From: Octopus vulgaris
Taxonomy: Eukaryota
Reading direction: 5' to 3'
NCBI GenBank assembly: GCA_951406725.2
Contig: OX597817.1
Span: 107,384,001-107,448,000, forward strand
DNA: 64,000 bases
Shown: positions 1 to 64,000 of the stretch, one piece after another
Layout: each line of letters starts with the position of its first letter
Position numbering within the stretch: position 1 is the first letter of the stretch
Made by a program: the position numbers and the translations under genes
The notes under the pieces: model-generated
The model's database searches: none
Told to the model about the DNA's origin: nothing
The model's input: the letters and a program-made list of their open reading frames with translations, nothing else

Positions 1-945
1 ATTTTCATAGAAAAAAGCATCTTTTTGATGTAAATAATTTTTGGTGTTAACATGGTCCGATTTGAATGTTATGTTCTACGGAAGGAAGAGCAACCCTTCT
101 TCTACCATACTCTCAATTTTGGTCAACTTGCGCCGCAGGGTCTCGGAGGAGATAGTGTTAGTTGAAGGTTACCATTCTAGGTGCCTGAGTAACAACCTCG
201 CGGATTTACAGATAAATGAATTAATTACTATTTTACAGAATAAAATTAAATAATTCTTGAAAATTAATTAATATTAATATTTTTTGAACAAAGTAAATAA
301 TTTTTAAAACTTAAATAATAATTTTTTTTACACAAACGCGAACGGGGAAAAGGGGTGGCGAATTCGATTTACATACCTAAATTTTTTCTTTTTCATGACA
401 TTGTAGCAAAATAGTAGTGAATTATATAAATACTAGCCGTACATTTTTTTTTCTGGGGTATTTTTTTTCAACCTCGTCACATATTTTCCCCTTTCAATTT
501 AAACAAAGTCTTAATTAAGCAATTACGGCAGCTTAGCAATGGTTTCAATACAGGCGTGACATCTGTATCTCAATTGTTCAAAACCCTTCGAATTTTTTCG
601 CACGTGATGATATCATAGTGAAAACTTTCAATTACGCGCGCTTAGAAGTACGCTCGCAAATTAATACTACCAAAATTTTGAAGTTCGCGCTCCGCTTGTG
701 TGTGTGTGTGTGTGCGTGCTTTAGGTGTACGTAGGTATGTGTTTTTGTGTGTGTGTGTCACTGAAGCCATACATACATATATACATACATAACCTATCTC
801 TCTCTTTTCTCTCTCAGTCACTCACTACAAAAAGTGAATAAAAAAAGTTCAGTTATTTCTGTCTTTCACTCTGTCTGTCTCTTTACACACACTAACAAAA
901 GCACTTCACTTACACACCACACTTTCTGTGTCGCACAACCCATCG

Positions 946-992
<47 letters not shown>

Positions 993-1545
993 GCACGCAC
1001 ACATGTACATCAATGCTTTCGGAGTGAAATGTTAAAATATTGAGTTTTCTCGAATTTTGTCTTAATTGGGGGTGAAATTGAAAGAAATATATTATGGCAT
1101 GACCGAATGGAGTACTTTGAAAAATCTTAGGTAAACTCTAATTGAAGAAATTGTGTGAGGAGTAAATCGTTATGTATTTATTTGTTTCTGTTTGCTGTGT
1201 TTTTTTATTTTTTGAGTAGTGGTTTAAATACTTTCAGTTTAGTCTTCCTCAAATCACTCTGTCGCTATTTACTTTCATTTTATTCGTTGCACACTGTGTG
1301 TGTGCGTGTGCGTGTGGTGTAAACCACATTAAGAAAAGCATTTGACATACACACCAGAATGTGAGTTTTCTGTAAATTTTGCTTAATTGGAGTTTAAATT
1401 TTAAAAACTGGACCTGGCATGACCCGATGCATTCTACTCTTAAAAATGCTAGGTAAATTGTAATTGAAGAAATCCTATATTGTAGATTTCTATAAGTTAC
1501 AAAGGGAGGCAGATAAAATCTGCCTTTTATAATAAGATTATAATA

Positions 1546-1548
<3 letters not shown>
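1..1548 (-). mobile_element. Probable non-autonomous Helitron-like element (5' end near 1537-1548; runs off the window start)
   Basis: The minus strand begins A|TCTTATTATAAAA followed by a short hairpin AGGCAGAT-TTT-ATCTGCCT, resembling Helitron 5' ends. It has a diverged internal direct repeat (about 1040-1155 vs 1361-1475) and internal (CA)n/(GT)n tracts. The 3' CTAG end is not in the window. Confidence 0.45.
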
Positions 1549-1586
<38 letters not shown>

Positions 1587-1590
<4 letters not shown>

Positions 1591-1747
1591 TAAAACTGCA
1601 AAGACATCACAAAAACCGTTACTCAGAGTTTCACGTTCCCGTTCGCCGGACAGATTTGGTTGATCCATTCTCCGCCAAAACTGTCCGACAAACGGGAACG
1701 TGAAACACCGAGTAACAGTTTTTGTGATGTCTTTGCAGGTTTATTAA
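1587..1747. mobile_element. Foldback insertion between (TA)n tracts; each arm is an HHR-like fold
   Basis: Arms about 1587-1659 and 1675-1747 are near-perfect reverse complements, flanked on both sides by (TA)n. Confidence 0.85.
1677..1722 (+). ncRNA. Degenerate minimal type I hammerhead (CCGAC(G/A)A core); antisense twin at about 1611-1656
   Basis: AAAACTGT-CCGACAA-ACG(GGAA)CGT-GAAA-CACCGAG-TA-ACAGTTTT. The minus copy reads CTGT-CCGGCGA-ACGGGAACGT-GAAA-CTCTGAG-TA-ACGG. The two-arm consensus restores CCGACGA and stem III CTC/GAG. Confidence 0.65.
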
Positions 1748-2869
1748 TAAAGTATATATATATATATATCAGGAAGTTAATTGTTATCACCGATCATACA
1801 GTGACCATTGGTTTTATGAGAACTTGAGATAAACAAGAACTTTTGCTAATATTGCAGACAGATTCATCATTTGAAGTTTAGATTGAATGGCAGCTTTAAT
1901 GCTGTGTGAGCTGTTCGACCTCCAGAGAGTAAAGTCACTATCCAATATGCACTTTACTTTTTAGGATTGCAGAGCGTGAATTGAGGGATATTTGACTGTT
2001 AGTACAAGCATATCGAACGATCACATTCATAGTTCTTAACTGGTTCGTCATTTGGGTATTTTATAATATCTGGTATAAATTTACACTTTGACAACATTTT
2101 AGTTCCATCATGTTCCAGCTTGTAAAATAGGAGAAATGAACTTGTAAACACTTCTACATACAAGGACTCTACGTGAGCACACACACATATCTAGACATAG
2201 ACACACATACACAAACATGCCCTTACACTTACATGTGCGTGTGCATATATGTAAGACGAAGTAAGCGATGTGTTATCAAATTTCTCAAATCGTTTTCCTC
2301 TGTGCTAATTGAATCTCTAAAAGCATTGCATTTTCCAGAGGAGAATTATCAATCTGGAAGTTCACTAGAATTTCAACGCTTCTCTGTTGTGCGCTGTTAT
2401 CCTTTTGATTTTTATATTTTGCGGCTAAAATTTCATGGCTAGAAATAAGTAATTCTTCACGATAACGTTGCTAGCTTTAATAAGGTCATCGAACCTGAGA
2501 TTTGACACGTTTATTACAATCAACGATATCTAGAATGAAAGGGAAATATATTGATCAGTTTGATTCTTTCTAGATTTCTAAGTCAAGAAAGGAATACATT
2601 CACTAAATGGGAATACATACTCTAATCACACAAACATGAGTGCGCAGAACACGCAAATCGAATAAACAGACAAAAGGTTGTAAAAGGCTAATAATATAGC
2701 TGGTTTGTCATTCACAACGATAACGTTTTGTGAGTAACTGAGTAACAGAGAGAAAGATAAAGGGAGAGAGAGAGAGAGAGAAATATGTGTGTGTATGTGT
2801 GTGTGGTGGAGGGATGCACTCGATTGAATCGATTTTAAGATAATAAAGATATTTGCTGGTGCAAATGAG

Positions 2870-3055
2870 TGAGGGTGTACGTGGTCTCTTGGTTGGCCTG
2901 AGATAGCAGCCAAATCTTCCAAAAATTCGCATCCAACCATTTTTAAAGAGAAACGTTGGATAATGTGCGTTGGATTCTCTCCAAGTGGAAAAAATTAATA
3001 CGGTTGGGATGTATGTGGTCATAGGCCTGTTTCATCAGGAGCTAAACGACAACTG
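2870..3055 (+). repeat. Dispersed repeat family (TAGCAGCCAAATCT motif), unclassified
   Basis: Diverged relatives by eye at about 31900-32090, 32820-33040 and 47190-47390 (+), and 21350-21410 and 33235-33290 (-). Confidence 0.55.
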
Positions 3056-3454
3056 CCAATCAAAAAGACAGGAAATATGAATCTTACAGTGGAAAAAATT
3101 TGAACCCGGCTTGTAGAGATTCAAAACTCGCTACTACAATTCCCTTGTCGAGTTATCTAACGTTTCTGCTAATTCACTAGTCTAGCAGGAAAATTATTAT
3201 ATCGTTAAAAATTTATTGCGTTTACTTACAGATAAAAAAATATGCATGAAATCCTTAAGATCGATATATGTGATATATTGATTTTAATACAAGCAGTGTT
3301 AAGAAGCAACTATAACTGATAGTTGAATCATTGTATCAATAATGGTAAACCTAATTGCATAGAATTAATGCAGAGTTCGTTCATGGCAATGCTGGCGAGA
3401 GTGATTAATGTCAACGACCTATATACACCCACGCGCATACATACATTTTGAACG

Positions 3455-3840
3455 AAAATAGGGATTTCAATCTGATTGCAGCATGGTTAAATATAATTGA
3501 GAGGAACCCTGTATCAACACTAACAGTAAAACATGCAAGGTTGATGCAGAAACCTTCGCTAAAGCAGTAGGCAAATTGCAGAATGGGAAGGCACTTGGAA
3601 GGTACCTAATAGTTGGATATTGGTACAAGAAGTTGACATTTTTTAGAAACCATTTGATATAAGCGTAGGAGTGGCTATGTGGTAAGTAGTTTGCTTAGGA
3701 ACCACATGGTTCCGGGTTCAGTCCCACTGCGTGGCACCTTGGGCAAATGCCTTCTACTATAGCCTCGGGCCGACCGAAGCCTTGTGAGTGGATTTGGTAG
3801 ACGGAAACTTAAAGAAGCCCGTCGTATATATGTATATATG

Positions 3841-3897
<57 letters not shown>

Positions 3898-6270
3898 GTG
3901 TATATGTTTGTGTGTGTGTGTCTGTGTTTGTCCTCCCAACATCGCTTGACAACCGATGCTGGTGTGTTTACGTCCCCGTAACTTAGCGGTTCGGCAAAAG
4001 AGACCGATAGAATAAGTACTAGGCTTACAAAGATTAAGTCCTGGGGTCGATTTGCTCGAATAAAGGCTGTGCTCCAGCATGGCCACAGTCAAATGACTGA
4101 AACATGTAAAAGAGTAAAGAGTATATGTATGTTCAAAATGACTATGGAAGGTAAGGCTGGTATACCGAATTGGCTTGCTACAGCAAGGGCAAATCTTGTT
4201 GCCAAAAATGAAATCACCGAGGTGGCAGGAAACCACAGGCCCATTGCTTGCTTAAACATTATGTAGAAACTGTACACAAGTTGCCTCAATCAATACCTCC
4301 AGAACAACATTGTGACTGATGAACAGGCTGGTGGAAAGAAGGGAGTGTGGGGATGTGCCGTACCAGCTTTTGATAAACAAAGCTGTACTGTCTGAAGTGA
4401 AAAAACAACGTAGAAATCTTGTGACGGTATGGCTTGACTATTGAAAGGCATTTGACTCTATTCCTCATTCATGGCTGTTGAAGTGCCTACATCTGACAAA
4501 AGTACATACTACCTTAATCTCTGCTATAGAGAGACCCACAAAGACATGGACAACAGTTCTTACCCTTGTAACTGAGAACAGGATAATTGTTTCTGACAGT
4601 ATAGGCATTTCAAAGGGAATATTCCAGGGAGATAGTCTTTCTGTACTTCTTTTTTTTTTGGCACTGAATCCATTATCGTTCCTACTGCAGAAAACAAGTG
4701 GTTACATGCTAGGATCTTCAACTGCTAGAAATATCGAAGTAACTCATAAATTCTTTGTAGACGACCTGAAGATTTATGTTAAAAGTGTTTACAATGACAA
4801 AAAACAAATGGAATTAATAACAACATTTTCAGCTGATATAGGCATGGAATTTGACCAAAAGAAATGTTCATATTTGGCTATAGAACGAGGAAAGTCAGTC
4901 CCCCAAACCCAAAACCTGTACATCAACGGTCTCTCTATCTTACCCATTCCACACAAAGAATGTTACAAGTACCTAGGCATAGACGAAAATGTATCATATG
5001 AAGGCATTGTGAATACAATGATCCGAAAATATTACGCCAGACTTAGGAAAATATGGCAGTCGGAACTCTCCTCTTACAACAAAATAATATCCCCCAATGC
5101 ATTTGCAGTACCAGTGCTGATCCCAAAATTTAGAATACTTGATTGGTCTGTAGAGGAAATCCACTCCATAGGTATCAAAACCCGCATAATCCTTATAACT
5201 GGGAACTTCCACAGAAGCAGTGATGTTGACAGGCTCAACCTAAAAAGAAATGAAGGTGGTAGAGGCCTGAGATCAGTGTAGACGGTCTTCGAATCCCGTA
5301 TGGTATCACTCAGGCAGCACCTGCTAAACAACAGCCGCAAAAATAAATGCAGTGCTGAAAAGTGAAGTGAGCAACGTTGTACGAGTTGGCAATGAGCTCC
5401 TCAAGAAGCACTCTCTTCCTGATGATCTCCTGTACAGCCCCAAAACAGCTGGGCTCTCTTACATCAGAGAAGAGCTGGATGGAAAGCACTCAGCATACAA
5501 AAAAAGACTGCATGGGTATGTTACCCAGAAGCTTGAAGACAGTAGAATTGCCACAAAGCGCAGCTTCTCTTGGACACAAGACCACTACATCACACTTTGA
5601 AAGCTATGCGTTTGCAATCCAAGAACAGGAGATTGCCACAAAGTACCTGGTGAACAAGAGAGACTGTGACGCTCTTGTAATCCCAAGGTGCAACCGCATG
5701 TGTAGGCTTTGTCATGTTTCTGTGGAAGACATCGCTCTTGTGATTAGCAGCTGTCCTAAAATGTCATCACAGTACTACCTCCCTATGCAGCACGATGTTG
5801 TTGCTAAAACAATTTACAATGCCATCCAGAAAAAAGACTATCCTGAAATAATCTTAGAAAATCCCTGTTATGGAATTTATTCATAAACACCAACTCAAGG
5901 AATACTGGCGGAATATTCCTATCAAAGCTTCTCTCAAATGTGAACATAACAGGCCTGATATTGTTGTTTGGGACAGAGGGGCAAAAATATGTACCATCAT
6001 AGGGATCAGCTGCCCTGCAGATATAGATATCTCTTCGAAAATCGAAGGATTCTATGGATAACTGCTTCGAAACCTCCAGCTTCTAAATCCAAACTATGAG
6101 TTTATATTAATACCAATAATAATTGGAACGCTTGGTTTTGTTAGTAAATGCTTAAAGGAGAATCTGGATAAACAGATTTTCAGAAAGAGAAATCGACCGG
6201 CTAATTCGTACATTGCGAGTGCAATCTGTGAATGAAAGAGTAAAAATATGCAAGACTTTTCTCAAGTTCC
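3455..6270 (+). mobile_element. Decayed R4/Dong-clade (RLE) non-LTR retrotransposon, interrupted by a SINE
   Basis: RT motifs GIFQGDSLS, HKFFVDDLK, YKYLG and GGRGL (ORF 4478-5281). CRLC zinc-knuckle region (5377-5886) and HNRPDIVVWD restriction-like endonuclease motif (5870-6061). Several stops and frameshifts. Confidence 0.92.
3663..4122 (+). mobile_element. tRNA-derived SINE with internal (TA)n/(TG)n microsatellite
   Basis: A-box-like TGGCTATGTGGTAA and B-box-like GGTTCAGTCCC, then GTGGCACCTTGGGCAA and a TAAAAGA-type tail. Relatives at 20220-20640, 41558-41675 and (minus) 29646-29720, 30820-30935. Confidence 0.85.
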
Positions 6271-6379
6271 AAATGTGAATTTGTCTATGTTAACTACATC
6301 CCAAAGATGGAGCCTTGTATCTTTGCTGGAAACTGGCTCCCTCCTCAGTGGAAGATTTATGATAATTATATAATAGAAG

Positions 6380-6411
<32 letters not shown>

Positions 6412-6429
6412 ATATATACACATACGCAT

Positions 6430-6494
<65 letters not shown>

Positions 6495-6570
6495 CGTACA
6501 CATACATATACATATATATATATATATGCAATTATTATGTGTGTAATACATATATACATACATACATATA

Positions 6571-6960
6571 ATCCCGAGGACAAAGAAATAAGAAGCCACA
6601 GTATGGTAGAAGCCATAGCCATTCATAGTAAAAAAGTGTACTGGTGGAATGTCCCAGTGAAATACTCAATAAAATGTAAACACAATAGACCTTATATAAT
6701 GATATGGGATAGAGAAGAGAAACTGCGTACATCTGTGGAAAGCAGCTGCCTAACGGATGTTAACATAAAACTGAAGATCAGTGAAAAAGAGAATACCTAC
6801 GCTGAACTATTGAGAAATCTGAAGTTACTGTATCAAGGTTACAAGTTCGGTTTTATACCTGTAATCATTGGAGCACTAGGTTATGTAGCACACTGCTTAA
6901 ATACCAATTTTGAGAAATTAGGTTTCTCATCCAAGCCATCACTATACGGTAAATACCTGT
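6571..6960 (+). mobile_element. R4/Dong RLE-domain 3' fragment
   Basis: WWNVPVK...KCKHNRPYIMIWD...EKENTY..L..IPVIIGALG, flanked by microsatellites. Confidence 0.85.
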
Positions 6961-7539
6961 AAAACTTTCCATCAGTTTATTATTTAAGTATATATGAGCT
7001 TGTCTAAATATGCAAGTATATGTGTGAGAAGATATACAAAAAACAAAACATTCGAATCGGCACGTATACATACATACATACATACATACATACATACATA
7101 CATACATACATACATGCATACATACATGAATACATACATGCATACATACATACATACATACATACATACATGCATACATGCATACATGCGTACGTATAGA
7201 CATATATAAATACGTACATAAGTGTACGTATACATATATATTTATAATTATGTATGCATGTACATATATGTATGTATAAGTATATATTATATATGTATAT
7301 ATGTTTGTATGTGTGTGCGTGTATGTGTGTGTGTGAGTGTGTGTGTGTGTGTGTATGTAAATGCGTGTGTATGTATACACACACACATGTACGTATGCCT
7401 ATGCTTTTCTATTTTTAATTATTTGAAGTCTTCCTATTATGAGGGTGCTACTTTCTGACGATGATACATAAAACAGTCATTGAAATGTAGATAAAAAAAT
7501 GTCACATTTTGAACTTGAGAAAAGTTATGCATACACCCA

Positions 7540-9390
7540 CTGGTCCGCTTACAGATGTATTTGTAATACACGTGTAAGCTGGTTGATTTCTTTTCCCGAA
7601 AATCTTAACTTTTCTAGATTGTTACTTAGGCAGTGACTAACCAAACAAAGTGCATCAATTATTATTAGTATAAATGTAAATTTATAATTTGGGTATAGAA
7701 GTTGAAGGTTGCGAGTTATTATCTTTTTCTTTGACTTCTGAAGAGCTATTCAAATCAGAATGGCAGCTGATTTGACATACCTTTCCTGTAAAGCTTTGTC
7801 TTGTTCGTTTACGGCCTGTTTGCACTTGGTAGAAGTTTTGATGAGAATATTCTAATGGTATATTCCTTGTTTTGAGGATTCCTTATGTTTATACCTCATT
7901 CTTTTATCGGGTCACACTGTATATTGTTTTAGCTTTAATGTCATATTATATGAGAGGTAGTCCCTTAACATTTCTGTGCAGCCGCTAAACACGTTTGATG
8001 TTGTCAATAGAAATGTGACGCATTCGATATTTTCGGGGTTCCAAGGGCTTCATTGAATCTTTTGTTTATTAGGTATTTTGTAACGATCTCCTGTTTATGG
8101 ATTGCAAATACATAGCATTCAAAGTGTAATATGATGTAACGGTCGTGAGTTCAAAAAAAGATGCACTTCCTATCAAAAATTGTGCCATCTGCAAGTCTTC
8201 AGGAAACATACCCATGCACAGTCTTTTTTGGTATGCTGAGGATTTCACATACACATCTCCTTTAAGGTACGTTAGTTCAGATATTTTTATAGTTGCATGG
8301 GACGTCATCAGGAAGAGAGTACATCCTGAGGAGCTTGCTACCAACACATATGTTATTGTACTCTTTGCTTTTTAATACTAGATTTATATATTTCTGAAGC
8401 TGTTATTTAACAGCATCAGACTATACGACATACTGTGTCAGACTATACGACATTCGAAGGTTGTCTACATTAATCCCAAGCTTGTACCTCTATCTCTTCT
8501 GAAGTTGAGCCTGTGAATATTAGTGTTTAAGCGACCGTTTCCACTCGATGTCACAATCTTGCAGGTTTTAATGTTTATGGAGTGGATTTTCTCTATAGAC
8601 CAGTCAAGTGTCGCAAATTTTGATATCAGCTTCGGTACTGAAAATTGTTAAAAGAGGAGAGCGCCGAATGCCATATTTTTTCAAATCTGGTATAATATTC
8701 TTGGATCACTCAGTCTTTGTTCACAGTATATCCATTTTGATATATTTTCATCAATGTCTAGGAATTTATAGCATTCTTTGTGTGGAAGAGGAGAGATAGA
8801 AAAAGCGTTATCAACACTTCTTGTGGCCAAATTCCATTTCTATATCTTTTGAAAATATTATTATTAACTCCAGCTATCTTTTGGTATTGTACAATTTTTA
8901 AGCATAAATCTTCAGGTTATCTACAAAGAAATTATGAGTTACATTAGCATCTCTAGCAGTTGCTGATAATGAATTTAATGCCAAAAGAAACAGAATTGCA
9001 GAAAGACTATCTCCTAGGAATTATATTCTATTTGAAATATGTATTACACCAAGACGATCGTTTCGCTCTCTTTAGTAAGTGTGAGAATTGTTGCCCAGGT
9101 CTTTGTGAGCCCCACGACGGCAGCAAGATAGCAGTAAGACAGCAGGTACTGTTGCCGAGTGCAAAGACTTCAACAACCATGGGTGGGAAACAGTGTCGAA
9201 TGCTTCACCGAAACCAATTCATACTGTCACGAGCTGCACAAAAATGTTAAGGGACTACCTCTCATAAACTCCTCGTTTATCAAAAGTTGTTTGACACATC
9301 TCCACCCTTCCTAAGTCTCACCTTCCTGCTCACCATTCACTATGTTGTTGAGCTCACAACGATTTAGAAAATCTCTTGCTGAAAGTGTGA
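7540..9390 (-). mobile_element. Decayed R4/Dong element, same family as 3455-6270 in opposite orientation
   Basis: The minus strand gives THNFFVDNLK (about 8910-8940) and FLGDSL (about 9003-9020), and is collinear with the 3455-6270 copy. Confidence 0.8.
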
Positions 9391-11040
9391 GGTTATCATT
9401 TTATTTTTAGTTTGTTTCTTTTTATGTTTCTTTTATTCCCATATTTGTTTGACTTCCGCATCGTGAAAGATTTTACACCATAGATAAAAAAACCCAGCTT
9501 TGTCCAAAAGCTTAAATTTTGACCGCACCACTGGAGTCCATAGGGATGTTTTGAAATGGGATTTATTTTTACGTCTCTTATTTAAGATGCTTATAACAGG
9601 CAGAATTATGTTGGCCTATATAACAGTTCTAACTCTCTCTCTTTCTTTACGCTCTAATTTCCACCTTTTTATTGTTTCATTCTCTCATTTCCATTCAAAA
9701 TATATTTCCCCCTTCTTCTCATTCATTCACCAATCATCTTAGCTCTCTCTCTCTCTCCCTCTCTCCTCTCTCTCTCTCACTCCCACCTCTCTCTCTCCCT
9801 CGTTGCACATTACATTTATAGACACTTTCATTATACTGAACAATACTTTACAGCAATTTTAGATTTTATCATATGATTACAAGGAAATACTTTTGGATCG
9901 AAAACATTAGATATTTTTTATATCGATCTAAATCAAAACAAAGAAATTGTCGATGCAATATCGATTATTTATTAGCCATTCACTGAGACAGCTGAAGCCA
10001 ACTTATTTAATTCGACAGAGACGGAAAAATGTTGTTGAATGTGTCATAGTGGCAGATAATTGTAAATTTCTTTGTCGCGAAAGAAGATCCGATCGTAAGA
10101 GATCCCCGATGTTTTTATTGATAACCAATCGATCAATGATATCTTGTTTGTTTCTTTCTTTCCACATTTTAGATTTTATTTCTAACATAAAAGCAAATAA
10201 ACTCTTAAAGCAATTTCAAAAATTGACGTATAGTTTTCACCGAAAAATATTGACTAAAACAATACTTGCATACACATCCACAGTTACAGAGAGGTATTGA
10301 CCTTGCAAATATAAGGGCATACGTACGAATACAGTTAACTTAAAATACCCCTATGCATCACTCGACATGGTATAAGCAGCAATCAAACTTCCCTTGAATC
10401 ACACCTTATCACGAAAAAAGAAAGGAGTGGATAGATTCAATGATGTTGTGCCAAGTACAATATGCCTAACACACACACACACGCACACACACACACACGC
10501 ACACAAACACACACACACACACACACACACACAACACGTGCGCGCGCGCACACACAAACATACACACAAATACATACACAAAGAAACAAAATAGAATGGC
10601 CACAGCTGGAAAGCCTTTGATCATAGGTCCGTTCTATAAGGACTCAGTTGATACTAACCAACAACAATTGCGATACAAAGACAAACTAGACAAAGGAGGA
10701 GAAACAACCTACCAAGCACCTCATGCAGTCAACCGTTGTTATATGTTTGGTTGACTTCCCAACATGGCATAATGCTACTAGAGACAACTAATAAAGGGAC
10801 TATGCAGCAACAGTGTAATCTCTATTGGAGGCAGTGAGGATTTTGAGATTGGTACTCGGGGAACATTTGAACTCAGAACGTAAAACATCGGAGGAATGCC
10901 GCTAAGCATTTTGTCCGACGAGCTAACGATTCTATCACCTCACGACCTTAATAATAACAACAACAACAGCAATAATAATGATGATGATAATCATAATAAT
11001 AATAATAATAATGATAATGATGATGATGATGATGATGATG

Positions 11041-11073
<33 letters not shown>

Positions 11074-11076
<3 letters not shown>

Positions 11077-12965
11077 GACCCATGGTGTATAAGAAGAATA
11101 CAGGCAGAGTTAGATATGCTCTCGAAAGAAATTTCTGTGTTAGACCGAAAGGAGAAAGGGGAGCTTAAAAGCGAACAAAAATACAGGGCACTGAAAAGGA
11201 AGTATAATATTGAAAGAAAGGGCCCAAGAGTGGTAATAGAGGAACTGAAGCAGCGCCTCGTTGCAAAGAAAACAAAGATGGTAAGATACGAACAAAAGTA
11301 AAGGGCTACCACCAGAATAGGTTATTCCGAGTAGATCAGAAGAGATTCTATAAAAAAATAAATGGAGAGTGTACAGAAGAAAAGTTGATACCAGATAACA
11401 GTGAAAGTTATTGGTTTTGGAGTGACATCTGGAGTAGAGACAAGGAGCACAAGAAGGATGCTGAATGGTTGCAATAACTAAAACAAACAGTAGTTTGTCC
11501 AAAACAGACTACTGTTTGTTTTGGCAGAACTAGTCATTTCAGTCAGGGAAGTGAAAGAAATCAGCAAAAAGGTGAGCAACAGGAAGGCCCCGGGACTAGA
11601 TGGAGTTCAAGGCTACTGGATTAAAAGATTTGGTGAATGTCATGCACGAATAGAAGCGCAACGTAACACCTTGTAAAATGCCGACTGAGAAATACCAGAG
11701 TGGTTGACATTGGGTAGGACAGTGCTGTGCTTGAAACAATCGAAAAAGGCAATACGGTAGACAATTACAGGCCGATATGCTGTCTGCCATTTATATGCAA
11801 ATTATTTACTGGAATGCTCGCAGAGTCAATGTACGAACATCTGGACAAAAATGGAGTCCTGCTACATGAGCAGAAGGGTTGCAAGCGTAAGTGCAGAGGT
11901 ACCAAGGATCAGCTCCTGATAGACAAAACTGTACTTAGGGACTGCAAGAGAAGGAAAAGTAACTTAGCCATATCATGGATCGACTATCGTAAGGCATATG
12001 ATATAATCCCACACTCTTGTAAATGGAATGTATGAACCTATTTGGTATTGCATCGAATGTAGAGCGATTGCTTGGAAAAAGTATGGCGAATTGGAGGACG
12101 GATCTGGCAGCATACGGAAGAAGTTTAGGGACAGTAGAAATTAGGAAGAGCATCTTCCAAGGGGACTGCCTGTCCCCACTAATCTTTGTACTGTGCATGA
12201 TACCACTAAAACTGATACCGAGGAAAGCAAAATCTGGGTATGTATTTAAAAGCCGCCAACAGAATGTCAACCATTTGTTATTCATGGATGATCTCAAACT
12301 TTATGGTAAAGATGTTTCCCAATTCAGATTCCTCGTTGATACGGTGTATACTTTCAGTGCTGATATCAGAATGAAATTCGAACTGAGAAAGTGTGGTGTG
12401 TTAGTCTTGAAGAGAGGCAAAATCAAATGTATGGACGGGCCATCGATACCGCCGGGGGAGGTTATGAAGCAGATAGAAGAGACGGGCTATGAGTACTTGT
12501 GGAAAATGATAATGCAAAGATCCTGTGGGATTTTATGATTCAGTGCGACAATGAGATAGAGAATAGGAAGCCAGACATGGTCTTAATTGAGAAAGAAACC
12601 AAACTATGCTGGATCATAGATATAGCACGCCCAGCTGACAACACGGTATGCGATAAGGAAGAAAGAAAAGTCAATAAGGTACGACAGGTTAGCTTGGGAG
12701 GTAAAGCAGTTGTGGTCAACGAAAAAGGTAGTAGCGGTATAAATAATTGTCGGAGCCCTGTGAACAGAGAGTAAAAATTTCGAGAAATACGTGGAACAAA
12801 TAGGGGCTGCAATAAGGGTGGAGCACTTGCAGAAAATAGCACTGCTTGAAACCGCTCGAATATTCCGGAAGGTGCTCGAAAAATAAGAGGTGTTACCTTA
12901 GTTCATTGGGAGTGAACAGCTGACAGCGTAGTACATCTCCGGCGTTAGAAGCTGTGCAAATGCAA
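11074..12965 (+). mobile_element. R4/Dong element with internal deletion, embedded in (TAA)n
   Basis: [43 protein letters not shown] and NRKPDMVLIE. (TAA)n on both sides, the known Dong target repeat. Confidence 0.92.
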
Positions 12966-12976
12966 CTATAATAATG

Positions 12977-13022
<46 letters not shown>

Positions 13023-13064
13023 TAATAATAATAATAACAATGATAATAACAATAATGCTGATAG

Positions 13065-14590
13065 TAATATTTCAAGGAGACATGCTTTCGCCACTCCCTT
13101 TCTGATTTGCACTGACACCTTTATATGACATGCTAGTTGTGGATACAACTATTAGGCAAAACAATCAAATATCTCTTGTATATGGATGATTTAAAACTGT
13201 ATGTTGTAAATGATAAACAGCTGGAAACATTACTACAGACAGTACATAGATTTACCAAAGAAATAGACATGAAATTTGGCTTAGAAAAAATGTGCCAAAG
13301 CAACCTTGAAGAGAGGAAAACTAGTTAAGTGTAACGACATCACACTAGATAAAACAAATGAAATAAGAGAATCGGACTAAAGCCAGGCATACAAATACTT
13401 AGGAAACAATGAATTAGATACGATACAACACACACAAATGAAAGATAAGATAAAGAATACTATAAACGAGTTAGATTAATATTGAAAACAGAGATCAATG
13501 CAAAAAACAAGATAATAGGTATCAACACTCTAACCGTCACAGAGCTACAATATTATTCACTGGACTCTAAATCAAATAATCAAAATAGACAGGAAAACAG
13601 GTAAAATAATGACAGGATTTAGGATGCACCACCTGATCTGACATATAAAAGTTATATATCGAAGGTGGTAGAGGCTTTATACAGCTAGAAACCTATTACA
13701 AATAGCCACCATAGGATTACCGAAATACCTACTTCAGAAGCAAAGAAAACTAATAAAAATAGCCACAAGACGCGAACAAAACAAAAAATGTTTTTAGTCT
13801 TTAAGAAGCTGACAAATACAAAAAAGATGTCATAGTACCTGACGACTATGAAGAAAAAGAAGAAACAACAAAAGCTATGAAACAACTGAAATCGAAACTA
13901 AAACTGGAATAGCAACGTATCATGATAAAACGATAGCAAGAAAAGCCCCCGCATGGCAAATATTGCGTTAAACTAAACAGAAAAGAAACAGACAAAGCAA
14001 AATCTCAACAATGGCTGAGAAACTCAGGAGTCAGGATTTTTAATTGTAGCACAAGATCAAAGCCTTCCAACCAGAAATGACTAAAAAAAACACGTAATAA
14101 AAATAAATACAAGTAACTGCTGAATGTGGTGATGGAGAAGAAACAATAAATCATATTATCTCTGGCTGCCCAGTCATGGCTAAGAAGGAACATATTAATA
14201 GGCACAACAAAATTAGGACCTATATACACCGGAAGCTATACCAACACTATGGAATAACAACAGAAGAAAGATGGTATAGGCACACGCCAGAAAAGGTTAC
14301 AGAAAATGAGAAAGTAACTGGAATATGCCAATACACACAGATAGAAAAACCAAGGCTAACAGACCGAATATAGTTGTCAGAGATCACCAAGAAGAAAAAT
14401 GCTTTCTAATCGATGTATCAATACCAACAGATGACAATGTTTCTCTAAGAGAAACAGAGAAACTTTCAAAATCCAAAGATCTGGAATAGAGGTAACTCGA
14501 ATATTGAGTCTAAAAACAGAAACAATTCCTATTAAAGTAGGCGCATTAGGTATGATGAAAAAACATTCAGACAAATACATAATAAAAACA
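13065..14590 (+). mobile_element. Decayed R4/Dong element (another subfamily)
   Basis: IFQGD near 13068, YLLYMDDLKLY, RHNKI...H and RPNIV/IDV RLE remnants. Follows a (TAA)n tract. Confidence 0.88.
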
Positions 14591-14591
14591 C

Positions 14592-14800
14592 TCTGTTCTT
14601 CAGGTACCCGTGGCTTTTGTGGGTTTTTCCATGACGTCCTTAAAGCGCTTACCCTATTGGGTGTTTAATTTGTGTAATTTTTAATTGTTATTTATATTGT
14701 GAACACGCGGAAACCTATTGTATCGTCCTGCTTTTGTATTTTATATTGTTACATGTCTTTTACTGTTATTTAATGTGAGCCCTTGAGGCCAATAAAAGAA
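14592..14800 (+). mobile_element. Probable LINE 3' UTR remnant
   Basis: T-rich segment ending GAGCCCTTGAGGCC-AATAAAAGAA, similar to the tail of the SINE copies at 29048-29073 and 46572-46598. Confidence 0.4.
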
Positions 14801-14805
14801 TTAGT

Positions 14806-14857
<52 letters not shown>

Positions 14858-14861
14858 ACTG

Positions 14862-14917
<56 letters not shown>

Positions 14918-14919
<2 letters not shown>

Positions 14920-15038
14920 GGCAATGAGCTGGCAGAATCTTTAGTACGCCGGACGAAATGCTGTCGTTACGTTGTAAGTTCAAATTCCACCGAGGTCGAC
15001 TTTGCCTTTCATCCTTTCGGGGTCGATAAATTAAGTAC
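14918..15038 (+). mobile_element. tRNA-derived SINE (GGCGGCGAGCTGGCAGAA family), 3'-truncated
   Basis: GAGCTGGCAGAATC A-box-like and GTTCAAATTCC B-box, then GAGGTCGACTTTGCCTTTCATCCTTTCGGGGTCGATAAA. Many relatives, e.g. 10850-10950(-), 20970-21120, 21200-21300, 50740-50890, 60678-60870 and 60885-61100. Confidence 0.85.
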
Positions 15039-15296
15039 TTCTTCTTCCTCTCCTCCTCCTCCTCCTCCTCCTCCTTCTTCTTCTTCTTCTTCTTCTTCTT
15101 CTTCTTCTTCTTCTTCTTCTTCTTCGTCTTCTTCTTCTTCTTCTTCTTCTTCTTCTTCTTCTTCTTCTTCTTCTTCTTCTTCTTCTTCTTCTTCTTCTTC
15201 TTCTTCAAGAACAATACATAAAGTTTTATATCTAAACTCCACACAAAATACCGGTTACAAGTTTTGGCATGTGTGCCACATACATTCACGACAGTC

Positions 15297-15374
<78 letters not shown>

Positions 15375-15375
15375 T

Positions 15376-16312
15376 AAAACGTCGCACAGTATCCAATATT
15401 TTGATGTTGATTGAAGATATTTTGTCTGCCGGAGGTTTGTACTGACTGTCAAGTCACAACAAGGACATCAGACAGACAGTACTTTACGCAATATGCGTGC
15501 AGTTCCAAGTAATGCCGATTTTTTGCAATACACCTTGATTGCAGGGTACTTCTAAATTTTCCAGATGTTTTTTTCAGATTGGGTGGTATTAAACCCAATA
15601 CTCCGATGACAATAAGGACAACCTTTATGTTTGACTCTCGTAGTTGTCACATCTTGGCGATCTCAATTCTCAGGTCTCCATATTTATCAACCTTTTCTCA
15701 TTCTTTCATGATAATATGTTGATCTGGCACTGCCACGTAGATTATTAGGCACTCTTGTTTGTTCCTCCTAAAGGTTACCATGTCCGGTCTTTCGGTGCTG
15801 AAAGTCAAAATCTCAGAGGATTTTTGCCTTCCCCTTTCCGTCCATTATCTTTTCCGCTGTCTTGAGTATTGCCCTCACCCTGCGTTAACCTTCTTTTCTG
15901 ATCCTTTCTCTCATCATTGACTGTTTAATTCAATCACGTTCCAATACCCCTAGGTATTTGTAGCTCTCCACTGGCTCTATCTCCTTTATGACATTGTTGG
16001 TCAAGATTAGATGTTGCTATCACTTTCCCTCTGATAAAGGTAACTTTTGCACATTTTTATCGAGGCGAAATTACATCCTGATGTCATCACTGAACTGTTT
16101 AACAATTGCTAGTAAGCCCTGTAGTTGTAAGCCATCTTTTGCAAAGAGCTTTACATCGTCCATATAAAAGAGATGATTTATATTTTTATCAAACTTTTTT
16201 TAGCCACATTGTACATCATCGAGCAATTTCGAGAGAGGTATTAAGGCTAGACAAAAGAGGGGTGGTGATAGAGAGTCACGTTGGGAAAAGCCGCATGAAA
16301 TTGTTATATCTC
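15376..16312 (-). mobile_element. 5'-truncated, internally deleted R4/Dong element
   Basis: Minus strand GFSQRDSLSPPLFCLAL, YKYLG (about 15950-15962) and RPDMV (about 15776-15790). 3' end abuts (TTA)n; 5' end abuts (CTT)n. Confidence 0.85.
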
Positions 16313-17114
16313 TTCTTTTTCTTCTTCTTCTTCTTCTTCTTCTTCTTCTTCTTCTTCTTCTTCTTCTTCTTCTTCTTCTTCTTCTTCTTCGTCGTCGTCG
16401 TCGTCGTCGTTCTTCTTCTTCTTCTTCTTCATTTTCTTCGTCGTCGTCGTCGTCTTCTTCTTCTTCTTCTTCTTCTTCTTCTTCTCGTCCTTCTTCTTCT
16501 TCTTCTTCTTCTTCTTCTTCTTCTTCTTCTTCTTCTTCTTCTTCTTCTTCTTCAAGAACAATACATAAAGTTTTATATCTAAACTCCACACAAAATACCG
16601 GTTACAAGTTTTGGCATGTGTGCCACATACATTCACGAGAGTCGTTAAGAATTTATTACCTTTATTCACTGCAATGAATATATTTATAAAATAACTTATT
16701 GTGTTTATTTATTATAATCCAATGCGAAGCCCATAAAATTTTACATGTATTAAAATTCAAATCAAGCTATTACTAACGACTTTGCATTAAATGTCAACTG
16801 ACACTGTAACCTATTGCTAGCATGTAACCATGCACAGTGAGATAGTGGCATAGTAGATACAGAAAGTGAGTACAGTGGTTTGTATTAATACAGCGTAAAT
16901 TTAACTAGTTAAGCAGAAGCACTTAGAACATGTCATTTAGTTGTTATTTTAGTATTAGTATCAATATTTCTTGAGCTGGTTAATCACTGGTTCTACTGAC
17001 GTTACTTTACAATGGATTTAAATAGAACGGTTCTCCTAACCGAATGCAAGCTTCCTGCATTTGTGTTTTGTCTAATATGTATACTAAACACTAAATGCAT
17101 ATAAATTCAGCAGA

Positions 17115-17164
<50 letters not shown>

Positions 17165-17310
17165 GAAGAAGAAGAAGAAGAACAATAGAGATGTAAGAAT
17201 TTCATGTGGCATTTACCAAGGTGACCCTCTATCACCATTCCTCTTTTTTCTAGCCTTAATAGAAAAGTACCCATTTGTATTTTAGTAAATAGGTAATGTC
17301 AGTTCATTGA

Positions 17311-17626
17311 AGGTGCATGGCTTAGTGGTTAGGGTATTCGGTTGACGATCGTAAGGTTATGAGTTCGATTCCAGGCGGCACGTTGTGTCCTTTTGCAAGG
17401 CACTTTATTTCATGTTGTTGCAGTCCACTCAGCTGGTAAAAATGAGTAGTACCTGTATTTCAAAGAATCATCTTTGTCATCCTGTGTCACACTGAATCTC
17501 CTGGAGAACTACATTTAGAGTACACGTGTCTGTAGAATGCTCAGCCACTTGCACATTAATTTCATGAGCAGGCTGTTTCGCTGATCGGATCAACCGGAAC
17601 CCTCGTCGTAACCGACGGAGTGTCAG
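17311..17626 (+). mobile_element. tRNA-derived SINE (third family); second copy 18911-19192
   Basis: TGGCTTAGTGGTTAG A box and GTTCGATTCC B box, a CORE-like TGTGTCCTT..GCAAGGCACTT segment and a tail ending GTAACCGACGGAGTG. Confidence 0.85.
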
Positions 17627-18079
17627 TTAGTTAATGCCAGTTCTTCAATAAAACATTTAACTAACGAGTATTAATACACCAAATTTCCAACAATTCACTG
17701 TTATCTTGTGTAGATATTTTCTGCTTGTCAGAAACCATTAGTTTCAGGTTTAATTTCACCTTAAATTCAATGCAGAAGTCTAGGACATCCTAATAAGTAT
17801 AACTTTTAACAAACCCAATATGTTATCTTTAAAACCAGTATAATATATAAGTAAATAAGTAAATAACAAAAAACATACTCTACGTAGGAGAGAGAAAAAT
17901 AAGATCTTATGTAATACCTTTGCAATGATCTTAACCCATTTCACGAAATTGAAGCGTTTAATTAAACAGACATAAGCCGTTCTTTTTATTTATTTAGAAA
18001 AACAGTTGTTAGGAAGGTAATATGGTTGAGGTGAGGTTTCGAATTTGTAAGTAAAGATTCATATCACGCTACATTTTGA

Positions 18080-18700
18080 TAATATATCGACCTGGGTCAT
18101 GTAATTCTATTTGCCTTATTTTACCTTAACAGAGTTAATTACCAGTCTTTTGTCGATGTCTGGCGCTAGACTATAGGCCTTATCATCTCTGAATGAGTCT
18201 TCTTCTGTACACATATTCTCAATACAGCAAAGATTGGCTTTCTTCGGAGTCAGAAAATGCTATTTCCAGCAACAGATGTACAAAGCAACGCAGATGATTG
18301 ACATAAAGTTCCTTCTCGGCACACTCCGTTCATTGATCCACAGGCGTGCTGTCTCCCCACTCTACTTTTTCTAAGATATTACTATGGTCTTTGGTCTTCA
18401 GAAAGGGATGACCTCATTCTACCACCAGTCGAGCACACCTCACTTCCTCATCTTCCCTCCTAAAATTTAGGTAACTCAAGTCGAAAGCTAAAATCCTCAC
18501 TAATCATTACTTCGAGGTCTTTTTGAGGACATTAACCTGGAGAATTCCTTCTCTATTCTTCTTCTTCCTGCAACTATAGACTTGCATCTGTTTAAAAAGA
18601 AAATAAACCGTGTTGATTTTACCACACTCGGAAAACCTGTGAAAGCCATCGACACAGCCTCTTCCTTATAATGAACAGAGTCCTGTCCGTTAGGCATATT
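18080..18700 (+). mobile_element. Heavily decayed 3' end of a Jockey/CR1-type LINE
   Basis: Broken frames give LIHRRAVS..YF..YYYG and NHY..F...DLHLFKKKIN, resembling LINE ORF2 C-termini. Confidence 0.45.
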
Positions 18701-19883
18701 AGTTCCTCATCAACTACAAAAATTTAGATTTAGTTCCAGTCTTATGAACACATGTGCCTGCATGTTTCAGTTATGGATTCATTTTAACTTGAGTTACTTC
18801 CATAAATCTGGCTACTGTCATCTGCTCACTCATCTTACAATCTTATGTCTTGAAGGTGTGTAAAAAAATCTGATTTATATGATTAACTTCGAATTTTTAA
18901 CCCCTGCTTTGGCACATAGCTTAATGGCTAGGGTATTCGGCTCACGATCGTAGGTTCGATTCCCAAGGGCGCATTGCGTCCTTTAGCAAGGTACTTAATT
19001 TCTCGTTCATTTCTAGTTCAATGGGTCAGCCGTGTCGCATTCGATGTGACATGCTGAATTTCCATGAGAACTATGTTAAGAGCATGTATGTCTGTGGAAT
19101 GCTCAGCTACTGGCAAGTTGATTTTGTTATCAGGTTGTTCAAATGATCGGATCAACAAGAACACTCATCGTTGTAACCGACAGAGAGCCAGCCGACCTCT
19201 CCCGACCTTAAATAGTCAGGTTAGCACTTAGTGTGTATCTTCTAAATCGGAAAAAAATTAATATAGTTTCTTTGACATAAGAATATAATGATAATTACTG
19301 GGATCTTTTAGTCTCATCTCCAAGTTGAGTTCACTATGAAAGACTGGTTTGTAAGTTGTCTGACTCCATCTAAAATAATAATCACATGGCAAACCTATTC
19401 TTTACAGAGAAAACGGATAAGAAAAACTCGTAAGATACTACAATGGATGTCGTTCACTATGAAAGCTAATTATCTCAAGCAATCTTATCGATATAAAACA
19501 CTCGGGAGAATTGATTTTTTTCTTTCTTTTTTATGTTTCTTATTTTCTTTCTTTTTATCTTTCTTACTTTCTTTTTTCTTTATTATATAAAGTTGTTTGT
19601 GCCTTTATATACCATCGGGTCAGTTAGTATTTATACTAATATTATAATTAAAGAAAACTTTTATGCATATATGTCCACATGTTACCCGCCTCCACCGCTA
19701 CCCTACAACAAAATACTTATTATAGAATGTAATGCCTAATATCATGTCTCGTAAAAGCCAGACATCTATATTGTTCTAGATTTTGTGAACCTTAAGTTGT
19801 TTCTGTTGACCAAATAAAACATGTAATCAAACATAATTTCACAGTTCTGCATATTCGTGTAGAGCTTTCACAACATTGTTTAT

Positions 19884-19933
<50 letters not shown>

Positions 19934-20384
19934 TTCAGATTCATCACTGAACAAAGATAATTTACTACAGTAATAATGATTAAGTATTGTAATAAAGCAA
20001 ACAGCCACAGCTCTTCTGAATTCAATTATGTAAATTATATGAGAAAATTGACTGTCTTTTCAAGCAATGCTATTTCTTTGATCTTTTCGAAAGACATTTG
20101 TAATTCTTTTTGTTAGCTATTATTGTTCTTCAGAATTGTTAAACTAACTTGCTTAGGAAATTTGTTGTTAAACACCTTCTATAATTCTTATAAAGTCATA
20201 TTTTGAATTTATCTTCATACAGGCGTGGCTGTGTGGGTAAGAAGTTTACTTCCCAACCATATGGTCTTAGGTTCAATCCCATAGTGTGGCACCTTGGGTA
20301 AATGTCTTCTACTATGACCCCGAGCCGACAAAAGCCTAGTGGGTGGATTTAGCTGACGGATACATACATACATACATACATACA

Positions 20385-20415
<31 letters not shown>

Positions 20416-22523
20416 CTGTATATGTATGTATATCTGTACGTATGTCAGTGTCTTTGTCTTATGTCCTCTTGACAAATAGTGTTGGTTTGTTTACGTCCCC
20501 GTAAGTTATCGGTTCGGCAAAACATACCGATAGAATAAGTACCAGACTTTGAGAATCAGTACTGGGGTCGATTTTTCCGACTGATCCCTTCAAGGCGGTA
20601 CCACAGCCTGACTGTAGTCCAATGACTAAAAGAAAAAAAAAATCAGAATCTGTTAGTGACAAAAAAGAAAAAAAGAAAAGAAAAGTAAGGAATATATTTA
20701 AGGATGTATGTTCCCACAGAATTACACAACGAAAAAGTTACGTCAATGTTAACATTTTGTCGATATGAAGTCGATTTATTTCTATTCCTTTTGGTATCAT
20801 TAAAATAAAGTAGCAGTCAAAGGTGGTGCTGTCACATGGCCGCAGTCCAGTGACTGAAACAAGTAAAAGGCAAAATATAAAATAAACTACCGGTGTCCAC
20901 TTCAATTGAAAATATCCATCTAACGAATTTGGGGCTTTGTGTCAGTATTGGGAATCAATATATATCATGTCCTACGTTCAAATCCTGAGGAGGTAGATTT
21001 TTATCTTTCATCCTTCTGAAGGTCGATAAAATAATTACTAGTCAATTACTGGAGTCGATTAAATTGATTGTAATCCGCTCTACTAGTTGAGTTGTCTTGT
21101 GCTAAGGTTACAAATCGATACCTATTGCAAGACCGATGATTGGCTGATCGGTAGAGCGTGGGGCAACAAGCTTCGCCTATTAAGTTACGCACAACCTTTT
21201 ATGTAGTGTTCAAATCTCACCGAACTCAACTTTGCTTTTAATTCCCCCTGGATCGATAAAATAAAATACCAATAATGTAACAGACTGTACCTAACTGACT
21301 ATCCCTCCGTCCAATTAATCAATGTTTCCTCTCTTTTTTTAAACAGTATAGTATGATTTTGAGGGATATTTGGTTGTTATTTGTAACCAAGTTAGCAACG
21401 GTGTAGAGACACTTGCAGAAATGTTAAGTATAGAGTGCGTATAATTGTAGATGAAGAGGAGGTTCGATTCTCAATTGTATCTATTTCACTTGTTCTGGTG
21501 ATGTATTTTGGAAAAATATTAACTTCACAATTTCCATAGCTCTACCAATTTATGTTAATTTATTCACCGGTCGATGGATTTATCTATACACATACACTTC
21601 GCTCTGCTAGCTGCACACTAGCCAGTTTTATAATTATGGATGCAAGTACACCTAGCGTGTGTGTATGTATGCATTTATGTTTGTTTGTATGTATGTATGT
21701 ATGTATGTATGTATGTATGTATGTATGTATGTATGTATTTATGAATGTATGTATGTATGTACGTACGTACCTATGTATGCGTGTGTATGTGTGTGTGTAT
21801 CAACATATTCAAGTTTATCCTTTATGCAAAAGTACTCGTTGACTGTTAAGTGGCGAATATTTATTAATTCTATACAAGATAAAACTAGACTATTGCACCT
21901 ATTGAAAATCAGAGTTGCGGTGGTGATACAGAAAAGGGTGTTACAGCAACATGTGAAAAACGTTCCCTATAAATTTCTGCAAGCTGTTTATAATCAACAC
22001 AATGATCATATTTACTTCATATTTGATGAAAGCTCACTTCTGTTTACTGGGCGAAGCCACATCTAATATCTCTGGATTTTGATAAGTTGCCAATCCTGAT
22101 GTCAGAATATTATACACATGATAATAATTCGCTTGTAAATAAACTAACAACTAACCAGTAATAAACACTATCACATGAATTCTTTATACGCATGCTCCAA
22201 ATCTCACGTCATAAATGGACGATTTGCTTTTGGGTTTGAGTGCATAACTACGTCTATATTCATAAAAAATATATATTTAACTAATCAATATTTAGGAGAT
22301 AGACTTTGTGCTTGCTCAGACTCGGCTTTCAGATTGTATGAAAATATCTAATCTAGTTCACTTTTAGTTGGTCAATGTTGTCGTTTACAGTCATCAATCA
22401 TATATTTCGATTCACAGTGTTTACGCACACACGTGTCCGCGTCACGTGTGCGTATACACGTATATGTACAGACAAGTATGTACACAGACGTATGCGCAAA
22501 TGCATGCATACATGCACATAGAT

Positions 22524-22585
<62 letters not shown>

Positions 22586-22593
22586 ACACACAT

Positions 22594-22629
<36 letters not shown>

Positions 22630-23248
22630 TGGGGTGATTATAAATAGGAAAAAAGCAACAAGAATGGATTAAAATCTCGGAAAATCCGAGCAAGACTCGC
22701 AGATAAGTTCGATTTTTTTTGGAGATCTGATGAAAAAGTCTTGAACTTACAAAAATATTTTCGCTAATATTTTCGCTAATATTTTCTCCCTAATATTTTC
22801 GCATGATTGTACCTTAAATCCCTCCACAAAACCGGATTACGAACTATAAGGACATACACAAATTTTGTAAGTTCAAGACTTTTTCATCAGATCTCCAAAA
22901 AAAAATCGAACTTATCTGCGATTCTTGTTAATTTCAATAACAATCTATTCTTCTACACGACATGACAGTCACTATGTTTTTACTCAGACTTTCCTCTACA
23001 TGGTGTGGCAGTCACTTTGCCTCTTACTCGGATTTTCAGAAATTTTGCATGTCTGTATCCGAAAATTTCTTCATACAACTTGATCAAATATCCAATATGA
23101 ACTATATGCATACATTCTATAGGTTTAAAACCTTTCATCAGATCTCCATGAATCGAACTTTCTTCAATGCAGTTAATCCTACAACCTCTTTTATATCTAC
23201 CCCTTTTGATGTTTGGGAAGATTTTAATCCATTCTTGTTGCTTTTTTC

Positions 23249-23257
<9 letters not shown>
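22630..23257. mobile_element. Patchwork foldback insertion in (TA)n
   Basis: Three nested inverted pairs: 22639-22677/23219-23257, 22680-22695/23022-23037 and 22698-22754/22863-22920. (TA)n on both sides. Confidence 0.85.
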
Positions 23258-23285
<28 letters not shown>

Positions 23286-23342
23286 GAAAATAGTAATGCA
23301 ATACGAGAGTATTGCTTTCCAGTAAAGGATAGAGCCCGTAAA

Positions 23343-23536
23343 TATGTATGTATGTATGTATGTATGAATGTATGTATGTACGTACCTATGTATGCGTGTG
23401 TGTGTGTGTGTGTATCAACATATTCAAGTTTATCCTTTATGCAAAAGTTCTCGTTGACTGTTAAGTGGCGAATATTTATTAATTCTATACAAGATAAAAC
23501 TAGACTATTGCACCTATTGAAGAGCAGAGTTGCGGT
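23343..23536 (+). repeat. Direct duplicate of about 21725-21921, bracketed by pieces of the 25712-26309 family
   Basis: The unique sequence TATCAACATATTCAAG...CAGAGTTGCGGT is nearly identical at both sites. Confidence 0.92.
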
Positions 23537-23570
23537 AAATATCGGTAGTTCGTTGTGCCATTTATTTACT

Positions 23571-23604
<34 letters not shown>

Positions 23605-24451
23605 CACACATCACGTTAGTGCTAGCGAACAGGTGAAAAACGACTCCGTACCAGAAGTTGAGTTTATATATTTTAATTCGGTCAGCCAAACCTAAACAGG
23701 CAATTTGTTGACATAATTAAAGTACATACACAAACTTATACACAAGCAAAACCTACAAGAATAAATACATTCATACATGCATACGTTAATAATCAGTTGA
23801 GATATGACGTAAAGGAATGGCAACAAACACACTTACCCACACATACAACACACTAGAGTGGTGTTACGAATTAGGCAAGCCAGACGGTCGCCTATGGTAC
23901 CAATTTCTAGGAGTGTTACATAAATTCTGAATAACTAGGAGAAAATTTCTTCATCCAATGGAAAACACGAAAACTTAGTAAATAAAGAGAGTGGGTGAAG
24001 TCACACCCGGAACAAAATTTTAGTTGAAAGTTGAATCGTCGTAACTGAAGTATTGATACAATACTGAATTAATATAACATTTATTGTACACTGCCGCTCC
24101 TGGTTGTATTTTGCGAACATTGATTTCCTGCTGCGATTCTGTTGCGTCACATCATGTGCAAATGTTATTTTTCAAAGCCGCGGGTCGAAATAGGCAAGTA
24201 GAAACCATACCGAAGCCTGTCAGATGAACTTTACCTGTTATTCAAAGGTCCAACTGTGTCATACAGTCCCGAACTGATTATGCCTGAAAATGAAGTGGAG
24301 GACACTTATGCCTGTGGTATAGTCAGTTACTTATACGCTAAATCAATGAGTCTTGTGGTTCAGTTCATCGAAAACTGAACACTAATGGTTAGATATTAGA
24401 ACCGAGATAGAATGATAGATATATAGATAGATAGATAGCTAGCTAGCTAGC

Positions 24452-24501
<50 letters not shown>

Positions 24502-24795
24502 CATACATACATACATACATACATACATACATACATACATACATACATACATACATACATACATGCATACATACATACATGGCAAGCCTAGAATGCCGTA
24601 TCTGAAAGTGTAATCAGTGCAAGCACCTTACCTAATTAAAACTTAAAAACGAAGTTCTGTGTCACCTAGAGGCCTATATCAGTGCTTTTCAAACTATCTG
24701 ATGTGGCGAACCGGCAGTTTGTTTTCTCCAATGTGCTAGGGACCGGCAATAATTTTTAGTAACATTAATTTATACTGGAAACAATATATATAATA

Positions 24796-25509
24796 ACGAC
24801 GTAAGGGGTATCAGCCATCTGAATGTGGCTAGGGACTGGGCGGGGTGGTGGGGTTTTACTGATGCTTTTAGCCCCAGGCGATCAACGTCACCAGAAGGAC
24901 TGACACTATCTCAGTGTCCTTGTTTGTTTGTAAAGATCCGGGTACTACATACGGACTAGTTTCGAGGTCATTGCCTCTTGTCAACGTATGGTAAGCACCG
25001 GTCTTCGATGAAGGATTCCCTCTACAAACAATATATATAACGTTTTTCACAGTAACCACTGTCACTGATGTAGAAAAACTGTCTGAAAACAATAATAAAT
25101 CTCTGAACGAGATATAAACAGTAACTGCTCGACAACGTAAGGGGTATCAGCCATCTGAATGTGGCTAGGGACTGGGCGAGGTGGTGGGGTGTTACTGATG
25201 ATCAGTGACAGTGGTTACTGTGAAAAACGTTATATATATTGTTTGTAGAGGGAATCCTTCATCGAAGACCGGTGCTTACCATACGTTGACAAGAGGCAAT
25301 GACCTCGAAACTAGTCCGTATGTAGTACCCGGATCTTTACAAACAAACAAGGACACTGAGATAGTGTCAGTCCTTCTGGTGACGTTGATCGCCTGGGGCT
25401 AAAAGCATCAGTAAAACCCCACCACCCCGCCCAGTCCCTAGCCACATTCAGATGGCTGATACCCCTTACGTTGTCGAGCAGTTACTGTTTATATCTCGTT
25501 CAGAGATTT
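24796..25509. mobile_element. Young HHR-bearing foldback element (PLE-type inverted terminus) with 13-bp TSD
   Basis: Arms 24799-25069 and 25201-25471 are apparently identical reverse complements (the ORF track gives the same peptide on both strands). An extra partial arm at 25096-25200 pairs with 25405-25510. AATATATATAATA is duplicated at 24783-24795 and 25510-25522. Confidence 0.9.
25280..25322 (+). ncRNA. Minimal type I hammerhead, U3-A8 core variant; antisense twin 24948-24990
   Basis: CATACG-TTGACAA-GAGG(CAATGA)CCTC-GAAA-CTAG-TC-CGTATG: 6-bp stem I, 4-bp stem II, palindromic ACTAGT stem III and a GUC site. Confidence 0.88.
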
Positions 25510-25711
25510 AATATATATAATAGATATAATAAAAGTTGACAATTTTTTTCTATCTTATATTCATTTTGTAAACAAATAATACAATATTACATAAGCATTT
25601 TATAAACATTTTATAATTTCATTCTTTTCTGGAAACTTGCCGCGTACTGGCAGCTGATGGCTCGCGGACCACCACTCTGAGTAGCACTGACCTATTTGAC
25701 AGTATGTGTTA

Positions 25712-26309
25712 TACATATAAAAGTATATAAATGGTACAACGAAGTACCGATATTTACTGGAAAATAGCGATCGTAATAAATACGACGCTATTGTATAGCT
25801 TCACTGCGTATATACTAGCAAAGACGTGTGTGTGCAACAAACATGAAAAAAATTTGTCTTACCTCTAGGAAGAACATCTGAAAAATGAAAAACCTAGAAA
25901 CGGATAATGCTTTCATTGAAACTTCTTCATTGTTCTCGTTCTGTTAACGTTTTGGCGTTCAGACGAGTGTACTGGCATAGATGTGGCAACATTTGAAATT
26001 TTGTCTATGTATATGCAGCTGATGAGGACAAATCAAATCTACGTTGTCAAACGTATTTGAAGAGTCTGAAACCGGTCCTGCATTATCCGTTTCTAGGTTT
26101 TTCATTTTTCATGTTTGTTGCACACACACATCTTTGCTAGTATATACGCAGTGAAGCTATACAATAGCGTCGTATTTATTACGATCGCTATTTTCCAGTA
26201 AATATCGGTATTTCGTTGTACCATTTATTTACTTTTATATGTATAATTTTACCCTTACGGGCTATCTTTTACTGGAAAGCAATACTTTCGTATTGCATTA
26301 CTATTTTCA
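25712..26309. mobile_element. HHR-bearing foldback element with 16-bp TSD
   Basis: Arms about 25711-25910 and 26080-26243 (the left arm has extra sequence between TGAAAAA repeats), then an unpaired tail 26244-26309. TTGACAGTATGTGTTA is duplicated at 25696-25711 and 26310-26325. Confidence 0.9.
26013..26083 (+). ncRNA. Type I hammerhead with extended stem II
   Basis: ATGCAG-CTGATGA-GGAC..TCAAA..TACGT(loop)ACGTA-TTTGA..GTCT-GAAA-CCGG-TC-CTGCAT. Canonical core and palindromic ACCGGT stem III. Confidence 0.9.
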
Positions 26310-26544
26310 TTGACAGTATGTGTTAGGTAGGAGAAAGGGATACACAACTCACAGTTATTTTAGGTGTATCCCAGAGACAAAAACAACAATGTAACTTAAG
26401 TTTAAATCATGATTGTCGCGACATGTCAATGTTCTAGATGTCTTTGACTATAATGGGTATTTTGGATTGGATACCACTCCATCTTCTACTTACAAGAAAG
26501 AAATGTAAGCAAACAACTGGATAACCTGATTCCATTATTCCCGA

Positions 26545-26765
26545 AATGACAGAACTAACCCATCTGGTGGATGGAGTTGGCTATTTGCTAGATGCTCTCC
26601 ATAGTGCTAGCTTCTAGTTCATCGACATAATCTTGTGGGTCTGCTTTGGCCACTATGTTATTATCATCCACATAACATGAGTACATGGTTAGGATTATGG
26701 AGTTCTCTGCTAATCTCTTTTTGAGTTTCCTATCCCACCATGCTATAGATAGGTTAGCCACATCT
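26545..26765 (-). pseudogene. Penelope-like element reverse transcriptase relic
   Basis: ANLSIAWWD...MYSCYVDDNNIV followed, after a stop, by QIANSIH. Matches the PLE RT pattern AN.FM...RYVDD...NSIH. Confidence 0.65.
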
Positions 26766-27374
26766 TGTGTGTGTGTGTGTGTGTATTTGTGTCTTACATA
26801 ACTCCTTACCCGTTTCATCTACGAAGATCAGATCCAGCAAAATTACTTCCCAGGATAATATTGGTCATATTCGACAAAGAACCCCCTATATTCGATACAA
26901 GCGTGTAACCACCATCTTTGTATCTAACAAATGGCCAGCTGCTTTTCATAAAAAGAAAACCCAACTTTCTTACTTGTCTGTTAGCCAATTTTAACCCATT
27001 AGTTACTTACACTGTTATATAATTCTTACAGAAATTTATTGAAATTTTCTAGGAATTTCTAATAAAGGCAACGAATACGAATGTTATCTATTTGTACCTC
27101 ACAGTTTTTTTCTAGTTTTTCTTCTATTTTGTAGTTGCTACACTACTTCCATTCTTCTAGCAGTCGTCTATCACGTGGCCTGAACTGAACAATAGCAATG
27201 AACTTTATACATTATCAAAACAAAAGCAACCAGTTTTTTTTTTAGAACTCGGTCCCTCTGCCTTTTTCATCGAGAATATCTGAAAGTGTATCTCTACCTC
27301 CGTGAAACTGTGAGCAATGCTTATTTAAATTGCTCACTATCAATACATACATATATACATACATTTGTGTGTAG

Positions 27375-27434
<60 letters not shown>

Positions 27435-27786
27435 ATGTATTACGGTATCGATCAAATTATCGGGTGTGGTTATATACTGCTGGTCACAATGCGTTTCCTC
27501 GCATTGTTGTAGCCGTTGCCTATTCGGGCAGGCCAGCATTCCGCTGAATTGGAAGCCAGTTCATCTCAGCGCTATGAGTGAGTGGACCAACGTAAAATTA
27601 AGTATTTTGCTCAAGAACACATTGCACAAAACCAACATCCTACGGTCGTAAGTGCAGCATCCGAACCACAACGCCACTAACCGTCACACACACACACACA
27701 TGCACACGCATGCACACACACATATACATACATATATATATATATATTATATATATAATTAAAGGTGTCTGTTTACTTCCTGCCTG

Positions 27787-27829
<43 letters not shown>

Positions 27830-27845
<16 letters not shown>

Positions 27846-28196
27846 GGCAGTTTGTCTGTCTGCGTGTCTGTGTGTCTGTTAGGTTGTACCCTCACCCTGA
27901 CCACGGCTTTCAACCGTTTCTGATGAAACTTGACACACACATAGCCCAATGTCATAATTCAAAACTAACGCAGCGAAAATTTTGAAAAGTTCCCCCAGTT
28001 CTGAAAAAAATCGATAAATTCGACATAGGGTCGAGAATCAGAAACACAAACCACAGACTGTTTAGGGGACGCAACTCGACCTTTTTAACTCTCAAAAAAT
28101 TTACCATTTTTTTGCTATTTTTGGGCTATAACTCTCTAAAAATGCTTTATAGTTATTTCCCTTACAAACCCGAGCAACGCCGGGCGATACTGCTAG
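27830..28196 (+). mobile_element. Non-autonomous Helitron
   Basis: 3' hairpin CCCGAGC-AAC-GCCGGG (28169-28184), then CTAG|T at 28193-28197. The 5' end merges into (TA)n. Confidence 0.8.
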
Positions 28197-28220
28197 TATA
28201 TATATATATATATATATATA

Positions 28221-29627
28221 CAAACATGCAGGAAGTAAACAGACACCTTTAATTTTCTAAATTTCTGATCTAAGCGTATTAATATATTTTCAGCAGTGTA
28301 GAATTTACAACGTAATTATTCTTTTTCATTCCAGGTGCCATTATATTGAGCATTTGCGATGAGTAACCAAGCCACGCTCAAAAAATTCAGCAGAACTGTC
28401 AGATTTTGAAAGAGGTCGCATTGTTGGGCAATCTGAAGCTGGTCACCGAAATATTGCCAAATATTTTCAAATTCCTTTTGCTACTATTAATAGAATTATA
28501 GTGCAATTCAAAAAGAATCAACAGATTCCCGTCCCAGCCAACCTGGGCCTCGGAAAGTGAGCTTCGAAGTTTGAAGAGAATTGTGGAAAACGAACCCCGT
28601 TCTAAGGCTTCTGATACTGCAAAACAGCTAGAAGTTAGCCCCAGAACGTGTGTTACATATCTGAATAAGCTTAGGTATTATGGACGTGCAGCTAGAAGAA
28701 AACCTCTCCTTCAACCAATTAATATCATGAAAAGAAAAAAATGGGCTAAGGAGATGTCAGAAAAATCCATTTCATTTTAGGATAGAGTGATTTTCTCAGA
28801 TGAATCTAGATTTACATTATTTTCTGACAGTGGACGTGTTTGGGTCTGGAGGCTTCCCAATCAAAAATTTGATTTGTAACGACTCCAACCAGTTGTGAAA
28901 CATGGCGGTATCTCGGGTTCAAATTCCGCCGAGGTCGACTTTACCTTTCATCCTTTCGAGGTCGATAAATTAAGTACCAGTTACGCACTGGGGTCGATGT
29001 AATCGACTTAATACCTATGTCTGTCCTTGTTTGTCCCCTCTGTGTTTAGCCCCTTGTGGGTAATAAAGAAATAGGTATCTCTGTAATGGTATGGGCAGCT
29101 GTCACCAGCAATGGTCGTTCTGAGTTGATCGAATGTGTTGGAACAATAAACTCTGAAGAATACATCGAAATACTTAAGCAAGGACTACTTGCGATGTATT
29201 CACACGATAGCATAACGAAAAATGAGATTTTATTCACGGAAGATGGGGCTCCATGGCAAACAACAAAAAGGAATCAACAATGGTTGACTGAAAATGGGAT
29301 CAAAAAGCCAATCTCCTGACATGAACCCAACTGAACATCTTTGGAGCATACTAGATAGAGCTATACGAAAAATTCAATAGAAACCTAAATCTAAAGATGA
29401 ATCGTTTCGATTGTTGCTTAAAAAGTGGACAATATAATCCACAAGAGACAATCATAAAGCTCATCAGTTCAATGCCAAAAAGAGTTTCTGTATTAAAATC
29501 TGCAAAGGGAATGTCAGCTAAATACTAAAGTATGTCCTACCTATCCATTACATTGCAATTGTTCACTTTGCGTATTAAATAAAAGATTTTGAAAAGTAAA
29601 GGTGTCTATTTACTTCCTGCATGTCTG
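28221..29627 (+). mobile_element. Decayed Tc1 (DD34E) transposon with SINE insertion
   Basis: TIRs of about 37 bp (CA.ACATGCAGGAAGTAAA.AGACACCTTTA.TTTTC). Motifs ARRKPLL, VIFSDESRF, KHGG|ISVMVW, EDGAP and SPDMNPTEHLW. Confidence 0.92.
28915..29073 (+). mobile_element. 5'-truncated SINE inside the Tc1 transposase
   Basis: 8-bp TSD GGTATCTC (28907-28914, 29074-29081). Removing the insert restores KHGGISVMVW. Confidence 0.9.
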
Positions 29628-29789
29628 TGTATATATATATGTATGGGCGTCTTTCAGTTTCCATCTACCAAATCCGCTCACAAGGTATTGGTCGGTCCGA
29701 GGCTATAGTAGAAGACACTTGATATATATGCATATGTATGTGTGTTTGAGTGTGCGTGTGTGTGTAATGCACATATATACATATAAATT

Positions 29790-30139
29790 CAGCAAAATTT
29801 AGATTCAGATGAATATGGTACTTAAGTTAAAGGCACCAGAATTTTGTATGGTATAATCCATATAAATCAAATGGGGTGATTATAATCAAAATAAGCAACA
29901 AGGATATCCAAGGTAGTGTAGTACACTTGTTTCGTGCTACTTCATTTTATTAAACACTGTAAGTATTACATCAGTTTTAAAATGTCGAGCATTGTCCGTT
30001 TAATTAAAAAAATTCTATATGTGGCTGAAGATTGCTCGACATTTTAAAACTGATGTAATACTTACAGCGTTTAATAAAATGAAGTAGCACGAAACAATTG
30101 TACTACACTACCTTGGATATCCTTGTTGCTCATTTTGAT

Positions 30140-30142
<3 letters not shown>
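29790..30142. mobile_element. HHR-bearing foldback element ending in (TA)n
   Basis: Arms 29882-29991 and 30033-30142. The left arm continues outward into an unpaired tail containing TGGGGTGATTATA. Confidence 0.85.
30020..30107 (+). ncRNA. Type I hammerhead with long bulged stem II
   Basis: TGTGG-CTGAAGA-TTGCT..CATTTTA...TAAAATG..AGCAC-GAAA-CAATTG-TA-CTACA. Palindromic ACAATTGT stem III. The first stem II pair is a T/C mismatch. Confidence 0.75.
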
Positions 30143-30186
<44 letters not shown>

Positions 30187-30249
30187 TGCATATAATTACG
30201 CCCACACTCAAACGTGCATATGCATTTATGAACAGACGTATGTGTTTAC

Positions 30250-30290
<41 letters not shown>

Positions 30291-31035
30291 TGTGTCTGTG
30301 TCTGTCTGTCTGTGTCTGTCTGTGTTTTTACATGTGTATAAGATATGCGTGTGAATGCATCCCATACCTTCCTTTACAAAATTTTCAAGCACCATTTCTA
30401 TGTTGAAATCAATATTTGTTATGAATCAGTAATGATTATTTATGTGTAGGAAAGGGTTCTAAAATGATTTAGATTGGCGAATGAAGTATGTCACGTAACA
30501 TAAAGAATTACGAGATTTATAGATTATATTTGGTTCTTTTTCCCCACACTATTCATCAGTCGGCTGTAATAATTCTACTCTCTTCCCACGTTATTTCAAA
30601 TCCTTTGTAAATATTCATTAAATTCTATCTGTCCAGTATTTCTTTGGCTCTCTTTTATTATTTATTTATTTATTTACCGAGCTCGGGTGTAGGTCAAAAT
30701 TGTTACAGGCAAGATTTGAACTCGGAACGTAGAATTATGCTTCTACCGTATTTACTCAAGCACGATGCGATCTCGAATATAAAGCGATCCCTGAGTAAGC
30801 GCCAATTTACCTTTTTACCATTTACTTGTTTCACTTATTAGACAGTGGCCAAGCTGGGGTACTGCCTAGAAGGGATTTAGTCGAAGAAATTAATCCCCAG
30901 GACCTATCTTTTAATGCCTGATACTTATTCTACCGCTCATGTATGATTATATGTGTATATATATGAATACAATATATATGTGTCTGAATATACATAATAT
31001 ACATATATATGAATATATATATATATATACACAGA

Positions 31036-31260
31036 GGTAAAATATGAAAAATCAACGAAAATGCACATTGCAAATAAAAAAAGGTTATTTATGACAGGTA
31101 ACGACAAATATATACATTACCTGACGTTACCTGCTATATATATATTTGTCGTTACCTGTCATAAAAAGCATCTTTTTTATTTGCAATGTGCATTTTCGTT
31201 GATTTTTCATATTTTACCCTTACATTTCCACGTATTTTATATTTTCTTTTTGTAACATAT
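31036..31260. mobile_element. Short foldback in (TA)n without a recognisable HHR
   Basis: Arms 31036-31114 and about 31139-31218, ending in ATTTTACCCTTAC as the 26 kb element does. Confidence 0.8.
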
Positions 31261-31263
31261 TTC

Positions 31264-31312
<49 letters not shown>

Positions 31313-34244
31313 GTTATACACATATACACACATATACACACATTAGGAAGTTAAATGTTATGGCCTCTCATAAAGTGGCCATTGGTTTCACATCCCTAAA
31401 ATGCTTAGCAGTATAGGTGACTTGTAAGACTCAAATGGCTGAAGGTGCGTTACCTCTCTACAATCGGCAGATGAAGCAGAAATACATATACCTAAGAACA
31501 ATTATTTTCTGTGACTATCATAAATAAGTCTCAACTTTGGTCTCAGCTTACTGATAAACACTCGAATACAATATTGAATGTGACTGCACCTCAGTCTTTG
31601 ACATCAAAGGTTGATGCCCTGTACCCTAAAAAGGGGTACCAAGTATCAAGGAATAACAGTTCAGAATGTATGGCTGATTAATTAAGGTAGATAAACTCAT
31701 TTTTGTTAATTCGTTTGCTTGCTTATTTTAAGAGCGTCACGGAAACACGTGAGTAGAATATATTCACATACATTTTTCTCTTATTCCCTTACGTATTCAC
31801 AAATTACTCATACCGCACTTATTTTGCCCAGCCCAGCTGTATACGGTGTGTTCGCACTGTATTTGGTTTGCCATATTAAATGGGTTTCGCACCCTGCACT
31901 GCATGATTATTCTGCAAGAAATAGTAGCCAAATCTCCTAAAAATCACGTCTTCCTGTTTTTAAAATATACTGGTTAATATAGTCCTCCATACTCTGGATA
32001 AAATACAGGATGGTCATGGTTGGAACGATATCGATCATTGATTTGTCTGCTCTGTTATGACAGATCTAGAACAAAAGGTAACAAGAACCAAGAAGTGAAG
32101 CAATTATATATCTGTAGGCTATGGTCACTGTTAATCACCATGTCAGTTCTGATAAAGCAAACCAATGATAAAAAAAAAGAAAACGTCCCAGCCAAGGTCA
32201 TTTGATTTTATTTGCAGAAAATGTACCTAGGATTATATTACCCTATGTAATGTGTGGCTCGAGGGTAATTTGGCTACTACTTCTGTCTAGCAGACATGTT
32301 CTCGCTGACACGATTCGTGAGATATTATATCACAATATGCAGACAAAGATAGCACAGATAGAATAGTAGGAAGGAAAGAAGGGTGGGAACGTTGGAAGGA
32401 AATAGAGAAAGGGAGAGAGAGGGGGGGAGAAACGGCTATTCCTTTCATTCTTGAAATGGAGTGCAGATTTCCGCTATGAATTGCCCAGGTGTGCGAGATA
32501 ATCTTAAGAAATTCTCGGTTATTTAACAGAAAGACCGGTGGGGAGGAATGGAAAAGAAGTTTTTCTATTTTGCTATTATGAAATAAATGCAATATACAAT
32601 AAACTGACTTATAACTCAGAGCCACATGAATTGAGAAATTAATGTTTTCATATATACATATAAATATCAACAAATTCGCGCGCGCACACAGACACACACA
32701 CAGACACACACAATACACACGCAACACACACGCACATACGCACGCTCGCATGCACACAAACACATACACGCGCGCACACACACACACACACATGCTATAT
32801 CTATACACCCATGGACATCGAGCCAGAGTGGCAGCCTCTATGTGGTAGCTCGACCCGCTAGAAATAGCAACTAAATTTCCATCAAACAACACCTGCCTGT
32901 TTTTTCTTCTTCCTTTAAAGAGCACCTTAGATAATGTGGTCTTTGGTTTCCTGCGCATAGATAAAAGATAGCATCGTTATGACCACAGTGCCTTTGATCA
33001 TAAGTGTGCTTGGTAAAAGCTGACTTAGGAGTAGACAGCTATAAGAACCTAATATCATACACAAATGTGAATAAATAGATATTACACATATATAAGTGTA
33101 TGTCTGCTTTTGCATATTTATTTATTAACTATTTTGTTAATATATACATTTTGTGTATGAATACCCCTGGCTCTGAATGACCAGATTTATAATCAATAGC
33201 ATTCCCGCGGAATATTATTCATTTTAGAGACTGATGGCGATTTTGCTGCTGTTTCTAGCATATCTAGAGACCAGGTAGCAACGCGCCCGTTGACTCTTCC
33301 TGAAAAAATATTTAATAATGGTAAAAGAAAGCATACACTCATATACATGTAATCTGTTCGTTCTCTATAAATATATTTTGTAATCAGCACAAAAATCTTG
33401 AGTGCTGTGTAGAAACTGAATAACTTCGTTTCGTTTTATATTCTTGTAGTTAAATGTTTTATTTTCTTTTTTTATCTTTCTCGTATTTTCCTATTCATAG
33501 CAGTTAATTTTACTAACAAAACTAAAATAAATTTTTAAAAAGGTATCAACAACATCAAGCATAAAAATGGCGTATGTCGTTATACAGCAAGAAAATGTCG
33601 ACACACACCGACAACATTCTCCTCGAACGTTTGTCATTATTCTTAAAATAAATGTAGACTAATTTACTTGAGTGACTTGAATCTAAGGGATCTATCAATC
33701 TTTCTCATACATCTTAATTGTTTCCTGGTCACTTGATGGTAAAAACTACCGACTTCTTTACAAATTCCACTACTTCGGCTACTTATTCTTGACGCAAATA
33801 ATCTGTAGGACATTTAATGATTAAGAATTTCTGATAATCTCCCTCAAGTTGTTTTCAATTAAGTCCCCGTTATATTTTTAAAAACTATATTGAAGCTTTA
33901 TGATGTAAAATCTGTCATTGGCGAATGACAAAAAGTTACTTTAATCAATACATACCCACTCAGCAAGAGATTTATCATTTCTCGCTCAATGGCTGCGTAT
34001 GGAATAAAGTAAACTATATTAGTCAAAATTTTGATGTAAAAATTTAGCTAATTAGAGGTCTATTCGCAAATAAACATGTTTATTAAAATCTTGTGTAGTA
34101 AAGGTTTTCCTGACATTTCCAGGGGCAACAAACAAAATAGAAAATGTTTGAACAAACTTGTATTGCAGCACGTGATTTGAAAGAAGTAAACACCTAAAAA
34201 TAATTATTGCCTTTAGATGGATTTGGTAATATGGTTGGCAGCGG

Positions 34245-34276
<32 letters not shown>

Positions 34277-34310
34277 GGTACATACATACATACATACATA
34301 CATACATACA

Positions 34311-34341
<31 letters not shown>

Positions 34342-35689
34342 GTCAAGCATGAGTTTCACAGTTGGAAGGTACTGTATCTTTGTAATAACTGTCTTAAAGT
34401 GTGAGATTCTGAAAATAGACAGGTTTCAGTCGAAGTGGTTGTGACAAAATTTTGCATCTTTGCCAGAACTGCTTGAAGAACATGCAAGGGAAAAGTTGAC
34501 GTGTTTTCTTCTCAAAGGAGTTGGACTTTCTTTATTCCATTAAGAGACTAATTAAAGGAAGTCCTGTTCGATGTATGAACCAGCATTTTATTCATCGAGC
34601 GGAGCAAAGATAACGGACCATCTGCCTGGCCTTCGAAACCGAAGGTGAAGTGCAACTTCAAGCAGAGATAGGTCATGAGCCAACGAAACACAAAACATAA
34701 CCGCCAGGGCCATTTGCAGAACACACTGACTATTGGCTGGTTGTGACTTTTGTAATGATGTGTGGTTGACAGGTAAGCGCAAAGGTGACAAGAAACGACA
34801 CCTGAACTAGAGGCGCAGCATGAACTTGTAAGCTCTTACGATTAGTCATAATCATAGTGCCATTCCAAAACTGGACCCTGTTGAAGACGAAGTGATAAAT
34901 ATGACAGGACCCGCAATAAACGTCTGAAATTCCAGGTGCTATACTTGTGGCAACAAAATTACCACTTTTCACCATCAAAATATGAGAGGGAATAGTTGAC
35001 CGCAGAAAAAAAGTTACATAGACTGCTTTTCAACAGTACATCGGCTGAAAATCCGCAAATTACCGAAAACTTGATCCGTTCTTGGCCTCAGAAGTGGGCA
35101 AAACCGGATCTACTCCTACCAGCAACATCCCATTTACTTGCAAAGACAGGGGACGATAGGAGCTAAGGAGTGATAAACTGTTACAACGAAAGAAAAAACA
35201 ATACACAAAAAATAAGAGAACCTTGTCAGAAAGTTTCCAAGAGACTGGAGAGGAAACTAGTAGTTTCAGGGTTGTGAGGGGAAATAACTTTGGACTACTC
35301 TAATTTTAAAAAATGTAATCTAGAGGATATAGATGCGAGGTGGTAAGAGAGGTATGATATGTAAACGGGAAAGGGGAGTATGGACTTGTAATACCTTACG
35401 ATCCCTTATTTCCGTGTAAATCTTTTATTATATAACTTTTAAATTCGTCCAGTCATATACTGTATAACATTTTCCGGCTTATTCTTCGGCTTTGCATGTC
35501 TTCTCTGTCCACCCCTCATATACTTGTAAGCCTCCTGTTTAATGTTATTGTATACTTTTCTGTTTTCCTTCGAACACTTGTGGATAATGATCATGATGAT
35601 GATGATCATCATCATCATTGTTATTATTATAACTATTACATGCTATCTTATGTAACAGGGGTGTTGTCCTGAGGCTTATTGACAAGTCT

Positions 35690-36110
35690 CCTCAACATTA
35701 GGGTTCTTGCAGAATATAGGATTGCACTTCTCGGCAGGTCAACAATGTGAATCGTAATTCCAAGATCCATCAGTGTTTTAGGTAATAGTTTGGATGCTGT
35801 GTCAAGTGCACCAATTACCACAGGAATAATTATCATCTCAATCTTGCACCATCTCTTCGTTTTTCTGGCTAGGTCCTGATATTTTTAATTTCTTCAGCTT
35901 CTTTGGTATCTGCTTTGTTATATGTAATTGTATATGCTTCTATACTGTTTGTCTCTTTTGTCCTCTATAAACATTTCTGGTTGATTTGCTTCAATAATAT
36001 GGTCAATCTTTATCGAGAAGCCCCCTAAAATTCTGTAATTCTGATTCTCTATAACAACCTCTGTTTCGTGCTCATGCCACATACCACTTTTCTTGTTACT
36101 TGGAAGCCAC
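35690..36110 (-). mobile_element. R4/Dong RLE 3' fragment
   Basis: W.EHE.E.V.EN...IL..F.I..DH.IEANQPE and IPVVIGAL...SAILYSARTL. Confidence 0.8.
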
Positions 36111-37474
36111 ACGTTATGTTACCTTTTTACCTACACTGTCATACCTGAGCTTAAACTAGAAATTGCTGATTTTGTGCCCAAATTAGAAACATTATTAACG
36201 CTATTGAGGCGCATTAAATATACTCAATATTTTCTGATTCACGTATGTAGGGTTAGTGATTTACACACCACTGAAAAATTCACTGACATATAATGTACAT
36301 TAACTAGAAGGGGACTCGAGCATTGATAGATAGTTTTAAATAAATTACATTGTCCTAAGGAGCAAATATTCCAATGTTTCAGGATCTTACTCTCCAGAAA
36401 AAAAGCAAAATGTTATCCGACATTCAGTGAACTATTGTATTTTTAAAATTTATTGTTCCAGAGGCAGTCGTTGTTCATATATTTCCTCGAATTCCAAAAT
36501 TCCTCGTAAATGGAACACATTTAGCAGAAATTATTTATTTCCCAACTATATTCATAGTGGATCGAGGGAATGTCTACCTGTGGCATGACCTGCAACAAAT
36601 AACAAATGAATCTCTTTCAAATTACTCACCGCTTAGATTCGAGTTTCACTGTGTAGCATATGTGTGTTTGTGTGCATCTGTATGTATGACATGCATATAT
36701 ATTATGCATATATATATGCATATATATACATATATACATATATATATATATGTATATATATATACACATATACACGCACACACATATATATGCATATATA
36801 AGTGTGTGTAAGTGTGTATGTATATGTATCCATCTGATGTTTGTGTTTATACAGTGATACCACTTAAAAAACGATGTCTAACTTTACAGTTCGTCAAATA
36901 AGATAAATAGCAGACTTTAAGATAAGTTTTAGGTCGATCTTTTCCACCTCACACCTCAGCGTGGCTGCAATTAAATGACTGAGAATAAAATAAAATGGTA
37001 AACACTAAAATTGTGGGATCGTTACGATTGGAAAACCTTTGATTTTTAGATTTCTGAATCAGGGTTGAATAGAATCCGAACAGCAACAACAACGAAAACA
37101 ACAACAGTAACACCACCTAAACCACCACCACCACCACCACCACCACCACCACCACCACCACCACAACAACAACAACATCTCTACACCTCATCAACAATCT
37201 TGCACAGCAATATAAGATGCAATGGAAACACCACTACAGTATTACAAAACGTGTGTGTGTGTGTAAAAGATATACACACACATATGCGACAGCTCACTAA
37301 TGTTTCAAAAATATCAAGTTATATGTTTTATGCGGGCAGTGCGTGAGACACCGTTTAATTAGGTATTATTGGAACTTGTGAGATCTACAGCTGCGACTGT
37401 ATAAAAGAAAGGTTTGCTTGTTTTAGCTTCATACAAACAGCTAACTTCTGCGAGTCACGCAATTATAGTGAAAC

Positions 37475-37588
<114 letters not shown>

Positions 37589-37717
37589 CATACATACACA
37601 CACACACACACACACTACATGCATGATCGAAGCCATCACTAGAACTGTAAGATTCTGTAAACTTCCCAGAAGTTTATCCTTTAAGTATATATGAGCATGT
37701 CTAGATATGCTAGTATA

Positions 37718-39354
37718 CCGTAAATCCTCGAGTATAATACGCATTCTTTTAAAAAAATTTAAAGGTCAAAATCCCTATATGCGTACTATATACAAGGCTA
37801 AAAATGATAAATATTTTCTAAGCAATGTCCGAGTCTCTATTTGCTGTCCGGCAAAGTTTATTCAGACGCATTTTGTGATGTCGGGTGCGAAAATACCTTA
37901 AGCTAAGCCTGAAAGCAATGAAGTCATAAAAGGATCATCCATAACTTGCAGTAAGCAACATTTATTAAAATAAAAGTATTCAGAACAAAGAATAACATGT
38001 AACAAAAACAATTTGCAAACATATTTACATTCTCATATAACAGTTAAGAACATCACTATTATTGTATTACGCATGCGCGAAAGTGTTTGTTCGACTAGGT
38101 GCTGCTGGCTTAATTACGCACGAATTGTGCTTAATAGTTTAGCGCTAAATAGTTCATCCTGCTGTTTGTATTGGCAGTTTGCATCATTATCGTGGATACT
38201 TAATTAAATACCAGTATTAAATGTTTGAACTACTGTGGGTCTTTAGTAGGGTTTTTTTTTTATAGGCGGGACTTAAACCTCTATATTAATCTCCAATAAA
38301 ATATTTTATACATTACATGCCCATAAAATGCCTCGTAGATCTTATTCAGCTGTGTTTAAACTTGAAGTTATATCATATGCTGAAGAGCATGGTAATAGGG
38401 CCGCCGGAAGAAAATTTGATGTTAACGAAAGCAACGTCAGGTTATGGAGAAGAAATAAAGATGAAATTAAACAGATGCCAAAGATAAAGAAGGCAAGAAG
38501 CGGAGGAAAGCCAAACATCCTGAGCTTGAAAAATTTTTTGCTTGAATGGGTAGAGGAAAGAAGACTTGGTAGAATAGCCATTAATACAGTACATTTGAGG
38601 CTACAGGCAAAACTCATTGCTAAAAAGATAAAACTTAATGAGTCAGAATTTAAAGCATCTCGTGGCATAAAGTCGTTCTTTAAAGCATCACGTGCCATCA
38701 AGGCATAAAGTCGTTCACTAAAGGTGGAAGAGTTCACGCTCCCAACTTGACTTTGATATGCAAATGGATCGTGTATGCATGGAATGAACTTGATTCCCAG
38801 ATTATTGTGAAAGGTTTTATGAAATGTTGTATATCGTCTGCACTGGATGGTACTCAGGATGACGTTGTATAGAAAGATGAAATAAATGAAATTGAATCTT
38901 CTGATGTTGTCTATGAATCTGACGATGATGGAGATTTACATTATAATGACGCTGACATGTTTACGGAGGAACAAATGAAAGTTATTTGATGCTGAAAGTG
39001 ACGTTGAATTTGAATAAATGCTTTTGCTTTTGCTTTTGTAACTGATAGTGATAAATATGTAAAGGCAATTTACTTAATACTTATTTTTTACTTACGTTAT
39101 TACTGTCATTTCTTTATTTTCTGCAAGCAAAATGCACAAAAAGCTACACGTTTGCATTATGTTATATATACAATAATAATAAAGGACGTTACCGTATACA
39201 TTTTTACAAACCAAGCACGTTATATAGACCTCTTTGACTCAAGCTAGAGAAGGGCTGCGTATTATACACAAGGTTTAAGTTTTTCAGAGGTACAGCCCCC
39301 TAAAAATCCCCTGCGTATTATACTTAAGGGCGGACTATACTCAAGGATTCACGG
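37718..39354 (+). mobile_element. pogo/Tigger-family transposon with the DDE domain deleted
   Basis: TIRs CCGTAAATCCTCGAGTATA / TATACTCAAGGATTCACGG with TA TSD. ORF 38328-38708 is a Brinker-like HTH plus CENP-B HTH (RRSYSAVFKL..AAGRKF.V....VRLW; FKASRG). C-terminal remnant WIVYAW..IVKGFMKCCISSALDGTQDD at about 38765-38870. Confidence 0.92.
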
Positions 39355-39760
39355 TATGCATGAGAATACAAACATAAAACAAAGCATACCAATCTGCACG
39401 TAGACATACAAATATACAAAAATACCCTGTTAGCGATGTTTAAATTCCAGTGAAGGAGCCTTAGATCTAGATTAGAAACTGGCTCTTTCTCTATTGACAT
39501 GAAGTTTTTTAATAAAACTGAATAATGACATGCATACATGTACATACATACATACATACATACATACATACATACATACATACATACATACATACATACA
39601 TACATGTACATACATACACACATACATATATATATACATACATACATACATATACATACATATATGTTTTGTTGTCGCCTGTTACGTTCTTCCATTTTTT
39701 GTTTTCTTTTTTATATATACATATAGCGGTGTACGTACACTTTTGATCTCCTGTATGTAA

Positions 39761-39820
<60 letters not shown>

Positions 39821-40214
39821 TCTGTACCACTCTCTTACTCTTTCTTTCAGCCCCTTCACACTTCGTTCTTTCTGCTTTTCTTTTTATCGTTCCCTCTCTC
39901 TCACATTTCTTGGCCTTCCCTTCATTCTCACTTACCCTCCTTTCATTTCTTTTTCTTTCTTTTTCTCTCTTTCTCGTCCTTTCCTAATTCTTCAATCCCT
40001 CTGCCCCTACCTCTCCCCTCTCCTTCCACGTGACCGGTGTTCCGCCAAGCCTGACCTTTCTTTCTTGGCTCGATTACCATCCATGTAGCATCTCTTATCT
40101 TCCTTCCCATGACTTTCATCTCTTATGTCCCTGCCGTAAGGCGTCACGTCCACACATGCCAGCTTAATTTAATTCGTCGTTAGTCGAAAGACAACTGTTG
40201 TTAATGCCCTGTTG

Positions 40215-40492
40215 TTTGTATTTGTAATTGTGTACCATTTTTCCGTTTTTTTAAACTTGTTTTCGATTACATTCGCTTGCTTTCTTCTAAGGAATCTAAT
40301 GCCCTTAGCTTAGATTTTTGGAGCAGTCTCGAGTGTAACCAGCCGAAACTGCAAAGATAATCTGGTACTTGACTGAGGATAGGAAGCTCCGAATGACCCG
40401 TCCAGTTTTTCCTGTAGTTTTTTTTTTGTATCGTCTAACTGTCTGGATGTATTGTTGTCGCCTGTTACGTTTTCAATTTTTTTGCTTTCTTT
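40215..40492 (+). repeat. Structured microsatellite-flanked repeat, copy 1
   Basis: Homologous to 40755-41025; an isolated 3' tail occurs at about 39665-39715. Confidence 0.8.
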
Positions 40493-40612
40493 ACACACAC
40501 ACACACACACACACGCACGCGCGCGCGCACACACACACACAGTCTCCATGTTGGACCACTGAACTCAACACGCATTTTTTTTCATTCTCTCTCTAGTTAT
40601 TTCCTCTTATTC

Positions 40613-40648
40613 CTTTCTGTCGAAGAGCGTAGGCTCGAAACGTAAAAG
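40613..40648 (+). ncRNA. Minimal type I hammerhead with mutated core (CTGTCGA)
   Basis: CTTT-CTGTCGA-A-GAGC(GTAG)GCTC-GAAA-CG-TA-AAAG, the same architecture as 54465-54499. Confidence 0.65.
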
Positions 40649-40696
40649 ACTTTTTCATTTTTTGAGTGTCAAATTAATACACTTGCTTCTTGTTCC

Positions 40697-40750
<54 letters not shown>

Positions 40751-40870
40751 TTCATTATTGTTTTTTGTATTTCATATTCGTGTGGCATCGTCCGTTTTTC
40801 TGTCCCTATTTCGTATACATTCGATCCTTCTTCCAAGAAATCTAATGCTCGTAGCTTAGTTTTTCCTGGG

Positions 40871-40943
40871 GGCTGGCCGGATCGGAGCAATCTCAAGATT
40901 AATCAGCCGAAATTGCTACGATGATCCGGTTCTTGACTGAAGA
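40871..40943 (+). ncRNA. Candidate hammerhead with non-canonical (pseudoknotted) strand order
   Basis: GGCTGG / CCGGATC / AGCAA-TC-TCAAGA / TCAGCC-GAAA-TTGCT / GATCCGG / TCTTGA-CTGAAGA. Compensatory changes in the copy at 40323-40379. Confidence 0.6.
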
Positions 40944-41023
40944 TTGAGGGCTTCGAATGTCCCGTCCGTGTTTTTGTATCGTCTTCTAAGTGTTTTGCGT
41001 TCTTGTCCCAGTTTGTATTTTTC

Positions 41024-41083
<60 letters not shown>

Positions 41084-41084
<1 letters not shown>

Positions 41085-41442
41085 AAGGGTGAAAAGGAAC
41101 ACACGAGTTGATATATATGAAAAAACAAGTCAAAAATAGAAAATGCTAAAATAATTTTATAGTGAACATTTCAGTACCGGTTTCGGTCATTTTGAGACCT
41201 TTTCAACTGTAACGATTAAATAATTAAATTTAGAAAAATTAGAAGAAAAGTTTTTTTAAAGGAATATTTCTATAGTAGTGTTCAGATATAAGTAGCATTC
41301 TGCCTTTCTCTGACTCCCTTGTTTGCACTTGTGCAAATTAATTATTTAATCGTTACAGTTGAAAAGGTCTCAAAATGACCGAAACCGGTACTGAAATGTT
41401 CACTATAAAATTATTTTAGCATTTTCTATTTTTGACTTGTTT

Positions 41443-41454
<12 letters not shown>
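41084..41454. mobile_element. Young HHR-bearing foldback element in (TA)n
   Basis: Arms about 41111-41227 and 41338-41454 show no mismatch by eye. Outer tail TAAGGGTGAAAA. (TA)n on both sides. Confidence 0.9.
41356..41393 (+). ncRNA. Minimal type I hammerhead, U3-A8 core variant; antisense twin 41172-41209
   Basis: CAG-TTGAAAA-GGTC(TCAAAAT)GACC-GAAA-CCGG-TA-CTG with palindromic ACCGGT stem III. Confidence 0.82.
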
Positions 41455-41501
<47 letters not shown>

Positions 41502-42052
41502 GTACGTAGGTATGTGCGCATATATATATACATACATATATACGTGATATATTTATGGGCGTAGGAGTGGCTGTGTGGTAAGTAGCTTGTTTACCAACCA
41601 CATGGTTCCGGGTCCAGTCCCACTGCGTGGCATCTTGGGCAAGTGTCTTCTACTAATATCGCCGACCAAGCTTTCGTCATTGACTACACTGATGCTGTGT
41701 TTTCCTGCAGCTCACTTAAATTCTGCATGAAAAATGCATGTTTTCTCGAAAATACTCACTCCTTCTTTTACTTGTTTCGTCCATTGGTGGTATTGACAAG
41801 CATTACTTTCCCAATTGACCTTCCATATTTCACATACATTCAACGAGAACTTTACACAATTCTTAAATCGTAGATTTGCTTTTCGCTGGTGTCCTTTCCA
41901 CAAAGAAGTTCACCATGTGGCATCTACTTAGGGATAATCGGATCATTCACGCAAACTAGGTGTCCAGTCCAATATAAATGTTGCAGTGTATACAGTGCGC
42001 CATTTTAACTATATATATATATATATGTGTGTGTGTATGTATATATGTAATG

Positions 42053-42092
<40 letters not shown>

Positions 42093-42093
<1 letters not shown>

Positions 42094-43375
42094 GAGGGGC
42101 GTTCAATAAGTAATGCCCCTGACCCACTTCCCATAGCAGTAGAGCAACGAAACTTGGCACAGTTATTAGTCTTTTTCTACAGCGGAACCACCCAGAGTTA
42201 CGCATTTCTCCCATCGTTTGATGCGGCTCTGGAGACCGTTTTTGTAGAAGAACCCAGCTTGGTCCTCCAACCTCAACGTGACTTCAGAAATCAAGGCTGC
42301 ATCATCTGGGAAACGCTTTCCTTTCAAAAACAACTTCATGATTGGGAAGAGATGAAAATCAGAGGGTGCAACGTCAGGGGGGATGGGGAGGAGTTCATAG
42401 CCATACGCCTGTGCTTCTGATCTGGCGACAAGCGAGTTGTGGACCGGAGCGTTGTCCTGCAGGAGGAGGATGCCTTTGCTGATCTTGCCCCGCCTCTTGA
42501 TTTTGATAACTTCTCTTAATTTCCTCAAAAGTGAAGCATAATAGGCTCCTGCAATTGTGGTACCCTTTGCCAGGAAATCTGTCATCACTACTCCGTCCTG
42601 GTCCCAGAAGACTGTGAGCATGACCTTGCCAGCGGAGGGCTGCACCATTGCCTTCTTTGGAGGGGGTGAGTCACGGTGCTTCCACTGCATTGACTGGGAT
42701 TTGGTCTCTGGATCATCGTGATGGACCCAGGTTTCATCCTATGTAATCAGTCTTTTGAAAAATTTTGACTCATCTTCTTGGCACATCTCCAAATTCACCC
42801 TCGAGCACTCGACGCGTTCTTGCTTCTGGAAAGGCGTGAGCAACCTGGGAATCCATCTGGCAGACACCTTTTGCATATGCAAATGGTCATGAATGATAGT
42901 TTCCACATACCCGGTACTAATCTTGACCTCATGGACTATTTGGCGAATAATTATGCGTCGATCTTCCAAAATGGCAGCCTCAACTTGACGGACAGATGCC
43001 TCATCAATGGCAGAAGGGGGCGACCAGATCTGGGAGCTGTTTCCACAGAGTTCCGACCATGTTTGAATTCACGATGCCAGCGTTTTACAAGGTCATATGA
43101 TGGGGCATCATCACCATAAGTTACTTTCATTTCATCAAAAGTCTCCCGTGGTGTGCGTCCTTTCAAATACAAAAACCGGATCACTGCTCGACACTCAACA
43201 GGCTCCATTTCACACTTGACTCGGTTCAAACACCTGTAAATCAGAAACCACAATTAATTCAGAGCTGTAATTTGCCACTTACTCTATAGAGATATAAATG
43301 ATTGCACATGCAAAATTTCAGCTATATCAAACAACTGCAAGTGGGTCAGCGGCATTACTTATTGAACGTCCCTCG
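42093..43375 (-). mobile_element. Full-length but inactivated mariner (DD34D; probably irritans-like)
   Basis: TIRs CGAGGGGCGTTCAATAAGTAATGCC.CTGACCCACTT with TA TSD. Motifs WIPRLL, DETW, QDNAPVH and PDVAPSDFHLF. One stop, one frameshift, and a damaged YSPDL motif. Confidence 0.95.
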
Positions 43376-43444
43376 TATGTATATATATATGTATATATAT
43401 ATGTATATATATATATGTATATGTATATATGTATATGTATATAT

Positions 43445-43535
<91 letters not shown>

Positions 43536-43551
43536 AATACAAACATATATA

Positions 43552-43748
43552 CAGGACCCGGCAAAAAATGTATGCATAGTTAAAGAAAGGAAAAATCTGT
43601 ATAAATGTTTAACTTGTATACGTACCCCTATAAGTATAACTGCCTCTTCCGATATTTTTTTTTATCCAATTGCAATAACACTGAATTAAAATATTCATAC
43701 AGATTTTTCCTTTCCTAAAGTGTGTATACATTCTTTTGGCAGACTTTG
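43552..43748. mobile_element. Tc1/mariner-type MITE
   Basis: Imperfect TIRs of about 60 bp (…GAAAGGAAAAATCTGTAT…) with TA flanks. Confidence 0.7.
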
Positions 43749-44506
43749 TATATATTTATATATGTCTGTGTGTATGTGTATGTGAGAGTGTTGTGAGTCT
43801 GTGTGTACATATGTATGTCTATGTACACATACACACACACACACACACAAACACCACCACCCCGCACACGTGTATATATGACACCCTCTACTAAGCGAAG
43901 AGTTGAATCAACAGTTTTTTTTATTCTCTTCAGTAGCTCCCCGCAGAAGATAATTATTTCTGACACCTCTTTTATGCTCCTAATTAGAGCCATTTTGAGA
44001 TTTGAGATTTTCTTTGCTCAGAGTTTGGCCATGACCCCTCCACTATGTAACAAGAGCATTTTAAAATTATATGTATTCCACAGCAACCACTACGACCTCT
44101 ATGTAGCCTACATATGTTTCTAATGTTTGTTGAAAGGGGATAACCGTAGAGTTTCTACTTTTCACATTAATTAAACTTCCAACTTGAAGAATTGAAATAT
44201 ATTTACTCAGAAATCCTAGTAAATTATCCTTACTTCTCATCTTACATATAGCAATGCACTAAACCTTTCTCATATATATAAGTGTTCATGAATATACATG
44301 TATATCAGATTAAGTTATTTATTTATCTATTTTTTCGTATTTCAAGCTTTAATTAATAGTTCAAGCAAATTACATACGAAATTACATACGTTTATTTATC
44401 TGAATATCCTCCGTAATATTCTATTTGTCTGTTGCCATCGTTGTGTCAGAAGCTCAATTCTATGCCTATGTATGTATATATATATATCTATATATATATA
44501 TATATA

Positions 44507-45694
44507 AAGGGTGCGTAAGATATTTGAGGACAGATTTATGATTATAAAATAAACAGATATATAATAACAGATAACTTTATTTATCAAAAAATGCTATGAG
44601 GATGAAGATAAACCTTCTTTTCTAGAATGTTATTCAATAAAGCCACCTTCAACTTCTAAAACTGTTTCTATATGACATCTAAACATCTACATGCTCAAAT
44701 CAAGTGGTCCTGGTTCATTTTGGACATCACTCTGACTATGCCAGCTTTCAAAGAATCTTTGGTGTTATGGGTGTGTTCATTGACCTCTCTCTCTACAAAG
44801 CTCCACTTGTAATAGTCCAATGGATTGAGATCTGGGGAATTAAGAGGCCAAATATGAGGAGTTATGTGATACTGAAAATTTTCAGCCATCCATTTCTGTG
44901 TTAGTAGGGCCATGTGTGATAGTGCAGAGTCTTAGTGAAACACATATGGCCTTCATTGCATACAATGCCTATCCAGAGCTTAACAGTTATTTCCAGGACC
45001 TCAATGTAGGCGGCAGAGTTAACTCTAAGGCCTTGTGGAAAGAAGTAAGGATGCATCAAATGTCGTTTCATTGCTGACAACTCCTTAAACCATAACAGTT
45101 GAAGGAAATTTTGTATGCATAACACTTGGAACTTCAGAAGGGTCTGCATATAACCATGTGTCATTTCTTCTGTTAACGTTTTGATCTTAGTCGAAGTTTT
45201 TCTGCTGGATTTTTCCGTTTGTTTAAGAGCCATTTAGACCTCATGTAGTGATTTTCTTTTGTTTTTTCTGACAAATTGACCTTTCCTCATTATATGAAAC
45301 TTATATCTGATGTCTTCGTGGACAACATTTCTGACTGTTTCTTCTGATACATGGAGAACTCTTGCAATTGACCCCATGGACTTTCTGGGATTTTTAATCA
45401 ATGGTCTGTCGAACTTGCTGAATAAATTCAGGTGTTCTAATTTTAGAGCCTTTAGAATGCTTTCTTTATGCTTTGATACTGGTGATACGTTTCCCTCTTC
45501 AGTCTCTAGCTCCTTACAAACTTTGTACACGAAAGATCTGGCAACTTTTAAAAATTGAGATATCTCTAAATTGATATGCTCAGCCTTTATTAGGGTCTAC
45601 CATTATTATTTTCTGAAACAAAGATTATACAGAGTTAGCAAAAAATGCAGCAATGACCCCAAAAAGGTTTGTCCTCAAATACCTTATGCACCCT

Positions 45695-45695
<1 letters not shown>
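44507..45695 (-). mobile_element. Decayed maT/DD37D-like Tc1-mariner element
   Basis: TIRs AAGGGTGCGTAAGATATTTGAGGACA / TGTCCTCAAATACCTTATGCACCCTT. Motif WPLNSPDLNPLDYY.W and HTH SIARVLHVSEETVRNVV. Confidence 0.88.
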
Positions 45696-45731
<36 letters not shown>

Positions 45732-45732
45732 C

Positions 45733-45789
<57 letters not shown>

Positions 45790-45840
45790 TATGCATTTTG
45801 CATGATTCTTGATATGAAATCGTGTGTGGAAATAAGTATT

Positions 45841-46232
45841 GTTATACTTGGGTATTGGTCATACTTTGCCAATCTTGCCAATTAAACACACGCACAATAT
45901 ATTGGGGCTTCACTTACGTTTCATTATTATTATTCTTTTAGTTTCTTCGTCAAAGCTCTTTCGTCAGGCATCCTGTGACCCCTTTAGCGACACTCTGTCC
46001 CGCCTGTTTCCTCTTGTTCTGTTTATTTCATTTTCCTAAAATGGAATAAGCAGTAAAAGAGGAGACACAGAGGCTAGAGAGTCTCTAATAAGGTAACAGG
46101 ATGTGTAACAAAAGACCTTTTTCACAAAGGAACTAGAATAATAATAAAAATATAGCTGAAATGAAGATCAGATATATGGTGCGTGTGTTTAATTGGTAAA
46201 ATTGGCAAACTATGACCATCTCCAAGAATAAC
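45841..46232. repeat. Diverged palindrome of about 390 bp between (CA)n tracts
   Basis: Self-complementary from the ends (GTTATACTTGG…/…CCAAGAATAAC) to the centre CATTTT-CCT-AAAATG near 46029-46043. Confidence 0.75.
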
Positions 46233-46566
46233 ATCACGCACACACGCACGCACACATACACGTGCGCCCCCCCCCCCTCCACAAATACAGTTTGTGCAAA
46301 ACGAAAACTGAAAACACCAAATACATTATTACCAACTGCAAGAGAATATTGTTATACATCGCTGGACATAATGCACTTTACATTGTGTTAGTTTTCGAAT
46401 GATGCCACCCCACTAGTTAGTCGGGTAGACCAATATTCCTCCTGAACGGAAAGTCAGTCTGTTGCAGGGTTTATCCATTTAGCGCTGAGCAGATTTGAGC
46501 GACGTGAAATGAAGTGTTTTGCTGAAGGGCACAACGCACAGTCGATCTGGGTATTTGAAACCACAA

Positions 46567-46803
46567 TACCTATTTCTTTACTACCCACAAGGGGCTAAAC
46601 ACAAAGAGGATAAACAAGGACAGACAAACGGATTAAGTCAATTATATCGACCCCAGTGCGTAACTAGTACTTATTTAATTGATCCCGAAAGGATGAAAGG
46701 CAAAGTCGACCTTGGCGGAATTTGAATCCAGAACGTAACGGCTGACGAAATACCACTAAGCATTTCGCCCGGCGTGCTAACGATTCTGCCAGCTCACCGC
46801 CTT
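46567..46803 (-). mobile_element. Full-length tRNA-derived SINE
   Basis: The minus strand runs from GGCGGTGAGCTGGCAGAATCG through the B box to the tail GCCCCTTGTGGGTAGTAAAGAAATAGGTAT. Confidence 0.88.
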
Positions 46804-47544
46804 AGCGATCGTGAATGTAACATGTATGTATGTATGTATGTATGTATGTATGTATGTATGTATGTATGTATGTATGTATGTATGTATGTAGGTAGGTAGG
46901 TAGGTAGGTAGGTCGGTCGGTCGGTAGGTAGGTAGGTATGTATGTATGTAGGTATGAGGAAACCGTAAGAAACAGCTGTCATGATTTTACTTGCCAGAAA
47001 ATATAAAGGCTAGCATTTTTTCGATTTATCACGTTTATTCGAGGGTGCGTTGGTGTAAAATGGAAATGAAACTCTATGCAGTTCAATGTTCAGTTAATGA
47101 TTTCTATATCTCTTTTCTTACATACACAGGAAGTTATAAATAATAGGTAAGATCACAGCAGGATTCATTTTTACAAATCCCAAGCCAATCAAAGAAATCT
47201 CTATGTGATCGTTCGACAAGCTAGAAATAGCAGTCCAATCTCTCTGAAATCACAATCTTCCGTCTTAAAATGGGAAAGAAGCACTGGATAAAGTATTCTT
47301 AAATAACCCTTGTATGCGGGTTGGTCACAGCTTTTATCCTGCTTTTGGTCACAAGTCTCCTTGAAAAGGGCTTACAGGTTGCTAATCATCATTATCAGCA
47401 GAAGCAGTAGCATAAAAGTTATCATCATCATTAGCAAGAACAAGAACAACAACAATAATCTTTATGCATTACATTAACACTGGTACACAGGTTGATTATC
47501 AGTATAACGATATACGTGGTATTCTATGTTGTACTTGATTCTCC

Positions 47545-47575
<31 letters not shown>

Positions 47576-47899
47576 TTTTCTTTCTTTCTTTCTTTCTTTC
47601 TGTGTCTGTCTGTCTGTCTTCTTCGTTCTCTCTTTCTCTCTTGCTGTGTCTCTGTATATACAAGGGGTTCAGGCTAAATTTGACGATTTTCTTGTTTATT
47701 TCTTCTCTAGAACAGTTTGATGTATTGGTGAACAGTCAACGGTGTTGGCGAGCCTAAATATTATAGTCGCAGTAGAGAAAAAGCTAGCTGACATAGAGGA
47801 TTGGAAAACATGTGAATATTGGAAAAGAGTTACTTCACCCTGGGTGTCAAAATGCCGACTTCATGACTTCGAATGACACCACCGGCGGCGACTCATCTT

Positions 47900-48745
47900 A
47901 ACGAAATTGTACCATTGTCAAATCTATCCTTTCCCCAAACAACTTCTTCAATCTTTCTCCTCTTTCTTTTTCCAGCAGAATAGCTATCGTCCCTTCATTG
48001 TACTCTATAGGCGCCAATTTAATCCTAATTACGTTCTTCATCTTTGCAATATTTTTTTTCTGTCTCTACACTTTTTGTGTATTGTACAATTGTTCCTTTT
48101 CTCTTTTCCCTTTTGGTGTCACTCTCTGTTATCTTTCACCAATCTCTTCTTCTGTTACTGGTATTCCTATATCTGTATGTCTCTCATTCTCTCTTTCATT
48201 TTCCATTTTCTTCTGTACTCTCTCCTCCTTGCTAGATGATGGTACCGGTCTCTGCGTTCGCTTCTCACAGTTGTTGACCTTTCATTTTTTCATGTTTTCC
48301 ATTCTGCGTCTCCTCTCCACTTGCCTTTCTTTTCTTCCTAGGACTCTTTGGTGGTGAGTCTGTGTTACTTTTCTTCCTCTTTACCACTATATACTGTTCT
48401 TCCATTTTTTTCCTCCTCTACGGTTAAACCCTCTTTTTCTTGATGTTCCCTCTCTATCTCCTCCTCTTCGTGTTACTGGGGACACCAAGCTTTCATATGT
48501 CCCCTTACTCTACATAGATAGTATAGGGGAGGTCTTCCTTCCACTACAACTCTCAACCTCGTCTCGTCTGGTAGTACCAATTCTTCTGCAATTTTGTGGA
48601 GGGAAACTGCTCAATTCCTGGCTTGAGTGAATTGCTACTGGAAAGCCATATGTGTAGGCGCAAACTTCGGCTCTATGTCATACCTCCGGAGTCAGAAGTG
48701 GTTATCGGAGAATTTCTATGACATTACCAACCCAAATTTCCAGCT
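47900..48745 (-). mobile_element. L1/Tx1-type ORF1 relic
   Basis: Minus strand 48600-48476 translates LHKIAEELVLPDETRLRVVVEGRPPLYYLCRVRGHMKAWCPQ, a degenerate CCHC knuckle after EGRPP. Confidence 0.7.
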
Positions 48746-48819
48746 ACCTAATTTTCACGATTGTAATCCCATGTGAAGGGTGATTATACATACATACATA
48801 TAACATACTATAAACATAC

Positions 48820-48884
<65 letters not shown>

Positions 48885-51395
48885 CATACATACATGCACA
48901 CATACACATAAATACAATATACACACAAACACACACACACACACACACATACACACACACACACACACACAGAAATATGCATATTTAAATATCGCCTGCA
49001 GAAAACCGAAATACGTTTCTATTAGAATTTTTCCTTAAAGAGTCTTGTATAAGGCCAAAATAATGTGAGAAGAGATAAAATAACTGCAAAAATGTAAGAA
49101 AACAAAACAAGGCTGTAGTTTTGTAGTTTTACGCTATATTATTATAGTTCGGGGCTATGATCTCTTCCTTAGGACATGAGGAAAAGCGAGGGACGGAAAA
49201 AGGTCGTTGCTCACACATCTGAGCATATGTAGGGTGTCCGGGATAAAGTTGACAGTCTGAATTAAAAGAAAAGAAAATACAATTTCACACACTGCTTCAC
49301 CAAAACTACCCCGTTTTAATTAGAATATTTTTAGCATTGTTCCCAGAGCGCAAAGTTTCCATGTAATCTATCAAATATTTGACCTACAATAGAAATGTCA
49401 ACGATATAAATGTTAAAGAATAAATACACAACCCCGTCGATTATTGTGTTTGTGTATGCAGGAAAAGTTTTTGCTATGCTTTATTGAAGTTCTTTGCAGA
49501 GTTCAAGCCGACCACCCATAAAGTCTTGAGGTTTTATTGTTGATTCTTGAACCAAACAGTTACAGTGGTTTGTGAATATAGGAGATAGGGTGTGCGTATA
49601 TCTTGCATTGATATAATAGGTGTGCATATCTCTTTTGTTCACGATGTACGTTTTCTTCGTTATGTCTATGTTTTGTTATGTCTATGTTTCATTATTTGTT
49701 ATGTCTATATTTGCCACATACAAAGAGGTGTGCATGCGTGTTTTCCAAGACACTCAAATGGAGAATCTTTGGAATGTTTTATAAATATTCATTGTGTCAC
49801 TAATCCGTTGGATTTGAAGGAAGAAAGTCAGCTTTATTCTTTCTTGAAAAACCTGTATTCCAAGTATACAGCATAATGCACCTGTATTAAATAAGTAAAA
49901 ATCGAAATCTGTCGCTATGTATATGTGTACGTATGCGTGAATGTGTCGGTGTATCTGTGTGTGTGGAGAAACTTGAGCACATGTTGTGGGTGTGCATGTC
50001 ACTTTAGTACACAAATGTGTGTGCTTAATTACTGTTTATGTATGTGTTTCTCTGTGTGTGTAATCCATAACTACATGTTATTGTGTGCATGTGTTCACTC
50101 TGGAACCTCAAATATACAATCTCTGGTATCTTTTGCAAATTTTCACGGTACCATTTATCGATTATATTTGAAGAATGCGAATCAGCTTGCTTTGTTCTTT
50201 CCTGAAGAATCCCTGCATTTCTAGGCGTTTATGCAAATCTCTTGTTACACGATCCAGTGTTCTTATAACACAATCCCGGTACAAATGATCGTCTATAGCC
50301 TAGATGTAAGAGGTGTAAATTTCTCTGTTACTTCTCTATAGATGTTCCCTTTTCCTAAATCTTTGACGAGACATTAACATCGGCCAATCAGCTGACCACG
50401 TCATCAGTGCATCAATAACCATTTCTTAGGTTGTTAGCCAATTGATACAATGCAAACAAGACACAAAGCTCGTTAAACATTTTTGGCGACTGGGATGCAG
50501 AAAAGGAAACTATATGGGATGTATGATGAAAATTAGCTACTAGCTCAGAACAATGAAAAGGATAAGCCTATTTATTGTAAAATAAAACACTGGTAAACTA
50601 ATATGAAAAGTGAAAGGAGACAACGTAGCACTATATAACAGTGCAATGTTTACGTCGCAGAAGACAAAAAAAAAGCATTTTTGGATGATGTTATAAACAA
50701 CTAATGGAGTGTAGAAGGATACATTTGCATACATGACAAGAAGGTAGTATATTTGCCGAGTAATTATAGCGACGAATAAACTTCATTGCGGCATTCGTTC
50801 TGGCTTTGTACACTCTGAGCTCAAATAACATCGAGGTCAACTTTGCCCTCCATTCTTTCGAGATCGAAAAATAAAGTACCAGTCTTCTAAAGCAGTTGAT
50901 TCTTCTTTTCCATTCGCTTTTTTACCGTCTCCCTGTCTCTCCCCACTTCTCCCCCTATCTCTGTCTCTGTCTATGTTTCTCTTTCCCTTTGAGAAATCTG
51001 CTATGTTTAGATCTACAGTGGTTTGGGCTCCGTCAGACCTAAAATTGGTGAACTTCTCCCACTGCTTTTTTCGTTCCGGTTTTCCACAATATTCACAGAC
51101 CAGATGTGACACTTCTTGACTTCAAATGTAAAAGAACCGTTGTTATATTCTTCCTACCAGCCCTTCTGACCAGTGCTGGGATGTGTTTTAGCCAAAATCT
51201 GTTGTATAAAACAATTGATAAAATCGCTTATGTACTGTGCGTATATATGTATAATTACTAATTATGAATAATTTTATATAATTATTTTTCTCACTTGACT
51301 GGCAGTTGGAAATTCTCACCATTTTAGTGTTTCTCCGTATATTTATCACTGAATCTTTACTTCCACTCTTCGACTAATTTATATATATATATTCT

Positions 51396-51566
51396 CCCGT
51401 CGCACGCCACTTCCGCTCGGCCGGCCATTCCCGAGATGACATCTCAGTGTTTGGTCTCGCCCCCCACAATGGTCGCCCACTTTCCAGGCTCCACTTGGAG
51501 CAACGCTACATCTTCACCCTACAAACTACCACCCCACACGGACTTAACACAGCCCCCTCCTCTTGA
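51396..51566 (+). pseudogene. PLE GIY-YIG endonuclease C-terminal fragment (not in the ORF track)
   Basis: In-frame PVARHFRSAGHSRDDISVFGLAPHNGRPLSRLHLEQRYIFTLQTTTPHGLNTAPSS*, matching the PVA.HF...H...R...E...I..L.T..P.GLN pattern. Confidence 0.85.
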
Positions 51567-54464
51567 GACCGTTTTTTTTTTTTTTTTTTTTTTTCGGACA
51601 CACCACCCACCTACCTCCCACCCACCTACCTCCCACACGCCTGTTCACACACACACATACGTAGACCCATCTACGTACATACATTCACACATTTAATCAC
51701 AGACACTTACAGACACACATGCACATACACACACACATACATACTTACACACACGCATACATACTTACACACACACACACACACACAGACATACATACAC
51801 ACATACACACACACATACATACGCACATACATACACACACACTCACACACACACACCGCACGTACATACTTCACACACACACACATGCACACATACATGT
51901 AGGCACATACATACATACATACCCACACATGCACACCCGTACACTGAATGCACACACACATACACCTTTTTGCATCCAGGCAGCCCCCCTCTTTTCTGCT
52001 TTCCGGTTTTGGCTGATGGATCCTCGGTTCCCGCGTAGCGGGGCGTTCGAGGGCCTTTGCGCTCGCGCGCCTTGGCGCGCGCTGGGGGCTCGGTCGGCCC
52101 CTTTGGGCTTGCGTTGCACTGCTTGTGCGCTGTGTGCGTGAGCGCGCTTCGTGTGTGTGGGCTTGCTTCGGATGTGCGCATGCGTATGTTTGCATACATA
52201 CCCACACACTCGCATGCATCCCTACCCACATACATACACGCACACCTACTCACACACACACATACACACACATCCACATACCCGCACACACACACACATA
52301 CATACATACACACACATACCCACTTCAGACATACACACACACAGACATACACCCATACACCCACACTCACACGCATACACACACACATACACACGCACAC
52401 GTACACGTACACACACACACACACACACACACACCTACATACATACATTACACTTGTATACACACACACTTACATTCATACACACACACACCTACACAGC
52501 CATACCCTCACTCAGACACACACATCTACCTACACACACACACAAACACACACTGACACACACCCATACATACATCTACACACTCACGCCTACACACATA
52601 CATACACACATACAAAAACACACACACATACACATACACACACATACGCACACACGCATATACTTATACACATGCACACACACACACATATATACATACA
52701 CCCATATACATACACACACACATACCTACATACTCCTATACGCACATACATACACACAGACATACACACATACACACTCACACAAACATACACACACACA
52801 TACTTACACACACACTCACCTGCACGCGCACACACATGCATGACAAACACCCATACACTCACACTCACATACGCACACACCAACATAAACACGCACACGC
52901 ACACACACACCTACACTCCCACACACATACACACGCACCTACATACACACACGCACGCATACACACGCATACACACATACATTACACACGTACACACACA
53001 CCTACATACACATGCATACACACACACACACAAACATGCACGGACACACCCAGACATACATACATACACCTATATACACACGCCCACACACCTACATACA
53101 CACACATATACACACGCCCACACAGCTACATACACACACATACATACACACATACACGGACACACCCATACATACTTACATACATACACCTATACACACA
53201 CGCCTACACACCTACACACACACATGCATACACACACACATGTACGCACATACACACACATATACGCACACACATATATACCCACACACATGCACACACA
53301 CACACACACATACGCACATACATGCACGCATGCACACGCGCACACCTACACGCATACACACACACACACACGCACGTACACATACATACATACACACACG
53401 CATACATACACCCATACACATACATGCATCCTACACACACATACATACACACTCACACATACATACACACACACGCACTCACTCACACACCTGTATGTTC
53501 GCGCACACACATGCACATACACACACTTCCCCACACCCACACGTACATACATACACACTCATACACATACACACACACACACACACACGGACATACATCT
53601 ATGCACACACATATATACACACATACTCACATACATTCATCGGACACACTGCCACCCAGACATACACACAGACACACTCACACATCCACACACACACATA
53701 AGTACGCGCACACTCGCAGGCGCGCGCACACACGCGCTTGCGCCGGTTCGCGCACGCATGCGCGCCGCATGCACCTCGCCCTTGGACCCGACGAGACCTC
53801 CCGCCCGTTCCTGGGATGTCGCTTGTCGTTGGGTTTTCCCACGCCCGTCTCCGCGGGACCACTCTTCCATCTTCCCCTCCGCTGGAGTCCTTTTCCTAAC
53901 CCCCCCCCCCTTTTTTTTTTTTTTTTCGTTACACACACGCGCACACATATACACACATTGCTTAAACATATACATTACTCTTACACACATTCAATCTACT
54001 CGCCACTAATACTACCACGACACTGGACACACACACACACTACTACTCAACACACGCTTGCACGCTACATACGCCCCCACCCCTTCCCCTCCCTCCCTTC
54101 CTCCTTCCTCCCTTTTCTTACTACTGACCTTTGTCTGCTATGCTGCTGCTATGCTGACCACCGTCTCGCCCTACCTCACACGCCTACACACAGACGCACA
54201 CACTAACACATACATATATTTTTTGTTTTTTTACCTCGCCTCACACACACACATACACACACGCACACGCACACACTCACACATACACACACATCTGTTG
54301 CGTTACCAACCTTGTCTCCACTCTTTTGCCTTTAAAAACCCACTTTGCTCTTGTTATCGTAAACATCCGCCTTTCACCATGTGCTACTCCTAACACCAGT
54401 CGTTTTTTTCTCTATCTCCGTTGCCCGCTCCGGGATCTTTCTTTCCTCTCTCTTCCTTCTTTAT

Positions 54465-54499
54465 GTTTCCGACGAAGAGCTCCGCTCGAAACGTCATAC
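54465..54499 (+). ncRNA. Minimal type I hammerhead (CCGACGA core)
   Basis: GTTT-CCGACGA-A-GAGC(TCC)GCTC-GAAA-CG-TC-ATAC, with one stem I mismatch. Confidence 0.7.
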
Positions 54500-54585
54500 C
54501 TCCCTGCTTCCATTTCCTGAGCGCCTATTAATAATAATACTGTAATTGTTCCATTGTTGTTGTTTTTTTGTTTCCCGTTTGGATT

Positions 54586-54640
<55 letters not shown>

Positions 54641-54755
54641 TATAATATTATATTATATTGTATTATATTATATTATATTATATATTATATTATATTATAT
54701 TATATTATATTATATTATATTATATTATATTATATTATATTATATTATATTATAT

Positions 54756-54899
54756 TATATTATAGGAAAAATCAAAACCAATGCAGAACGAGTATCTCAA
54801 GTCATTTAGAATAATTTAATTAGACTTCAAATTAAATTAGATTATTCTTAATGACTTGAGATACTCGTTCTGACCTGGTTTTGATTTTTCCTATAATAT
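54756..54899. repeat. Short foldback next to (TATAT)n
   Basis: Arms about 54756-54821 and 54835-54899 (ATAGGAAAAATCAAAACCA…CAGAACGAGTATCTCAAGTCATT). Confidence 0.85.
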
Positions 54900-55069
54900 G
54901 ATATAATATATACCTGCTATAACGGAACCCTAACACGGATCCCAAGATTCAGCCTTAGTAGTGATCTTGGAACCTAAAGGTGGACCTGCTATAGCACTTA
55001 TCCAGCATACCTATTCGTTTAGAACGCAAGTGAACTAAACCCTTCATATCATATTATATATATATATAT

Positions 55070-55770
55070 CATAAATAATGATATTATTGATAAATAATAA
55101 TAATATAGGTGACTAGTTAGCCAAAAAAATAAACAAAAGGCAAATATATAAATAAGGGTACTAGATAGCACTAGTTTTGCTAGATATAGGAGTCAAAATC
55201 GATTCAACTGCTAACTCTGAATGTTAACAAGCTGACGAAATCGGGGAAGCGAGAAAAAATAGTCAACATACCGAGGCGATTGACAATCGCAAATGAGAAT
55301 TCAGATATATCCACATCAAGTGATTTTGATCTCCGAGATATTCCTCTTAGATATTCCTCAATGGGTCTTGCAGTTTGGGGCTAAACTACTACTTACCTTG
55401 TACAAGCATGTTAAAACCGTTGAGAGGCTAGCTCCAAATTCACACGGTAGTAGTGTATGATTATAAATAATGACGATATTATAATTAATAAATAATAATG
55501 ATATAGGTGACTAGTTAGCAAAAAATCCCAACAAACAAACAAAAGACAAATATATAAATAAGGATACTAGATTTTTATAATTATACACTACTACCGTTTG
55601 AATTTGGCGCTGGCCTCTCAACGGTTTTGACATGCTTGTATAAGGCAAGTAGCAGTTTTGCCCCAATCAGTAAGGCCCACTGAGGAGATCTAAGAGGAAT
55701 ATCTTAGAGATCGAAATCACTTGATATGGGTATATCTCCATTCTCATTTGCGATTGTCCATCGCCTTGGT
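55070..55770. mobile_element. Older foldback with HHR and interleaved direct repeat
   Basis: Diverged inverted arms 55270-55467 and 55574-55770; direct repeat about 55070-55166 and 55463-55572. Confidence 0.82.
55675..55731 (+). ncRNA. Type I hammerhead
   Basis: GCCCA-CTGAGGA-GATCT-AAGA(GGAATA)TCTT-AG-AGATC-GAAA-TCA(CT)TGA-TA-TGGGT. The antisense twin has lost its core bases (TTGAGGA, AAAA). Confidence 0.85.
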
Positions 55771-58229
55771 TCCAACGAGTCGTTGGAACCGTGGGGCTGC
55801 CCGTCGGTTTCTTCCCGCTGACAACTCCATAGATGCAGAAACCAGGGTTCTGGTATAAAGAAAACACAGAAGGCTATAGGGAATCATGTAGTTATATAGG
55901 TCACCGGAATCTTGTCGGACAAATACTGCTTTTTCTTCAACGTATAAAAGTTTTACTTGATATCTCGTGCACACGTGTCTGACAGTGGACTCTGCGACAT
56001 TGAGGTACACAACTCCGCTAGAGGCCACCAACTAATTTTTCAGAGTCTGAGCACGAACGACTCGGTCATGTTTAAGAAGCTGGTGATTTTTCTGCGTCAC
56101 TGTAGTTGGCTTGTCTCATCATTTTTCGTGTCAGATTATACAATCCACCGCATTGACATTGTCAATAGGTCTGAAAGAGAATTGAACATTTTTAGATTTA
56201 GCTCACGCTGCACAACATAACAGGAAATAGGTTTATTGATATTGGTTTAATGGGGCAACAATATAAGAGTCTTTTTTTTATTTATATAAGTAAAACGAAA
56301 GGACGACGAAAACGTAATAGAAGTAATTATGTATCAACTTGTAAAAGACAAATGCTATTATAAACCTGCCGATTACAATGCTATGAAATCCTACAGTTAT
56401 GACTGTTTATATAAATGGAATAAAAAATACCGGCGACGTTGGTTTTTTGTTAATTGCAATAATCATTCTCTCAATTAGATTGGAATGGTGCATGCTGTTC
56501 ACCACAATGTATTTATGGTAATTTTTCCGTCAGAATTCAGTCGCTTCATTCGTTCTTTTTCTGTTGAACTCTGCATTGGTAAAAAGGGAAAAGCTGTAAC
56601 AGTAGTTTTCAAATCTCAATCTGAAACTCAATGTAATTCTTGGACAGAGACTTTGTGAAAACTGTGTTTTAGTGAAACTTTTGGAAAGCATGGTTGATTC
56701 TCAGAATCAAATTTGATACAGAGGTGGTAAGGCAGGTTCTGATTCAAATTTTAACTCTTAACCTTGGTTTCAGTTACACTTTTTAATAAAATTCATATTG
56801 AATGGACTATGCTCAAAACCAACTCGAAGATCATTACTTAAACTTTTGCATTGTTGCTTGAGATTTAGAGGCGCCTCAAGTATAGTTTTTTAAGCAGTTT
56901 AGGATCATTGGCCAGTGATCAGTTAAAGCTGGATTGACACTACGTGATGATTAAGGATATCGAAGTTATACTTAACTACATATATGTTTGTATTCTCTAT
57001 TATGCTTACGAAAAGTACGATGTAGGAGACCTGTCAAATAACAGTAAATGACAGTCCGAGAAGTAAAATGAAAATGCAAAGATTTCCAAGACGGTGGTGG
57101 GTAAAATATTCCGCTGGACCTGAAGGCTTTAATCAAGATTTTCTATGTACACGACTATTATATACACAAATGGCTCAGGTGTTATTGTTCAGCAACTGAT
57201 GCACAGTCAGGAATAGCGATACACTCAATATACTGCAACACCTTTCAGACCAAAAAGAAAGGAAAACAATTCTGCATATATATACTTCTCACTGGAATGA
57301 TACAAATTAAACGTATGCTTTCGGACATGCCCATAAATTTACAAAACTCAAAAATTTAAGTTGTAAATTAATGATGTTCTGACAACATACCTCAATCAGT
57401 TGCTGTTTATAGCAATATTTATGATAAAATAAAGGTATATATTACAATTTACAATAGATTCTCTTGTGACGTCACCGAGTCTCTAGTTAGCTATTAACTC
57501 CCTCTTAGCTTTCATATACATGCGATTTTAAGATAAATTCGTCCATTTTATTTCTGCTTGGTACTCTATCGTAATATGTATTAAAAGTGGTATAATGTAT
57601 TCAAAGTTAAAAATTGATAAACAAGAGTGTTTGAGGGGTGAACAGAGCTACAAAACAAAAGCAAAACAAAATGTTTCGATGAAAATATTTTTCGTGTTAA
57701 TTCAAATAATATTGGAAAGGATCAAAATAAAAATTAGGAAAAAAAAAAAAACGAATTTATCTGACAATCTCCTAAATATATTTACTTACGAACAGGTTAC
57801 GTATACACATAAACTAACAATAAACATACGCATAAAGCCACGTTTACGTTCATTTAAAGAGACAGACAGCTACAGTAAAAATGTTTTTCTGAAAAGAAAT
57901 TGACTTTTTTCAAGCTTAGGTTTCCAATTGATCGGGCTATCTTTTTAGTTACTAAAACCTCTTCAAAAAGATAGAGAGATAGAAATAGGAAGAATGAGAT
58001 AACTAAAAGCATAGTGACGTCTCAAACTTGGCTATATGTTCCTAATCTTCCTCGTCCTCTTCCGCTTCGTGTTCAACTATAGTTCTCACTTTCATCCTTC
58101 CAACTTTGCACTCTTAACTCTCTTATATTTTAACACTTACTCCTTCCCTGTTTCATGCTTCTTCTAATCCTCGTACTCAATTTCTCTCACCTTCTCTCTC
58201 TCTCCTTCTCTCTCTCACACACACACACA

Positions 58230-58296
<67 letters not shown>

Positions 58297-58438
58297 ATAT
58301 GTACGTATGTATGTATGTATGTAAGTATGTGTGTACGTATGCATGCATGCATGTATGCATGTATGTATGTATGTATGTATCTATGTATGCATGTATGTAT
58401 GTATGTATGTATGTATGTATGTATGTATGTAGTATGTA

Positions 58439-58471
<33 letters not shown>

Positions 58472-59970
58472 ATGTATGTGTGTATGTATGTATGTATGTA
58501 TGTATGTATGTATGTATGTATGTATGTATGTATGTATGCAGGTATGTATGTATGTATGTATGTTTGTATGTATTGTATCTCCCGTTATTCCTCTTCACAT
58601 TATCACTTTCCCACTTTCATTTCCTCTCTGAAGGTATATTTTGTTGAAAACTTACAGACATATATACACATACATATACATACATACATACACATACATA
58701 CATACATACATACATACATACATACATACATACATACATACATACATACATACATACATACATGCATGCATACATACATACATACATACATACATACATG
58801 CATACATGCATACATACATACATACATGCATACATACATACATACACACACACATCCACACACACATAATTACATATATACGTCTATACACACGCGCGCG
58901 GCACGTACACATATATGCAAATACACGTCGTGAAAAGCCATATTGTATAATAAATATATGTATATATGTTAATACCTGCATATGTATATGTACATACATG
59001 CATACGAGAGCATGCACTTATCAACCCTTGCACGACCTAAAGTCAATGTCAATTATACTGCCTTTAAGATAGCAGGGTAATCGCTCTAATGAATGAGAGA
59101 AAGAAAGAGAAAGAGAGACAGAGAAACAGAGAGTGAGTGAGTAAGTGTGCGTGTGTACGTGTGTGCGTGCGCGCGTCCGTGTGCATGTGTGTGTGTGTGT
59201 GCGTGCGTGCGTGCGTGTGCTATTGTCAGTCGAGACGATTACTAACCGTACATCGTATATCTTTAAGACATCGCTGAAAGTGAAAATTCCCGGAGAACAA
59301 AAACCAAACTATCAGGTGAAAGTGGGAAGGAGAGAAAGTAGCGTGGGAGGGATCAATGATCTAAGGCAAGCAGGTTTTGTTGAGGCGTCAAAATCCAATG
59401 CAATCTGTTTCAAGGTCTCTGTGACAGACGCATGACGTCATCACTGATGTGGTTTGGTTACTTAGTTACATAGAAGAAGATATTTTTCTTGTAACCTGCT
59501 ACACGGATCACAATCAAAAGTGAGTGATAGGAAAAAAAAGCTGTCTGTTAAAGACGTACAAAGGGATTTATCAAATGTAAGAACGAGAACAGAAATAGTA
59601 ATAGAAATCACCTAATAGAATCTTTAATAGGTTACTGTGAATAATATGAAAGAAAACAATTCATATAGACATTTATTGATATTTCGATTTGTTTGAAATC
59701 AGCAAATATCGCGTTACGTAAGAAAAAATATTAGGGTAAAAGAAGGTATCTTGTAAGTGATTCCGCGATGTTAACTCAAAAGCGAAAGTAAATTACAATG
59801 ATTAAATATAGGGTTACGTATTCAATACTAACGTTCCCCGATAAAAAGTGAATTTGCGGATGTTAGTTTTGAGTGATGATGCGAAAATACTGCATGCTAT
59901 AATGTTTTGAGATCGCACCTCACCAGAGCCCAACTTAGCTTTCATTTCTTGTAGTTGGATAAAATAGAAG

Positions 59971-60420
59971 GTGCTTCTTTGGCGTATGATCTACAAGGGA
60001 GATTACTTTAGGTTACTTTTTTAATTATTTTGTACATAGCATTGTAAATGTATTTTTTCAAAAGTCTTACTATTTTAATAATAGGAAAACCATATAATAA
60101 TTAAAATAACTGCATAGGCCACGCACCAAAGTAAATTTGCTCACATAGATCATTCAGAAAGCAGCACTAACACAAAGTAATCTAAAAAGTAACCTAAAGT
60201 AATCTCCTTTTAAATTGTGGCACGTTTCTTTTTCTTAATAATGTGAATTTACTGCTGATTTCTTGTAAAAATGCAACTGTCTTCTGGTTTCTTGTAAAAA
60301 TGCAACTGCCTTCTTTGTAAAAATCTTTAGCCAACATCTTACGGGTTTTTAGAAATTGAAAAGTAAATTAAAATGTAACCTAAAGTAGTCTCTCTTGTAG
60401 ATCATACGCCAAAGGAGCAC
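59971..60420. mobile_element. MITE-like element with TIRs of about 55 bp
   Basis: GTGCTTCTTTGGCGTATGATCTACAAG.GAGA.TACTTTAGGTTAC is inverted at both ends. Internal 29-bp tandem at about 60256-60324. TSD unclear. Confidence 0.75.
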
Positions 60421-63289
60421 TAAACAGAACACCTTTCAATTGCTGAAGCTGTTTTTCTTTCTGTTCCCCGCCTCCCGGATTTATGTCACCGTACTTATGT
60501 TAGAAAACAGCACTACTTTTATTGTTGATGATTTTATTGATGATTTTGCTGTTTTTGTTGTTGTTGTTGTTTTTACACTTTTGATGAGTTGCATCTTAAT
60601 ACTGCACCAGCTGGGCGTGATCATTAATTCATTATGTCTTCTTTTAACTTCGACTGTTCTCAAAATTGTGGTTTTCTAAGGCGGCGAGCTGGCAAAATAG
60701 TGACCGCGTTGGACAAAAATGCTTAGCTCTTTACGTACTGAGCTCAAATTCCACCGAGGTCGACTTTATCATCTTTTCAGAATCGATAAAATAAGCACAA
60801 GTTGTATAGTGGGGTTATGTAACAGACTTCCTCCTACCCTCAAAATTGTTGGCCTTTAGAAATAAATATTGTGGCTTTCTTTGGTGATGCTTGGCAGAAT
60901 CTTTAGAACGTTGGCTAAAATGCTTTATGATATTTAGTACTATCCTTTTACTCTAAGTTCAAATCCCACTCGGGCCAGCTTTGCGTTTTATCATTCCGGA
61001 ATCGGAGAAAGTAAAACATCAGTTAAGTACTGGGGTAAATATTATTGGCAGTTCTCTGTTCCCCAAAATTTGTGGCTGTGTGCCAATGTTAGAAATTAAT
61101 AGTAATGATCCAAGGCCACATATTAAGGAAATAATAGCTCTTAACGCAAGAAGAGGGGAGTAGTGGAAACATTAAAACAATGGTTTTCATCGTCTCCATG
61201 ATCTCGTCAGCCTACCTTTCAATGCTTAAGGCATACAACATCTTTATTTTATGCCAATAGAAAAGTTATAAGCTCCAGAGGAAAGCCTATTTTGTCCAAG
61301 CGTATATTCTCAGCCTCTTTGTCATCTCTCGGTTTTGAAATATGAACTTTGACATTTTTTGTCAGTTTTGTTATTTACATTTAAAACTTCGCGACAACCG
61401 TCACCGCTGTTGACGAAACTCTGGGGCAGAGATTCCAAAGTGACGATGGCAACGTACTTTTTATTTGTGATATTAATTTAGATTTATTAATCAAACCTCT
61501 TATCATGTGTCAGAGTCATGTATCTAATTGCACACTAAGTTGTTAGATCTCAAATATACTTCATAACCTAGTATTTATGAATATTGATCAGGTTTGACTT
61601 AATTTTCTTTCACGCTTAGAGCTTATTGGTGACACATTAAAGTGTCGCGATACATTTTGGAAACCTCTATCCTAGAGTGTCGGAACAATCCAGCTGGAAA
61701 TCGCTAGGTTAGACTGTCGGTTAAGTTGCTTGTCGAATTAAGTTACATATCAAACCCGGTAGGTCGGCTTCACTTTTTGTCTGTCAGGGTCGATACAATT
61801 AGTACTAGTACCTGGTCGATAACATCAACTACAACATACCTCTAAAATTTGTAAGATTGTGCTAATATTTGAAATTGAAGGCAATTAAACAGCGAGAGCG
61901 ATAAAGCTCTGGGATGAATGTTATTTTGACTTTTACATGAACTGTGTTCGATTCAATCGACTATTGCACATTTTCCTATAAATTTGTATCCTTCTGTCAA
62001 TAAAAGCTATTGCCAAAAATCTAAAGGACCCAGACTTCTGAAAGTATTCGTAGCCTATATCAATTCCCAATTTCCTTTCAATATTGTAAGCACTTGCTCT
62101 GTTGGCTTGCAGTTTTTTCTTTTCTTTTAGCAGAGTCTGCTCTGTCGCAAGCATTCGGGCTAGTTCATTTGTTTAATGATTGATAACTTCTTCCCTTCTT
62201 CACACAAATGTCCGAACCCCTGCAAAAGATTATGTGTATGAGGATGATCAGTATGACAAGTAGGGAAAGGTCAGAAAAGAGTCGAGTAAAGTAATTCACA
62301 GTCTTCCAAACACCATAACAACGTCTTCAACATAAAATCTTATCCAACTTCATTGAGATGTCTCATAAATGTGAATAGTCATCAGTCAGGCTTGCTTGCC
62401 CACCTCATTTTATCTTCTGTTTTAATCATTAATTTTTCTTTGGTAATATCTTTTTAATGTCTTCATAAAATTGCTTGAAGAAAATTACATATTGCCAAAT
62501 ATGGTCTTCATTAAATTTCAAAACATCTAGAAGAGAGAAGAGATGACAAATGAGTCAAATCTTCATTTATATTACCTTATTTATTGTTTCTTATAGATAT
62601 CCACTTGAACTGTGCATATTTTACATTATTATGATTTAAACTTAACGGAAAACTGTTTTCTATTTTCCGTCAACAAATTTAAAGTTCACCTTCAACTAAA
62701 AATCAAAGTACTCTTTTTAATCAATCGAAATTTGAGCTTTTATTTCACTTATGAATGGCTAGTTGTTGAAGAGTTAACCATTGTATTATAAAAGATTTAT
62801 TGTACAATATTTCTGCCTGCGGAAGTTAAATGGTATTTTCCCATTAGTTCAATTACCCGACATGATAAAATTTTAGAGAATTAATTTCAAATTACCGGTA
62901 TAAGTGATGCACTAGTAATGGGTGAACGTGAGTGGATTTTTGCAATTTTCCCATTCTCGTTCTCCTGGTTAAAATACAATTTGTTGTATATTATTCACAG
63001 CTCCATTGCAAGGTATCAGTAATTTTGATGGTCAAAAATACTAAGGGGCTTCTAATGGCTAAAGCAATTTTCAATACATTTTTCATCATGTTCTGAGTTT
63101 TCCAATATTTTCTTGTGAAGCACCCATCAAGTATTTCTGTGATAGAGACTTCCATTTAATGAATAAATTTCCCTCTGCATCATTGTTTTACCGTCCATCT
63201 CTTTCCCTACCTCTTCATCATCATCGCCGTCGTCGTTGTTGTTCCTTTCGTGCACTCAGCATTTCCTTGTTCTGTCAATTTGGATGCAT

Positions 63290-64000
63290 AGCCTTAGGTA
63301 TCCAACATCTTTCATACAGTCTTTGCTGTATAAAAACAGGAGAATTACCATGATATCCAGTACCTTCAACTCAATTCAAACTTCTTGCAAATGTTCCTTA
63401 GGCTTCTAGTACAGTTGATATAATGATAAAGTTACGGAAATTCAGTTGATATAATGATAAATTTACAGAAATTCCACATCCTCTGAAGTTCATATTTTAG
63501 GTTCTGATAATTCTCTATTATGTCAAATTCTTTGTCTACCATTCTTGTATCAAGCAAAATTAATTAAACACAGTCTTTCCTCTTTATACGACAATATCTG
63601 GGCATGAACGCTCTATTTACCTATCGATTTGAATTTTCATATTCCATTGTAGGTTAAACAGTTGTTTTCAAGAATGTGTTGTTTCATAGACACGCCATTT
63701 TCCCATGGGTTCAAATCCACTTTTTTCATCGATTCAACAATTTATGATTGTAGCAGCATTATCATGTCTCAATTCTTATAAACTTTCTCCACAACTGTCT
63801 CCTCTCTTTTACCACACAGTCTAAATGCAGACAAAATGTCTTCCTTCTAAATTTTTCCTTATATATCACATTCTGATGGCATGATCCTACACAGCAAGGA
63901 TCAAGCTCATTATGTTTTTTTTTTAAAACATCCTTTCCTAGCCATTGAAATGTCTCCTAAAATCGATACTCTTGACTATTTTGAAAAGAAAATTACTGTT
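63290..64000 (-). mobile_element. Decayed R4/Dong C-terminal fragment
   Basis: Minus-strand remnants RLCGKREETV, RHDN, LQWNMKIQIDR, CPDIVV and NYQNLKYELQRMW. Confidence 0.8.

What the first reader, a model, noticed from the sequence alone, without database searches (positions are those of the whole stretch)
24796..25509. Very young 271-bp perfect foldback with intact UUGACAA hammerheads and a TSD
Seen: apparently identical arms, a third partial arm, a 13-bp TSD and insertion into a hAT MITE. The HHR has perfect stems. Inference: recent activity. Read-through from either strand would form long dsRNA that sequesters the ribozyme and could be a substrate for ADAR or Dicer.
Basis: partly seen in the sequence, partly recalled or inferred. 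Interest (0 to 1): 0.72.

Follow-up and report, generated by a model that had tools for sequence, protein, structure and literature searches.

The report
Young two-armed hammerhead retrozyme insertion
The mirror-image stretch is one very little-diverged copy of a common 358-base non-coding repeat that carries a hammerhead-ribozyme motif; its two arms end at two different fixed points, which likely records a borrowed Penelope-type enzyme copying the repeat's RNA in from both cut ends of the target, so it is likely an insertion footprint rather than a purpose-built double-stranded-RNA switch.

Summary
Confirmed: arms 24799-25069 / 25201-25471 are 271/271 identical, a 13-bp TSD flanks the 714-bp insert, and it splits a hAT-type MITE whose empty siblings exist. 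It is not an artefact and not unique: it belongs to a high-copy ~358-nt tandem family with a covarying type I hammerhead (U3-A8 core, palindromic helix III, so dimer-dependent), i.e. a non-LTR retrozyme. Head-to-head copies are common (32 of 58 loci); 23 of 24 classifiable ones have one short end and one ~40-nt 'tail' end, the Penelope signature. Best reading: twin priming by a Penelope-like RT. Both arms share a 21-nt deletion and a substitution found nowhere else, while the inner partial unit lacks the substitution, which favours an uncleaved, non-uniform multimer as template. Each arm carries the genome's snRNA-promoter motif 60 nt before a start that a Tx1 LINE targets, as it does U2 +1; its own transcripts would run outward and miss the hairpin. 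ADAR/Dicer use, cleavage and polymorphism are untested. The scan found the twin-priming, promoter and Tx1 features before on other DNA of this genome.

The parts
24680..24795 (+). left part of the host hAT-type MITE (TIR CAGTGCT... from 24680)
   Evidence: siblings 81-89% identical, contiguous with the right part
24783..24795 (+). left target-site duplication, 13 bp, AT-rich
24796..25131 (-). left arm: one whole 336-nt monomer (358-nt family unit less a 21-nt hairpin deletion), RNA-sense on the minus strand; outer end = family 'short' end plus a few reiterated bases
25132..25200 (-). inner partial unit (last 69 nt of the preceding monomer); differs from both arms at 25179 and 25191
25201..25471 (+). 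right arm, RNA-sense on the plus strand, exact inverse of 24799-25069
25472..25509 (+). 38-nt 'tail' extension beyond the short end (Penelope-type second end)
   Evidence: PMC8557442, PMC11167929
25201..25207 (+). snRNA-promoter-like motif ATCAGTG, 60 nt before the predicted start; upstream context cut off by the junction
   Evidence: motif and spacing shown; promoter function inferred
25063..25069 (-). same motif on the left arm, with full upstream context
25258..25277 (+). predicted transcription start (ATCG at 25261) and empty target site of a Tx1-type LINE; mirror copy 24993-25012 on the minus strand
25280..25322 (+). type I hammerhead: helix I 25280-85/25317-22, core UUGACAA 25286-92, helix II 25293-96/25303-06, GAAA, palindrome ACUAGU 25310-15, predicted cleavage after C25316
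24948..24990 (-). identical hammerhead on the left arm
25510..25522 (+). right target-site duplication
25523..25689 (+). right part of the host MITE (ends ...AGCACTG)

Best explanation
The foldback is a young copy of a high-copy 358-nt hammerhead-bearing repeat (a non-LTR retrozyme) that was likely written into an AT-rich site of an older MITE by a borrowed Penelope-like reverse transcriptase/endonuclease priming from both cut target ends. Steps: (1, shown) a 13-bp staggered duplication flanks two arms whose RNA-sense strands point outward; (2, shown) one arm stops at the family's short end, the other about 40 nt further at the tail end, as in 23 of 24 classifiable head-to-head copies; (3, inferred) each DNA end primed at one of two adjacent initiation sites on the RNA and the two cDNAs were joined bluntly where they stopped; (4, inferred) both copied the same monomer of an uncleaved, non-uniform multimeric RNA, which is why the arms are identical and share private changes while the inner partial unit, copied from the neighbouring monomer, does not; (5, inferred) the family is transcribed from an internal snRNA-type promoter starting at ATCG just before the ribozyme, so both arms would fire outward; (6, predicted) each arm gives a single dimer-dependent hammerhead and lacks a conserved hairpin, so this copy is probably a dead-end; long dsRNA would form only if a host transcript crosses it.
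For: Family size and architecture (2539 candidates, 40 scored). End polarity: of 58 de-duplicated clusters 32 are head-to-head, 24 have both ends classifiable, 23 short+tail, 1 tail+tail, 0 short+short (binomial P 1.5e-6 against 0.5); 14 of 15 among loci found with internal queries, own locus left out (my count). Inverted 5'-truncated copies and a one-sided 30-40-bp tail are described Penelope features (PMC8557442 passages); a purified Penelope protein nicks and extends both strands, starts at two adjacent RNA sites and uses uncleaved RNA (PMC11167929, parts 1-2). An intact, young Neptune-like PLE (RT hit, weak GIY-YIG hit E 0.005, repeats 98-99.8% alike in 7 of 8 loci) is in this genome and ends in CGTT at (AT)n, as the short end does. 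Hammerhead covariation over 17 sequences: 95.9% cells paired, 6 of 13 pairs with two-sided change, slid controls 15-49%; core pair 3-8 seen as U-A 6, U-G 6, C-G 4, other 1. Private deletion: 0 other copies among 32 candidates. Promoter motif at -62..-55 in 36 of 42 distinct U1/U2/U5 upstream sequences and at -56..-61 in full monomers, including 68% and 77% identical sister families.
Against: No sequence similarity between the monomer and the PLE found, so the mobiliser is not identified. The donor with the 21-nt deletion is not in this assembly, which arm-to-arm conversion would also explain; the multimer inference rests on one diagnostic base, and across loci with three or more overlapping units private variants were in all units 3 times, in both arms but not all units 2 times, in one arm 2 times. 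5' ends of copies show no clear pile-up at the predicted start. The snRNA upstream sequences are tandem paralogues, not 42 independent cases. Loci were the top hits of similarity searches, not a random sample; L002 and L004 are one segmental duplication. No cleavage, expression or start site was measured.
Confidence: 0.78

Rival explanations
1. Same twin priming, but on a single circular monomer RNA; the arms' shared substitution and the inner unit's difference arose later (conversion between arms or back-mutation).
For: Animal retrozymes are expressed as circles and were proposed to be copied from them (PMC7229834, part 4). Both arms read through the cleavage site, as on a ligated circle. In L020 and L184 private variants are in all three overlapping units.
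Against: At monomer position 299 the two arms are derived and the inner unit has the majority base; a monomer circle should give all three the same base. Other head-to-head copies show arm divergence of mostly 1-6%, so arms are not routinely homogenised.
Confidence: 0.25
2. The copy is of ordinary age for its subfamily and the perfect identity comes from arm-to-arm gene conversion or hairpin repair.
For: Arms share a deletion and a substitution with no donor in the assembly; counted as about 400 unique nt with 2 substitutions the copy is not significantly younger than the subfamily mean (Poisson P 0.11).
Against: TSD 13/13 intact; spacer and tail match the majority; only 2 of the other long arm pairs come near (L007 1/296, L185 0/98); shared private variants also occur in visibly diverged arm pairs (L061, L020, L184), as expected from a common template.
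Confidence: 0.12
3. One reading: the foldback acts as a long dsRNA that silences the ribozyme and feeds ADAR or Dicer.
For: The 714-nt read-through folds into one hairpin, -602 kcal/mol against -205 for shuffles; either strand would hold one sense hammerhead paired with its complement.
Against: The structure is a by-product shared by many copies with junctions spread over the monomer; internal promoters would point outward; no host exon found in the window; the two shared or private substitutions here are not A-to-G.
Confidence: 0.1
4. One cDNA folded back on itself (or an assembly chimera mirrored the sequence).
For: Perfect identity of the arms; a short hairpin-like sequence at the junction.
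Against: Each arm holds sequence the other lacks (left: monomer 41-62 and the inner unit; right: the tail after the short end). The flanks are collinear halves of one MITE with a TSD, not mirrored. The same architecture recurs on many contigs.
Confidence: 0.03

Closest known systems
Metazoan non-LTR retrozymes (Cervera & de la Pena 2020, PMC7229834; Li, Clavereau & Pollet 2026, bioRxiv 10.64898/2026.07.22.740005)
   Same: Non-coding tandem monomer of 150-450 bp (mussel 350-390), type I hammerhead, GC under 50%, long TSD, PLEs in the same genome.
   Different: Neither text that I read describes head-to-head insertions with fixed short/tail ends or an snRNA-type promoter; no homology to a PLE pseudo-LTR was found here; this copy has no two co-oriented ribozymes; RNA circles untested.
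Penelope-like element insertions (Craig et al. 2021, PMC8557442; Frangieh et al. 2024, PMC11167929)
   Same: Partial tandem plus adjacent inverted 5'-truncated copy, 30-40-bp tail at one end, AT-rich/microsatellite targets, two adjacent initiation sites.
   Different: No ORF; here each of the two sites is tied to one arm of the same insertion (23 of 24).
U3-A8 hammerhead variant of Schistosoma PLEs (Cervera & de la Pena 2014, PMC4209133)
   Same: U3-A8 instead of C3-G8; palindromic helix III for dimer cleavage; pairs of motifs 100-700 bp apart on opposite strands were noted there.
   Different: Canonical-size helices I and II here; C-G, U-G and U-A states all occur within one family group.
Newt satellite 2 (snRNA-type promoter; seen only as cited in PMC2220036, the original paper was not held)
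   Same: Hammerhead tandem repeat with an internal snRNA-type promoter.
   Different: Invertebrate, dispersed, Penelope-type ends; promoter here is inferred from motif and spacing only.
Target-specific Tx1 LINEs: Keno (U2), Tx1L, Tx1-Mar (Kojima 2015, PMC4494074 passages)
   Same: A Tx1-type LINE with long TSDs inserted in a multicopy target, U2 among them.
   Different: One family hits both U2 +1 and the retrozyme's predicted start; the window's copy has empty target sites.

Membership tests
non-LTR retrozyme | tandem non-coding monomer of 150-450 bp, many dispersed copies | tested here: met
   358-nt unit, arrays up to about 3.5 units per arm, 2539 candidates
non-LTR retrozyme | type I hammerhead with conserved core and covarying helices | tested here: met
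   below Rfam gathering score
non-LTR retrozyme | TSD longer than 4 bp, no LTR/PBS/PPT | tested here: met
   13-bp TSD with empty-site siblings; PBS/PPT not searched separately
non-LTR retrozyme | active copy: two consecutive co-oriented units with complete hammerheads (Li et al. criterion) | tested here: not met
   this copy has one per strand; other loci of the family meet it (L002, L011, L207, L214)
non-LTR retrozyme | self-cleavage and circular RNA | not testable with these tools
   only contigs of runs guessed to be RNA were available
Penelope-mobilised (non-autonomous PLE) | partial tandem plus adjacent inverted 5'-truncated copy | tested here: met
   32 of 58 clusters head-to-head
Penelope-mobilised (non-autonomous PLE) | 30-40-bp tail at one end only | tested here: met
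   23 of 24; tail here 38 nt beyond 25471
Penelope-mobilised (non-autonomous PLE) | 3'-end homology to an autonomous PLE | tested here: inconclusive
   no blastn hit to the one PLE family examined (8 loci); shared terminal CGTT and (AT)n target only; other PLE families not examined
snRNA-type (PSE) promoter | motif shared with this genome's U1/U2/U5 genes at about -60 | tested here: met
   background 16 sites in 128,000 strand-bases
snRNA-type (PSE) promoter | capped start at the predicted +1, SNAPc dependence | not testable with these tools
   no raw RNA reads
hAT MITE (host) | short TIRs starting CAG, 8-bp TSD, no ORF, many copies | tested here: met
   (TSD 6/8); family features recalled
hAT MITE (host) | TIRs shared with a hAT transposase element | not tested
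   none
ADAR/Dicer substrate | transcript across both arms with A-to-G clusters or small RNAs | not testable with these tools
   fold prediction only

The most novel reading that the evidence does not exclude
This insertion is a snapshot of the unexplained Penelope inversion step: a dimeric enzyme primes both target ends, one at each of two fixed RNA sites, on the same monomer of an uncleaved multimeric retrozyme RNA (not a monomer circle), the RNA being made from a captured snRNA-type promoter that a Tx1 LINE in turn hijacks along with U2 genes.
Probability: 0.35. Interest if true: 0.72.

Novelty: new member of a known kind. Interest (0 to 1): 0.5.

Why it matters
How Penelope-like elements form their tandem/inverted insertions is stated as open (PMC8557442), and whether retrozymes are copied from circles or linear multimers, and by which enzyme, is hypothesis (PMC7229834; Li 2026). 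A short non-coding family with many young two-armed copies, a strict one-short/one-tail rule and an intact PLE in the same genome makes both questions testable in vitro and by sequence. This locus adds a diagnostic case: private changes shared by the arms but not by the inner unit. As a dsRNA source the single locus matters little; the family as a whole may supply many such hairpins in an animal group known (recalled) for heavy A-to-I editing.

Tried and rejected
Rfam at gathering score: no hit in the window; by E-value only a weak HH9 match in a sister family. Run search: no RNA holder listed. Contigs of four DNA-type runs laid on 24590-25131 break inside the repeats; no listed piece spans either junction or the deletion, so presence/absence could not be read. 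Contigs of four runs guessed to be RNA hold family pieces of 90-99% identity, none specific to this copy, with no A-to-G place listed; contigs cannot show start, strand or level. The junction at monomer 63/288-290 recurs in L002-L004, which suggested a hot spot at the promoter motif, but those hits were ranked by likeness to the whole palindrome, share descent, and junctions in the wider set are spread: unresolved. A 3'-box near the tail was considered from U1/U2/U5 downstream sequences; the spacing fits poorly and it was not tested further. The Tx1 LINE was considered as mobiliser and rejected: it inserts into the monomer with its own TSD and shares no 3' end. Alignments A1 and A2 held a wrong row each and the structure was out of register; only A3 is used. 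Paper searches: hammerhead+Penelope+inverted+pLTR, Tx1+Keno+U2 (36), newt satellite 2 (39, 51), retrozyme+PSE+snRNA (49), octopus+hammerhead (76), Tx1+snRNA+promoter (77), Penelope+twin priming (80): none listed a paper on this family, on twin priming of retrozymes or on a retrozyme-targeting Tx1; the library lacks most subscription journals and Repbase, and supplements were not read (bioRxiv supplements closed; those of PMC4209133 and PMC7229834 list hammerhead families and may include this one).

Full report
Observation. The arms 24799-25069 and 25201-25471 are exact reverse complements over 271 bp; with three more bases at each outer end there is one mismatch. A 69-nt third unit at 25132-25200 repeats the start of the left arm with differences at 25134, 25179 and 25191. 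The insert 24796-25509 is flanked by AATATATATAATA on both sides. The flanks are the two halves of one TIR-bounded repeat (24680-25689; 933 candidates, 40 scored); in 13 of the 19 sibling loci examined both halves lie side by side with one copy of the duplicated stretch (my reading). The TSD and host are therefore real, and a mirrored chimera is excluded because the flanks are collinear.

The element. The window lies in a 2.8-Gb, 227-contig animal genome (octopus-like by inference and by the wording of earlier scan notes). The insert belongs to a family with 2539 candidate places (40 scored), built of a ~358-nt unit in tandem and inverted arrays. In RNA sense the arms point outward from the junction at 25200/25201. 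Left: the last 69 nt of one monomer, then a whole monomer to the family's short end. Right: monomer position 63 to the end, then a tail. Each arm holds sequence the other lacks, so neither is a simple fold-back copy of the other.

The ribozyme. Each arm has one type I hammerhead: helix I 6/6, core UUGACAA, helix II 4/4, GAAA, the palindrome ACUAGU, predicted cut after C25316. Across 17 sequences from this and sister families 95.9% of cells pair, 6 of 13 pairs change on both sides, and slid controls give 15-49%; the core 3-8 pair is U-A in 6, U-G in 6, C-G in 4, unpaired in 1 (related sequences, so the shuffle control is not a probability). U3-A8 is a described natural variant (PMC4209133, parts 1-2 of 4 read). 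Helix III cannot close as 2 bp round a 2-nt loop; a two-molecule form evaluates at -23.0 kcal/mol against -3.1 for a monomer with one pair, as for dimer-dependent animal hammerheads. Rfam does not reach threshold. Size, GC, ribozyme type and TSD fit non-LTR retrozymes (PMC7229834, passages and part 4 of 6; bioRxiv 10.64898/2026.07.22.740005, parts 1-3 of 5).

How the foldback arose. From 110 fetched loci, 58 distinct clusters remained after removing duplicates and clusters cut by a locus edge (two of the 58 are short spurious matches): 32 head-to-head, 25 single-orientation, 1 other. Of 24 head-to-head clusters with both ends at a canonical site, 23 have one short end and one tail end, 1 has two tails, none two short ends (P 1.5e-6); 8 had an end disrupted or unclassified. 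Among loci found with internal queries, own locus left out, the count is 14 of 15. L002 and L004 are one duplication. Even inverted pieces of 20-29 nt consist of the tail (L063, L067, L071). Adjacent inverted copies and a one-sided tail are Penelope features (PMC8557442, passages), and a purified Penelope protein extends both strands, starts at two adjacent RNA sites that define the tail, and prefers uncleaved RNA (PMC11167929, parts 1-2 of 4). I infer twin priming, one site per target end. The genome holds an intact Neptune-like PLE with near-identical repeats that also ends in CGTT at (AT)n, but it shows no blastn similarity to the monomer, so the partner is a candidate only.

Age and template. 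Against the majority of 11 close loci, both arms carry one substitution (monomer 299) and a 21-nt deletion of a conserved hairpin; the inner unit carries a different substitution and the majority base at 299. No other copy among 32 candidates has the deletion junction; three other, different deletions of the same hairpin occur. Other arm pairs differ by mostly 1-6%. One private substitution in about 670 nt against a mean near 1.3% gives P 0.0015; if the arms were homogenised the figure is P 0.11 (mean computed by me). So the copy is likely among the youngest, with conversion not excluded. The pattern fits two cDNAs copying the same monomer of a non-uniform multimer; a monomer circle needs an extra event. 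This rests on one base, and the family-wide tally is mixed (3 all units, 2 both arms but not all units, 2 one arm).

Promoter and LINE target. A Tx1-type LINE (APE, RT, zf-RVT) sits at monomer 120-140 in related loci. Of 30 LINE 3' ends fetched (40 scored of 121 candidates; two are the query's own locus), 19 run into this or sister hammerhead families at ATCG, 4 into whole U2 genes at +1, 1 into a U2 stub, and 6 into other sequence. ATCAGT(G/C) lies at -62..-55 in 7 of 7 U2, 18 of 22 U1 and 11 of 13 U5 upstream sequences (paralogues, not independent), and at -56..-61 before ATCG in full monomers, including sister families at 68% and 77% identity. I infer an snRNA-type promoter; newt satellite 2 is a precedent (seen only as cited in PMC2220036). 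In the window the motif is at 25201 (+) and 25069 (-), so both promoters would fire outward and give single-arm RNAs with one hammerhead each. Copy 5' ends do not pile up at that start, which is against or neutral.

The dsRNA idea. A read-through RNA is predicted to form the full hairpin. That needs a host transcript; Pfam hits in 150 of 173 open frames were all transposon domains, which does not exclude an intron. Run data could not test editing, small RNAs or polymorphism.

Verdict. Observation confirmed; youth likely; the structure is the family's usual Penelope-type insertion footprint. New member of a known kind. Earlier scan notes on other DNA of this genome reached the twin-priming, promoter and Tx1 readings; I had reached and tested them before looking, and they are not independent support. 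Interest 0.5, carried by the family-level rule and the diagnostic pattern at this locus.

Noticed in passing
L043:3256-9445 / L044:572-6747 (G000:C4:124.12-124.14 Mb): 12.4-kb palindrome, 99.1% identical arms: a retrozyme head-to-head insertion with a full-length Tx1 LINE at the same site in each arm. Retrozyme parts next to the LINE differ by about 4% while the LINEs are near-identical, which favours two separate recent insertions.
   Followed up: partly
L002, L003, L004 (G000:C2 152.13 and 152.39 Mb; C4 124.13 Mb): Three loci share the same palindrome centre (monomer 63/288); L002 and L004 are a segmental duplication, but L003 on another contig shares the centre too, by an unknown route. The window's own junction (63/290) is nearly the same in another subfamily.
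   Followed up: partly
L109-L113 (G000:C3 20.79-20.84 Mb; C23 43.31 Mb): U2 snRNA gene clusters with Tx1 LINEs inserted at +1, some in tandem; LINE 5' ends carry a U2 stub followed by a stub like a sister retrozyme's start.
   Followed up: partly
L241-L248: Young Neptune-like PLE family (5269 candidates) with ~980-aa ORFs; its minimal hammerhead reads CUGUUGA in the core (A6 replaced by U; CUGUCGA, CUGUAGA in older copies).
   Followed up: partly
window 24796-24798; L074, L197, L005: A few reiterated bases (CGT or ACGTT) at the short end recur in several copies, suggesting slippage at priming.
   Followed up: partly
L072: A single-arm copy with 3 A-to-G among 7 substitutions, two adjacent; possibly editing recorded in the template RNA.
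   Followed up: no
window 24779-24793 and 25026-25040: 15 identical bases between the MITE target region and an internal AT-rich stretch of the monomer; not seen as a rule at other targets, probably chance.
   Followed up: partly
window 25709-26246: A second inverted-repeat element (142-bp arms, 98% complementary) directly beside the host MITE; related ends at 23530-23582.
   Followed up: no
window 40569-40685: 76% match to the hammerhead region of the PLE pseudo-LTR.
   Followed up: no
window 4445-5278, 11718-12535, 28502-28777, 38277-38705, 42169-43253, 44698-44931: Fragments of LINE reverse transcriptases and Tc1/mariner/pogo transposases.
   Followed up: no
L094: A Tx1 3' end followed by ATCG and an unidentified sequence; possibly another snRNA-type transcript start.
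   Followed up: no
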